Shown: in pieces, positions 1 to 64,000 of the stretch
How the letters are laid out: every line of letters starts with the position of its first letter
How positions within the stretch are numbered: the stretch's first letter is position 1
Assembly (NCBI RefSeq): GCF_988243305.1
Contig: NZ_OZ547136.1
DNA: 64,000 nt
Strand: one strand, 5' to 3'
Translations under genes and position numbers: made by a program
Notes under the pieces: model-generated
Database searches by the model: none
Seen by the model: the letters and a program-made list of their open reading frames with translations, nothing else
Told to the model about the DNA's origin: nothing

Positions 1-10406: not shown

Positions 10407-11390
10407 TTACCTTCCCGCTCTCCAGGCCACATCCCGCAGCGCCGATCGCGCAGCCTCACTGATACCACCTAACTGAAAAAATCCGTGGATAACGCCAAGG
10501 TAGCGTTGGCAGGTGCATTGCACTCCTTGCCCTGTCATGCGGTGATACAACGCTTCACCTTCATCGCAAAGTGGGTCGTATTCAGCGGTAATGATATGTA
10601 CAGGTGGCAAGCCATTGAAATCATCGCGCCAAAGAGGGCTGGCTTCAGGATGCCTGCGTTCAATGCCTGGCAGATACATCTCAAAGCCGCTCAGTAAAGT
10701 GTCGCGTGTGATGATGTAATCGTGACCATTGCGTATGTAGCTTTCGAAATGCGCAGTCGCATCAAGCATGGGATAAATTAAGATGAGTTGTGCCGGTTGC
10801 CACTCGCCAGCACGCTTTAATCGCAAAGCAGTTACCAGCGCCAGATGTCCGCCCGCACTGTCACCGGCAAGAGTTATCCGTTGTTTATCAACGCCGAGTC
10901 GTTCGGCGTGTTGCCAGACTAATTCTGCACCTCGTTGTGCATCATCATGGGCGGCGGGGAAAGTCTGTTCCGGTGCCAGCCGATACTGGACGGCAATAAC
11001 CCGACATTGCCCGTAATAGGCTAACTGGCGCAGCTGGTTGTCGTGAGTTGCGAACCCGCCGCTAACAAAACAGCCACCGTAGTAATAAATTATCGTCGGG
11101 AGTAATGTCGGGGCATTCAGCGGTGACACTATTCGTAAGATCATCCCTTCAAGTTCGATAGTCTGAATATCTACCCGCGTTTCTGTCTCACCCGCAAGGA
11201 CAGCGCTGGCGATATAGCCCTCCCTGCGCTGCGCAATACTTTGTTGACGCGATGAGGGGCGACCCGCAGCGATAAACTCTTCGACTAACTCTGCAATTCC
11301 TTTTTCCAGTGCCATAGTAGAACTCATTTTGCTGTATGAATGTACAGTTTTATACACCCGTTTTTGCTGGATGGATACAGGGAAATTCAC
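10407..11390 (-). CDS. Alpha/beta-hydrolase fold-3 esterase/lipase (Aes-like)
   Basis: YGGCFVSGG oxyanion region and GDSAGG nucleophile-elbow motif; 327 aa. Confidence 0.8.
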   Translation of the reverse strand: MNFPVSIQQKRVYKTVHSYSKMSSTMALEKGIAELVEEFIAAGRPSSRQQSIAQRREGYIASAVLAGETETRVDIQTIELEGMILRIVSPLNAPTLLPTIIYYYGGCFVSGGFATHDNQLRQLAYYGQCRVIAVQYRLAPEQTFPAAHDDAQRGAELVWQHAERLGVDKQRITLAGDSAGGHLALVTALRLKRAGEWQPAQLILIYPMLDATAHFESYIRNGHDYIITRDTLLSGFEMYLPGIERRHPEASPLWRDDFNGLPPVHIITAEYDPLCDEGEALYHRMTGQGVQCTCQRYLGVIHGFFQLGGISEAARSALRDVAWRAGR

Positions 11391-11412
11391 GGGCGTGAAA
11401 AATCTGGAAAGC

Positions 11413-11435
11413 GCCTCGCAAATGTAAAGACAAAC
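11413..11435 (+). promoter_or_regulatory. Shared upstream motif (TGGAAAGCGCCTCGCAAA) copy 1, upstream of higB-like gene
   Basis: Motif recurs at ~13086-13109 and ~13525-13548 upstream of yiiE and yiiF. Confidence 0.4.
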
Positions 11436-11543
11436 CCGGCAGAGACGTGGTTTTGCTGGAGCACTATCAGTAAGCTAGTGGTTTCAAGGGTGCGTCAATG
11501 ACGTACAAAAAGGATTGTTACTCTAAGCCAATGGCGTATAATT

Positions 11544-11855
11544 ATGCTCTTCATCGAAACGGAAATTTTTACTGAAGATGTTCAAAAACTGCTGACCGAC
11601 GATGAATTCAGTCGTTTTCAGTTTTTCCTGGCCTTGAATCCTGACTATGGTGAGGTAATACCTGAAACTGGTGGGTTAAGAAAGGTTCGATGGGTGTCAG
11701 GAGGAAAGGGGAAACGTGCTGGTGTCAGGGTTATTTACTTTCATCAGGTTAAACATTATGAGATCAGATTACTGCTTATTTATCGTAAGGGTATTAAAGA
11801 TGATCTGTCTCCCCAGGAAAAAGCAATGCTCCGGTTGTTAAATACGAGGTGGTAA
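11544..11855 (+). CDS. RelE/HigB-family type II toxin
   Basis: 103-aa ORF; toxin-first gene order; stop of toxin abuts start of downstream HTH gene. Confidence 0.65.
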   Translation: MLFIETEIFTEDVQKLLTDDEFSRFQFFLALNPDYGEVIPETGGLRKVRWVSGGKGKRAGVRVIYFHQVKHYEIRLLLIYRKGIKDDLSPQEKAMLRLLNTRW

Positions 11856-12146
11856 ATGGATAAGGCACTTTTTGAGCGGTTGACTCACAGCATGGCCCAG
11901 ATGAATGAAATTATTGAAGGAACGCGACACCCTTCACGGACTTTTGAAGTTGATGCTATGAAAATCAAAGAAATACGCCGCGCTTCAGGGTTGTCACAAT
12001 CTAAATTTGCCGAACTTATTTCCGTAAGCGTAGACACGTTGCGTAACTGGGAGCAGGGGCGACGTTCACCGACTGGGCCTGCAAAGGCTTTGCTGCGAGC
12101 GATTGCCAATGATCCGCAACATGTGCTGCAGGCACTTAACCGTTAG
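11856..12146 (+). CDS. HigA-like XRE-family HTH antitoxin
   Basis: 96-aa ORF with HTH (SQSKFAELISVSVDTLRNWEQGRR); immediately follows toxin. Confidence 0.65.
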   Translation: MDKALFERLTHSMAQMNEIIEGTRHPSRTFEVDAMKIKEIRRASGLSQSKFAELISVSVDTLRNWEQGRRSPTGPAKALLRAIANDPQHVLQALNR

Positions 12147-12222
12147 AGGCATGGTTATGCCATACAGAAAGCACCAGCATTCAGAACTCCTATGAAAGCG
12201 GCATAGTGCCGCCTGCTCAGGA
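12146..12222. repeat. ~80-bp repeat copy B (degenerate hairpin)
   Basis: Direct repeat of 10328-10406 (gccatacagaaagcaccagcattcagaactcct.tgaaagcggcatagtgccgc). Confidence 0.7.
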
Positions 12223-12230
12223 GTTTTACT

Positions 12231-12443
12231 ATGACCCGTAATCGTGCTGAACGTCGCCATCATATGGCGCGATTAAAAAAAATCCGCTGCCGTTATCGCA
12301 CTGCAGGCGATGGAAGCAAAAAAGCATCAGGTATTTGCTTTCGTACTCCCTGTATTTGTTCTTGTTGGATGTGTGGGCATCGACGCTATCATAATGGTCC
12401 CCGCGTATCGGAAATTCGAGCAAAAGCACGCTATGCGAATTAA
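12231..12443 (+). CDS. Hypothetical small basic Cys-rich protein (70 aa)
   Basis: ATG with SD (caggag) contributed by repeat copy B; no recognisable family. Confidence 0.3.
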   Translation: MTRNRAERRHHMARLKKIRCRYRTAGDGSKKASGICFRTPCICSCWMCGHRRYHNGPRVSEIRAKARYAN

Positions 12444-12504
12444 GGGAAAATGATGAACTATTTTAAGGAAGCACATTTTTAGAACTCTTAACAGGAGACT
12501 AAAA

Positions 12505-12783
12505 ATGTCCACGCTTAATACGCGTAAAGATAGGGATCGTAATGGTAAAGCGAAGCTGCATAATCATTCAGGGATCCCAACACTTACAGGTAAATGGCGT
12601 CACCCTTCAATGGATTGTTGGGTAAACTACAGTACACCGGGCGATCATGAATGGAAGCGGCTCTATACTACGCTTCGCCGTCGCGCAGATGATCGACGCC
12701 AATGTCATCGGGTAATGCAGGGGGATGATCCAGAAGGAATCGTCTGGTTCCCGGACTGTTATCCACAAATTTACTACTACTAA
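12505..12783 (+). CDS. Hypothetical protein (92 aa)
   Basis: ATG preceded by AGGAGA at optimal spacing; no recognisable family. Confidence 0.35.
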   Translation: MSTLNTRKDRDRNGKAKLHNHSGIPTLTGKWRHPSMDCWVNYSTPGDHEWKRLYTTLRRRADDRRQCHRVMQGDDPEGIVWFPDCYPQIYYY

Positions 12784-13201
12784 CAATTAAAGACCGGTTG
12801 GTGCGGCACTGACCGGTCAGTTATGAATGGTAGATTTCACCTTAAACCCTGGTGCGGTAAAGCTGCTGACTTTTTCGGGTACACCATCCTGATGAAGCAA
12901 ATGAACACCCAATCAAAAAAATATTCTTGAATATAAAATATTTATAGCACCCATAATTCATCCTTATTATTTATTGTTTCTTTTCTGTAGATGTGTCCCC
13001 GCTTAATTAAAAGTAATAAACCATCCTGGGTTATTACTAAACCATTTTTGAGTAACAATTGAAATAACTGCAACTGTTACATTATCTTTGGATGCCGTCT
13101 CGCAAAAACAAAACAGCATGCAAAAATCCGCTTTTTTTAAATGATTTTTCGGCGTAATTTTCGCACATACATTAATGAGTAATATATGTAAGGTGGTGGT
13201 A

Positions 13202-13420
13202 ATGGCGATGAATACGGTTTTTCTTCATTTATCAGAAGAGGCAATTAAACGGCTGAACAAGCTTAGGGGCTGGCGTAAGGTTTCACGATCTGCAATTTTA
13301 CGCGAAGCGGTAGAGCAATATCTGGAACGTCAGAAATTCCCGGTGCGTAAAGCAAAGGGAGGCAGGCAAAAGGGGGAGGTAGTTGGTGTTGATGATCAGT
13401 GTAAGAAGCATAAGGAATGA
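13202..13420 (+). CDS. yiiE: CopG/ribbon-helix-helix family protein YiiE
   Basis: 72-aa product from MAMNTVF; RHH-like N-terminus; synteny. Confidence 0.75.
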   Translation: MAMNTVFLHLSEEAIKRLNKLRGWRKVSRSAILREAVEQYLERQKFPVRKAKGGRQKGEVVGVDDQCKKHKE

Positions 13421-13662
13421 CAAAAATTTTTCATTCTTGAATATAAAAAAACAGATGCCCTTATTCTGGTATTAATACAAGGCTGTTTTACTTGAACTTA
13501 TAATAACTGCAACTGTTACATCATATCTGGAAAACGCCTCGCAAAAATAAAAAATGATGCGTAAATGAGCTTTCTTTAAAGATTCGGCAAGGGTACTTTT
13601 CTCTCCATAGATTCAAAAATGATATTGGCGAGATATTTATGAACTCTCTGGCAGGTATAGAT

Positions 13663-13881
13663 ATGGGCAGAATTTTACTCGATTTATCGAATGAGTTGTT
13701 TAAGCAACTTGATGATCTCGAGGTGCAGCGTAATCTTCCTCGTGCGGAGCTATTACGGGAAGCGGTAGATCAATACCTGGTAAATCAATCGCAAACAGCA
13801 AGAGCCAGTGCTTTTGGCATCTGGCAAGGGAGTGAGGAAGATGGTGTCGAATACCAGCGTAAGCTGCGCGAGGAATGGTAA
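13663..13881 (+). CDS. yiiF: CopG/ribbon-helix-helix family protein YiiF
   Basis: 72-aa product from MGRILLD; paralogous to yiiE including upstream region. Confidence 0.75.
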
Positions 13882-14062
13882 TGGCAAAAAGATTTGGCTA
13901 TTTGATATCGATATTGTTATCGATTTGTTCAGTGTGAAAATTGAGGCAAAACAGGCACTGGCAGCATAGCTTGAGGTGGTAACGCGGAATAAGAGAGATG
14001 GTGTCGTCACACCCTATGAACTGTAATCCGGGCGACCTGCGCCACCCGGAAAACGTCAGAGA

Positions 14063-14992
14063 TTACTCCCCTTCACCCGGGAACAGGAACGGGTTGATGG
14101 AACTGCGGGCGTAGCCTTCTTGCTCCATTCGCGCGTCCAGTACCAGAGAGGCGAGGTCATCTGCCACGGCTTCAACTTTCGGTTCTTTTTCCTGATAAAG
14201 AATCTTCAGGTAAGTGCCGCAGTCATCGCAGCTTTCGGCTTTAATCGCGGCCTGTTCGTCATCCAGCGACCAGTAATGCAGTTTGCCGCTCTGTTCACAG
14301 TTGCTGCATTTTACGCGCACCACGTGCCATTCGGTTTCACACAGGTTGCAGTGCAGGTAACGCAGCCCCTGAGTGGTGCCAATTTGCACCATGCTGGACA
14401 CCGGCATAGAGCCACATACCGGGCAATATTGACGTTGTTCGCCGTATTCAGCGCGGGCTTTGCCGGGGATCAGATTAGCCATCTGCGCCCAGTAGAGCGA
14501 CAGCGCAGCCCAGATAAACGGCGCTTTATCGCTACTGACGGATGAGAAATCAGAGGCAAACAGTGCGCTGGCCATATCTTCCAGCTCCTGGGTCGATGCC
14601 TTCTCCAGATTCTCAATCACTGCCAGCGCCGGGCCGCTCATTTCAGGTTTCAGCTCAGCAATCAGCGCCATCAGCAGCTTTTGCCAGTGCTTATCACGCG
14701 GCAGAACGTGAATATCCAGCGGGGGCTTGCCCTGTGCGCTGGCTTCTTTAATGCGTGCAGTCAGATCCATCTCCAGCGGATGGTCGTACAGCACCACTTC
14801 CTGGGCGTGGGCGATAAGCGCAGCAAAGCGCAGGTAATCACCCAGCGGATTATTTTCTGCCAGCTCGCGCAGACGCTCGGCGCGGCGGTTGTATAAATTC
14901 TTGAGCCGAGGGAACAATAACGGCGGAATCATATCCGCCGTACGTTTCTCGCTCGAACCCAGCTCATCTTGCGGGATTATGCGAATACTCAT
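14063..14992 (-). CDS. fdhE: Formate dehydrogenase accessory protein FdhE
   Basis: 309 aa with multiple CxxC pairs; synteny with fdoGHI. Confidence 0.9.
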
Positions 14993-15624
14993 TCAGCTTT
15001 CTTTTCCGTTGTCTTGCGGACCTCACGGTACCAGCGCGGGTGATGTTTCTTCGCCCAGGCGCTGGTAACCCATCCTTCCACCATGGCGGTAATAGTGCCT
15101 TTCACCCAAAGGGCGGCGTAGATATGCACCATGATAACCACAATTAACGCCACTGCGGCAAATGAATGCAGCATTAACGCGAATCGGATCACCGGGATTG
15201 AGAAAGCAGGCGCAAAATAAGGACGCCAGATAATCACGCCGCTCACCAGCAGCAGAACCAGGAAAATAATCGCCGCCCAGAAAACGCATTTCTGACCGAA
15301 GTTATAACGCCCGGTGTCACCTACTTCCTCGTTGACGACGATCTTACGAATATTCTTCGCCCAAAAGATATCATCCCGATTGATTAGGTTGTGATGCCAG
15401 TAACGGAAAAACATGATGATGAACGAGGCAAACATAACCACGCCGACAAACGGGTGCAGAATTCGCGCCAGCTGCGGTGTGCCCATGATTTGCATCAACC
15501 AGTTGAAGGACGGGAACAAAAAGCCCAGCCCGCTCACCGCCGCCAGGATGAAGCAGAAGGCGGTGATCCAGTGGTTGATACGTTCCGGCGCGGTGTAGCG
15601 CACGATGGTGTCACGTCGTTTCAT
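14989..15624 (-). CDS. fdoI: Formate dehydrogenase-O cytochrome b556 subunit
   Basis: 211-aa hydrophobic ORF; overlaps fdhE start and fdoH stop. Confidence 0.9.
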
Positions 15625-16523
15625 TTGCGCTCCTCGTCTTTCTCTTCGTGCAGATTATTCTCTTCCTCATCCGCACGGTTCGGACCGACACCCACGTAGT
15701 GGAAGATACTGGCTGCGAAGGTAGCCGCAAAGCCAACAGCTGCGAGCGGTTTCCAGATGCCTTTCCAGAATTTCACGGTTTCGCTGATTTCCGGGTTCTC
15801 CGGCAAGCCATGATACAGATTTGGCTTGTCAGCATGGTGCAGCACGTACATAACGTGTGTACCACCAACGCCTGCCGGATCGTACAGACCCGCATTGTCG
15901 TAACCGCGAGTTTTCAGCTCCGCCACGCGCTCGCTCGCCAGCGTTTTCATCGACTCTTTCGTACCGAAGTGAATCGCGCCCGTTGGGCAGGTCTTCACGC
16001 AGGCCGGTTCTTGCCCAACCACCACGCGGTCAACGCACAGCGTACATTTGTAGACGCGGTTGTCTTCCGGGTTGAGGCGCGGAATGTCGAACGGACAGCC
16101 CGCAATGCAATAACCGCAGCCGATGCACTGCTCGGACTGGAAGTCGACGATACCGTTGGCATACTGAATAATTGCTCCTTCCGCCGGGCACGCTTTCAGG
16201 CAGCCTGGATCGGAACAGTGCATACAGCCGTCTTTGCGGATCAGCCATTCCAGTTTGTCGTTCTGTTCCACTTCCGAGAAGCGCATCACCGTCCACGATT
16301 TGGCACTTAAATCATTGGGGTTGTCGTACACCCCAATGTTATTGCCGACGGTATCGCGAATGTCGTTCCACTCTGAACACGCCACCTGACAGGCTTTACA
16401 GCCGATACAGGTGGTGACGTCGATGAGTTTCGCCACTTCTTCCTGGAAGTCCCGCGCCTGAGGCGCGGGGGTCAGACCGTTAGTCGCGGAACGACGAATG
16501 ATATCTTGAGATTGATAAGCCAT
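15621..16523 (-). CDS. fdoH: Formate dehydrogenase-O iron-sulfur subunit
   Basis: 300 aa with four ferredoxin-type Cys clusters (CxxCxxCxxxCP). Confidence 0.9.
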
Positions 16524-16535
16524 ATGTCGTCTCCG

Positions 16536-19500
16536 TTACACCTTTTCCACATTCACAAGGAAGGACTTAAACTCTGGCGTCTGCGTGTTCGCATCACCAA
16601 CGAATGGCGTTAACGTATTGGCAATAAAGCCTTTTTTCGCAACACCTTCATAGCCCCAGTGAATCGGAATACCGATGGTATCGATATCTTTGCCGTTCGC
16701 TTTCAGCGTGCGAATACGTTTGGTCACCACCGCTTTGGCTTTGATATAGCCACGGTTGGAGGAGACTTTCACTGTATCGCCCTGGGCAATGCCAAGTTTA
16801 TTCGCCAGCGACTCACCGATTTCCACAAACTGCTCTGGTTGCAAAATCGCGTTCAACAGCGCGTGTTTGGTCCAGTAGTGGAAGTGCTCGGTCAGACGAT
16901 AGGTGGTTCCGACATACGGGAACTTATCGGCTTTACCCAATGCTTCGGCGTCGTCTTTAAAGATACGTGCAGCCGGGTTCGAGATAACGTTTGGATGCAG
17001 CGGGTTAGTTCCCAGCGGCGTTTCAAACGGCTCGTAGTGTTCCGGGAACGGACCTTCCGCCATCTTATCGAGGGCAAACAGACGCCCCATGCCTTCCTGC
17101 TGCATGATAAACGGCCCGACGCCGCTACCCGGAGGTGCTGCGCTGTAGTCCGGAATATCCCAGCCGGTCCACTTAGTGCCGTCCCATTTCAGCAACTGAC
17201 GCTTCGGATCCCACGGGTTACCCTGCGGATCTGCGGAGGCGCGGTTATACAGAATGCGGCGGTTAAGCGGCCATGCCCATGCCCAGCCCAGCGTGTTACC
17301 GAGGCCAGACGGATCGGCGTTATCACGACGCGCCATCTGGTTACCTTCTGGCGTCCAGCTACCGGCGAAAATCCAGCAGCCACAGGAGGTCGTACCGTCA
17401 TCGCGCAGTTGGGCGAACGAGCTAAGTTGTTGGCCTTTCTTGACGATAACCGCACCGGTTGCCGGATCGGTAATATCGGCCAGCGCCTTACCGTTGCTCT
17501 CCATCGCCACTTCTTCCGACTTCGGCTCATGCGGGATGGCGTAGTTCCAGGTCATGTTCAGCACCTGGTCCGGGTTCGCGCCACCCTGTTCGGCATACAT
17601 CTTGCGCAAGCGCAGGAAGATACCGGAGAGGATCTCGCCATCAGTCAGCGCAATCCCCGGGGCGTCCGCACCTTTCCAGTGCCACTGCAACCAGCGACCG
17701 GAGTTAACTATTGAACCGTTCTCTTCCGCGAAGCAGGTCGATGGCAGACGGAACACTTCGGTCTGGATCTTCGACGAGTCAACTTCGTTCAGCTCACCGT
17801 GGTTCTGCCAGAAGTTAGAGGTTTCAGTGTTCAGCGGGTCGATGGTGACGAGGAACTTCAGTTTCGACAGACAACCGATCACTTTGTTTTTGTTCGGGAA
17901 TGAGGCAACAGGGTTAAAGCCCTGGCAGATATAGCCATTGACTTTGCCCTCTTTCATCATCTCGAAGTATTGCAGGACGTCGTAGCCTTTATCCCACTTC
18001 GGCAACCAATCAAAGCCCCAGCTGTTTTCTGCCGTCGCTTTATCACCAAAGAAGGCCTTCATCATGGAGACGAAGAATTTCGGGTAATTGCCCCAGTAGT
18101 TAACCTGGCCTTCCAGCAGCGGTTTCGGCGTGTTGGCGGCAAGGTAGGTTTGCAGATCGGTCTGCTTCTCGCTTGGCAGCGTCATGTAACCTGGCAGGCT
18201 CTGCGACAGCAGCCCCAGGTCGGTCAGCCCCTGAATATTGGAGTGACCGCGCAGGGCGTTAACGCCGCCGCCAGCCATCCCCATATTGCCGAGCAGCAGC
18301 TGGATCATCGCCATCGTACGAATGTTTTGCGCACCAATGGAGTGTTGCGTCCAGCCGAGGGCGTAGAGGAACGACGCTGTTTTATCGTGAGCACTGGTTT
18401 CGGCGATGTATTCGCAGACTTTCAGGAACGCGTCTTTTGGCGTACCGCAGATGTTTTCAACCACATCTGGCGTATAACGGGAAACGTGCTGTTTCAGCAA
18501 GTTCCACACGCAACGCGGATGTTGCAGCGTGGTATCGCGTTTGGCGAAGCCGTTTTCGTCCAGTTCGTAAGTCCAGGAGGATTTATCGTACTTGCGTTTT
18601 TCCGCGTCGTAGCCGGTGAACAGGCCATCTTCAAAGCCGTAATCCTCACGCACGATCAGGCTGGCGTTGGTATAGGCCTCGGTGTATTCGCGGTTGAATT
18701 TTTCATTGTTCAGCAGGTACAGCAATACGCCTGACAGGAAAGCAATGTCAGTCCCGGAACGAATAGGGGCATAGTAGTCAGCCACCGCCGCCGTACGCGT
18801 AAAGCGAGGATCGATCACAATCAGCTTCGCGCCGTTGTGAATTTTGGCTTCCATCGCCCAGCGGAACCCGACCGGGTGAGCTTCAGCGGCATTACCGCCC
18901 ATCACCACGACGAGGTTGGCGTTCTTGATGTCGACCCAGTGGTTGGTCATCGCACCGCGACCAAATGTTGGAGCAAGACTTGCTACCGTTGGTCCGTGTC
19001 AGACACGCGCCTGGTTGTCGACCGCGAGCATCCCCAGCGCGCGGGAGAATTTTTGCGTTAAATAGCCGGTTTCGTTACTCGACGCGGAAGCACACAGCAT
19101 CCCGGTGGAGAGCCAGCGGTTAACGGTCACGCCTTCGGCGTTTTGCGCAATGTAGTTAGCATCGCGGTCTTCTTTCATCAGTTTGGCGATGCGATCAAAC
19201 GCCTCTTCCCAACTGATTTGCTGCCATTTATCAGAACCTGGCGCACGGTATTCCGGAAACTTCAGACGGCTTTCGGAGTGGATGAAATCCACCAGGCCAG
19301 CGCCTTTCGGACAAAGTGCACCGCGGTTGACCGGGTGATCCGGATCGCCTTCGATATGGAAGATAGATGCTTTGGCGTTTTTTGCTCCGTCACCGAGGCT
19401 GTACATCAACAGCCCACAGCCTACGGAACAATAGGTGCAGGTATTACGGGTTTCGCGGGTGCGCAGCAGTTTATACTGCCGGGTTTCCGCGAGTGCTACG

Positions 19501-19586
19501 CTGGGTGCAAAACCCAGTGCCGCTGCCGTGGTGCCTGCCATACCGCCAGCGCAGATCTTAAAGAACTGCCTTCTGCTGACCTGCAT
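16536..19586 (-). CDS. fdoG: Formate dehydrogenase-O catalytic subunit (selenoprotein; UGA at 18999-19001 read as Sec)
   Basis: ORF-track ORFs 18999..19586 and 16536..18950 are in the same frame, separated only by TGA; Tat signal SRRQFFK at N-terminus; sequence DNQARV-U-HGPTVASLAPTFGRGAMTNHW. Confidence 0.9.
18945..19001 (-). other. Selenocysteine UGA codon plus downstream SECIS-like hairpin
   Basis: mRNA immediately 3' of UGA: GGACCAACGGUAGCAAGUCUUGCUCCAACAUUUGGUC can fold as stem-loop. Confidence 0.6.
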
Positions 19587-19779
19587 GGATTGCTCCTTGT
19601 TTCGACATTGTCACGTCCCATTTACATTCGCTTGCTGCGTGTGCAGGGAGTGGGAGTTATTTTTCTTTGCGGAAGGGGCCGCAAAGGTCCAGAATTGGCT
19701 CAATTTCCCTCCATCCAGGAAGGGTTTGTAACAGAATACCATAATGTTGGTGTGTGTGTTCTTATCTGGTTAAGAGAAA

Positions 19780-20613
19780 GTGAAAAAAACACAGCAAAAA
19801 GAAATCGAAAATGTGACAAATATCACAGGTGTTCGTCAAATTGAGTTATGGCGGCGTGATGATTTACAACACCCACGGTTAGATGAGGTCGCGGAAGAAG
19901 TTCCCGTTGCGCTGGTCTACAACGGCATTTCGCATGTAGTGATGATGGCGTCGCCCAAAGACCTTGAGTACTTTGCGCTCGGTTTTTCGCTTTCCGAGGG
20001 GATAATAGAAAGTCCGCGCGATATCTTCGGCATGGATGTCGTTCCATCCTGTAATGGTCTTGAAGTACAAATTGAGCTTTCCAGCCGCCGCTTTATGGGG
20101 TTGAAGGAGCGCCGCCGGGCGCTGGCGGGACGTACGGGCTGTGGCGTATGCGGCGTGGAGCAACTTAATGACATCGGAAAACCGGTGCAGCCGCTACCGT
20201 TCACCCAGACGTTTGGTCTCAACAAACTGGATGATGCATTACGTCATCTCAACGATTTTCAGCCAGTGGGGCAGCTGACTGGTTGTACTCACGCCGCTGC
20301 CTGGATGTTGCCATCTGGCGAACTGGTCGGCGGGCATGAAGACGTGGGTCGCCATGTGGCGCTGGATAAACTGTTAGGCCGCCGGTCACAAGAAGGGGAA
20401 AGCTGGCAGCAAGGTGCGGTGCTGGTTTCCAGCCGTGCCAGTTATGAAATGGTGCAAAAGTCAGCGATGTGTGGCGTAGAGATTTTGTTTGCGGTGTCTG
20501 CCGCGACCACACTTGCTGTAGAAGTGGCTGAACGCTGTAATTTGACGCTGGTGGGCTTTTGTAAACCGGGCCGGGCAACGGTTTATACCCATCCGCAGCG
20601 TTTGAGCAATTAA
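19780..20613 (+). CDS. fdhD: Sulfurtransferase FdhD
   Basis: 277 aa; divergent from fdoG; synteny. Confidence 0.9.
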
Positions 20614-20621
20614 TTAAAATA

Positions 20622-20655
20622 AGTCCTGCGATATATATTAAATTGCAGGACTTAT
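20622..20655 (+). terminator. fdhD terminator hairpin (aagtcctgc...gcaggactt)
   Basis: 9-bp perfect stems flanking AT-rich loop, followed by T-rich run. Confidence 0.55.
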
Positions 20656-20662
20656 TCATTTC

Positions 20663-21325
20663 GTGAATTTTATTATTTTATTTATAGACAAAACGCATGT
20701 AGTGGCGTTAACGCCTGCGCTGCAACCTATTGATGGCGTGGCGGTGGGTTATATTGATGCTGCCGTGGCGTTGGGTAATACCATTAACGAAATGGATAAA
20801 TATTACACCCAGGAAAATTATAAAGACGATGCGTTTGCGAAAGGGAAAACGCTGCACCAGACATTCTTAAAAAATCTTGAAGCCTTTGAACCTGTAGCAG
20901 AATCTTATCATGCGGCGATTCAGGAAATTAACGATAAGCGCCAGCTTGCGGAACTGAAAAATATTGAACAAAGAGAAGGGAAAACATTCCACTACTACTC
21001 TCTGGCAGTCATGATTTCAGCGAAACAAATTAATAACCTGATTTCGCAAGAGAAGTTTGATGTTGATGCGGCAATGAAGAAAGTCTCTGAACTGGAAACG
21101 CTGGTGGCGCAGGCCAAAGAAGCGGATAAAGGCGGTATGAATTTCTCGTTCATTAATTCGGCAGACCAGTATCAACTCGAGGCTAAAAAATATGTTCGCC
21201 GCATCAGAGATAAAGTCCTGTACTCTGACTGGGATAAAGAGCAACTTCAGGACGCAAACTCAATCTGGATGGCCGAAGACTCATTTCCCGAGAGCATTAT
21301 GCGAGTACAACGAAATGGTCGATGA
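20663..21325 (+). CDS. yiiG: YiiG-like protein, apparently N-terminally truncated (possible pseudogene)
   Basis: Frame is closed by TAA at ~20639; ORF starts with GTG directly after fdhD terminator with no SD; K-12 YiiG recalled as ~351 aa. Confidence 0.45.
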   Translation: MNFIILFIDKTHVVALTPALQPIDGVAVGYIDAAVALGNTINEMDKYYTQENYKDDAFAKGKTLHQTFLKNLEAFEPVAESYHAAIQEINDKRQLAELKNIEQREGKTFHYYSLAVMISAKQINNLISQEKFDVDAAMKKVSELETLVAQAKEADKGGMNFSFINSADQYQLEAKKYVRRIRDKVLYSDWDKEQLQDANSIWMAEDSFPESIMRVQRNGR

Positions 21326-21745
21326 AATATTTCAGTCAATTGTAATCACGGGGCGGGTTTGTGATGAGCGCGGATATGTCACGAAGTCGTGACAATATAA
21401 AGCAGAGTGAAGGATAAATTTTGTGAATAAAGTATCATTATTTAATGATTTTGTGAATGTTTTAATGTCTCAGATAATTTGTTTAAGCGTTATTTATATT
21501 TGTGGCTTATGAGTCAGCGTGAATTATATCTAATATTTTTTACGATATTTGGTTAAAAACGGCACTATTGTTATATTCCTCACGTTCCAGGAAATCAACG
21601 GATTTACTCATATTATGCAGCGGGATACTATCCATCGGCCTGCTGAAGTTGGATTAAAAATTCGAAAGTGCACACCTTATATTTCTCTATATACGTATTC
21701 CTTTTGGAAAGCGTAGGGTCTCTTTTATTTCAGGGAACGTAAATA

Positions 21746-23140
21746 ATGAAAAAATCGACATTATCTTTAGCCATCGGTTTATTATTGGCATGTAGTACCG
21801 GAATGGCAAAAACACAGCATTTAACGCTGGAACAACGCATGGCATTGCTGGAAGAACGCCTGGAAGCTGCAGAAATGCGGGCAGCAAAAGCAGAGAGCCA
21901 GGTTAAACAGCTGCAGACACAACAAGCCGCTGAGATCCGCGAAATTAAGGCTGCCCAGGGCAATACGCCGGTAAATGGACAGGCAACGGCGGAATCTGCA
22001 AAGAAAAATTCCACCTCACCTAATCTTTTGCTCTCAGGTTATGGCGATTTAAAAATCTACGGCGACGTAGAATTTAATATGGATGCGGAAAGTAATCATG
22101 GCCTGCTGGCAATGACCAACGCTGATGTGAATAGCGATCCCACTAATGAACAGTGGAATCTCAATGGTCGTATTCTGTTAGGTTTTGATGGTATGCGAAA
22201 ACTGGATAATGGTTATTTCGCCGGGTTCTCCGCACAACCGCTGGGGGACATGCACGGTTCAGTAAATATCGATGATGCGGTATTCTTCTTTGGCAAAGAA
22301 AACGACTGGAAGGTCAAAGTAGGCCGTTTTGAAGCCTACGATATGTTCCCGCTGAATCAGGATACCTTTGTTGAACATTCCGGTAATACTGCGAATGATC
22401 TTTATGACGATGGCAGCGGTTATATCTATATGATGAAAGAGGGCCGCGGGCGCTCTAACGCTGGCGGTAATTTCCTCGTCAGCAAAAAACTTGATAACTG
22501 GTATTTTGAATTAAACACGTTACTTGAAGACGGAACATCTTTATATAATGACGGTAATTATCATGGACGCGATATGGAGCGGCAGAAAAATGTTGCTTAT
22601 CTGCGTCCAGTAATTGCCTGGTCGCCGACGGAAGAATTCACCGTTTCCGCAGCGATGGAAGCGAACGTAGTAAATAATGCTTATGGTTATACCGATAGCA
22701 AGGGTAATTTTGTCGATCAGTCCGATCGTACCGGCTATGGTATGAGCATGACCTGGAATGGCCTGAAAACGGATCCGGAAAATGGCGTCGTGGTTAATCT
22801 TAATACCGCCTATTTAGATGCTAATAATGAGAAAGATTTCACTGCCGGGATTAACGCGCTGTGGAAACGTTTCGAGCTGGGTTATATCTACGCGCACAAT
22901 AAGATTGATGAATTCAGCGGTGTAGTTTGTGATAACGACTGCTGGATTGATGATGAAGGGACGTACACCATTCACACCATTCATGCGTCTTATCAGTTCG
23001 CTAATGTGATGGATATGGAGAACTTTAATATTTACCTCGGGACGTATTACTCCATTCTGGATAGCGACGGTGATAAAAAACACGGTGATGATACTGATGA
23101 CCGTTACGGCGCACGTGTTCGCTTTAAATACTTCTTCTGA
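21746..23140 (+). CDS. Outer-membrane porin-like protein (signal peptide, coiled-coil N-domain, beta-barrel ending in Phe)
   Basis: N-terminal signal sequence MKKSTLSLAIGLLLACSTG; heptad-rich segment; alternating aromatic/polar pattern; C-terminal RFKYFF. Confidence 0.6.
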   Translation: MKKSTLSLAIGLLLACSTGMAKTQHLTLEQRMALLEERLEAAEMRAAKAESQVKQLQTQQAAEIREIKAAQGNTPVNGQATAESAKKNSTSPNLLLSGYGDLKIYGDVEFNMDAESNHGLLAMTNADVNSDPTNEQWNLNGRILLGFDGMRKLDNGYFAGFSAQPLGDMHGSVNIDDAVFFFGKENDWKVKVGRFEAYDMFPLNQDTFVEHSGNTANDLYDDGSGYIYMMKEGRGRSNAGGNFLVSKKLDNWYFELNTLLEDGTSLYNDGNYHGRDMERQKNVAYLRPVIAWSPTEEFTVSAAMEANVVNNAYGYTDSKGNFVDQSDRTGYGMSMTWNGLKTDPENGVVVNLNTAYLDANNEKDFTAGINALWKRFELGYIYAHNKIDEFSGVVCDNDCWIDDEGTYTIHTIHASYQFANVMDMENFNIYLGTYYSILDSDGDKKHGDDTDDRYGARVRFKYFF

Positions 23141-23180
23141 TGAAGGCGCGGTGCTGGATATTTTCCGGCACCGCAACTCA

Positions 23181-23495
23181 TTAAGGCAGGTAAAACACTT
23201 CTTGCAGCTCGCTACTGACTGGGCTGTTATCCGGGTTAGCTGGCATAACGTCGGTCATATATTTCCACCAACGTTGGCAAACATCAGTACTGGCTACCGT
23301 ATTCCACCGTTCTTCAGATTCAATCTCTACCGTGGCAAACAGCAGATTACGCGCTTTGTCGAGGTAAATGGCGTAGTTATGCGTACCGTGAGATTTCAAC
23401 ACTGCTTCCAGTTCCGGCCAGATTGGATTATGCCGACGCTGATACTCTTCGTGGGCGTCGGGGTTAACCTGCATGACAAAGGCTTTGCGGATCAT
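23181..23495 (-). CDS. rhaM: L-rhamnose mutarotase
   Basis: 104 aa, [22 protein letters not shown]; synteny. Confidence 0.9.
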
Positions 23496-23504
23496 GTTTG
23501 CTCC

Positions 23505-24329
23505 TTACAGCGCCAGCGCACTGGCGAGTGGTGTAACGCCGAAACGCTGGCCGAGCGCTATCAGCTCTTCACGGCTGATGGTCTGTTTCATGCCGCCCAT
23601 CGAATAAACCTTCACTAATACTTGTGCTGATTTTTCTGCGGTGTCGATTAAACCGAATGTTTCATCCAGTGTCGGACCGCTGCCGAAGACGCCGTGGAAG
23701 GGCCACAACACCAGCGAATGTTTTTGCATCTCTTGTGCGGTCGCCTGGCCGATTTCGTCCGTGCCGGGCACCATCCACGGCAGAATGCCAACGCCATCCG
23801 GGAACACTACCAGACACTCGGTGCTGCCTTCCCACAGTTGGCGAGTGAAGACCGCGGTGTCGTTTTCCAGCACGTAGGTGAGAGCGATCAGGTTAGTGGC
23901 GTGGCAGTGCATGATCACCCGATCTTTGCCGTTGGTGGCTTTAATGCGCTCGCAGTGGGAGAGAAAGTGAGCCGGAAGTTCGGATGTCGGGACGGCTTCG
24001 TTGGTTAACCCCCAGAGAATATGGTAGCCCGCGCCGTCGCTGTCGACTTTTACGACGCCTAAGTTAGCCGCAGGATCAAGCTGGACGTTACGAAAGAATT
24101 TGCCGGAGCCGGTGACAATAAACGGTGTATTTGCCAGTAAAGGCATGGGCTGGCTGAGCGGGATATAGCGCGGTTGTGCATGAAAGTTGCCGTGATAAGG
24201 CGCGATATCGGCGTCATCCAGGCGCAGCGTCAGGTTACCACCATTGCGCTCGTCCCAGCCTTTCAGCCAGGCGTCGGTGGTGGCTTTGATCATTCCCTGG
24301 ACAAACCAGGACTGGGTAATGTTTTGCAT
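23505..24329 (-). CDS. rhaD: Rhamnulose-1-phosphate aldolase
   Basis: 274 aa from [16 protein letters not shown]-track start at 24419 is an upstream extension. Confidence 0.9.
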
Positions 24330-24370
24330 GTTCTGTGTTCCTGTAAATTCGGTGTTGTCGGATGCACGAC

Positions 24371-24404
24371 CCGTAGGCCGGATAAGGCGCTCGCGCCGCA
24401 TCCG
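24371..24404. repeat. REP element between rhaA and rhaD
   Basis: gtaggccggataaggcgctcgcgccgcatccggc matches REP consensus. Confidence 0.55.
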
Positions 24405-24411
24405 GCAGTGT

Positions 24412-27424
<3,013 letters not shown>

Positions 27425-28261
27425 ATGACCGTATTACATAGTGTGGATTTTTTTCCGTCTGGTAACGCGTCCGTGGCGATAGAACCCCGGCTCCCGCAGG
27501 CGGATTTTCCTGAACATCATCATGATTTTCATGAAATTGTGATTGTCGAACATGGCACGGGTATTCATGTGTTTAATGGGCAGCCCTATACCATCACCGG
27601 TGGCACGGTCTGTTTCGTACGCGATCATGATCGGCATCTGTATGAACATACCGATAATCTGTGTCTGACCAATGTGCTGTATCGCTCGCCGGATCGATTT
27701 CAGTTTCTCGCCGGGCTGAATCAGTTGCTGCCACAAGAGCTGGATGGGCAGTATCCGTCTCACTGGCGCGTTAACCACAGCGTATTGCAGCAGGTGCGAC
27801 AGCTGGTTGCACAGATGGAACAGCAGGAAGGGGAAAATGATTTACCCTCGACCGCCAGTCGCGAGATCTTGTTTATGCAATTACTGCTCTTGCTGCGTAA
27901 AAGCAGTTTGCAGGAGAACCTGGAAAACAGCGCATCACGTCTCAACTTGCTTCTGGCCTGGCTGGAGGACCATTTTGCCGATGAGGTGAATTGGGATGCC
28001 GTGGCGGATCAATTTTCTCTTTCACTGCGTACGCTACATCGGCAGCTTAAGCAGCAAACGGGACTGACGCCTCAGCGTTACCTGAACCGCCTGCGACTGA
28101 TGAAAGCCCGACATCTGCTACGCCACAGCGAGGCCAGCGTTACTGACATCGCCTATCGCTGCGGATTCAGCGACAGTAACCACTTTTCGACGCTTTTTCG
28201 CCGAGAGTTTAACTGGTCACCGCGTGATATTCGTCAGGGACGGGATGGTTTTCTGCAATAA
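27425..28261 (+). CDS. rhaS: AraC-family activator RhaS
   Basis: 278 aa; C-terminal AraC HTH. Confidence 0.9.
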
Positions 28262-28334
28262 CGCGAATCTTCTCAACGTATTTGTACGCCATATTGCGAA
28301 TAATCAACTTCGTTCTCTGGCCGAGGTAGCCACG

Positions 28335-29183
28335 GTGGCGCATCAGTTAAAACTTCTCAAAGATGATTTTTTTGCCAGCGACCAGCAGGCAGTCGCTGTG
28401 GCTGACCGTTATCCGCAAGATGTCTTTGCCGAACATACACATGATTTTTGTGAGCTGGTGATTGTCTGGCGCGGTAATGGTCTGCATGTACTCAACGATC
28501 GCCCTTATCGCATTACCCGTGGCGATCTCTTTTACATTCATGCTGACGATAAACACTCCTACGCTTCCGTTAACGATCTGGTTTTGCAGAATATTATTTA
28601 TTGCCCGGAGCGGCTGAAGCTGAATCTTGACTGGCAGGGGGCGATTCCGGGATTTAGCGCCAGCGCAGGGCAACCACACTGGCGCTTAGGTAGCATGGGG
28701 ATGGCACAGGCGCGGCAGATTATCGGTCAGCTTGAACATGAAAGTAGTCAGCATGTGCCGTTTGCTAACGAAATGGCTGAGTTGCTGTTCGGGCAGTTGG
28801 TGATGTTGCTGAATCGCCATCGTTACACCAGTGATTCGTTGCCGCCAACATCCAGCGAAACGTTGCTGGATAAGCTGATTACCCGGCTGGCGGCCAGCCT
28901 GAAAAGTCCCTTTGCGCTGGATAACTTTTGTGATGAGGCATCGTGCAGTGAGCGCGTTTTGCGTCAGCAATTTCGCCAGCAGACTGGCATGACCATCAAT
29001 CAATATCTGCGGCAGGTCAGAGTGTGTCATGCGCAATATCTTCTCCAGCATAGCCGCCTGTTAATCAGTGATATTTCAACCGAATGTGGCTTTGAAGATA
29101 GTAACTATTTTTCGGTGGTGTTTACCCGGGAAACCGGGATGACGCCCAGCCAGTGGCGTCATCTCAATTCGCAGAAAGATTAA
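28335..29183 (+). CDS. rhaR: AraC-family activator RhaR
   Basis: GTG start giving MAHQLKLLK (282 aa); frame open from 28224. Confidence 0.85.
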
Positions 29184-30214
29184 TTCGCCATGCCCATGCC
29201 GACGATGTTGGCGGCAACAATAATCACCACACAACCGAGGCTCAACACCGTTACCGGACGGCGACCTGCATTGTTCCACTCTTTCAGCACCAACCCGACG
29301 ATACCGCCGCACAATACATAGAAGCTCATATGCAGCATCCAACTGATGTAGTCATACTGCGCCGGAATACGCGCGTGGCCCCAGGCATAGAAAAAGAATT
29401 GCAGATACCACATCAACCCGCCCAGTGCTGAGAGTAACACATTGTGAATGATCAGCGGTTTTGCCAGCGAGAAGTCGGCTTTTAGCGACAAATCCTTCAC
29501 TTTTGCCAGACGAATGAAGCAGAAACCGAGGTTGATGATCGCGCCGCCGCCCATGATGACAACATAGCTTGGCAGAGCGACATACAGTGGATCGACACCC
29601 AGTGCGGCAGCGGCTTCATGCATCGGTTTTGCGGCGTTCATCGCAAAGGACATCCCGGCAGAGAAAATGCCGCACATCACCGCCAGCACCAGCCCTTTTT
29701 TCAGGTTGAACTCTTCGGCTTTAATGCCCATTTTGCGCTCTTTCAACTGCCCGGCGCGAGTCACAATCCCTACACCAATCAGCGCCACCAGAACGCCGAG
29801 CAACGTCATGCGTCCGCCTTCGGTATTAATCAGAACATCGAAATTGCCGTTGATAATTGGCGTCATCAGCGTACCAACAATCAACGTGATACCAATGGCG
29901 ATACCAATCCCCATCGACATGCCGAGATAACGCATGGTCAGGCCGTAGTTGATATTACCAATCCCCCACATTGCGCCGAACAGAAAAACAGGCAGCAGCG
30001 TAGAGAGACTAAACGAGCTGTAATACGCCCAGAAATTCGGCAGTAACAGGGCGCTGATGGCCCACGGCAGAATAATCCACGAAACAATCCCACCGACTGA
30101 CCACATGGTTTCCCATGACCATTTTTTTACTTTTTTGAACGGAGCGTAAAAACAGGCTGCACTGGCCGCGCCGATCAAATGCCAAAATATCCCCATCGTA
30201 ATCGCGTTACTCAT
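29180..30214 (-). CDS. rhaT: L-rhamnose-proton symporter
   Basis: 344-aa hydrophobic ORF; synteny. Confidence 0.9.
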
Positions 30215-30498
30215 CTTCTTATCCTCATCATTTTTCGTCGCGTCACATCTCCGACGAGATGAGTGTAAAAATCGTCCTGTCGATTAACCTTTCGCCTGTT
30301 GCCGCCGTTGTCGATTTACTGGCAATCACGGCATTAAGTGGGTGATTTGCTTCACATCTCGGGCATTTTCCTGCAAAACCATACCCTTACGAAAAGTACG
30401 GCATTGATAATCATTTTCAATATCATTTAATTAACTATAATGAACCAACTGCTTACGCGGCATTAACAATCGGCCGCCCGACAATACTGGAGATGAAT

Positions 30499-31119
30499 AT
30501 GAGCTATACCCTGCCATCCCTGCCGTATGCTTACGATGCCCTGGAACCGCACTTCGATAAGCAGACCATGGAAATCCACCACACCAAACACCATCAGACC
30601 TATGTCAACAACGCCAATGCGGCGCTGGAAAGCCTGCCAGAATTTGCCAACCTGCCGGTTGAAGAGCTGATCACCAAACTGGACCAGCTGCCAGCAGACA
30701 AGAAAACCGTACTGCGCAACAACGCTGGCGGTCACGCTAACCACAGCCTGTTCTGGAAAGGTCTGAAAAAAGGCACCACCCTGCAGGGTGACCTGAAAGC
30801 GGCTATCGAACGTGACTTCGGCTCCGTTGATAACTTCAAAGCAGAATTTGAAAAAGCGGCAGCTTCCCGCTTTGGTTCCGGCTGGGCATGGCTGGTGCTG
30901 AAAGGCGATAAACTGGCGGTGGTTTCTACTGCTAACCAGGACTCCCCGCTGATGGGTGAAGCTATTTCTGGCGCTTCCGGCTTCCCGATTCTGGGCCTGG
31001 ATGTGTGGGAACATGCTTACTACCTGAAATTCCAGAACCGCCGTCCTGACTACATCAAAGAGTTCTGGAACGTGGTGAACTGGGACGAAGCAGCGGCACG
31101 TTTCGCGGCGAAAAAATAA
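30499..31119 (+). CDS. sodA: Manganese superoxide dismutase
   Basis: [36 protein letters not shown]...DVWEHAYY. Confidence 0.95.
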
Positions 31120-31164
31120 TCATTTGCCGCCTGCTGCAATGAGGCGTTTACGCCGCATATCAGC

Positions 31165-31200
31165 TTAAAAAATGAACCATCGCCAACGGCGGTGGTTTTT
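31165..31200 (+). terminator. sodA intrinsic terminator
   Basis: GC hairpin (ccatcgccaacggcggtgg) followed by TTTTTTT. Confidence 0.55.
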
Positions 31201-31378
31201 TTGTGATCAATTTCAAAATAAAAACAATGATCCGATAAAAATAAAACAGTGTTTCAATTGATGTGGTTTTGATCACTTTTATTGATTAAATGAATGTCTA
31301 TCTTCGTTTCCATCAACACTGATGCTCCATTGAGGAATTACGCATCAGCCCTTAAAAATATGCCGACAGGTGATGGAA

Positions 31379-32362
31379 ATGCAGATAAAACGCTCGATTG
31401 AGAAAATCCCGGGGGGGATGATGCTCGTCCCGCTATTCCTTGGCGCACTGTGCCACACCTTCTCGCCGGAGGCGGGGAAATATTTTGGATCATTCACCAA
31501 CGGGATGATTACCGGTACGGTGCCCATTCTGGCGGTGTGGTTTTTTTGCATGGGGGCGTCAATACAATTAAGCGCGACGGGAACGGTATTGCGTAAATCC
31601 GGTACGCTGGTGGTAACAAAAATTGCCGTCGCGTGGGTGGTTGCGGCAATTGCCTCGCGCATTATTCCGGAACATGGTGTTGAAGTTGGATTCTTTGCCG
31701 GACTTTCAACGCTGGCGCTGGTGGCGGCGATGGATATGACCAACGGCGGACTTTACGCTTCCATCATGCAGCAGTACGGCACAAAAGAAGAAGCTGGGGC
31801 ATTTGTGTTGATGTCATTGGAGTCCGGGCCGCTCATGACGATGATTATTCTGGGCACTGCCGGGATTGCCTCGTTTGAACCGCATGTTTTCGTCGGCGCA
31901 GTATTACCGTTCCTGGTGGGCTTTGCCCTTGGGAACCTTGACCCTGAATTACGAGAATTTTTCAGCAAAGCGGTGCAGACGCTGATTCCATTCTTTGCCT
32001 TCGCGCTGGGCAATACCATTGATTTGACTGTAATTGCCCAGACAGGTTTGCTGGGGATCCTGTTGGGTGTGGCAGTAATTATCGTGACCGGTATTCCGTT
32101 GATTATCGCCGATAAATTGATTGGCGGTGGCGATGGCACTGCCGGAATTGCCGCTTCCAGTTCCGCAGGGGCCGCGGTAGCGACACCTGTGCTGATTGCA
32201 GAAATGGTGCCTGCGTTTAAACCGATGGCTCCGGCAGCAACTTCGCTGGTCGCGACGGCGGTCATTGTGACTTCGATTCTGGTGCCAATTCTTACCTCTA
32301 TCTGGTCACGTAAAGTCAAAGCCAGAGCAGCGAAAATCGAAATTTTAGGTACGGTGAAATAA
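31379..32362 (+). CDS. kdgT: 2-keto-3-deoxygluconate permease
   Basis: 327 aa from [20 protein letters not shown]. Confidence 0.9.
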
Positions 32363-32510
32363 ACCTGCTTCCTTAATCCCCACAGCCGGATGAACTAACG
32401 TTCGTCCGGTTTGCTATTGAGTTCCTGCCTGGATACTTACCGCGAAAACAGCACGCCTGACATAAAATAAATATGGTCTAATGGGGAAATTTCTCGTGGA
32501 GAGGGAACAG

Positions 32511-33185
32511 ATGCGATATCCGGTTGATGTATACACAGGCAAGATTCAGGCTTATCCCGAAGGCAAACCCAGCGCAATTGCTAAAATCCAGGTTGATGGT
32601 GAGTTGATGCTGACGGAGCTGGGGCTGGAAGGTGACGAGCAGGCGGAGAAAAAGGTTCACGGCGGGCCAGACAGAGCGCTGTGTCATTATCCTCGTGAGC
32701 ACTATCTCTACTGGGCGCGGGAATTTCCGGAACAGGCGGAGTTGTTTGTTGCGCCTGCGTTTGGCGAAAATCTCTCAACCGACGGTCTGACGGAAAGTAA
32801 TGTTTATATTGGCGATATTTTCCGCTGGGGAGAGGCATTAATTCAGGTCAGCCAGCCACGCTCACCTTGCTATAAACTCAATTACCATTTTGATATCAGC
32901 GATATAGCGCAGTTGATGCAAAACACGGGTAAAGTGGGGTGGTTGTATAGCGTGATTGCGCCAGGGTTGGTATCTGCTGATGCGCCGCTGGAGTTGGTTT
33001 CCCGTGTCAGTGATGTGACCGTGCAGGAGGCTGCCGCCATCGCATGGCATATGCCGTTTGATGACGAGCAGTATCACCGTTTACTCTCCGCCGCCGGGTT
33101 ATCGAAAAGCTGGACGCGGACGATGCAAAAGCGCCGACTGAGCGGCAAGATCGAAGATTTTTCCCGCCGGTTGTGGGGAAAATAA
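32511..33185 (+). CDS. yiiM: MOSC-domain protein YiiM
   Basis: 224 aa from MRYPVDVYTGKIQAY. Confidence 0.85.
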   Translation: MRYPVDVYTGKIQAYPEGKPSAIAKIQVDGELMLTELGLEGDEQAEKKVHGGPDRALCHYPREHYLYWAREFPEQAELFVAPAFGENLSTDGLTESNVYIGDIFRWGEALIQVSQPRSPCYKLNYHFDISDIAQLMQNTGKVGWLYSVIAPGLVSADAPLELVSRVSDVTVQEAAAIAWHMPFDDEQYHRLLSAAGLSKSWTRTMQKRRLSGKIEDFSRRLWGK

Positions 33186-33193
33186 TCCCCGGA

Positions 33194-33254
<61 letters not shown>

Positions 33255-33255
33255 G

Positions 33256-34481
<1,226 letters not shown>

Positions 34482-34538
34482 TGATAAGACGCTATCTGAA
34501 CTGCACCCCAAATGTTGGACATAATCTGACATCTGAAG

Positions 34539-35069
34539 GTGCAGTTTATGAAACATTCATTTGAAGTAAAACTTGCCGCTGTAAATCATTACCTGGCCGG
34601 TCATGCTGGCATCATTTCTACGGCAAAACTCTTTCAACTTTCTCACACCAGCCTCTCACACTGGATTAATCTTTTTCTTCTTCACGGTCCTCGGGCACTG
34701 GATTGCAGACACAGGCGTAGCTATTCTCCTGAAGATAAACTTTGCGTGGTTCTTTATGCTCTCGGGCATTCTGAGTCTCTACCCCGGGTAGCTGCCCGGT
34801 TTAACATTCCCAGCCACAACACGGTTAAAAACTGGATAAAAGGCTACCGCAAATCTGGTGATGAGGCCTTTATCAGGCGCAGGAAGGAGAAAAGCATGAC
34901 CCGTTCTGATGATACCCATGAAAACGAGGCAAACATGACGCCGGAAGAGATGAAGAATGAGCTGCGTTATCTTCGCGCAGAAAATGCATATCTGAAAGCC
35001 ATGCAGGAGCATCTCCTGGAAAAAAAGCGCCAGGAGCTGGAGAAAAAACGAAAGTCATCCGGAGCCTGA
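34539..35069 (+). CDS. IS3-family transposase OrfA (HTH + leucine zipper)
   Basis: 176-aa ORF; slippery A_AAA_AAG at ~35020-35026. Confidence 0.8.
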   Translation: MQFMKHSFEVKLAAVNHYLAGHAGIISTAKLFQLSHTSLSHWINLFLLHGPRALDCRHRRSYSPEDKLCVVLYALGHSESLPRVAARFNIPSHNTVKNWIKGYRKSGDEAFIRRRKEKSMTRSDDTHENEANMTPEEMKNELRYLRAENAYLKAMQEHLLEKKRQELEKKRKSSGA

Positions 35070-35173
35070 GATGCGGACACTGCCAGTCTGACCTGTTAAA
35101 GGCTGCAGGGCTGGCCAGAAGCACGCTGTACTACCAGCTGTCACTGCAGAAGGCTAAGGACAAGTATGCTGAT

Positions 35174-35928
<755 letters not shown>

Positions 35929-35957
35929 ATCAGCGTCGCATCAGGCATCCTGCTCAA

Positions 35958-35995
35958 ATGCCGGATGCGGCGTAAACGCCTTATCCTGCCTACAA
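35958..35995. repeat. REP element
   Basis: gccggatgcggcgtaaacgccttatcctgcctac. Confidence 0.55.
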
Positions 35996-36004
35996 ATGCG
36001 GAGT

Positions 36005-37378
36005 TTAACTCCGCTTATACAGCGGCAACCAAATCACCAGCCGTAAACCGCCCAGCGGGCTGTCTTCCGCTTTAACCCAGCCACGATGCTGCTGAATGGC
36101 GGTTTCAACAATCGCCAGCCCCAAACCTGTACCGCCAGATTCACGATCGCGTGCTTCATCGGTCCGATAGAACGGACGGAAAATCTGTTCGCGATCTTCC
36201 GGGCTAACGCCAGGACCATCGTCGTCCACCGTAATGGTGATACCGTCTTTATCTACCGCAAAGCCCACTTCAATCTTCGTATGGGAATAACGCAGAGCAT
36301 TACGAACAATGTTTTCCAGCGCACTTTCCAGGGCGTTCGGATTGCCGTACAGCGGCCACGGCCCAGGCGGGAAGTTAACCATCAACGACTTGCCCATCTG
36401 CTCGGCTTCGAACGCCGCGTTATCCAGCACTTCGCCCCACAACTGGTTAGCTTTCAATGTCTCGCTTACCAGCGCGTTTTTCTGCTGATTACGTGACATC
36501 ACCAACAGATCGTTAATCATGCTGTCCAGACGTTGCGCTTCGGTTTCAATACGCTCCAGTTCCTTGCTTTCACCGCTACGACGGCGCAGTAACGCCGTAC
36601 CCAGTTGCAGACGCGTCAGCGGGGTGCGCAGCTCGTGAGAGATATCAGAAAGTAGACGCTGCTGAGAGGTCATCATGCGCTCCAGCGCGGTGACCATCTG
36701 GTTAAAACTGGCACCTGCGGCAAGGAATTCCTGTGGCCCCGCTTCCAGTTCCGGGTGCTGGCGTAAGTTTCCCTGGGCAACTTCATCGGCAGCGTTTTTC
36801 AGCTTACGCGCCGGTTTTGCCAGACTCCAGGCCAACCACAACAGCAACGGCGTACTGACCAGCATGGTGACAATCAGCAGTAATAGCGGGCGGTCAAACA
36901 GTAAGTTAATGAAATCGGATTGAGAACTGCTGGCCGGACGAATCAGATAAAGTTGGTAATTATCTTCGCCATCACGCACGGAGAACGGACCGACCAGTTC
37001 CACGCGCCCATACTTTTTCTTCTGCGGATGATCGGCGTTATCGGCCTGACCAATAAAGTTACGAATGATCTGCATTTCGCTGCGTTCAGCGCCGATCACG
37101 CGGCCTTCGGTGGTCACCAATAACAAACGCTGTCCTGGCGGTGCCCACTTATCAATCGCCCGGAACAGACGCCGCCACCACATTAAATCATTGGGCGGAT
37201 CGTTCGCCAGCTCCGCTTCGACATGCTGCTCAATCATCAGACCCTGACGCTGTTCGCTATCCAGAAGCTCGGTCATCTGGCGTGAATCGAGCTTGGGTAA
37301 CATCAAAACCAACATCAACACCAGCGCCAGCGTCAGCCAGAAGATGGCGAAGATGCGCGCGGTTAAGCTGCCTATCAT
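36005..37378 (-). CDS. cpxA: Envelope-stress sensor histidine kinase CpxA
   Basis: 457 aa; HAMP, H-box SHELRTPLTR, ATPase motifs. Confidence 0.95.
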   Translation of the reverse strand: MIGSLTARIFAIFWLTLALVLMLVLMLPKLDSRQMTELLDSEQRQGLMIEQHVEAELANDPPNDLMWWRRLFRAIDKWAPPGQRLLLVTTEGRVIGAERSEMQIIRNFIGQADNADHPQKKKYGRVELVGPFSVRDGEDNYQLYLIRPASSSQSDFINLLFDRPLLLLIVTMLVSTPLLLWLAWSLAKPARKLKNAADEVAQGNLRQHPELEAGPQEFLAAGASFNQMVTALERMMTSQQRLLSDISHELRTPLTRLQLGTALLRRRSGESKELERIETEAQRLDSMINDLLVMSRNQQKNALVSETLKANQLWGEVLDNAAFEAEQMGKSLMVNFPPGPWPLYGNPNALESALENIVRNALRYSHTKIEVGFAVDKDGITITVDDDGPGVSPEDREQIFRPFYRTDEARDRESGGTGLGLAIVETAIQQHRGWVKAEDSPLGGLRLVIWLPLYKRS

Positions 37379-38073
37379 GAAGCAGAAACCATCAGATAGC
37401 CGCGACCACGCAAGGTTTTAAACCACGGGTGACCATCTTTACGATCCGGCAGTTTACGACGCAGGTTGGAAATGTGCATATCGATAGCGCGGTCGAAAGG
37501 CGTCAGACGTTTGCCCAGCACTTCCTGGCTTAAATGTTCACGGGAAACCACCTGACCCAGATGCTGTGCCAGCAAATAGAGCAGGGTAAACTCAGTACCG
37601 GTTAACTCCAGCGTTTGCCCGTCGAAGCTGGCTTCCTGACGGCCTGGATTCAGCACTAAGGCATCAACTTCCAGTGTCGGTGAACCGTTGTCGTTGTTTT
37701 GCTGTTGCTCGCTCCAGTGCGAACGGCGCAGGATCGCGCGAATACGTGCCACCAGCTCACGATCATTAAACGGTTTCGGGAGATAGTCATCTGCGCCCAG
37801 CTCAAGGCCGAGAACGCGATCAAGTTCACTGCCGCGCGCCGTCAACATAATGACAGGCGTCTGGTGTGTCTGGCGAAGTGCTTTTAATGTGTCGATACCA
37901 TTTTTCTTCGGCATCATTACATCAAGCAAAAGTAAATCAATGCTGTCGTCCAGAAGATCAAGCGCCTGTTCCCCATCGTGGGCAACAATCACATTGAAGC
38001 CTTCCATCTCGAGCAGCTCCTTTAATAGGGAAGTCAGCTCTCGGTCATCATCAACTAACAGGATTTTATTCAT
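37375..38073 (-). CDS. cpxR: Response regulator CpxR (OmpR family)
   Basis: 232 aa, MNKILLVDDDRELTSLLKELLEMEGF. Confidence 0.95.
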   Translation of the reverse strand: MNKILLVDDDRELTSLLKELLEMEGFNVIVAHDGEQALDLLDDSIDLLLLDVMMPKKNGIDTLKALRQTHQTPVIMLTARGSELDRVLGLELGADDYLPKPFNDRELVARIRAILRRSHWSEQQQNNDNGSPTLEVDALVLNPGRQEASFDGQTLELTGTEFTLLYLLAQHLGQVVSREHLSQEVLGKRLTPFDRAIDMHISNLRRKLPDRKDGHPWFKTLRGRGYLMVSAS

Positions 38074-38128
38074 TGTTTAAATACCTCCGAGGCAGAAATT
38101 ACGTCATCAGACGTCGCTAATCCATGAC

Positions 38129-38143
38129 TTTACGTTGTTTTAC
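38129..38143. promoter_or_regulatory. CpxR box (GTAAA-N5-GTAAA) in cpxR/cpxP divergent promoter region
   Basis: tttacgttgttttac = reverse complement GTAAAACAACGTAAA. Confidence 0.55.
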
Positions 38144-38222
38144 ACCCCCTGACGCATGTTTGCAGCCTGAATCGTAAACTCTCTATCGTTGAATCGCGAC
38201 AGAAAGATTTTGGGAGCAAATG

Positions 38223-38723
38223 ATGCGCATAGTTACCGCTGCCGTCATGGCCTCAACGCTGGCAGTCAGTTCATTAAGCCACGCTGCTGAAGTCGGTTCA
38301 GGCGATAACTGGCATCCGGGTGAAGAACTTACGCAGCGCAGTACGCAGAGCCATATGTTCGACGGCATAAGTTTAACCGAACATCAGCGTCAGCAGATGC
38401 GAGATCTTATGCAACAGGCCCGGCACGAACAGCCTCCTGTTAATGTTAGCGAACTGGAGACAATGCATCGCCTTGTCACCGCAGAAAATTTTGATGAAAA
38501 CGCTGTGCGCGCACAGGCAGAAAAAATGGCGAATGAGCAAATTGCTCGTCAGGTTGAGATGGCAAAAGTCCGCAACCAAATGTATCGCCTGTTAACGCCG
38601 GAGCAGCAAGCGGTTTTAAACGAGAAACATCAACAACGAATGGAGCAGTTGCGCGACGTGACGCAATGGCAAAAAAGTTCATCGTTGAAGCTATTGAGTA
38701 GTAGCAACTCACGTTCCCAGTAG
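38223..38723 (+). CDS. cpxP: Periplasmic Cpx pathway inhibitor/chaperone CpxP
   Basis: 166 aa from [21 protein letters not shown]; two LTXXQ motifs. Confidence 0.9.
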
Positions 38724-38727
38724 TAAA

Positions 38728-38790
38728 CCCTGTTTTCCTTGCCATAGACACCATCCCTGTCTTCCCCCACATGATGTGGGGGTTTTTTTT
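38728..38790 (+). ncRNA. cpxQ: CpxQ sRNA (cpxP 3'UTR-derived) with intrinsic terminator
   Basis: ttttccttgccatagacaccatccctgtcttcccccacatgatgtgggggtttttttt immediately after cpxP stop. Confidence 0.55.
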
Positions 38791-38875
38791 ATCAATTACT
38801 TACATGCAATCAAAAGTAAAAACAGGTACTTATCGAAAGCTGTAAGGGTTTGGAGCGGTTTCAAAATTTCTTGAG

Positions 38876-38894
38876 TGTGGACACTATGTGGACA
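38876..38894. promoter_or_regulatory. Tandem TGTGGACA repeats (candidate Int arm-type binding sites) near attL
   Basis: tgtggacactatgtggaca upstream of int 3' end; recalled P2 Int arm consensus. Confidence 0.35.
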
Positions 38895-38909
38895 TTCAGA
38901 GGGGGAAAT

Positions 38910-39890
38910 TTATAACGTCACTCCGCCTTTTAGTGGATTCAGAGCGACGGCATTTTGCAGATAGTCAGGCGCAAGGTGCGCATAGGCCATCGTCTGCTGA
39001 ATGCTCGCATGTCCCAGAATCTGTTGCAGTGCGATTATATTGCCCCCATTCATCATGAAATGGCTTGCGAATGTATGCCGCAGGATGTGGGTTGCCTGAT
39101 TGGGTGGTATATCAGGTTTCACTCTGCGTAAAATCCCGCAAAATTTCTCATAATCAACTTTGAATAATTTGGCGCTGGCCTCCTCTTTAACTTTTTTCTC
39201 CAGTTCCTCAGAAATCGGCACGGTTCGCTTTTTACCGTTTTTGGTTTTCAGGAAGGTAACCCTGCAATTTGTAATCTGTGCTGGTTTTAGCGTGGCAACT
39301 TCCGTCCATCTTCCTCCGGTGCTCAGACATAAAAGCGCGACAAGTAAGTCATCACCAGCCAAAACATTTAACAGTTTTTCGATTTCTGCTTTTTCCAGGA
39401 ACGTCATTTCAGGGTTGGCCTCCGCCAGTGGCGGCAGTCCGTGAATTGGGTGTTGCCCGGAAAATTCATCCAATTGAATTAATTTTGTGAACATGCCGGA
39501 TAATCGGTACATGTCACGGTTTATCGTTGCGGCACTGATACCATCACGTAGTCGCATGGAACGATAATCCATCAAAGCCCTTTTGCTCATCCTGCTCACT
39601 GGTATATCACCTATGCCGCTGATGGTTTTGAGTAGATGATTAAACTCTTTTGTTCCATGCTCGTGGTTTTGCCCGTGATATTTCCACCAGATGTCCAGCA
39701 ACTCACTCAAAGTCCGGCGGTCTGCTCGCTGGCCTCCCCATTCTTTCTGACTGGCATTGGCGATTGTGTATCGCTCAAATGCTAGTGCTTCAGCTTTTCT
39801 TTCGAATTTCCTGCGGATGCGTTTTCCGTCGCGACCGCGAGGTCTAATGTCCACTTCATAGCGACCATCATCGAGCTTCTTAATTGCCAT
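38910..39890 (-). CDS. int: P2-like tyrosine integrase
   Basis: Protein from MAIKKLDDGRYEVDIRP...; C-terminal HxxR...Y catalytic motifs (ATHILRHTF, MAYAHL). Confidence 0.9.
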   Translation of the reverse strand: MAIKKLDDGRYEVDIRPRGRDGKRIRRKFERKAEALAFERYTIANASQKEWGGQRADRRTLSELLDIWWKYHGQNHEHGTKEFNHLLKTISGIGDIPVSRMSKRALMDYRSMRLRDGISAATINRDMYRLSGMFTKLIQLDEFSGQHPIHGLPPLAEANPEMTFLEKAEIEKLLNVLAGDDLLVALLCLSTGGRWTEVATLKPAQITNCRVTFLKTKNGKKRTVPISEELEKKVKEEASAKLFKVDYEKFCGILRRVKPDIPPNQATHILRHTFASHFMMNGGNIIALQQILGHASIQQTMAYAHLAPDYLQNAVALNPLKGGVTL

Positions 39891-39959
39891 AAGAAAGCCC
39901 TCCGGCGCTGTATTCACCATCTTGGTAGCAAATGGTAAAAATGTAATCTTTATATAGAG

Positions 39960-40253
39960 TTAGCCAATCCTTTTCGCGGAGTGGTTGGACTCTGTTGACT
40001 CTGGCCCAATGTGCGCGAGAGCCGGTGCGATTTGTCCTGCGTCCGGCGCGGTTTTATCTGTCATAAGCCATAGAGCATATTTTTGGAATGTGGGATGCAT
40101 AGTGATTTTTAGCAAAGCTGTGCCACCGGGTTCAAAGTTTCCTCCTTCATATTTTTTAAGTGTGCTTAGCGGTAACTCTATGATTTCACAGAATTTTGAT
40201 TGGCTTAGCCCTTCAGCCTCACGCAAGGCCTTAATCTTTTCGCTTAATTTCAT
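39960..40253 (-). CDS. C: P2 C-like immunity repressor
   Basis: 97 aa; similar to P2 C (…TKYALWLMTDKTAPDAGQIAPALAH…). Confidence 0.8.
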   Translation of the reverse strand: MKLSEKIKALREAEGLSQSKFCEIIELPLSTLKKYEGGNFEPGGTALLKITMHPTFQKYALWLMTDKTAPDAGQIAPALAHIGPESTESNHSAKRIG

Positions 40254-40264
40254 TTGACATGGTG

Positions 40265-40308
40265 CCTATATAGGGACTAAATTCCCTCAAAACTGGAACC
40301 TATATAGG
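40265..40308. promoter_or_regulatory. Early-promoter switch region with two cctatatagg operator-like repeats
   Basis: Two identical 10-bp palindromes between divergent C and cox. Confidence 0.45.
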
Positions 40309-40374
40309 TTCCATTGATTTGAGAATAAACCAGCATCTAAACGGTTTTGAGTGGTTTAGAAAGGGCTGGATCCT

Positions 40375-40662
40375 ATGAGGGTACCATATATGGACGCTGA
40401 AAATTATGTGATTCAGTATCCGCTTGATGCGGTTCATGTGGATAAATTTGCTGATTTATTAGGGAAGCCAAAGACAGCCGTCAGTGAAATGGTGAAGGCA
40501 AATAAATTACCAATTATTGAATTGCGTGATCCTTGCAAACCGAAGGCTCGTGCCGGTGAAAAATGGGTTTTCATTCCTGAGTTTAATCGCGCTGTACGTG
40601 AGGCGTTTTATAACCGACCGGTTGAACAGCGTGATGCATGGCTTTTGTGGATGGGGTTGTGA
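40375..40662 (+). CDS. cox: Cox-like excisionase/repressor
   Basis: 95 aa, similar to P2 Cox (…KLPIIELRDP…RAGEKWVFIPEFN…WLLWMGL). Confidence 0.75.
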   Translation: MRVPYMDAENYVIQYPLDAVHVDKFADLLGKPKTAVSEMVKANKLPIIELRDPCKPKARAGEKWVFIPEFNRAVREAFYNRPVEQRDAWLLWMGL

Positions 40663-40664
40663 TT

Positions 40665-40835
40665 ATGAATGAGCCGCGTTGTATTGCTCAGTTATTGCGT
40701 AACGAAAGCCCCAGGGCGATTGACTTCACTATCACCCACGGTAAGGGGCGTAAGGGAATCATTATCCGCACCAAAAAACAGAGTCCGTTAAAAAAGGCTC
40801 TGACCTTTCTGAAAAGCCGGAGGGTATGGAAATGA
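40665..40835 (+). CDS. Hypothetical early protein (P2 orf78-position)
   Basis: Small ORF between cox and B. Confidence 0.35.
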   Translation: MNEPRCIAQLLRNESPRAIDFTITHGKGRKGIIIRTKKQSPLKKALTFLKSRRVWK

Positions 40836-41332
40836 CAGTGATGACGCTCAATCTCGTTGAAAAACAGCCAGCAGCTATGCGCCGGATAATTGGCAAGCAT
40901 CTTGCCGTCCCTCGCTGGCAGGATACATGTGATTATTATAATCAGATGATGGAGCGCGAACGGCTAACGGTTTGCTTTCATGCACAGTTAAAACAGCGTC
41001 ACGCAACGATGCGTTTTGAAGAAATGAACGACGTCGAACGTGAACGACTGGTTTGTGCAATTGATGAATTGCGTGGCGCATTCTCAAAACGCCGTCAGGT
41101 CGGCGCAAGTGAGTATGCATATATTAGTTTTTTAACAGTCAGTCAGCGTCGTACTTTATTTATGCATGCGGGATTGACAGAAAAAGAATTCAATCAGCCG
41201 TACTGGCGAATTAATGAAGAATCATGTTACTGGCGTGATGCTTTATTCCGTGCATTACGTGAATTATTCAGTCTGTTTGAGTATGCACCGACAATTCTGA
41301 CGTCGGTAAAACCAGAGCAATATCTGCATTAA
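40826..41332 (+). CDS. B: P2 gpB-like replication protein (helicase loader)
   Basis: Similar to P2 B (…LNLVEKQPAAMRRIIGKHLAVPRWQDTCDYYNQMMERERLTVCFH…). Confidence 0.8.
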   Translation: MEMTVMTLNLVEKQPAAMRRIIGKHLAVPRWQDTCDYYNQMMERERLTVCFHAQLKQRHATMRFEEMNDVERERLVCAIDELRGAFSKRRQVGASEYAYISFLTVSQRRTLFMHAGLTEKEFNQPYWRINEESCYWRDALFRALRELFSLFEYAPTILTSVKPEQYLH

Positions 41333-41395
41333 ATAATTAACCAGAGTTTTTAACGCACTTAATCGTGCGGGGCTTCTTTTTGCCTGGAGAAAGTC

Positions 41396-41620
41396 ATGCA
41401 TACAGTTTCTGAAAATCAGTGCGGTAAATACGCATTACTGCTGCAACAGGCCAGAACCGAAGCACAGGCCGACGCTGCGACGCGCTTTTCTTCTCATCTT
41501 GACGCCATGATTCGCCACATCACAAAGGCGGAGTTATCCCGCGTGGAGATAGTTGAGCTGCTCAGTCAGGAGTCGGAAAAATTTCACAATATCGGATTGT
41601 CTCGCGGGGAGGTGCTTTGA
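41396..41620 (+). CDS. Hypothetical early protein (orf80-position)
   Basis: 74-aa ORF. Confidence 0.45.
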
Positions 41621-41922
41621 TGTCCTGTTCTCGTTCGGTTGTATTACTGAATAACGCCTTAAAAATCGCCGTTATGAAAAATGGTGATTTGTCTCTTATT
41701 CAACTTGGTATTGATAAAGAGAAGCGCGAAATAACTGAATCTGTTATCGCGATTTATCAGAGTGAATTAAACCTCCTGTCTGATGTGGTCAATTTACTTG
41801 TTAAACGCGCTGTATTCCACAAGCAAATTTCCTCAGTGGATGAACTGACAAAATTAACGACAGAACTCGCCAGTTATTGCGCTGATGAATTTAAGAAGCT
41901 GAACGACAAAAGGAGCTGGTAA
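41617..41922 (+). CDS. Hypothetical early protein (orf81-position)
   Basis: 101-aa ORF, translationally coupled. Confidence 0.45.
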
Positions 41923-42146
41923 TGCCGGACAACGTGGATTTTATTCAGGAACAACAGGCTGAATTACTGGAGCGCCAGATTAACGCGGCAAGGGTAAAAC
42001 ATTGCGGTGTTTCTGCGCTGGTTTGCGAAGAGTGTGACGCGCCAATACCTGCTGCCCGTCGTGCGGCTTATCCGTCAGCCACGCGTTGTGTTTCCTGTCA
42101 GTCAGTCTTTGAAGCAAAAAACAAACATTACCGGAGAACGGCATGA
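41922..42146 (+). CDS. TraR/DksA-type C4 zinc-finger protein (orf82-position)
   Basis: CEECDAPIP…CVSCQ. Confidence 0.55.
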   Translation: MPDNVDFIQEQQAELLERQINAARVKHCGVSALVCEECDAPIPAARRAAYPSATRCVSCQSVFEAKNKHYRRTA

Positions 42147-42418
42147 GTATTCGTATTGAAATTGGCGAACGTTATGTCGTTACCAGTGACAGCTTTCAGT
42201 TTATTCTCCACGAGAAAAAGAGAGCGGAAAGCGGTAAAAACGCCGGTCAGGAATGGCTGGCGGTGGTTGGTTATTACCCGAAATTAGGCCAGCTCGTTTC
42301 CGGCCTGATGCATCACGATATTCTGACCGGAAGCGCAAAATCTTTTGCTGATTTAAACGCGCAGGTTGAGCAACTCAGCAAGCGTTGTTCAGAGGCTTTT
42401 GGCTCATATGGCCGTTAA
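42143..42418 (+). CDS. Hypothetical early protein (orf83-position)
   Basis: 91-aa ORF overlapping gpA start. Confidence 0.45.
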   Translation: MSIRIEIGERYVVTSDSFQFILHEKKRAESGKNAGQEWLAVVGYYPKLGQLVSGLMHHDILTGSAKSFADLNAQVEQLSKRCSEAFGSYGR

Positions 42419-44684
42419 AGCCTCCGGGCGTTTTGTCCCTCCGTCAGCATTTACCGCAGGCACCGGTAAGGCGTTTACCGGTGCTTATGCATGGAACGCG
42501 CCACGCGAGGATGTCGGGCGCGAAAGACCTCTTACACGTGACGAGATGCGTCAGGTGCAAGGTGTTTTATCCACGATTAACCGCCTGCCTTACTTTTTGC
42601 GCTCGCTGTTTACTTCACGCTATGACTACATCCGGCGCAATAAAAGCCCGGTGCACGGGTTTTATTTCCTCACATCTACTTTTCAGCGTCGTTTATGGCC
42701 GCGCATTGAGCGTGTGAATCAGCGCCATGAAATGAACACCGACGCGTCGTTGCTGTTTCTGGCAGAGCGTGACCACTATGCGCGCCTGCCGGGAATGAAT
42801 GACAAGGAGCTGAAAAAGTTTGCCGCCCGTATCTCATCGCAGCTTTTCATGATGTATGAGGAACTCTGCGATGCATGGGTTGATGCGCATGGTGAAAAAG
42901 AATCGCTGTTTACGGATGAGGCGCAGGCTCACCTGTATGGTCATGTTGCTGGCGCTGCACGTGCTTTCAATATTTCCCCGCTCTACTGGAAAAAATACCG
43001 TAAAGGACAGATGACCACGAGGCAGGCATATTCTGCCATTGCCCGCCTGTTTAACGATGAGTGGTGGATTCATCAGCTTAAAGGCCAGCGTATGCGCTGG
43101 CATGAGGCGTTACTGATAGCTGTCGGGGAGGTCAATAAAGACCGTTCTCCTTATGCCAGTAAACACGCCATTCGTGATGTGCGTGCGCGCCGCCAGGCAA
43201 ATCTGGAATTTCTTAAATCGTGTGACCTTGAAAACAGGGAAACCGGCGAGCGCATCGACCTTATCAGTAAGGTGATGGGCAGTATTTCTAATCCTGAAAT
43301 TCGCCGGATGGAGCTGATGAACACCATTGCCGGTATTGAGCGTTACGCCGCCGCAGAGGGTGATGTGGGGATGTTTATCACGCTGACCGCGCCGTCAAAG
43401 TATCACCCGACACGTCAGGTCGGAAAAGGCGAAAGTAAAACCGTTCAGCTTAATCACGGCTGGAACGATGAGGCATTTAATCCAAAGGATGCGCAGCGTT
43501 ATCTCTGCCGTATCTGGAGCCTGATGCGCACGGCATTCAAGGATAATGATTTACAGGTCTACGGTTTGCGAGTCGTCGAGCCACACCACGACGGAACGCC
43601 GCACTGGCATATGATGCTTTTTTGTCATCCACGCCAGCGTAACCAGATTATCGAAATCATGCGTCGCTATGCGCTCAAAGAGGATGGCGACGAAAGAGGA
43701 GCCGCGCGAAACCGTTTTCAGGCAAAACACCTTAACCGGGGCGGTGCTGCGGGATATATCGCGAAATACATTTCAAAAAACATCGACGGCTATGCACTGG
43801 ATGGTCAGCTCGATAACGACACCGGCAGGCCGCTGAAAGACACTGCAGCGGCTGTTACCGCATGGGCGTCAACGTGGCGCATTCCGCAATTTAAAACGGT
43901 TGGCCTGCCGACAATGGGGGCTTACCGTGAACTACGCAAATTGCCTCGCGGCGTCAGCATTGCTGATGAGTTTGACGAGCGCGTCGAGGCTGCACGCGCC
44001 GCCGCAGACGGTGGTGATTTTGCGCTGTATATCAGCGCGCAGGGCGGGGCAAATGTCCCGCGCGATTGTCAGACTGTCAGGGTCGCCCGTAGTCTGTCGG
44101 ATGACGTTAACGAGTACGAGGAAGAAGTCGAGAGAGTGGTCGGCATTTACGCGCCGCATCTCGGCGCGCGTCATATTCATATCACCAGAACGACGGACTG
44201 GCGCATTGTGCCGAAAGTTCCGGTCGTTGAGCCTTTGACTTTAAAAAGCGGCATCGCCGCGCCTCGGAGTCCTGTCAATAACTGTGGAAAGCTCACCGGT
44301 GGTGATACTTCGTTACCGGCTCCCACACCTTCTGAGCACGCCGCAGCAGTGCTTAATCTGGTTGATGACGATGTTATCGAATGGAATGACCCGGAGGTCG
44401 TGAGGGCGCTCAGGGGCGCATTAAAACACGACCGGAGAACGCCAAACCGTCAGCAAAGAAACGGAAGCCCGTTAAAACCGCATGAAATTGCACCATCGGC
44501 CAGACTGACCCGGTCGGAACGATTGCAAATTACCCGTATCCGCGTTGATCTCGCTCAGAACGGTATCAGGCCGCAACGATGGGAGCTTGAGGCGCTGGCG
44601 CGTGGCGCGACCGTAAATTATGACGGGAAACCTTTCACTTATCAGGTCGCTGATGATTGGCCGGGATTTTTGTTACCCATTTGA
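42408..44684 (+). CDS. A: P2 gpA-like rolling-circle replication initiator
   Basis: From MAVKASGRFVPPSAF…; HWHMMLF HUH-type motif. Confidence 0.9.
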   Translation: MAVKASGRFVPPSAFTAGTGKAFTGAYAWNAPREDVGRERPLTRDEMRQVQGVLSTINRLPYFLRSLFTSRYDYIRRNKSPVHGFYFLTSTFQRRLWPRIERVNQRHEMNTDASLLFLAERDHYARLPGMNDKELKKFAARISSQLFMMYEELCDAWVDAHGEKESLFTDEAQAHLYGHVAGAARAFNISPLYWKKYRKGQMTTRQAYSAIARLFNDEWWIHQLKGQRMRWHEALLIAVGEVNKDRSPYASKHAIRDVRARRQANLEFLKSCDLENRETGERIDLISKVMGSISNPEIRRMELMNTIAGIERYAAAEGDVGMFITLTAPSKYHPTRQVGKGESKTVQLNHGWNDEAFNPKDAQRYLCRIWSLMRTAFKDNDLQVYGLRVVEPHHDGTPHWHMMLFCHPRQRNQIIEIMRRYALKEDGDERGAARNRFQAKHLNRGGAAGYIAKYISKNIDGYALDGQLDNDTGRPLKDTAAAVTAWASTWRIPQFKTVGLPTMGAYRELRKLPRGVSIADEFDERVEAARAAADGGDFALYISAQGGANVPRDCQTVRVARSLSDDVNEYEEEVERVVGIYAPHLGARHIHITRTTDWRIVPKVPVVEPLTLKSGIAAPRSPVNNCGKLTGGDTSLPAPTPSEHAAAVLNLVDDDVIEWNDPEVVRALRGALKHDRRTPNRQQRNGSPLKPHEIAPSARLTRSERLQITRIRVDLAQNGIRPQRWELEALARGATVNYDGKPFTYQVADDWPGFLLPI

Positions 44685-44940
44685 GTAAAAATACAGCGTG
44701 ATTTTATATGTCTTTGAATGGATTATGCGAAACACCTCTAAGGTAGATGAGGAGCAATAGCGTGTTGAATCAGAAGGCTAAATTGTATTGAATCGTTAGC
44801 ATGTAATTGAAGGCAGCTATTTGATTCGAGTCATAAAAGAGCATCTATTTCGGTTAATAAAACCATTGCGAGTGACTTTATGTCGAAGCATAATTCATCT
44901 CGAGCGAAGTCTTGCTAGTCTTTCATCGGATTGATGACGG

Positions 44941-44975
44941 GCGCAAAAAAACCACCCTGGCAGGTGGTTTTTTTG
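44941..44975. terminator. Bidirectional intrinsic terminator (A-run/hairpin/T-run)
   Basis: aaaaaaaccaccctggcaggtggtttttttg. Confidence 0.6.
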
Positions 44976-44976
44976 T

Positions 44977-45090
44977 TTGAAGCATACTAAAGAAAAATAC
45001 TTACATGGATATTACTGACGTTTACTGACAAACCACTCGGACTACCATATGGATAGCCAAAGAGGGCCAGAACGAGAATGCAGTAATAGC
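44977..45090 (-). CDS. Candidate small protein (37 aa, MKKCYYCILVLALFGYPYG…) with strong SD
   Basis: AGGAGG 4-5 nt upstream of ATG on minus strand; below ORF-track size cutoff; ends at bidirectional terminator. Confidence 0.3.
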
Positions 45091-45822
45091 ACTTCTTCAT
45101 ATCGCCTCCTGTAAGCAGAGGGCAATTTCCGCCGATATATGCGCTTCTAAGGCGGAGTGACTATTGAGCGAAGTCTTGCCCTGAAATAATGCTCTGTTTA
45201 AACGCAAAGTGATCTGGCATATCACCGAACAGAGGACCTGAACAACACAACATATAGTATGTCGTTGTTTCTGGTTGCATTTTATGTTGTGTAATACTGG
45301 TTTTGCATCAAGGATGTTTGAGCTTTTTTTGATATAGCTCAAAGTAAAAAGCAGAGACTACGGATGATAAGGTCTTGAAAGCAATGTAAATTTTTTAAAG
45401 TTGTGAGTGGCTAGAAATGCACAGTTTCAATATGGCGGATTTAAACAAGTAATTAAAAATAGCGACACAAATTCCAATAAAATCATTAAGTTGCGTTTTC
45501 TGTGGAAACTTCGGTGACTCTGAAATTTTCTTTTAGTATCGCTGAGGTTTAACAACTCGCTGCGCAAGTAGTTAGTGTTTTTTTTAACTCAATATTCTGA
45601 TTTATAAGGTTTTTTATAAATCGTGGGCTGGTTGCGCATATTCATCTCGTGTTATCAGCAAAGATAAGCTCTATATGCAGAACTGAATGCATATATGATG
45701 TCGAAAATGTTATGGGAAAACGTGGATTAGTGTTATAGTAATGGCTGAAAAACAGCCTTGACATAAAATAACAACTGTGATATGGCTGTGCATACTTAAC
45801 TTTTTTAACGTAGGAGGCAACC

Positions 45823-46308
45823 ATGAGCTATGCAGCTAAAAAACTGCTTGACCGCTATTGGGATCGCCGACTACCTGTCGATCCGTTTAAGCTTGCTAAA
45901 GCGTGGGGTGCTCGTGTTGAAGCACTTGAGGAATCGGCTTATAACAACGATGGGTTAAGCGGTCTGGCTGTCATCAAAAAGGGTGTCCATAGGATTTATT
46001 TTGATTCTAGTGAACATTCTAATCGTCAACGTTTTACTGTTGCACACGAGTTAGGTCATCATGTGCTGGGGCATACCCAGGACGGAGAGTACCATCGGGA
46101 TAATGTCGGGAATTATTCAACAGGTGCTCGTGATTACCGTGAGGTTGAAGCAAACAAGTTTGCTGCTGAGTTGTTAATGCCTGAGTCTGCTATACGTCAA
46201 TTGGTATCCAGAGAAGGTATTGATAGCACTTTGAGATTAGCAAGCATCTTTAATGTATCAGAAGCCGCTATGCATTGGCGCTTAAAGAGCTTAGGAATGG
46301 CTTATTAA
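45823..46308 (+). CDS. ImmA/IrrE-family Zn metallopeptidase (DUF955-like)
   Basis: HEXXH motif HELGHHVLGH; strong SD AGGAGG; AT-rich cargo gene at P2 tin/old position. Confidence 0.7.
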   Translation: MSYAAKKLLDRYWDRRLPVDPFKLAKAWGARVEALEESAYNNDGLSGLAVIKKGVHRIYFDSSEHSNRQRFTVAHELGHHVLGHTQDGEYHRDNVGNYSTGARDYREVEANKFAAELLMPESAIRQLVSREGIDSTLRLASIFNVSEAAMHWRLKSLGMAY

Positions 46309-46374
46309 TTAGCCTTTAACTTTTAACCTGTTTAAAATCACCTTTACGTTTGTACATGTAAGGGTGATTTTTTT

Positions 46375-46974
46375 ATGGCTGATATTGATTTATCTGGACA
46401 GTCCCCAGAGCAAGGAACCACTCCTAAGGGCGATTTAGATCCTGATATCCTTATAAGGCGAGATAGACGGGATGGTATAGAGCGTAGAAGTATGCGATTA
46501 GTGCTCTCTGCCGTTGTGCTTTGTTTTGCTTGTACATTTCTATGGCAGGGGCTTAACTTTGCTTTGGCTGTTGGAAATGGCTTGCTGGAAGCGAAAAGCA
46601 GTATTGCCGCAGCGATAACACAAAAAGTAGATACACAAACTTGTGTTTCAGCAGAAAAATGTTCTGCTTTATCTTCGGATCCGAAGATGGCTGATGAGAG
46701 GATAACACCATCTTCAGACACTAATAAAGTTAGAAAATCTATTTCTGGTTTATCCACCGATTGGTTATCGGCCAGTTCTCTAATAGCTATTGTTGCATTC
46801 ATCCTTGGTGTGGGTTTAACTTTGCTTTTGACTCTTCTTAAATCAGCATTTCAACACCCGACAGATAAAGACTTTAGAACAAAGTCGACATCTAATACTA
46901 TTGAGTTGGCCACGCCAATCAGTGAATTAATAATTGGTGTTCTGAATATAATTAAAGACAAACTATCTAAGTAA
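46375..46974 (+). CDS. Small membrane protein (two predicted TM helices), co-directional with the metallopeptidase
   Basis: Hydrophobic stretches LVLSAVVLCFACTFLWQGLNFALAVG and LIAIVAFILGVGLTLLLTLL; 66-nt gap after upstream gene. Confidence 0.5.
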   Translation: MADIDLSGQSPEQGTTPKGDLDPDILIRRDRRDGIERRSMRLVLSAVVLCFACTFLWQGLNFALAVGNGLLEAKSSIAAAITQKVDTQTCVSAEKCSALSSDPKMADERITPSSDTNKVRKSISGLSTDWLSASSLIAIVAFILGVGLTLLLTLLKSAFQHPTDKDFRTKSTSNTIELATPISELIIGVLNIIKDKLSK

Positions 46975-47056
46975 AGCATTAGTTGTGATTTTTTATTGGT
47001 TTTAGTGATAATACATCTCCAGTACTTATTGTTACTGGAGAGTATTTTTAGTCGTT

Positions 47057-47998
47057 TTATATTTTTAATGTTAGTGAATGATATTCACGAGAGTTCACGT
47101 TCGATGTGATGTAATCGGGGGCGTTAACACCAAGAATCGCAACGAGTAATCGGCAAATTAAAGCCTGCATTTGTTGTAATATGTCATCTCCATATTGATA
47201 ATTGTTAATAGTGGTAAAGCCAAGTGGTTGACCATGAAACATAGCTTCATGAAAGTTTTCATTGCGGATGTTTGTAATGTTTTTTTTACCTGTAACCCAT
47301 GATGGTCGTGGTATTCCATAAGTTTTGCAGATCCACTTCAAGCGCCTGGAGTGATTTAGAGTCTTTTCTGTACACTTGTTCTTTTCTGCCCATGTTAAAG
47401 CAAAGCAACTATCCAGTGCCATATAAAGATACTGGAATTTTTCGAAGCTAAGGTATTGTGGGTTTTGGGATAAAAATAGTGCATGCACTATTGCTGCTAT
47501 ATTTATTGGTGCGTGTTTGGTTTTTGTCTCGCTAGACATGTATTTGAGTGCTAATTCTATAACCTCTTTTTCAGAGCACTTGACCAGAATAAAGTCAGTT
47601 AATTTGCTGGGTTTTATTGGGGTTGCGTCTAAAAAACCGGCATCAGTAGTTGTTAATCTTATCCCTTTGAAAAAAGACAGACACCACACAGCAAAATTGA
47701 GAGTTTCTAGTGAAGATGTATTTTTTAATTTTAGTGAGTGTGTTTTGGGTAAGCCAAATACTCGTTGGCTAAAAGGCATTGTGGATATGCCTCCATTGAG
47801 GTTATATACTTCTTGGTTTCCTGGGTATATCCAACCGTTAATAACATTTCTGTGATTGTTTATAAGATTTGTTTTTTCCGCTAGACCGGGTAAAGTAAGT
47901 AAAGAAAAATCATCAGTTTCAACGTTAACTTCTACTGGATAGTATCCAAACTCAGCTTCAATATCATTGGATTGCTGTTCGTCAACTTTACCTTGCAT
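47057..47998 (-). CDS. Hypothetical protein, 313 aa, AT-rich, no recognised domain
   Basis: ORF with GGAG SD; transcribed from cos side toward gpA. Confidence 0.5.
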   Translation of the reverse strand: MQGKVDEQQSNDIEAEFGYYPVEVNVETDDFSLLTLPGLAEKTNLINNHRNVINGWIYPGNQEVYNLNGGISTMPFSQRVFGLPKTHSLKLKNTSSLETLNFAVWCLSFFKGIRLTTTDAGFLDATPIKPSKLTDFILVKCSEKEVIELALKYMSSETKTKHAPINIAAIVHALFLSQNPQYLSFEKFQYLYMALDSCFALTWAEKNKCTEKTLNHSRRLKWICKTYGIPRPSWVTGKKNITNIRNENFHEAMFHGQPLGFTTINNYQYGDDILQQMQALICRLLVAILGVNAPDYITSNVNSREYHSLTLKI

Positions 47999-48236
47999 AC
48001 ATTGCTCCGGTCAAAAATAGGCTCGATAATTCTCGTAAGCCTATCATGTTCGCAAAGTATCCATACCTGTGGATTTTGTAAATTTAAGTTGATTTGTCAT
48101 TAAATAAGCCGTTGCATGCAACAAGTGAATGTTTTTGCATGCGTCGGGGATGTCCGTTCAGGCTGCGTGCGGTCAGGACTGGTGCGGATCCATAGTATCT
48201 ATGCAACTGCATTAAAACCGCCCCATGAAGCGGGCG

Positions 48237-48255
48237 GGCGAGGCGGGGAAAGCAC
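48237..48255. other. P2-type cos site (19-nt cohesive end GGCGAGGCGGGGAAAGCAC)
   Basis: Exact 19-mer as recalled for P2 cos, in GC-rich region upstream of Q. Confidence 0.65.
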
Positions 48256-48424
48256 TGCGCGCTGGCGGTGGTGCTGATTTTATTTTTTCAGCGTCTCAGC
48301 GCGTCGTGACGGCGTTTGGATTGTGCGCCGGGGCGTTGGTGTGTCTGTGGGGTGTTTTGTGCGGTGGTGAGCGTGTGAGGGCGTGATGACGGGGTGTAAA
48401 AAAGCCGCCCGCAGGCGGCGATGT

Positions 48425-49459
48425 TCAGCCGTTGTCGGTGTCCAGTGAGTAGTTTTTAAAGCGGATGACCTCCTGACCGAGCCAGCCGTTTATCTCGCGG
48501 ATCCTGTCCTGTAACGGGATAAGCTCATTGCGGACAAAGACCTTTGCCACTTTCTCAATATCACCCAGCGACCCGACGTTCTCCGGCTTGCCGCCCATCA
48601 ACTGAAAAGGGATGCGGTGCGCGTCCAGCAGGTCTGCGGCGCTGGCTTTTTTGATATTAAAAAAATCGTCCTTCGTTGCCACTTCACTGAGCGGGATAAT
48701 TTTAATGCCGTCGGCTTTCCCTTGCGGGGCATAGAGAAACAGATTTTTAAAGTTGTTGCGGCCTTTCGACTTCACCATGTTTTCGCGGAGCATTTCGATA
48801 TCGTTGCGATCCTGCACGGCATCAGTGACGTACATGATGTATCCGGCATGTGCGCCGTTTTCGTAATACTTGCGGCGGAACAGCGTGGCCGACTCATTCA
48901 GCCAGGCAGAGTTAAGGGCGCTGAGATATTCCGGCAGGCCATACAGCTCCTGATTAATATCCGGCTCCAGCAGGTGAAACACGGAGCCGGGCGCGAAAGG
49001 TGTCGGCTCATGGAAGGACGGCACCCACCAGTAAACATCCTCTTCCACGCCACGGCGGGTATATTTTGCCGGTGAGGTTTCCAGTCTGATGACCTTACCG
49101 GTGGTGCTGTAACGCTTTTCCAGAAACGCATTACCGAACACCAGAAAATCCAGCACAAAGCGGCTGAAATCCTGCTGGGAAAGCCACGGGTGCGGAATAA
49201 ACGTTGAAGCCAGAATATTACGTTTGACGTAAATCGGTGAGCTGTGATGTACGGCAGCACGCAGGCTTTTTGCCAGACCGGTAAAGCTGACCGGTGGCTC
49301 ATACCATCTGCCGTTACTGATGCACTCGACGTAATCCAGAATGTCACGGCGGTCGAGTACCGGCACCGGTTCACCAAAGGTGAATGCCTCCATTTTCGGG
49401 GCGCTGGCGGTCATTTTTTTTGCCGCAGGTTGCGGTGTTTTCCCTTTTTTCTTGCTCAT
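48425..49459 (-). CDS. Q: Portal protein gpQ
   Basis: 344 aa P2 Q-like. Confidence 0.9.
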   Translation of the reverse strand: MSKKKGKTPQPAAKKMTASAPKMEAFTFGEPVPVLDRRDILDYVECISNGRWYEPPVSFTGLAKSLRAAVHHSSPIYVKRNILASTFIPHPWLSQQDFSRFVLDFLVFGNAFLEKRYSTTGKVIRLETSPAKYTRRGVEEDVYWWVPSFHEPTPFAPGSVFHLLEPDINQELYGLPEYLSALNSAWLNESATLFRRKYYENGAHAGYIMYVTDAVQDRNDIEMLRENMVKSKGRNNFKNLFLYAPQGKADGIKIIPLSEVATKDDFFNIKKASAADLLDAHRIPFQLMGGKPENVGSLGDIEKVAKVFVRNELIPLQDRIREINGWLGQEVIRFKNYSLDTDNG

Positions 49460-51231
49460 TAGTAAAACTCCAGAATGGTGGATGTCAGCGGGGTGCTGAT
49501 ACCGGCGGTGAGTGGCTCATTTAACAGGGCGTGCATGGTCGCCCAGGCGAGATCGGCGTGGCTGGCTTCCTCGCTGCGGCTGGCCTCATAGGTGGCGCTG
49601 CGTCCGCTGCTGGTCATGGTCTTGCGGATAGCCATAAACGAGCTGGTGATGTCGGTGGCGCTGACGTCATATTCCAGACAGCCACGGCGAATAACGTCTT
49701 TTGCCTTGAGCACCATTGCGGTTTTCATTTCCGGCGTGTAGCGGATATCGCGTGCGGCGGGATAGAACGAGCGAACGAGCTGGAACACGCCGACACCGAG
49801 GCCGGTGGCATCAATTCCGATGTATTCGACGTTGTATTTTTCGGTGAGTTTGCGGATGGATTCAGCCTGGGTGGCAAAGTCCATGCCTTTCCACTGGTGA
49901 CGCTCAAGTATTCTGAATTTGCCACCGGCCACCACCGGCGGTGCCAGCACCACGCATCCGGCACTGTCGCCACGGTGTGACGGGTCGTAACCAATCCAGA
50001 CCGGGCGGGAGCCGAACGGATTCGCGGCAAACGGCGCATAGTCTTCCCATTCTTCCAGCGTGTCGACCATGCAGCGTTGCAGCTCCTCGAACGGGAACAC
50101 CGACGCCTTGTCGTCAACAAATTCACACATGAACAGGTTTTTAAAATCGTCGGCGCTGTTTTCGCGTTTAAGCTGCTCAATGTCGAACAGCGTGCAGCCA
50201 CCTTTCAGGGCGTCCTCAATGGTGACAATCTGCCGCCACTGACCGTCCGCACAGAGAAGCCCACCGGCAAGAGCGTTATGACTGACGTCGATTTCCACGC
50301 GTTCGGCGGCGCTGGCGCGTCCCCGGTTGAACAGTTCACCCGACCAGAACGGGTAGGCGTCGTGCGCCAGCGTGGACGGGGTGGAGAAATAGGTCGAGCG
50401 CAGGTGACTCTGTGAGGCCATACCTGATGCCACCTTACGCAGTACCTGAAAATTCGGTATCCAGAAAATCTCGTCGACGTACAGGTCGCCGTTATGGCTC
50501 TGCGCGGTGTTGGAGTTGGTGCCGAGAAAAATCAGTTTTGCGCCGTTATTGCCCAGGACAATTGGGTCACCGGTCAGGTCAACGTCAACCAGCCGGGCAA
50601 AGGCGATGATGTATTCGCGGAACACATACGCCTGCGTTTTACTGGCCGACAGAAAAATCTGGTTATGACCGGTTTTCAGGGCGCGCAGCAGCGCCTCGCG
50701 GGAAAAATAAAACGTCGCGCCAATCTGGCGGGATTTCAGGATATCGCGGATGCGGTGCTCAAGCCCTGCGCGATACCAGTGCAACTGATATTCGAAAGAC
50801 TGCTCAAAGAAAATCTGCTCCAGCTTTTCGATGGCCTCGTCACTGAAAAAATTCTTTTTCGGTTTGCGACGCCCGCCTTTGTTGCGGTTAGCGACGTTCG
50901 GATTAAAGTCTGCCTCGTTGCCGGTCTGACTGTAACGGTTGACCCGTGCCAGTCGTTCAATCTGGCGTCCGAGCAGGTCAATTTCCTTGAAGTCACCGCC
51001 GGTTTTCTGCGGTTTGATGATGAGCTGGGTCAGCCGCGCTTCCAGACTCATTTCGACACGGCTGATGGGGGCAACGCTGTCCCAGCCGTCGCGCTGTTTC
51101 CAGCTCTGCACCGTCGGGCGTTTCATCTGCAACATGGCGGCAATCTGCGGCACGGAAAATCCCTGCCAGTACAGCAGCGCCGCCTGACGACGCGGGTCGT
51201 GTAAAAGAGTGGTGTCTGTGGTGATGGTCAT
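49459..51231 (-). CDS. P: Terminase large subunit gpP
   Basis: From MTITTDTTLLHDPRRQAALLYW…; ORF-track start at 51261 is an upstream extension. Confidence 0.9.
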   Translation of the reverse strand: MTITTDTTLLHDPRRQAALLYWQGFSVPQIAAMLQMKRPTVQSWKQRDGWDSVAPISRVEMSLEARLTQLIIKPQKTGGDFKEIDLLGRQIERLARVNRYSQTGNEADFNPNVANRNKGGRRKPKKNFFSDEAIEKLEQIFFEQSFEYQLHWYRAGLEHRIRDILKSRQIGATFYFSREALLRALKTGHNQIFLSASKTQAYVFREYIIAFARLVDVDLTGDPIVLGNNGAKLIFLGTNSNTAQSHNGDLYVDEIFWIPNFQVLRKVASGMASQSHLRSTYFSTPSTLAHDAYPFWSGELFNRGRASAAERVEIDVSHNALAGGLLCADGQWRQIVTIEDALKGGCTLFDIEQLKRENSADDFKNLFMCEFVDDKASVFPFEELQRCMVDTLEEWEDYAPFAANPFGSRPVWIGYDPSHRGDSAGCVVLAPPVVAGGKFRILERHQWKGMDFATQAESIRKLTEKYNVEYIGIDATGLGVGVFQLVRSFYPAARDIRYTPEMKTAMVLKAKDVIRRGCLEYDVSATDITSSFMAIRKTMTSSGRSATYEASRSEEASHADLAWATMHALLNEPLTAGISTPLTSTILEFY

Positions 51232-51404
51232 GAATACCTCGCCGTGATGAATACACGGCAAGGCTACTGAGTCGCGCCCCGCGATTCGCTAAGGTGCTGT
51301 TGTGTCAGTGATAAGCCATCCGGGACTGATGGCGGAGGATGCGCATCGTCGGGAAACTGATGCCGACATGTGACTCCTCTAATCACTATTCAGGACTCCT
51401 GACA

Positions 51405-52259
51405 ATGGCAAAAAAAGTCTCAAAATTCTTTCGTATCGGCGTAGAGGGTGACACCTGTGACGGGCGTGTCATCAGTGCGCAGGATATTCAGGAAATGGCC
51501 GAAACCTTTGACCCGCGAGTCTATGGTTGCCGCATTAACCTGGAACATCTGCGCGGCATCCTGCCTGACGGTATTTTTAAGCGTTATGGCGATGTGGCCG
51601 AACTGAAGGCCGAAAAGATTGACGATGATTCGGCGCTGAAAGGCAAATGGGCGCTGTTTGCGAAAATCACCCCGACCGATGACCTTATCGCGATGAACAA
51701 GGCCGCGCAGAAGGTCTATACCTCAATGGAAATTCAGCCGAACTTTGCCAATACCGGCAAATGTTATCTGGTGGGTCTGGCCGTCACCGATGACCCGGCA
51801 AGCCTCGGCACGGAATACCTGGAATTCTGCCGCACGGCAAAACACAACCCCCTGAACCGCTTCAAATTAAGCCCTGAAAACCTGATTTCAGTGGCAACGC
51901 CCGTTGAGCTGGAATTTGAAGACCTGCCTGAAACCGTGTTCACCGCCCTGACCGAAAAGGTGAAGTCCATTTTTGGCCGCAAACAGGCCAGCGATGACGC
52001 CCGTCTGAATGACGTGCATGAAGCGGTGACCGCTGTTGCTGAACATGTGCAGGAAAAACTGAGCGCCACTGAGCAGCGCCTCGCTGAGATGGAAACCGCT
52101 TTTTCCGCACTTAAGCAGGATGTGACTGACAGGGCGGATGAAACCAGCCAGGCATTCACCCGCCTGAAAAACAGTCTCGACCACACCGAAAGTCTGACCC
52201 AGCAGCGCCGCAGCAAGGCCACCGGTGGTGGCGGTGACGCCCTGATGACGAACTGCTGA
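51405..52259 (+). CDS. O: Capsid scaffolding protein gpO
   Basis: From MAKKVSKFFRIGVEGDTCDGRVISAQD. Confidence 0.9.
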   Translation: MAKKVSKFFRIGVEGDTCDGRVISAQDIQEMAETFDPRVYGCRINLEHLRGILPDGIFKRYGDVAELKAEKIDDDSALKGKWALFAKITPTDDLIAMNKAAQKVYTSMEIQPNFANTGKCYLVGLAVTDDPASLGTEYLEFCRTAKHNPLNRFKLSPENLISVATPVELEFEDLPETVFTALTEKVKSIFGRKQASDDARLNDVHEAVTAVAEHVQEKLSATEQRLAEMETAFSALKQDVTDRADETSQAFTRLKNSLDHTESLTQQRRSKATGGGGDALMTNC

Positions 52260-52317
52260 CCGGCGTCAGTCAGTCCGGGAAAACCTTCACGATTAACCCT
52301 TAATTTCAGGAAAAACT

Positions 52318-53391
52318 ATGCGCCAGGAAACCCGCTTTAAATTTAATGCCTACCTGTCCCGTGTTGCCGAACTGAACGGCATCGACGCCGGTGATGTGTC
52401 GAAAAAATTCACCGTTGAACCGTCGGTCACCCAGACCCTGATGAACACCATGCAGGAGTCCTCTGACTTTCTGACCCGCATCAACATTGTGCCGGTCAGC
52501 GAAATGAAAGGGGAAAAAATTGGCATCGGTGTCACCGGCTCCATCGCCAGCACCACCGACACCGCCGGTGGCACCGAGCGTCAGCCGAAGGACTTCTCGA
52601 AGCTGGCGTCAAACAAGTACGAATGCGACCAGATTAACTTCGATTTTTATATCCGCTACAAAACGCTGGACCTGTGGGCGCGTTATCAGGATTTCCAGCT
52701 CCGTGTCCGTAACGCCATTATCAAACGCCAGTCCCTTGATTTAATCATGGCCGGTTTTAACGGCGTGAGGCGTGCCGAAACCTCTGACCGCAGCAGCAAT
52801 CCGATGCTGCAGGATGTGGCGGTCGGCTGGCTGCAGAAATACCGCAATGAAGCCCCGGCGCGCGTGATGAGCAAGGTCACTGACGAGGAAGGACACACCA
52901 CCTCTGAGGTTATCCGCGTGGGTAAGGGCGGTGATTATGCCAGCCTTGACGCACTGGTGATGGATGCGACCAACAACCTGATTGAGCCGTGGTATCAGGA
53001 AGACCCTGACCTTGTGGTGATTGTGGGACGTCAGCTACTGGCGGACAAGTATTTTCCCATCGTCAACAAGGAGCAGGACAACAGCGAAATGCTGGCCGCT
53101 GACGTCATCATCAGCCAGAAACGCATCGGTAACCTGCCGGCGGTACGCGTCCCGTACTTTCCGGCGGATGCGATGCTCATCACAAAGCTGGAAAACCTGT
53201 CCATCTACTACATGGATGACAGCCATCGCCGCGTGATTGAGGAAAACCCGAAACTCGACCGCGTGGAGAACTACGAGTCAATGAACATTGATTACGTGGT
53301 GGAAGACTACGCCGCCGGTTGTCTGGTGGAAAAAATTAAGGTCGGTGATTTCTCCACACTGGCTAAAGCGACCGCAGAGCCGGGAGCGTAA
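52318..53391 (+). CDS. N: Major capsid protein gpN
   Basis: 357 aa P2 N-like. Confidence 0.9.
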   Translation: MRQETRFKFNAYLSRVAELNGIDAGDVSKKFTVEPSVTQTLMNTMQESSDFLTRINIVPVSEMKGEKIGIGVTGSIASTTDTAGGTERQPKDFSKLASNKYECDQINFDFYIRYKTLDLWARYQDFQLRVRNAIIKRQSLDLIMAGFNGVRRAETSDRSSNPMLQDVAVGWLQKYRNEAPARVMSKVTDEEGHTTSEVIRVGKGGDYASLDALVMDATNNLIEPWYQEDPDLVVIVGRQLLADKYFPIVNKEQDNSEMLAADVIISQKRIGNLPAVRVPYFPADAMLITKLENLSIYYMDDSHRRVIEENPKLDRVENYESMNIDYVVEDYAAGCLVEKIKVGDFSTLAKATAEPGA

Positions 53392-53394
53392 CCG

Positions 53395-54138
53395 ATGACG
53401 AGTCCCGCACAGCGCCACATGATGCGGGTCTCGGCAGCGATGACCGCGCAGCGGGAAGCCGCCCCGCTGCGACATGCAACTGTCTATGAGCAGATGCTGG
53501 TTAAGCTCGCCGCAGACCAGCGCACACTGAAAGCGATTTATTCAAAAGAGCTGAAGGCCGCGAAAAAACGCGAACTGCTGCCGTTCTGGTTGCCGTGGGT
53601 GAACGGCGTGCTGGAGCAGGGCAAAGGTGCACAGGATGACATTCTGATGACGGTCATGCTGTGGCGTCTGGATACCGGCGATATTGCCGGTGCGCTGGAG
53701 ATTGCCCGTTATGCCCTGAAGTACGGTCTGACCATGCCGGGTAAACACCGCCGTACCCCGCCGTACATGTTCACCGAGGAGGTAGCGCTCGCGGCCATGC
53801 GCGCTCACGCTGCCGGTGAGTCTGTGGATACCCGCCTGCTGACGGAGACCCTTGAACTGACCGCCACGGCTGACATGCCTGATGAAGTGCGCGCAAAGCT
53901 GCACAAAATCACCGGTCTGTTTCTGCGTGACGGTGGTGATGCCGCCGGTGCGCTGGCGCACCTGCAACGTGCGACACAGCTCGACTGTCAGGCAGGCGTC
54001 AAAAAAGAGATTGAACGACTGGAGCGGGAGCTGAAACCGAAGCCGGAGCCGCAGCCAAAAGCGGTCACCCGCGCCCTGCGTAAGACCCGGAGCGTGACAC
54101 CGGCAAAACGTGGACGCCCGAAAAAGAAAGCCAGTTAA
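53395..54138 (+). CDS. M: Terminase small (endonuclease) subunit gpM
   Basis: 247 aa P2 M-like. Confidence 0.85.
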   Translation: MTSPAQRHMMRVSAAMTAQREAAPLRHATVYEQMLVKLAADQRTLKAIYSKELKAAKKRELLPFWLPWVNGVLEQGKGAQDDILMTVMLWRLDTGDIAGALEIARYALKYGLTMPGKHRRTPPYMFTEEVALAAMRAHAAGESVDTRLLTETLELTATADMPDEVRAKLHKITGLFLRDGGDAAGALAHLQRATQLDCQAGVKKEIERLERELKPKPEPQPKAVTRALRKTRSVTPAKRGRPKKKAS

Positions 54139-54237
54139 CAACCGAATGCGCCCCGCGCCAGGGCGGCACGCCGGTCAGTGAGGGTGAATCACCTGACACT
54201 GCACCGGCGTCCACCGCCCGACTTTTCAGAGGTAGTC

Positions 54238-54747
54238 ATGATGACGCTGATTATTCCGCGAAAGGAGGCTCCCGTGTCCGGTGAGGGTACGGTGGTCATC
54301 CCGCAACCGGCAGGCGACGAGCCGGTGATTAAAAACACGTTCTTTTTTCCCGATATCGACCCGAAGCGCGTCCGGGAACGTATGCGCCTTGAGCAGACCG
54401 TCGCCCCCGCCCGTCTGCGTGAGGCCATCAAGTCAGGCATGGCGGAGACGAATGCGGAGCTGTACGAGTACCGCGAACAGAAAATTGCTGCCGGTTTTAC
54501 GCGTCTGGCGGACGTCCCGGCGGACGACATCGACGGTGAAAGCATCAAAGTTTTTTACTACGAGCGCGCCGTGTGTGCGATGGCGACCGCATCGCTTTAT
54601 GAGCGTTATCGCGGCGTGGATGCCAGTGCGAAAGGCGACAAGAAGGCCGACAGCATTGACAGCACCATTGATGAGCTGTGGCGGGATATGCGCTGGGCGG
54701 TGGCGCGTATCCAGGACAAGCCGCGCTGCATCGTGAGTCAAATCTGA
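54238..54747 (+). CDS. L: Head completion protein gpL
   Basis: From MMTLIIPRKEAPVSGEG. Confidence 0.85.
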   Translation: MMTLIIPRKEAPVSGEGTVVIPQPAGDEPVIKNTFFFPDIDPKRVRERMRLEQTVAPARLREAIKSGMAETNAELYEYREQKIAAGFTRLADVPADDIDGESIKVFYYERAVCAMATASLYERYRGVDASAKGDKKADSIDSTIDELWRDMRWAVARIQDKPRCIVSQI

Positions 54748-54950
54748 TGAAGACCTTTGCGCTACAGGGCGACACGCTCGACGCCATCTGTGTCCGGTAT
54801 TACGGGCGCACTGAGGGCGTGGTTGAGACCGTGCTCGCCGCAAATCCGGGACTGGCTGAACTGGGCGCGGTGCTGCCGCACGGCACCGCCGTCGAACTGC
54901 CCGACGTTCAGACCGCGCCCGTGGCTGAAACTGTCAATCTGTGGGAGTAA
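54747..54950 (+). CDS. X: Tail protein gpX (LysM-like)
   Basis: 67 aa from MKTFALQGDTLDAICVRYYG. Confidence 0.8.
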   Translation: MKTFALQGDTLDAICVRYYGRTEGVVETVLAANPGLAELGAVLPHGTAVELPDVQTAPVAETVNLWE

Positions 54951-54953
54951 CGC

Positions 54954-55235
54954 ATGACAGCAGAAGAAAAAAGCGTCCTGTCGCTTTTCATGATTGGGGT
55001 GCTGATTGTTGTCGGCAAGGTGCTTGCCGGTGGTGAACCCATCACCCCGCGTCTGTTTATCGGGCGCATGTTGCTCGGTGGTTTTGTCTCGATGGTTGCC
55101 GGTGTTGTTCTGGTGCAGTTTCCTGACCTGTCACTGCCTGCGGTGTGCGGCATCGGCTCCATGCTGGGTATCGCCGGTTATCAGGTGATTGAGATTGCCA
55201 TTCAGCGCCGCTTTAAGGGCAGGGGGAAACCGTAA
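54954..55235 (+). CDS. Y: Holin gpY
   Basis: 93 aa with TM segments. Confidence 0.85.
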   Translation: MTAEEKSVLSLFMIGVLIVVGKVLAGGEPITPRLFIGRMLLGGFVSMVAGVVLVQFPDLSLPAVCGIGSMLGIAGYQVIEIAIQRRFKGRGKP

Positions 55236-55732
55236 TGCCGGTTATTAACACGCATCAGAATATCGCCGCCTTTCTCGACATGCTGGCCGTGTCCGAAGGG
55301 ACGGCAAACCATCCGCTGACGAAAAACCGGGGCTATGACGTGATAGTCACCGGACTGGACGGGAAGCCGGAAATTTTCACCGACTACAGTGACCACCCGT
55401 TCGCACATGGCCGACCGGCGAAGGTGTTTAACCGTCGCGGTGAAAAATCCACGGCCTCCGGTCGCTATCAGCAGCTTTACCTGTTCTGGCCGCATTACCG
55501 CAAACAGCTTGCCCTGCCGGATTTCAGTCCGTTGTCACAGGACAGACTTGCCATTCAGTTGATCCGCGAACGCGGTGCACTGGATGACATCCGGGCGGGA
55601 CGCATTGAGCGCGCCATTTCACGCTGTCGCAATATCTGGGCGTCCCTGCCGGGTGCCGGTTACGGTCAGCGTGAGCATTCACTGGAAAAACTGGTCACCG
55701 TCTGGCGTACCGCTGGCGGCGTACCGGCTTAA
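55235..55732 (+). CDS. K: Endolysin gpK (lysozyme)
   Basis: 165 aa P2 K-like. Confidence 0.85.
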   Translation: MPVINTHQNIAAFLDMLAVSEGTANHPLTKNRGYDVIVTGLDGKPEIFTDYSDHPFAHGRPAKVFNRRGEKSTASGRYQQLYLFWPHYRKQLALPDFSPLSQDRLAIQLIRERGALDDIRAGRIERAISRCRNIWASLPGAGYGQREHSLEKLVTVWRTAGGVPA

Positions 55733-55746
55733 ACGGAGTAAACACC

Positions 55747-56172
55747 ATGAAGAAATTATCCCTTTCACTGATGCTGAACGTGTCGCTGGCGCTGATGCTG
55801 GCACTGTCCCTGATTTACCCGCAGAGCGTGGCCGTCAATTTTGTCGCCGCCTGGGCGATTCTGGCGACGGTTATCTGTGTGGTTGCCGGTGGTGTCGGCG
55901 TGTATGCCACTGAGTATGTGCTGGAACGCTACGGGCGGGAGCTGCCGCCGGAATCGCTGGCCGTGAAGATTGTCGCGTCGCTGTTTTTGCAGCCGGTGCC
56001 GTGGCGCAGACGGGCGGCGGCTCTGGTGGTGATGGTGGCGACGTTTATCTCGCTGGTCGCTGCCGGGTGGATTTTTACCGCGCTGATTTACCTCGTGGCG
56101 TCGGTGTTCTTCCGGTTGATACGCACGGCCTGTCGTCAGCGTTTTGAGGGGCGGGAACCATGTCAAAGCTGA
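55747..56172 (+). CDS. lysA: Lysis accessory membrane protein LysA
   Basis: 141 aa hydrophobic. Confidence 0.75.
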   Translation: MKKLSLSLMLNVSLALMLALSLIYPQSVAVNFVAAWAILATVICVVAGGVGVYATEYVLERYGRELPPESLAVKIVASLFLQPVPWRRRAAALVVMVATFISLVAAGWIFTALIYLVASVFFRLIRTACRQRFEGREPCQS

Positions 56173-56585
56173 TGATTGTGCTGGTTGTGTTGTTATCACT
56201 GGCGGTGGCCGGTCTGTTTCTGGCGAAGCATGAAAACGCCAGCCTGCGCACCTCGCTGGACAGGGCGAACAACGTCGCCAGCGGGCAGCAGACGACCATC
56301 ACCATGCTGCAAAATCAGCTTCATGTTGCCATCACCAGGGCAGACAAAAACGAGCTGGCGCAGGTGGCACTGCGTCAGGAACTGGAGAACGCCGCGAAGC
56401 GTGAAGCACAGCGCGAGAAAACCATCACGAGGTTACTTAATGAAAACGAAGATTTTCGCCGCTGGTACGGTGCTGACCTGCCTGATGCTGTGCGCCGGTT
56501 GCACCAGCGCCCCGCCTGCACTGACGCCAGTGATTGTCGCCAACGCCTGCCCGAAAGTGAGCCTTTGCCCGATGCCGGGCAGTGA
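56160..56585 (+). CDS. lysB: Spanin inner-membrane subunit LysB (Rz-like)
   Basis: 141 aa, N-terminal TM. Confidence 0.75.
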   Translation: MSKLMIVLVVLLSLAVAGLFLAKHENASLRTSLDRANNVASGQQTTITMLQNQLHVAITRADKNELAQVALRQELENAAKREAQREKTITRLLNENEDFRRWYGADLPDAVRRLHQRPACTDASDCRQRLPESEPLPDAGQ

Positions 56586-56730
56586 CCCGCAGACGAACGG
56601 CGATTTAAGTGCCGATATCCGGCAGCTTGAGAACGCGCTGGCACGCTGTGCCAGCCAGGTAAAAATGATTAAACACTGTCAGGACGAAAACGATGCTCAA
56701 ACCCGACAGCCTGCGCAGGGCGCTGACTGA
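56440..56730 (+). CDS. lysC: Spanin outer-membrane lipoprotein LysC (Rz1-like), embedded in +1 frame of lysB
   Basis: MKTKIFAAGTVLTCLMLCAGCTSAPP: lipobox LCAGC, Pro-rich. Confidence 0.65.
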   Translation: MKTKIFAAGTVLTCLMLCAGCTSAPPALTPVIVANACPKVSLCPMPGSDPQTNGDLSADIRQLENALARCASQVKMIKHCQDENDAQTRQPAQGAD

Positions 56731-57160
56731 TGCCGTCACGGTGCTGAAAACTAACCCCGATATGTTGCGGATATTCGTGGATAACGGGAGTATTGCCTCC
56801 ACGCTGGCGACGTCGCTGTCATTCGAAAAACGTTACACGCTCAATGTGATTGTGACCGACTTTACCGGTGATTTTGACCTGCTCATCGTGCCGGTGCTGG
56901 CGTGGCTGCGGGAAAATCAGCCCGACATCATGACCACCGACGAAGGCCAGAAAAAGGGCTTCACGTTTTATGCGGACATCAACAATGACAGCAGCTTTGA
57001 TATCAGCATCAGCCTGATGCTGACCGAGCGCACGCTGGTCAGTGAGGTGGACGGCGCGCTGCATGTGAAGAATATCCCGGAACCCCCGCCGCCGGAGCCG
57101 GTCACCCGCCCGATGGAGCTTTATATCAATGGTGAACTGGTGAGTAAGTGGGATGAATGA
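56693..57160 (+). CDS. R: Tail completion protein gpR
   Basis: 155 aa P2 R-like. Confidence 0.8.
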   Translation: MLKPDSLRRALTDAVTVLKTNPDMLRIFVDNGSIASTLATSLSFEKRYTLNVIVTDFTGDFDLLIVPVLAWLRENQPDIMTTDEGQKKGFTFYADINNDSSFDISISLMLTERTLVSEVDGALHVKNIPEPPPPEPVTRPMELYINGELVSKWDE

Positions 57161-57605
57161 GTTTAAGCGTTTTGAAGACCGGCTGACCGGACTGATTGAG
57201 TCGCTGTCACCGTCAGGGCGTCGGCGACTGAGCGCCGAACTGGCGAAACGTCTGCGTCAGAGTCAGCAGCGCCGGGTGATGGCACAGAAAGCCCCGGACG
57301 GCACACCCTACGCACCACGCCAGCAGCAGAGCGCCAGAAAAAAGACCGGTCGCGTTAAGCGAAAAATGTTTGCGAAACTTATCACCAGTCGTTTTTTGCA
57401 TATCCGCGCCAGCCCGGAGCAGGCATCAATGGAGTTTTACGGCGGGAAGTCGCCGAAAATCGCCAGTGTGCATCAGTTCGGTCTGTCGGAAGAAAACCGG
57501 AAAGACGGTAAGAAAATTGATTATCCGGCGCGTCCTCTGCTCGGCTTTACCGGTGAGGATGTGCAGATGATTGAAGAGATTATCCTGGCTCACCTCGACC
57601 GTTAG
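57153..57605 (+). CDS. S: Tail completion protein gpS
   Basis: 150 aa P2 S-like. Confidence 0.8.
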   Translation: MNEFKRFEDRLTGLIESLSPSGRRRLSAELAKRLRQSQQRRVMAQKAPDGTPYAPRQQQSARKKTGRVKRKMFAKLITSRFLHIRASPEQASMEFYGGKSPKIASVHQFGLSEENRKDGKKIDYPARPLLGFTGEDVQMIEEIILAHLDR

Positions 57606-57671
57606 TTGTGCCATTCCCGACACCTCATCGTCACATTGCCGCCGGTATGACCCGGCGGCATCCTTCCCGTT

Positions 57672-64000: not shown

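Follow-up and report, generated by a model that had tools for sequence, protein, structure and literature searches.

A stand-alone gene in the cos-proximal hotspot of a P2-like prophage encodes a predicted two-domain HEPN ribonuclease with a probable anti-phage role

Beside the cos site of a P2-like prophage lies a solitary gene for a 313-aa protein, which raises the questions of whether this gene works alone and what its product does. It was analyzed within a window of 64,000 nucleotides (the whole stretch of DNA studied, from contig NZ_OZ547136.1 of NCBI RefSeq assembly GCF_988243305.1), where the list of open reading frames gives it as a minus-strand frame with an ATG start and 313 codons plus stop, called ORF313 from here on. 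The features that define the gene and its location are the following:

47057..47998, minus strand: ORF313 coding sequence, encoding a predicted two-domain HEPN RNase (from the ORF list, phrog_5937, homologues, dN/dS and an AF2 model)
48005..48008, minus strand: Shine-Dalgarno sequence GGAG, 6 nt 5' of the ORF313 ATG (read from the sequence)
48237..48255, plus strand: P2 cos 19-mer, a single exact match with none in shuffles; landmark defining the cos-proximal hotspot

The original prediction described an AT-rich frame with a good Shine-Dalgarno sequence, and this description was exact. The GC content within ORF313 is 0.35-0.37 (36%) and that of gpA, gpQ, and gpP is 0.52-0.59 (flanks about 55%), while a ribosome-binding site with equal spacing is annotated in the homologous P2-EC67 record AM157369. 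ORF313 is a genuine, self-contained gene. It is more than a chance frame because phrog_5937, a PHROGs family of unknown function, matches it over its full length (E 3e-205), because 603 homologues were found, and because its dN/dS against six other P2 alleles is about 0.15.

Transcription runs from the cos side toward gpA (42366-44684, plus strand), and is convergent with an operon made up of an ImmA/IrrE peptidase (45823-46308, plus strand) and a 199-aa TM protein (46375-46974, plus strand). These coordinates, together with that of cos, agree with the direction and the convergence with a metallopeptidase operon proposed at the outset. The cos 19-mer of the window is identical to cosR of the P2 genome NC_001895, in which old and tin lie on the minus strand, start about 150 bp from cosR, and are read toward gene A. 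Thus, ORF313 has the same slot and the same strand as old, as had been suggested. Both Old and Tin are lysogenic-conversion exclusion genes, and it is the cos-proximal slot and the orientation toward gene A that they have in common with ORF313. In contrast, Old itself is a protein of 586 aa with ABC-ATPase and TOPRIM domains, and it has no sequence or domain similarity to ORF313. Membership of the OLD family was not found for ORF313 either, with no match in Pfam, PADLOC, or NCBIfam and a fold of the alpha/beta plus HEPN type. P2 Old is now described as an abortive tRNase. Use of the P2 old-tin promoter by ORF313 was also considered and rejected, since the sequence 5' of ORF313 lacks homology to it and just 48 bp beside cos are common to the window and P2. 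In the survey of Rousset et al. (2022), ORF313 corresponds to the unannotated P2 "system 11", the 11th commonest hotspot system, present in 218 of 18,150 P2 hotspot loci.

The extent of the mobile unit was apparent from the comparison with a P2 variant, OU784750, and three further features belong to it:

46975..48113, minus strand: ORF313 cassette of ~1.1 kb (terminator, gene, Shine-Dalgarno sequence, upstream region), missing from an otherwise collinear P2 hotspot
47016..47041, no strand assigned: hairpin with a 9-bp stem and an 8-nt loop between the convergent genes, called on both strands by the terminator scan
48073..48100, minus strand: candidate sigma-70 promoter ATGACA-16-CAAAAT, ~75 nt 5' of the ATG and within the cassette (consensus scan)

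The unit that moves is about 1.1 kb long and holds ORF313 as its sole gene, together with an upstream region and a terminator of its own. Specifically, blastn of the window hotspot against OU784750 gave homology at 44600-46406 plus part of the TM gene, restarting at 48114; in OU784750 there are 85 bp from the end of the TM gene (4124) to the restart of homology (4210). This variant therefore has the ImmA+TM pair and is missing the stretch equivalent to 46975-48113 of the window. The hairpin is likely a bidirectional terminator, with a T-run that is good on the plus strand and weak on the minus strand. The candidate promoter agrees with the consensus at 9 of 12 positions, but it is weak evidence because promoter-like sites in this region are not more numerous than in shuffles. 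A scan of the hotspot with Rfam gave nothing above gathering thresholds.

The company of the gene also varies. At least five arrangements were found in the hotspots of P2-like phages and prophages, with ImmA+TM as neighbors in the window and, elsewhere, DUF2158 plus a 226-aa gene, DinI/tum plus a 334-aa gene, or DUF3850 with or without IS2. Since the neighbors differ, the ImmA+TM pair occurs without ORF313 in OU784750, and the catalogue of Rousset et al. (2022) has a system of its own for each (no. 11 for ORF313 and no. 21 for ImmA+TM), ORF313 is an independent single gene, as had been suggested originally. On the same grounds, the ImmA+TM operon was rejected as a part of the ORF313 system. 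Likewise, a convergent ORF of 50-69 aa that lies beside other ORF313 alleles was rejected as a partner: it is missing from the window and belongs to the P2 backbone, occurring in 34 phages (P2 and PSP3 among them) that mostly lack ORF313. No conserved partner was detected in the contexts from Pseudomonas, Aeromonas, Acinetobacter, and Providencia.

As to what the gene encodes, an AF2 monomer model (pLDDT 94.5, pTM 0.92) and alignments of the family were used to delimit the following parts:

47579..47962, minus strand: N-terminal alpha/beta domain, residues 13-140, putatively sensory or regulatory (model secondary structure, conservation in alignment A3)
47099..47578, minus strand: C-terminal HEPN-like helical domain, residues 141-300
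47249..47266, minus strand: predicted catalytic Rx4H motif R245-N-E-N-F-H250, followed by E251 (conservation in alignments A1, A2, and A3)

The protein is conserved and comprises two domains, one of the alpha/beta type at the N-terminus (residues about 13-140) and a HEPN-like helical bundle at the C-terminus (about 141-300). The bundle is formed by helices 143-155, 163-176, 184-206 (with the invariant E186), 241-250 (with the motif), and 273-288 (with the invariant R283), and has an insert helix at 216-227 that carries H216 and R219. No catalytic motif had been recognized in the original prediction, but residues 245-250 (RNENFH) are an invariant HEPN Rx4H motif. Both R245 and H250 are invariant in A1 (28 sequences), A2 (32 sequences), and A3, and this holds in 109 homologues down to 25% identity; among the 109 sequences N246 is 95% and E251 94% conserved. 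The motif is kept at the same place in 204 of the 207 full-length family members. HEPN proteins are defined by Rx4-6H with a polar N, D, or H after the arginine, located at the end of helix 3 (Anantharaman et al. 2013, PMC3710099). R245-N246-x3-H250 agrees with this definition and is placed by the AF2 model where helix 241-250 ends. Helix 184-206 has E186 at its start and a 90% conserved D196, with no K or R at +4; in HEPN domains, helix 2 typically has an acidic residue in the form Ex3[KR].

The structural comparison that the original prediction had proposed as a check was fruitful in one database and blank in the other. Foldseek against AFDB returned full-length matches to proteins of 420-470 aa named 'ApeA N-terminal domain-containing protein' (E 2e-5 to 1e-2, TMq 0.4-0.5) and thereby linked ORF313 to "Apea-like HEPN", whereas against PDB there was no match, with no ApeA structure detectable in the April 2026 copy. 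It is highly improbable, in our opinion, that this fold match is to a generic helical bundle and that the HEPN-like domain is a non-catalytic module binding nucleotides or RNA, serving sequestration, regulation, or another role. The product of ORF313 is very probably an RNA-cutting enzyme of the HEPN type that carries a sensor domain of its own.

In the N-terminal domain, F17, G18, W56, R79, T86, H87, G112, R114, and D135 are near-invariant. Its mean conservation is 0.49 versus 0.46 for the HEPN part, so it is conserved like the latter and unlike the fast-evolving sensors of immune systems that sense proteins, a point that speaks against an anti-phage role. No confident fold assignment was obtained for this domain. 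Residues 2-59 weakly resembled RyR-repeat domains from bacteria (E 0.004-0.7, per-domain i-E 0.3-18), but this was not accepted because the Pfam RyR match is missing and the predicted secondary structure differs. In PDB, the N-terminus of E. coli ribonucleotide reductase R2 weakly matched the stretch around the motif (E 0.01, i-E 0.17), which we put down to chance.

The family is still 'hypothetical' in every database, and current defence finders miss it. The blank results from profile libraries count against the HEPN defence reading. Pfam gave no match to Apea-like HEPN or ApeA_NTD1 (PF18739/PF18862), or to any other model, in ORF313 or in members of A1 or A2, the same scan being also blank for Ec1ApeA, and NCBIfam gave no informative match. 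With PADLOC, neither ORF313 nor 20 diverse relatives had a match at E up to 10; as a control, the PADLOC ApeA HMM PDLC02157 matched Ec1ApeA plus four relatives with E 0 to 1e-6, including 18%-identical ones. Family members are named 'Apea-like HEPN domain-containing protein' in UniProt, UniRef, and AFDB, where ApeA proteins are also called 'Apea-like HEPN', and we take these names as a lead and not as a test. Alignment A3 was compared by hhalign with the canonical ApeA alignment A5 (comparison set of 31 sequences), and only 17 columns at the motif were aligned (E 0.12). Nor was the three-domain architecture of ApeA (about 560-600 aa) found in ORF313, which has 313 aa, two domains, and a beta-containing N-terminus. 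Based on the PADLOC HMM, hhalign, and domain architecture, identity of ORF313 with canonical ApeA was rejected at the sequence level.

On the one hand, ApeA (Gao et al. 2020; WP_000706972 Ec1ApeA and Ec2ApeA) resembles ORF313 in being a single gene with no partner and in having a C-terminal HEPN domain with the motif R-N-x3-H (RNKITH in Ec1ApeA, RNENFH in ORF313). Both proteins also have a conserved non-catalytic N-terminal part and are located in defence islands and mobile elements. In ApeA, the N-terminal part and the HEPN domain form a ligand pocket (bioRxiv 10.64898/2026.01.26.701840, 10.64898/2026.03.20.713152). On the other hand, ApeA combines a helical N-terminal domain with a Mid domain and a HEPN domain that is split, whereas ORF313 consists of one alpha/beta domain of ~130 aa and a HEPN domain; a decameric ring, the ligand pdNG, and tRNA as target are described for ApeA. 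The ApeA/BMEI1217 proteins (Anantharaman et al. 2013) have a beta-rich N-terminal domain containing conserved aromatics and a C-terminal Rx4H HEPN domain. ORF313 has this layout, with N-terminal strands and the conserved F17, W56, Y58, F81, and F102, but the N-terminal domain of ApeA/BMEI1217 is about 300 aa long versus about 130 aa in ORF313. A frameshifted relative aligned at the motif only (E 0.54), a comparison to which we give no weight. Bm1ApeA, a 467-aa 'minimal' ApeA/BMEI1217 member, protects against DNA phages. DARNA (PD-T7-3; bioRxiv 10.64898/2026.02.22.705581) is likewise a single-protein HEPN abortive-infection system, in which a non-catalytic domain senses the infection cue and HEPN dimers cut tRNA anticodon loops. 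It differs from ORF313 by its 456 aa, an N-terminal HEPN domain, a 300-aa helical C-terminal domain, and activation by ssDNA, and ORF313 had no PADLOC match to PD-T7-3. HepT is a protein of about 130-140 aa with an adjacent MNT antitoxin that acts through AMPylation, whereas ORF313 is without MNT and has an extra N-terminal domain.

We consider it probable that ORF313 is a stand-alone HEPN ribonuclease carried by the prophage as a single-gene anti-phage system of the abortive-infection type, whose logic is most likely the same as that of the ApeA defence protein. By analogy with ApeA, DARNA, HepT, and Csm6, the lysogen would make the protein and hold it inactive. Two HEPN domains would dimerise, their Rx4H motifs together forming a composite, metal-independent RNase site, and an infection cue sensed through the N-terminal domain would turn the enzyme on. 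This cue may be a small nucleotide-derived ligand whose pocket would also involve residues of the HEPN part, for example H216, R219, R283, and Y296. The active enzyme would then cut tRNA anticodon loops or other RNA, translation would stop, and the superinfecting phage would be blocked. The HEPN RNase assignment gives ORF313 a directly testable mechanism. If active, ORF313 would be among the smallest sensor-plus-effector HEPN defence proteins, at about half the size of ApeA, would offer a compact model of how a HEPN nuclease is restrained and activated inside one polypeptide, and would fill a known gap in the catalogue of the P2 hotspot. More speculatively, ORF313 might even found a separate class of minimal (about 300 aa), self-contained HEPN immune proteins, widespread in Proteobacteria and invisible to PADLOC and Pfam. 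In that case, T86-H87, R114, and D135 would bind a conserved small-molecule alarm together with H216, R219, R283, and Y296, opening the dimeric RNase site allosterically, and the sensor would not be related to the one in ApeA; we regard this extension as possible but doubtful.

A HEPN domain alone is no proof of defence, since HEPN domains are also found in toxin-antitoxin, RNA-processing, and signal-degrading proteins. An anti-phage role is most likely because ORF313 is a genuine gene and a probable HEPN RNase with its own sensor domain, and we infer it from this domain together with the defence-island neighbors of homologues in other genera. At 50% identity, the wider family comprises 654 clusters from Enterobacteria, Pseudomonas, Acinetobacter, Aeromonas, and others, and 98 of 5426 complete E. 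coli genomes carry ORF313 itself. Distant homologues are found in defence islands near Gabija, near a type I RM system plus GmrSD, and near DUF3800/AbiH/TIR, and one directly follows DUF4238, a validated defence gene of the P2 hotspot; another is carried as a moron by a different prophage.

All contexts examined were mobile elements, and the homologue of Pseudomonas sp. HLMP is preceded by a small Xre-type HTH gene. Such surroundings would also suit a selfish HEPN toxin or addiction module acting by post-segregational killing, kept in check by an antitoxin that has escaped recognition, be it a small protein, an RNA, or a host factor, and with defence not as its primary role; in HepT-MntA and AbiF-type systems the toxin is classically a HEPN protein. 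Yet neither MNT nor any other conserved neighbor recurs in the more than 12 contexts inspected (the window, P2, Pseudomonas, Aeromonas, Acinetobacter, Providencia, and Stenotrophomonas), and the one small ORF nearby is the P2 backbone gene absent from the window. There is also no tandem repeat array of the kind expected for a type III (AbiF/ToxIN-like) RNA antitoxin: the lone tandem repeat consists of two 15-nt copies at 48158-48187, outside the cassette, and there are zero direct repeat families. As the large conserved N-terminal domain is more in keeping with regulation built into the protein than with a bare toxin, we consider an addiction module unlikely and prefer the anti-phage system.

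Alternatively, ORF313 could serve the phage, either as a counter-defence enzyme or as an RNA-processing or regulatory RNase that aids P2-like prophages when they are induced or in the face of host immunity. Cyclic-oligonucleotide immune signals are degraded by some proteins of the HEPN or ring-nuclease type, with depletion of cyclic oligoadenylate by certain HEPN proteins as an example. A nucleotide signal could be bound by the conserved N-terminal domain, and the gene is phage-borne in prophages of both the P2-like and the P22-portal type. We judge such a role slightly less likely still than that of an addiction module. Many homologues reside in non-phage chromosomal islands accompanied by defence systems and not by anti-defence genes, and the P2 slot is a hotspot of lysogenic conversion and exclusion. 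Furthermore, ORF313 was found in 7 of 50,697 phage records and is missing from most P2-like phages, and it is therefore dispensable for the phage life cycle.

The gene under study, ORF313 (313 aa, ATG start), lies exactly where the original prediction placed it, in the cos-proximal cargo site at which P2 carries old and tin. Its low GC content (0.35-0.37, against 0.52-0.59 in gpA, gpQ and gpP) and its good Shine-Dalgarno sequence, spaced like the annotated RBS of the P2-EC67 homologue, were confirmed, as was its convergence with the genes for an ImmA/IrrE metallopeptidase and a 199-aa membrane protein. Since the P2 cos 19-mer lies at 48237-48255, transcription runs from the cos side toward gpA, and the proposed positional parallel with P2 old holds: old and tin run in the same direction in the P2 reference genome. 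Homology to reference P2 at the cos side is limited to 48 bp (98%) ending in the cos 19-mer, and the ORF313 cassette therefore does not use the old-tin promoter.

Features of the hotspot and its surroundings
42366-44684, plus strand, gpA
45823-46308, plus strand, ImmA/IrrE metallopeptidase
46375-46974, plus strand, 199-aa membrane protein
47016-47041, hairpin with a 9-bp stem between the convergent genes, called as a terminator in both orientations
47057-47998, minus strand, ORF313
48005-48008, GGAG, 6 nt before the ORF313 ATG
48073-48100, weak sigma-70-like site upstream of ORF313
48158-48187, two copies of a 15-nt unit (TCAGGCTGCGTGCGG) between the ORF313 upstream region and cos
48208-48255, homology to reference P2
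48425-49459, minus strand, portal gpQ
49459-51261, minus strand, terminase gpP

Between gpA and the ImmA gene, a 1.14-kb AT-rich stretch (44685-45822) carries no RefSeq feature, and its longest ORF is at most 81 aa. The stretch is 84% identical to the equivalent interval of the P2 variant OU784750, not above the adjoining coding DNA, and Rfam returned only sub-threshold matches there (RNAI-like, 27.8 bits versus a gathering score of 47).

ORF313 is a genuine gene and did not arise as an ORF by chance. The match to phrog_5937 spans the whole protein (E 3e-205), the detectable homologues number 603 in a 90%-clustered protein collection and 654 clusters at 50% identity, and comparison with six other P2-hotspot alleles gave a dN/dS of 0.15. 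The gene is carried by 98 of 5426 complete E. coli genomes, always on the chromosome and always labelled 'hypothetical protein', as it was under the name ORF313 in the original record (AM157369, 2006). Gene, hotspot position and single-gene status are already catalogued: system 11 of the P2 hotspot in Rousset et al. 2022 (Table S5B, PMC9122126; 218 occurrences, single protein, no domain annotation) is ORF313 with one substitution, and system 21 ('Peptidase_M78 + 2-TM protein', 148 occurrences) is the pair beside it. Three ORF313 signature peptides (NFHEA, FGYYP and GFLDAT) and two allele accessions were found in Table S5 only and are absent from the table of defence-tested systems in that paper. 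A 2026 preprint on P2/P4 hotspots leaves ApeA unmentioned, and HEPN appears in it only in connection with Hailong, an unrelated P4 system. The HEPN identity of ORF313, its predicted catalytic residues, the breadth of the family and its association with defence islands were not found in the searched literature.

No catalytic motif had been recognised in the protein at first, a reading that is corrected here: residues 245-250 read R-N-E-N-F-H. HEPN ribonucleases carry the signature Rx4-6H, in which the arginine is followed by a polar residue (Anantharaman et al. 2013, PMC3710099); N246 takes this place in ORF313. R245, N246, H250 and E251 are invariant among 28 homologues; R245 and H250 remain so, with N246 at 95%, in 32 sequences down to 25% identity and in 109 sequences. 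Rx4H occupies the same place in 204 of 207 full-length family members, the remaining three being partial matches. A second structure model, built from the 109-sequence alignment, was far more confident (pLDDT 94.5, pTM 0.92) and has two domains: strands and two helices at residues 13-140, followed by helices at 143-155, 163-176, 184-206, 216-227, 241-250 and 273-288. The motif forms the C-terminal end of helix 241-250, after which comes a small hairpin; two further invariant residues are E186, which starts the long helix 184-206, and R283, which lies in the last helix. We infer that the motif, E186 and R283 are close in space, and any dimer geometry is likewise putative. ORF313 is very probably a catalytic HEPN RNase, and a non-catalytic HEPN-like binder is highly improbable.

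The N-terminal domain is conserved to a similar degree as the HEPN part (mean top-residue frequency 0.49 vs 0.46) and contains the near-invariant polar residues R79, T86, H87 (99%), R114 and D135. Conservation this high favours a ligand that is itself conserved, or else a part in structure or catalysis, and speaks against a rapidly evolving sensor for variable phage proteins. No confident fold was found for the domain; the sole sequence-profile signal, in which residues 2-59 resemble bacterial RyR-repeat domains, was not significant.

The view of ORF313 as a single-gene unit was upheld. Alleles in other P2-like phages and prophages, 69-78% identical, keep the position and strand but vary in their neighbours: ORF226 and ORF73/DUF2158 in P2-EC67, 720R8 and strain 23AR0885; DinI, a tum-like gene and an extra 334-aa gene in 613R3 and APEC E18055; and DUF3850, with or without IS2, in Yersinia phages and strain 2013C-4830. 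The metallopeptidase and membrane protein pair was rejected as a partner, since OU784750 carries it without ORF313; relative to that variant, the window has a clean insertion of 1.1 kb (46975-48113) that takes in the terminator, ORF313, its Shine-Dalgarno sequence and 115 bp upstream of the gene. A selfish toxin or addiction module is an unlikely identity for this solitary gene, around which no tandem or direct repeats suggestive of an RNA antitoxin were seen.

The pair itself (45823-46974, plus strand) consists of a 161-aa Peptidase_M78 protein (PADLOC capP 1e-30, RmrA-like, phrog_87) and the 2-TM protein (phrog_8096), with no Xre/HTH partner ORF visible. All six other P2 loci encode a small conserved ORF of 50-69 aa (…MAIVHRLQQIMVNENLTPDELVGCAEIVRDNY…APPPRRR, PSP3 gp37-like), convergent with ORF313 and about 75 bp from its stop (seen in loci L001-L004 and L014-L016; for example 4231-4422 in L014 and 4114-4323 in L015, with the L016 copy split by IS2). 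It too was discarded as a partner, since the window lacks it and 34 phage genomes have it, P2 and PSP3 among them, mostly in the absence of ORF313.

Homologues at 45-50% identity in other genera are likewise single genes without a constant neighbour, several of them in defence islands.

Contexts of homologues in other genera
P. aeruginosa, island that also has ParB/DUF932 genes, with a GajA/GajB (Gabija) pair about 3 kb away
Acinetobacter seifertii, directly downstream of a gene for DUF4238, the domain found in a P2-hotspot protein with validated defence activity
Providencia, one copy, preceded by type I RM genes and a GmrSD-type gene
Providencia, another copy, integrase island with DUF3800, AbiH and TIR genes
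Pseudomonas sp. HLMP, between an integrase/Xre region and a resolvase
Acinetobacter guillouiae (locus L027, 7001-7936), opposite-strand moron between head-module genes of a prophage whose portal is P22-type and whose capsid is Phage_capsid_3
Stenotrophomonas, near a TniB transposition gene
Aeromonas (loci L010-L013), chromosomal among housekeeping genes, always after an AlkZ-like gene

With the insertion in a P22-portal-type prophage, at least two unrelated phage lineages carry the family as a moron. A role of ORF313 as a counter-defence RNase, or as one otherwise serving the phage, is distinctly unlikely. The same A. guillouiae prophage encodes an RyR-domain protein, probably by coincidence. 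In Aeromonas veronii and relatives the homologue (8001-8963) lies 106 bp downstream of a co-oriented 403-aa AlkZ-like (PF06224) gene (6684-7895), a pairing that could be lineage-specific.

By analogy with characterised HEPN systems, ORF313 would be expressed in the lysogen and would dimerise to form a composite metal-independent active site. An infection cue sensed via the N-terminal domain may then activate it, and RNA cleavage would halt translation, so that the infecting phage is lost; among ApeA, DARNA, PrrC and HepT, the target is most often the tRNA anticodon loop. What the data show directly is the motif, the class of fold, the architecture of two domains, the gene's autonomy, its place in the hotspot and its association with defence islands. 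The whole account of a stand-alone HEPN RNase defence protein, presumed steps included, has the best support of the readings considered and is reasonably probable.

Functionally, the closest system is ApeA, also a single gene with a C-terminal HEPN domain bearing R-N-x3-H, in which a conserved non-catalytic part forms the activating ligand pocket. ORF313 nevertheless falls outside ApeA as currently defined. The PADLOC ApeA HMM matched none of 21 family members and detected Ec1ApeA and relatives down to 18% identity; profile-profile comparison of 109 family proteins with 31 canonical ApeA proteins aligned only 17 columns at the motif (E 0.12); and ApeA has about 590 aa in three mostly helical domains, whereas ORF313 has two domains in 313 aa. 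Pfam-A found no HEPN_Apea in the family, but Ec1ApeA, the founding member, has no significant Pfam domain either, and the precomputed Pfam column is blank for all 39 canonical relatives, so Pfam negatives say nothing on ApeA-type HEPN domains. Our analysis places ORF313 as a HEPN-superfamily protein that would work like ApeA, not to be filed as an ApeA member. Single-protein HEPN defence is already a known kind (ApeA, DARNA/PD-T7-3); relative to those systems ORF313 is half-sized, has another N-terminal domain and is missed by current tools. It is a solid, testable candidate, and would be a conceptual surprise only if its sensor were new.

Structure nonetheless links ORF313 to the wider Apea-like group: Foldseek against AFDB gave full-length matches (TM 0.65-0.9) to proteins of about 300 aa labelled 'Apea-like HEPN domain-containing protein' and weaker ones (E 2e-5 to 1e-2, TMq 0.4-0.5) to 420-470-aa proteins labelled 'ApeA N-terminal domain-containing'. 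The latter fit the description of the ApeA/BMEI1217 family, with a beta-rich N-terminal domain and HEPN (Anantharaman et al., PMC3710099), and a plausible view is that ORF313 is a miniaturised protein distantly related to the Apea-like clade. Bm1ApeA (467 aa), of the ApeA/BMEI1217 family, reportedly protects against DNA phages. Frameshifts split the relatives of Bm1ApeA from a metagenome contig and from Allorhizobium ampelinum into 161/176-aa and 301/240-aa ORFs (L025 3001-4405 and L024 3001-4220), and the L025 copy adjoins a GajA/GajB (Gabija) pair.
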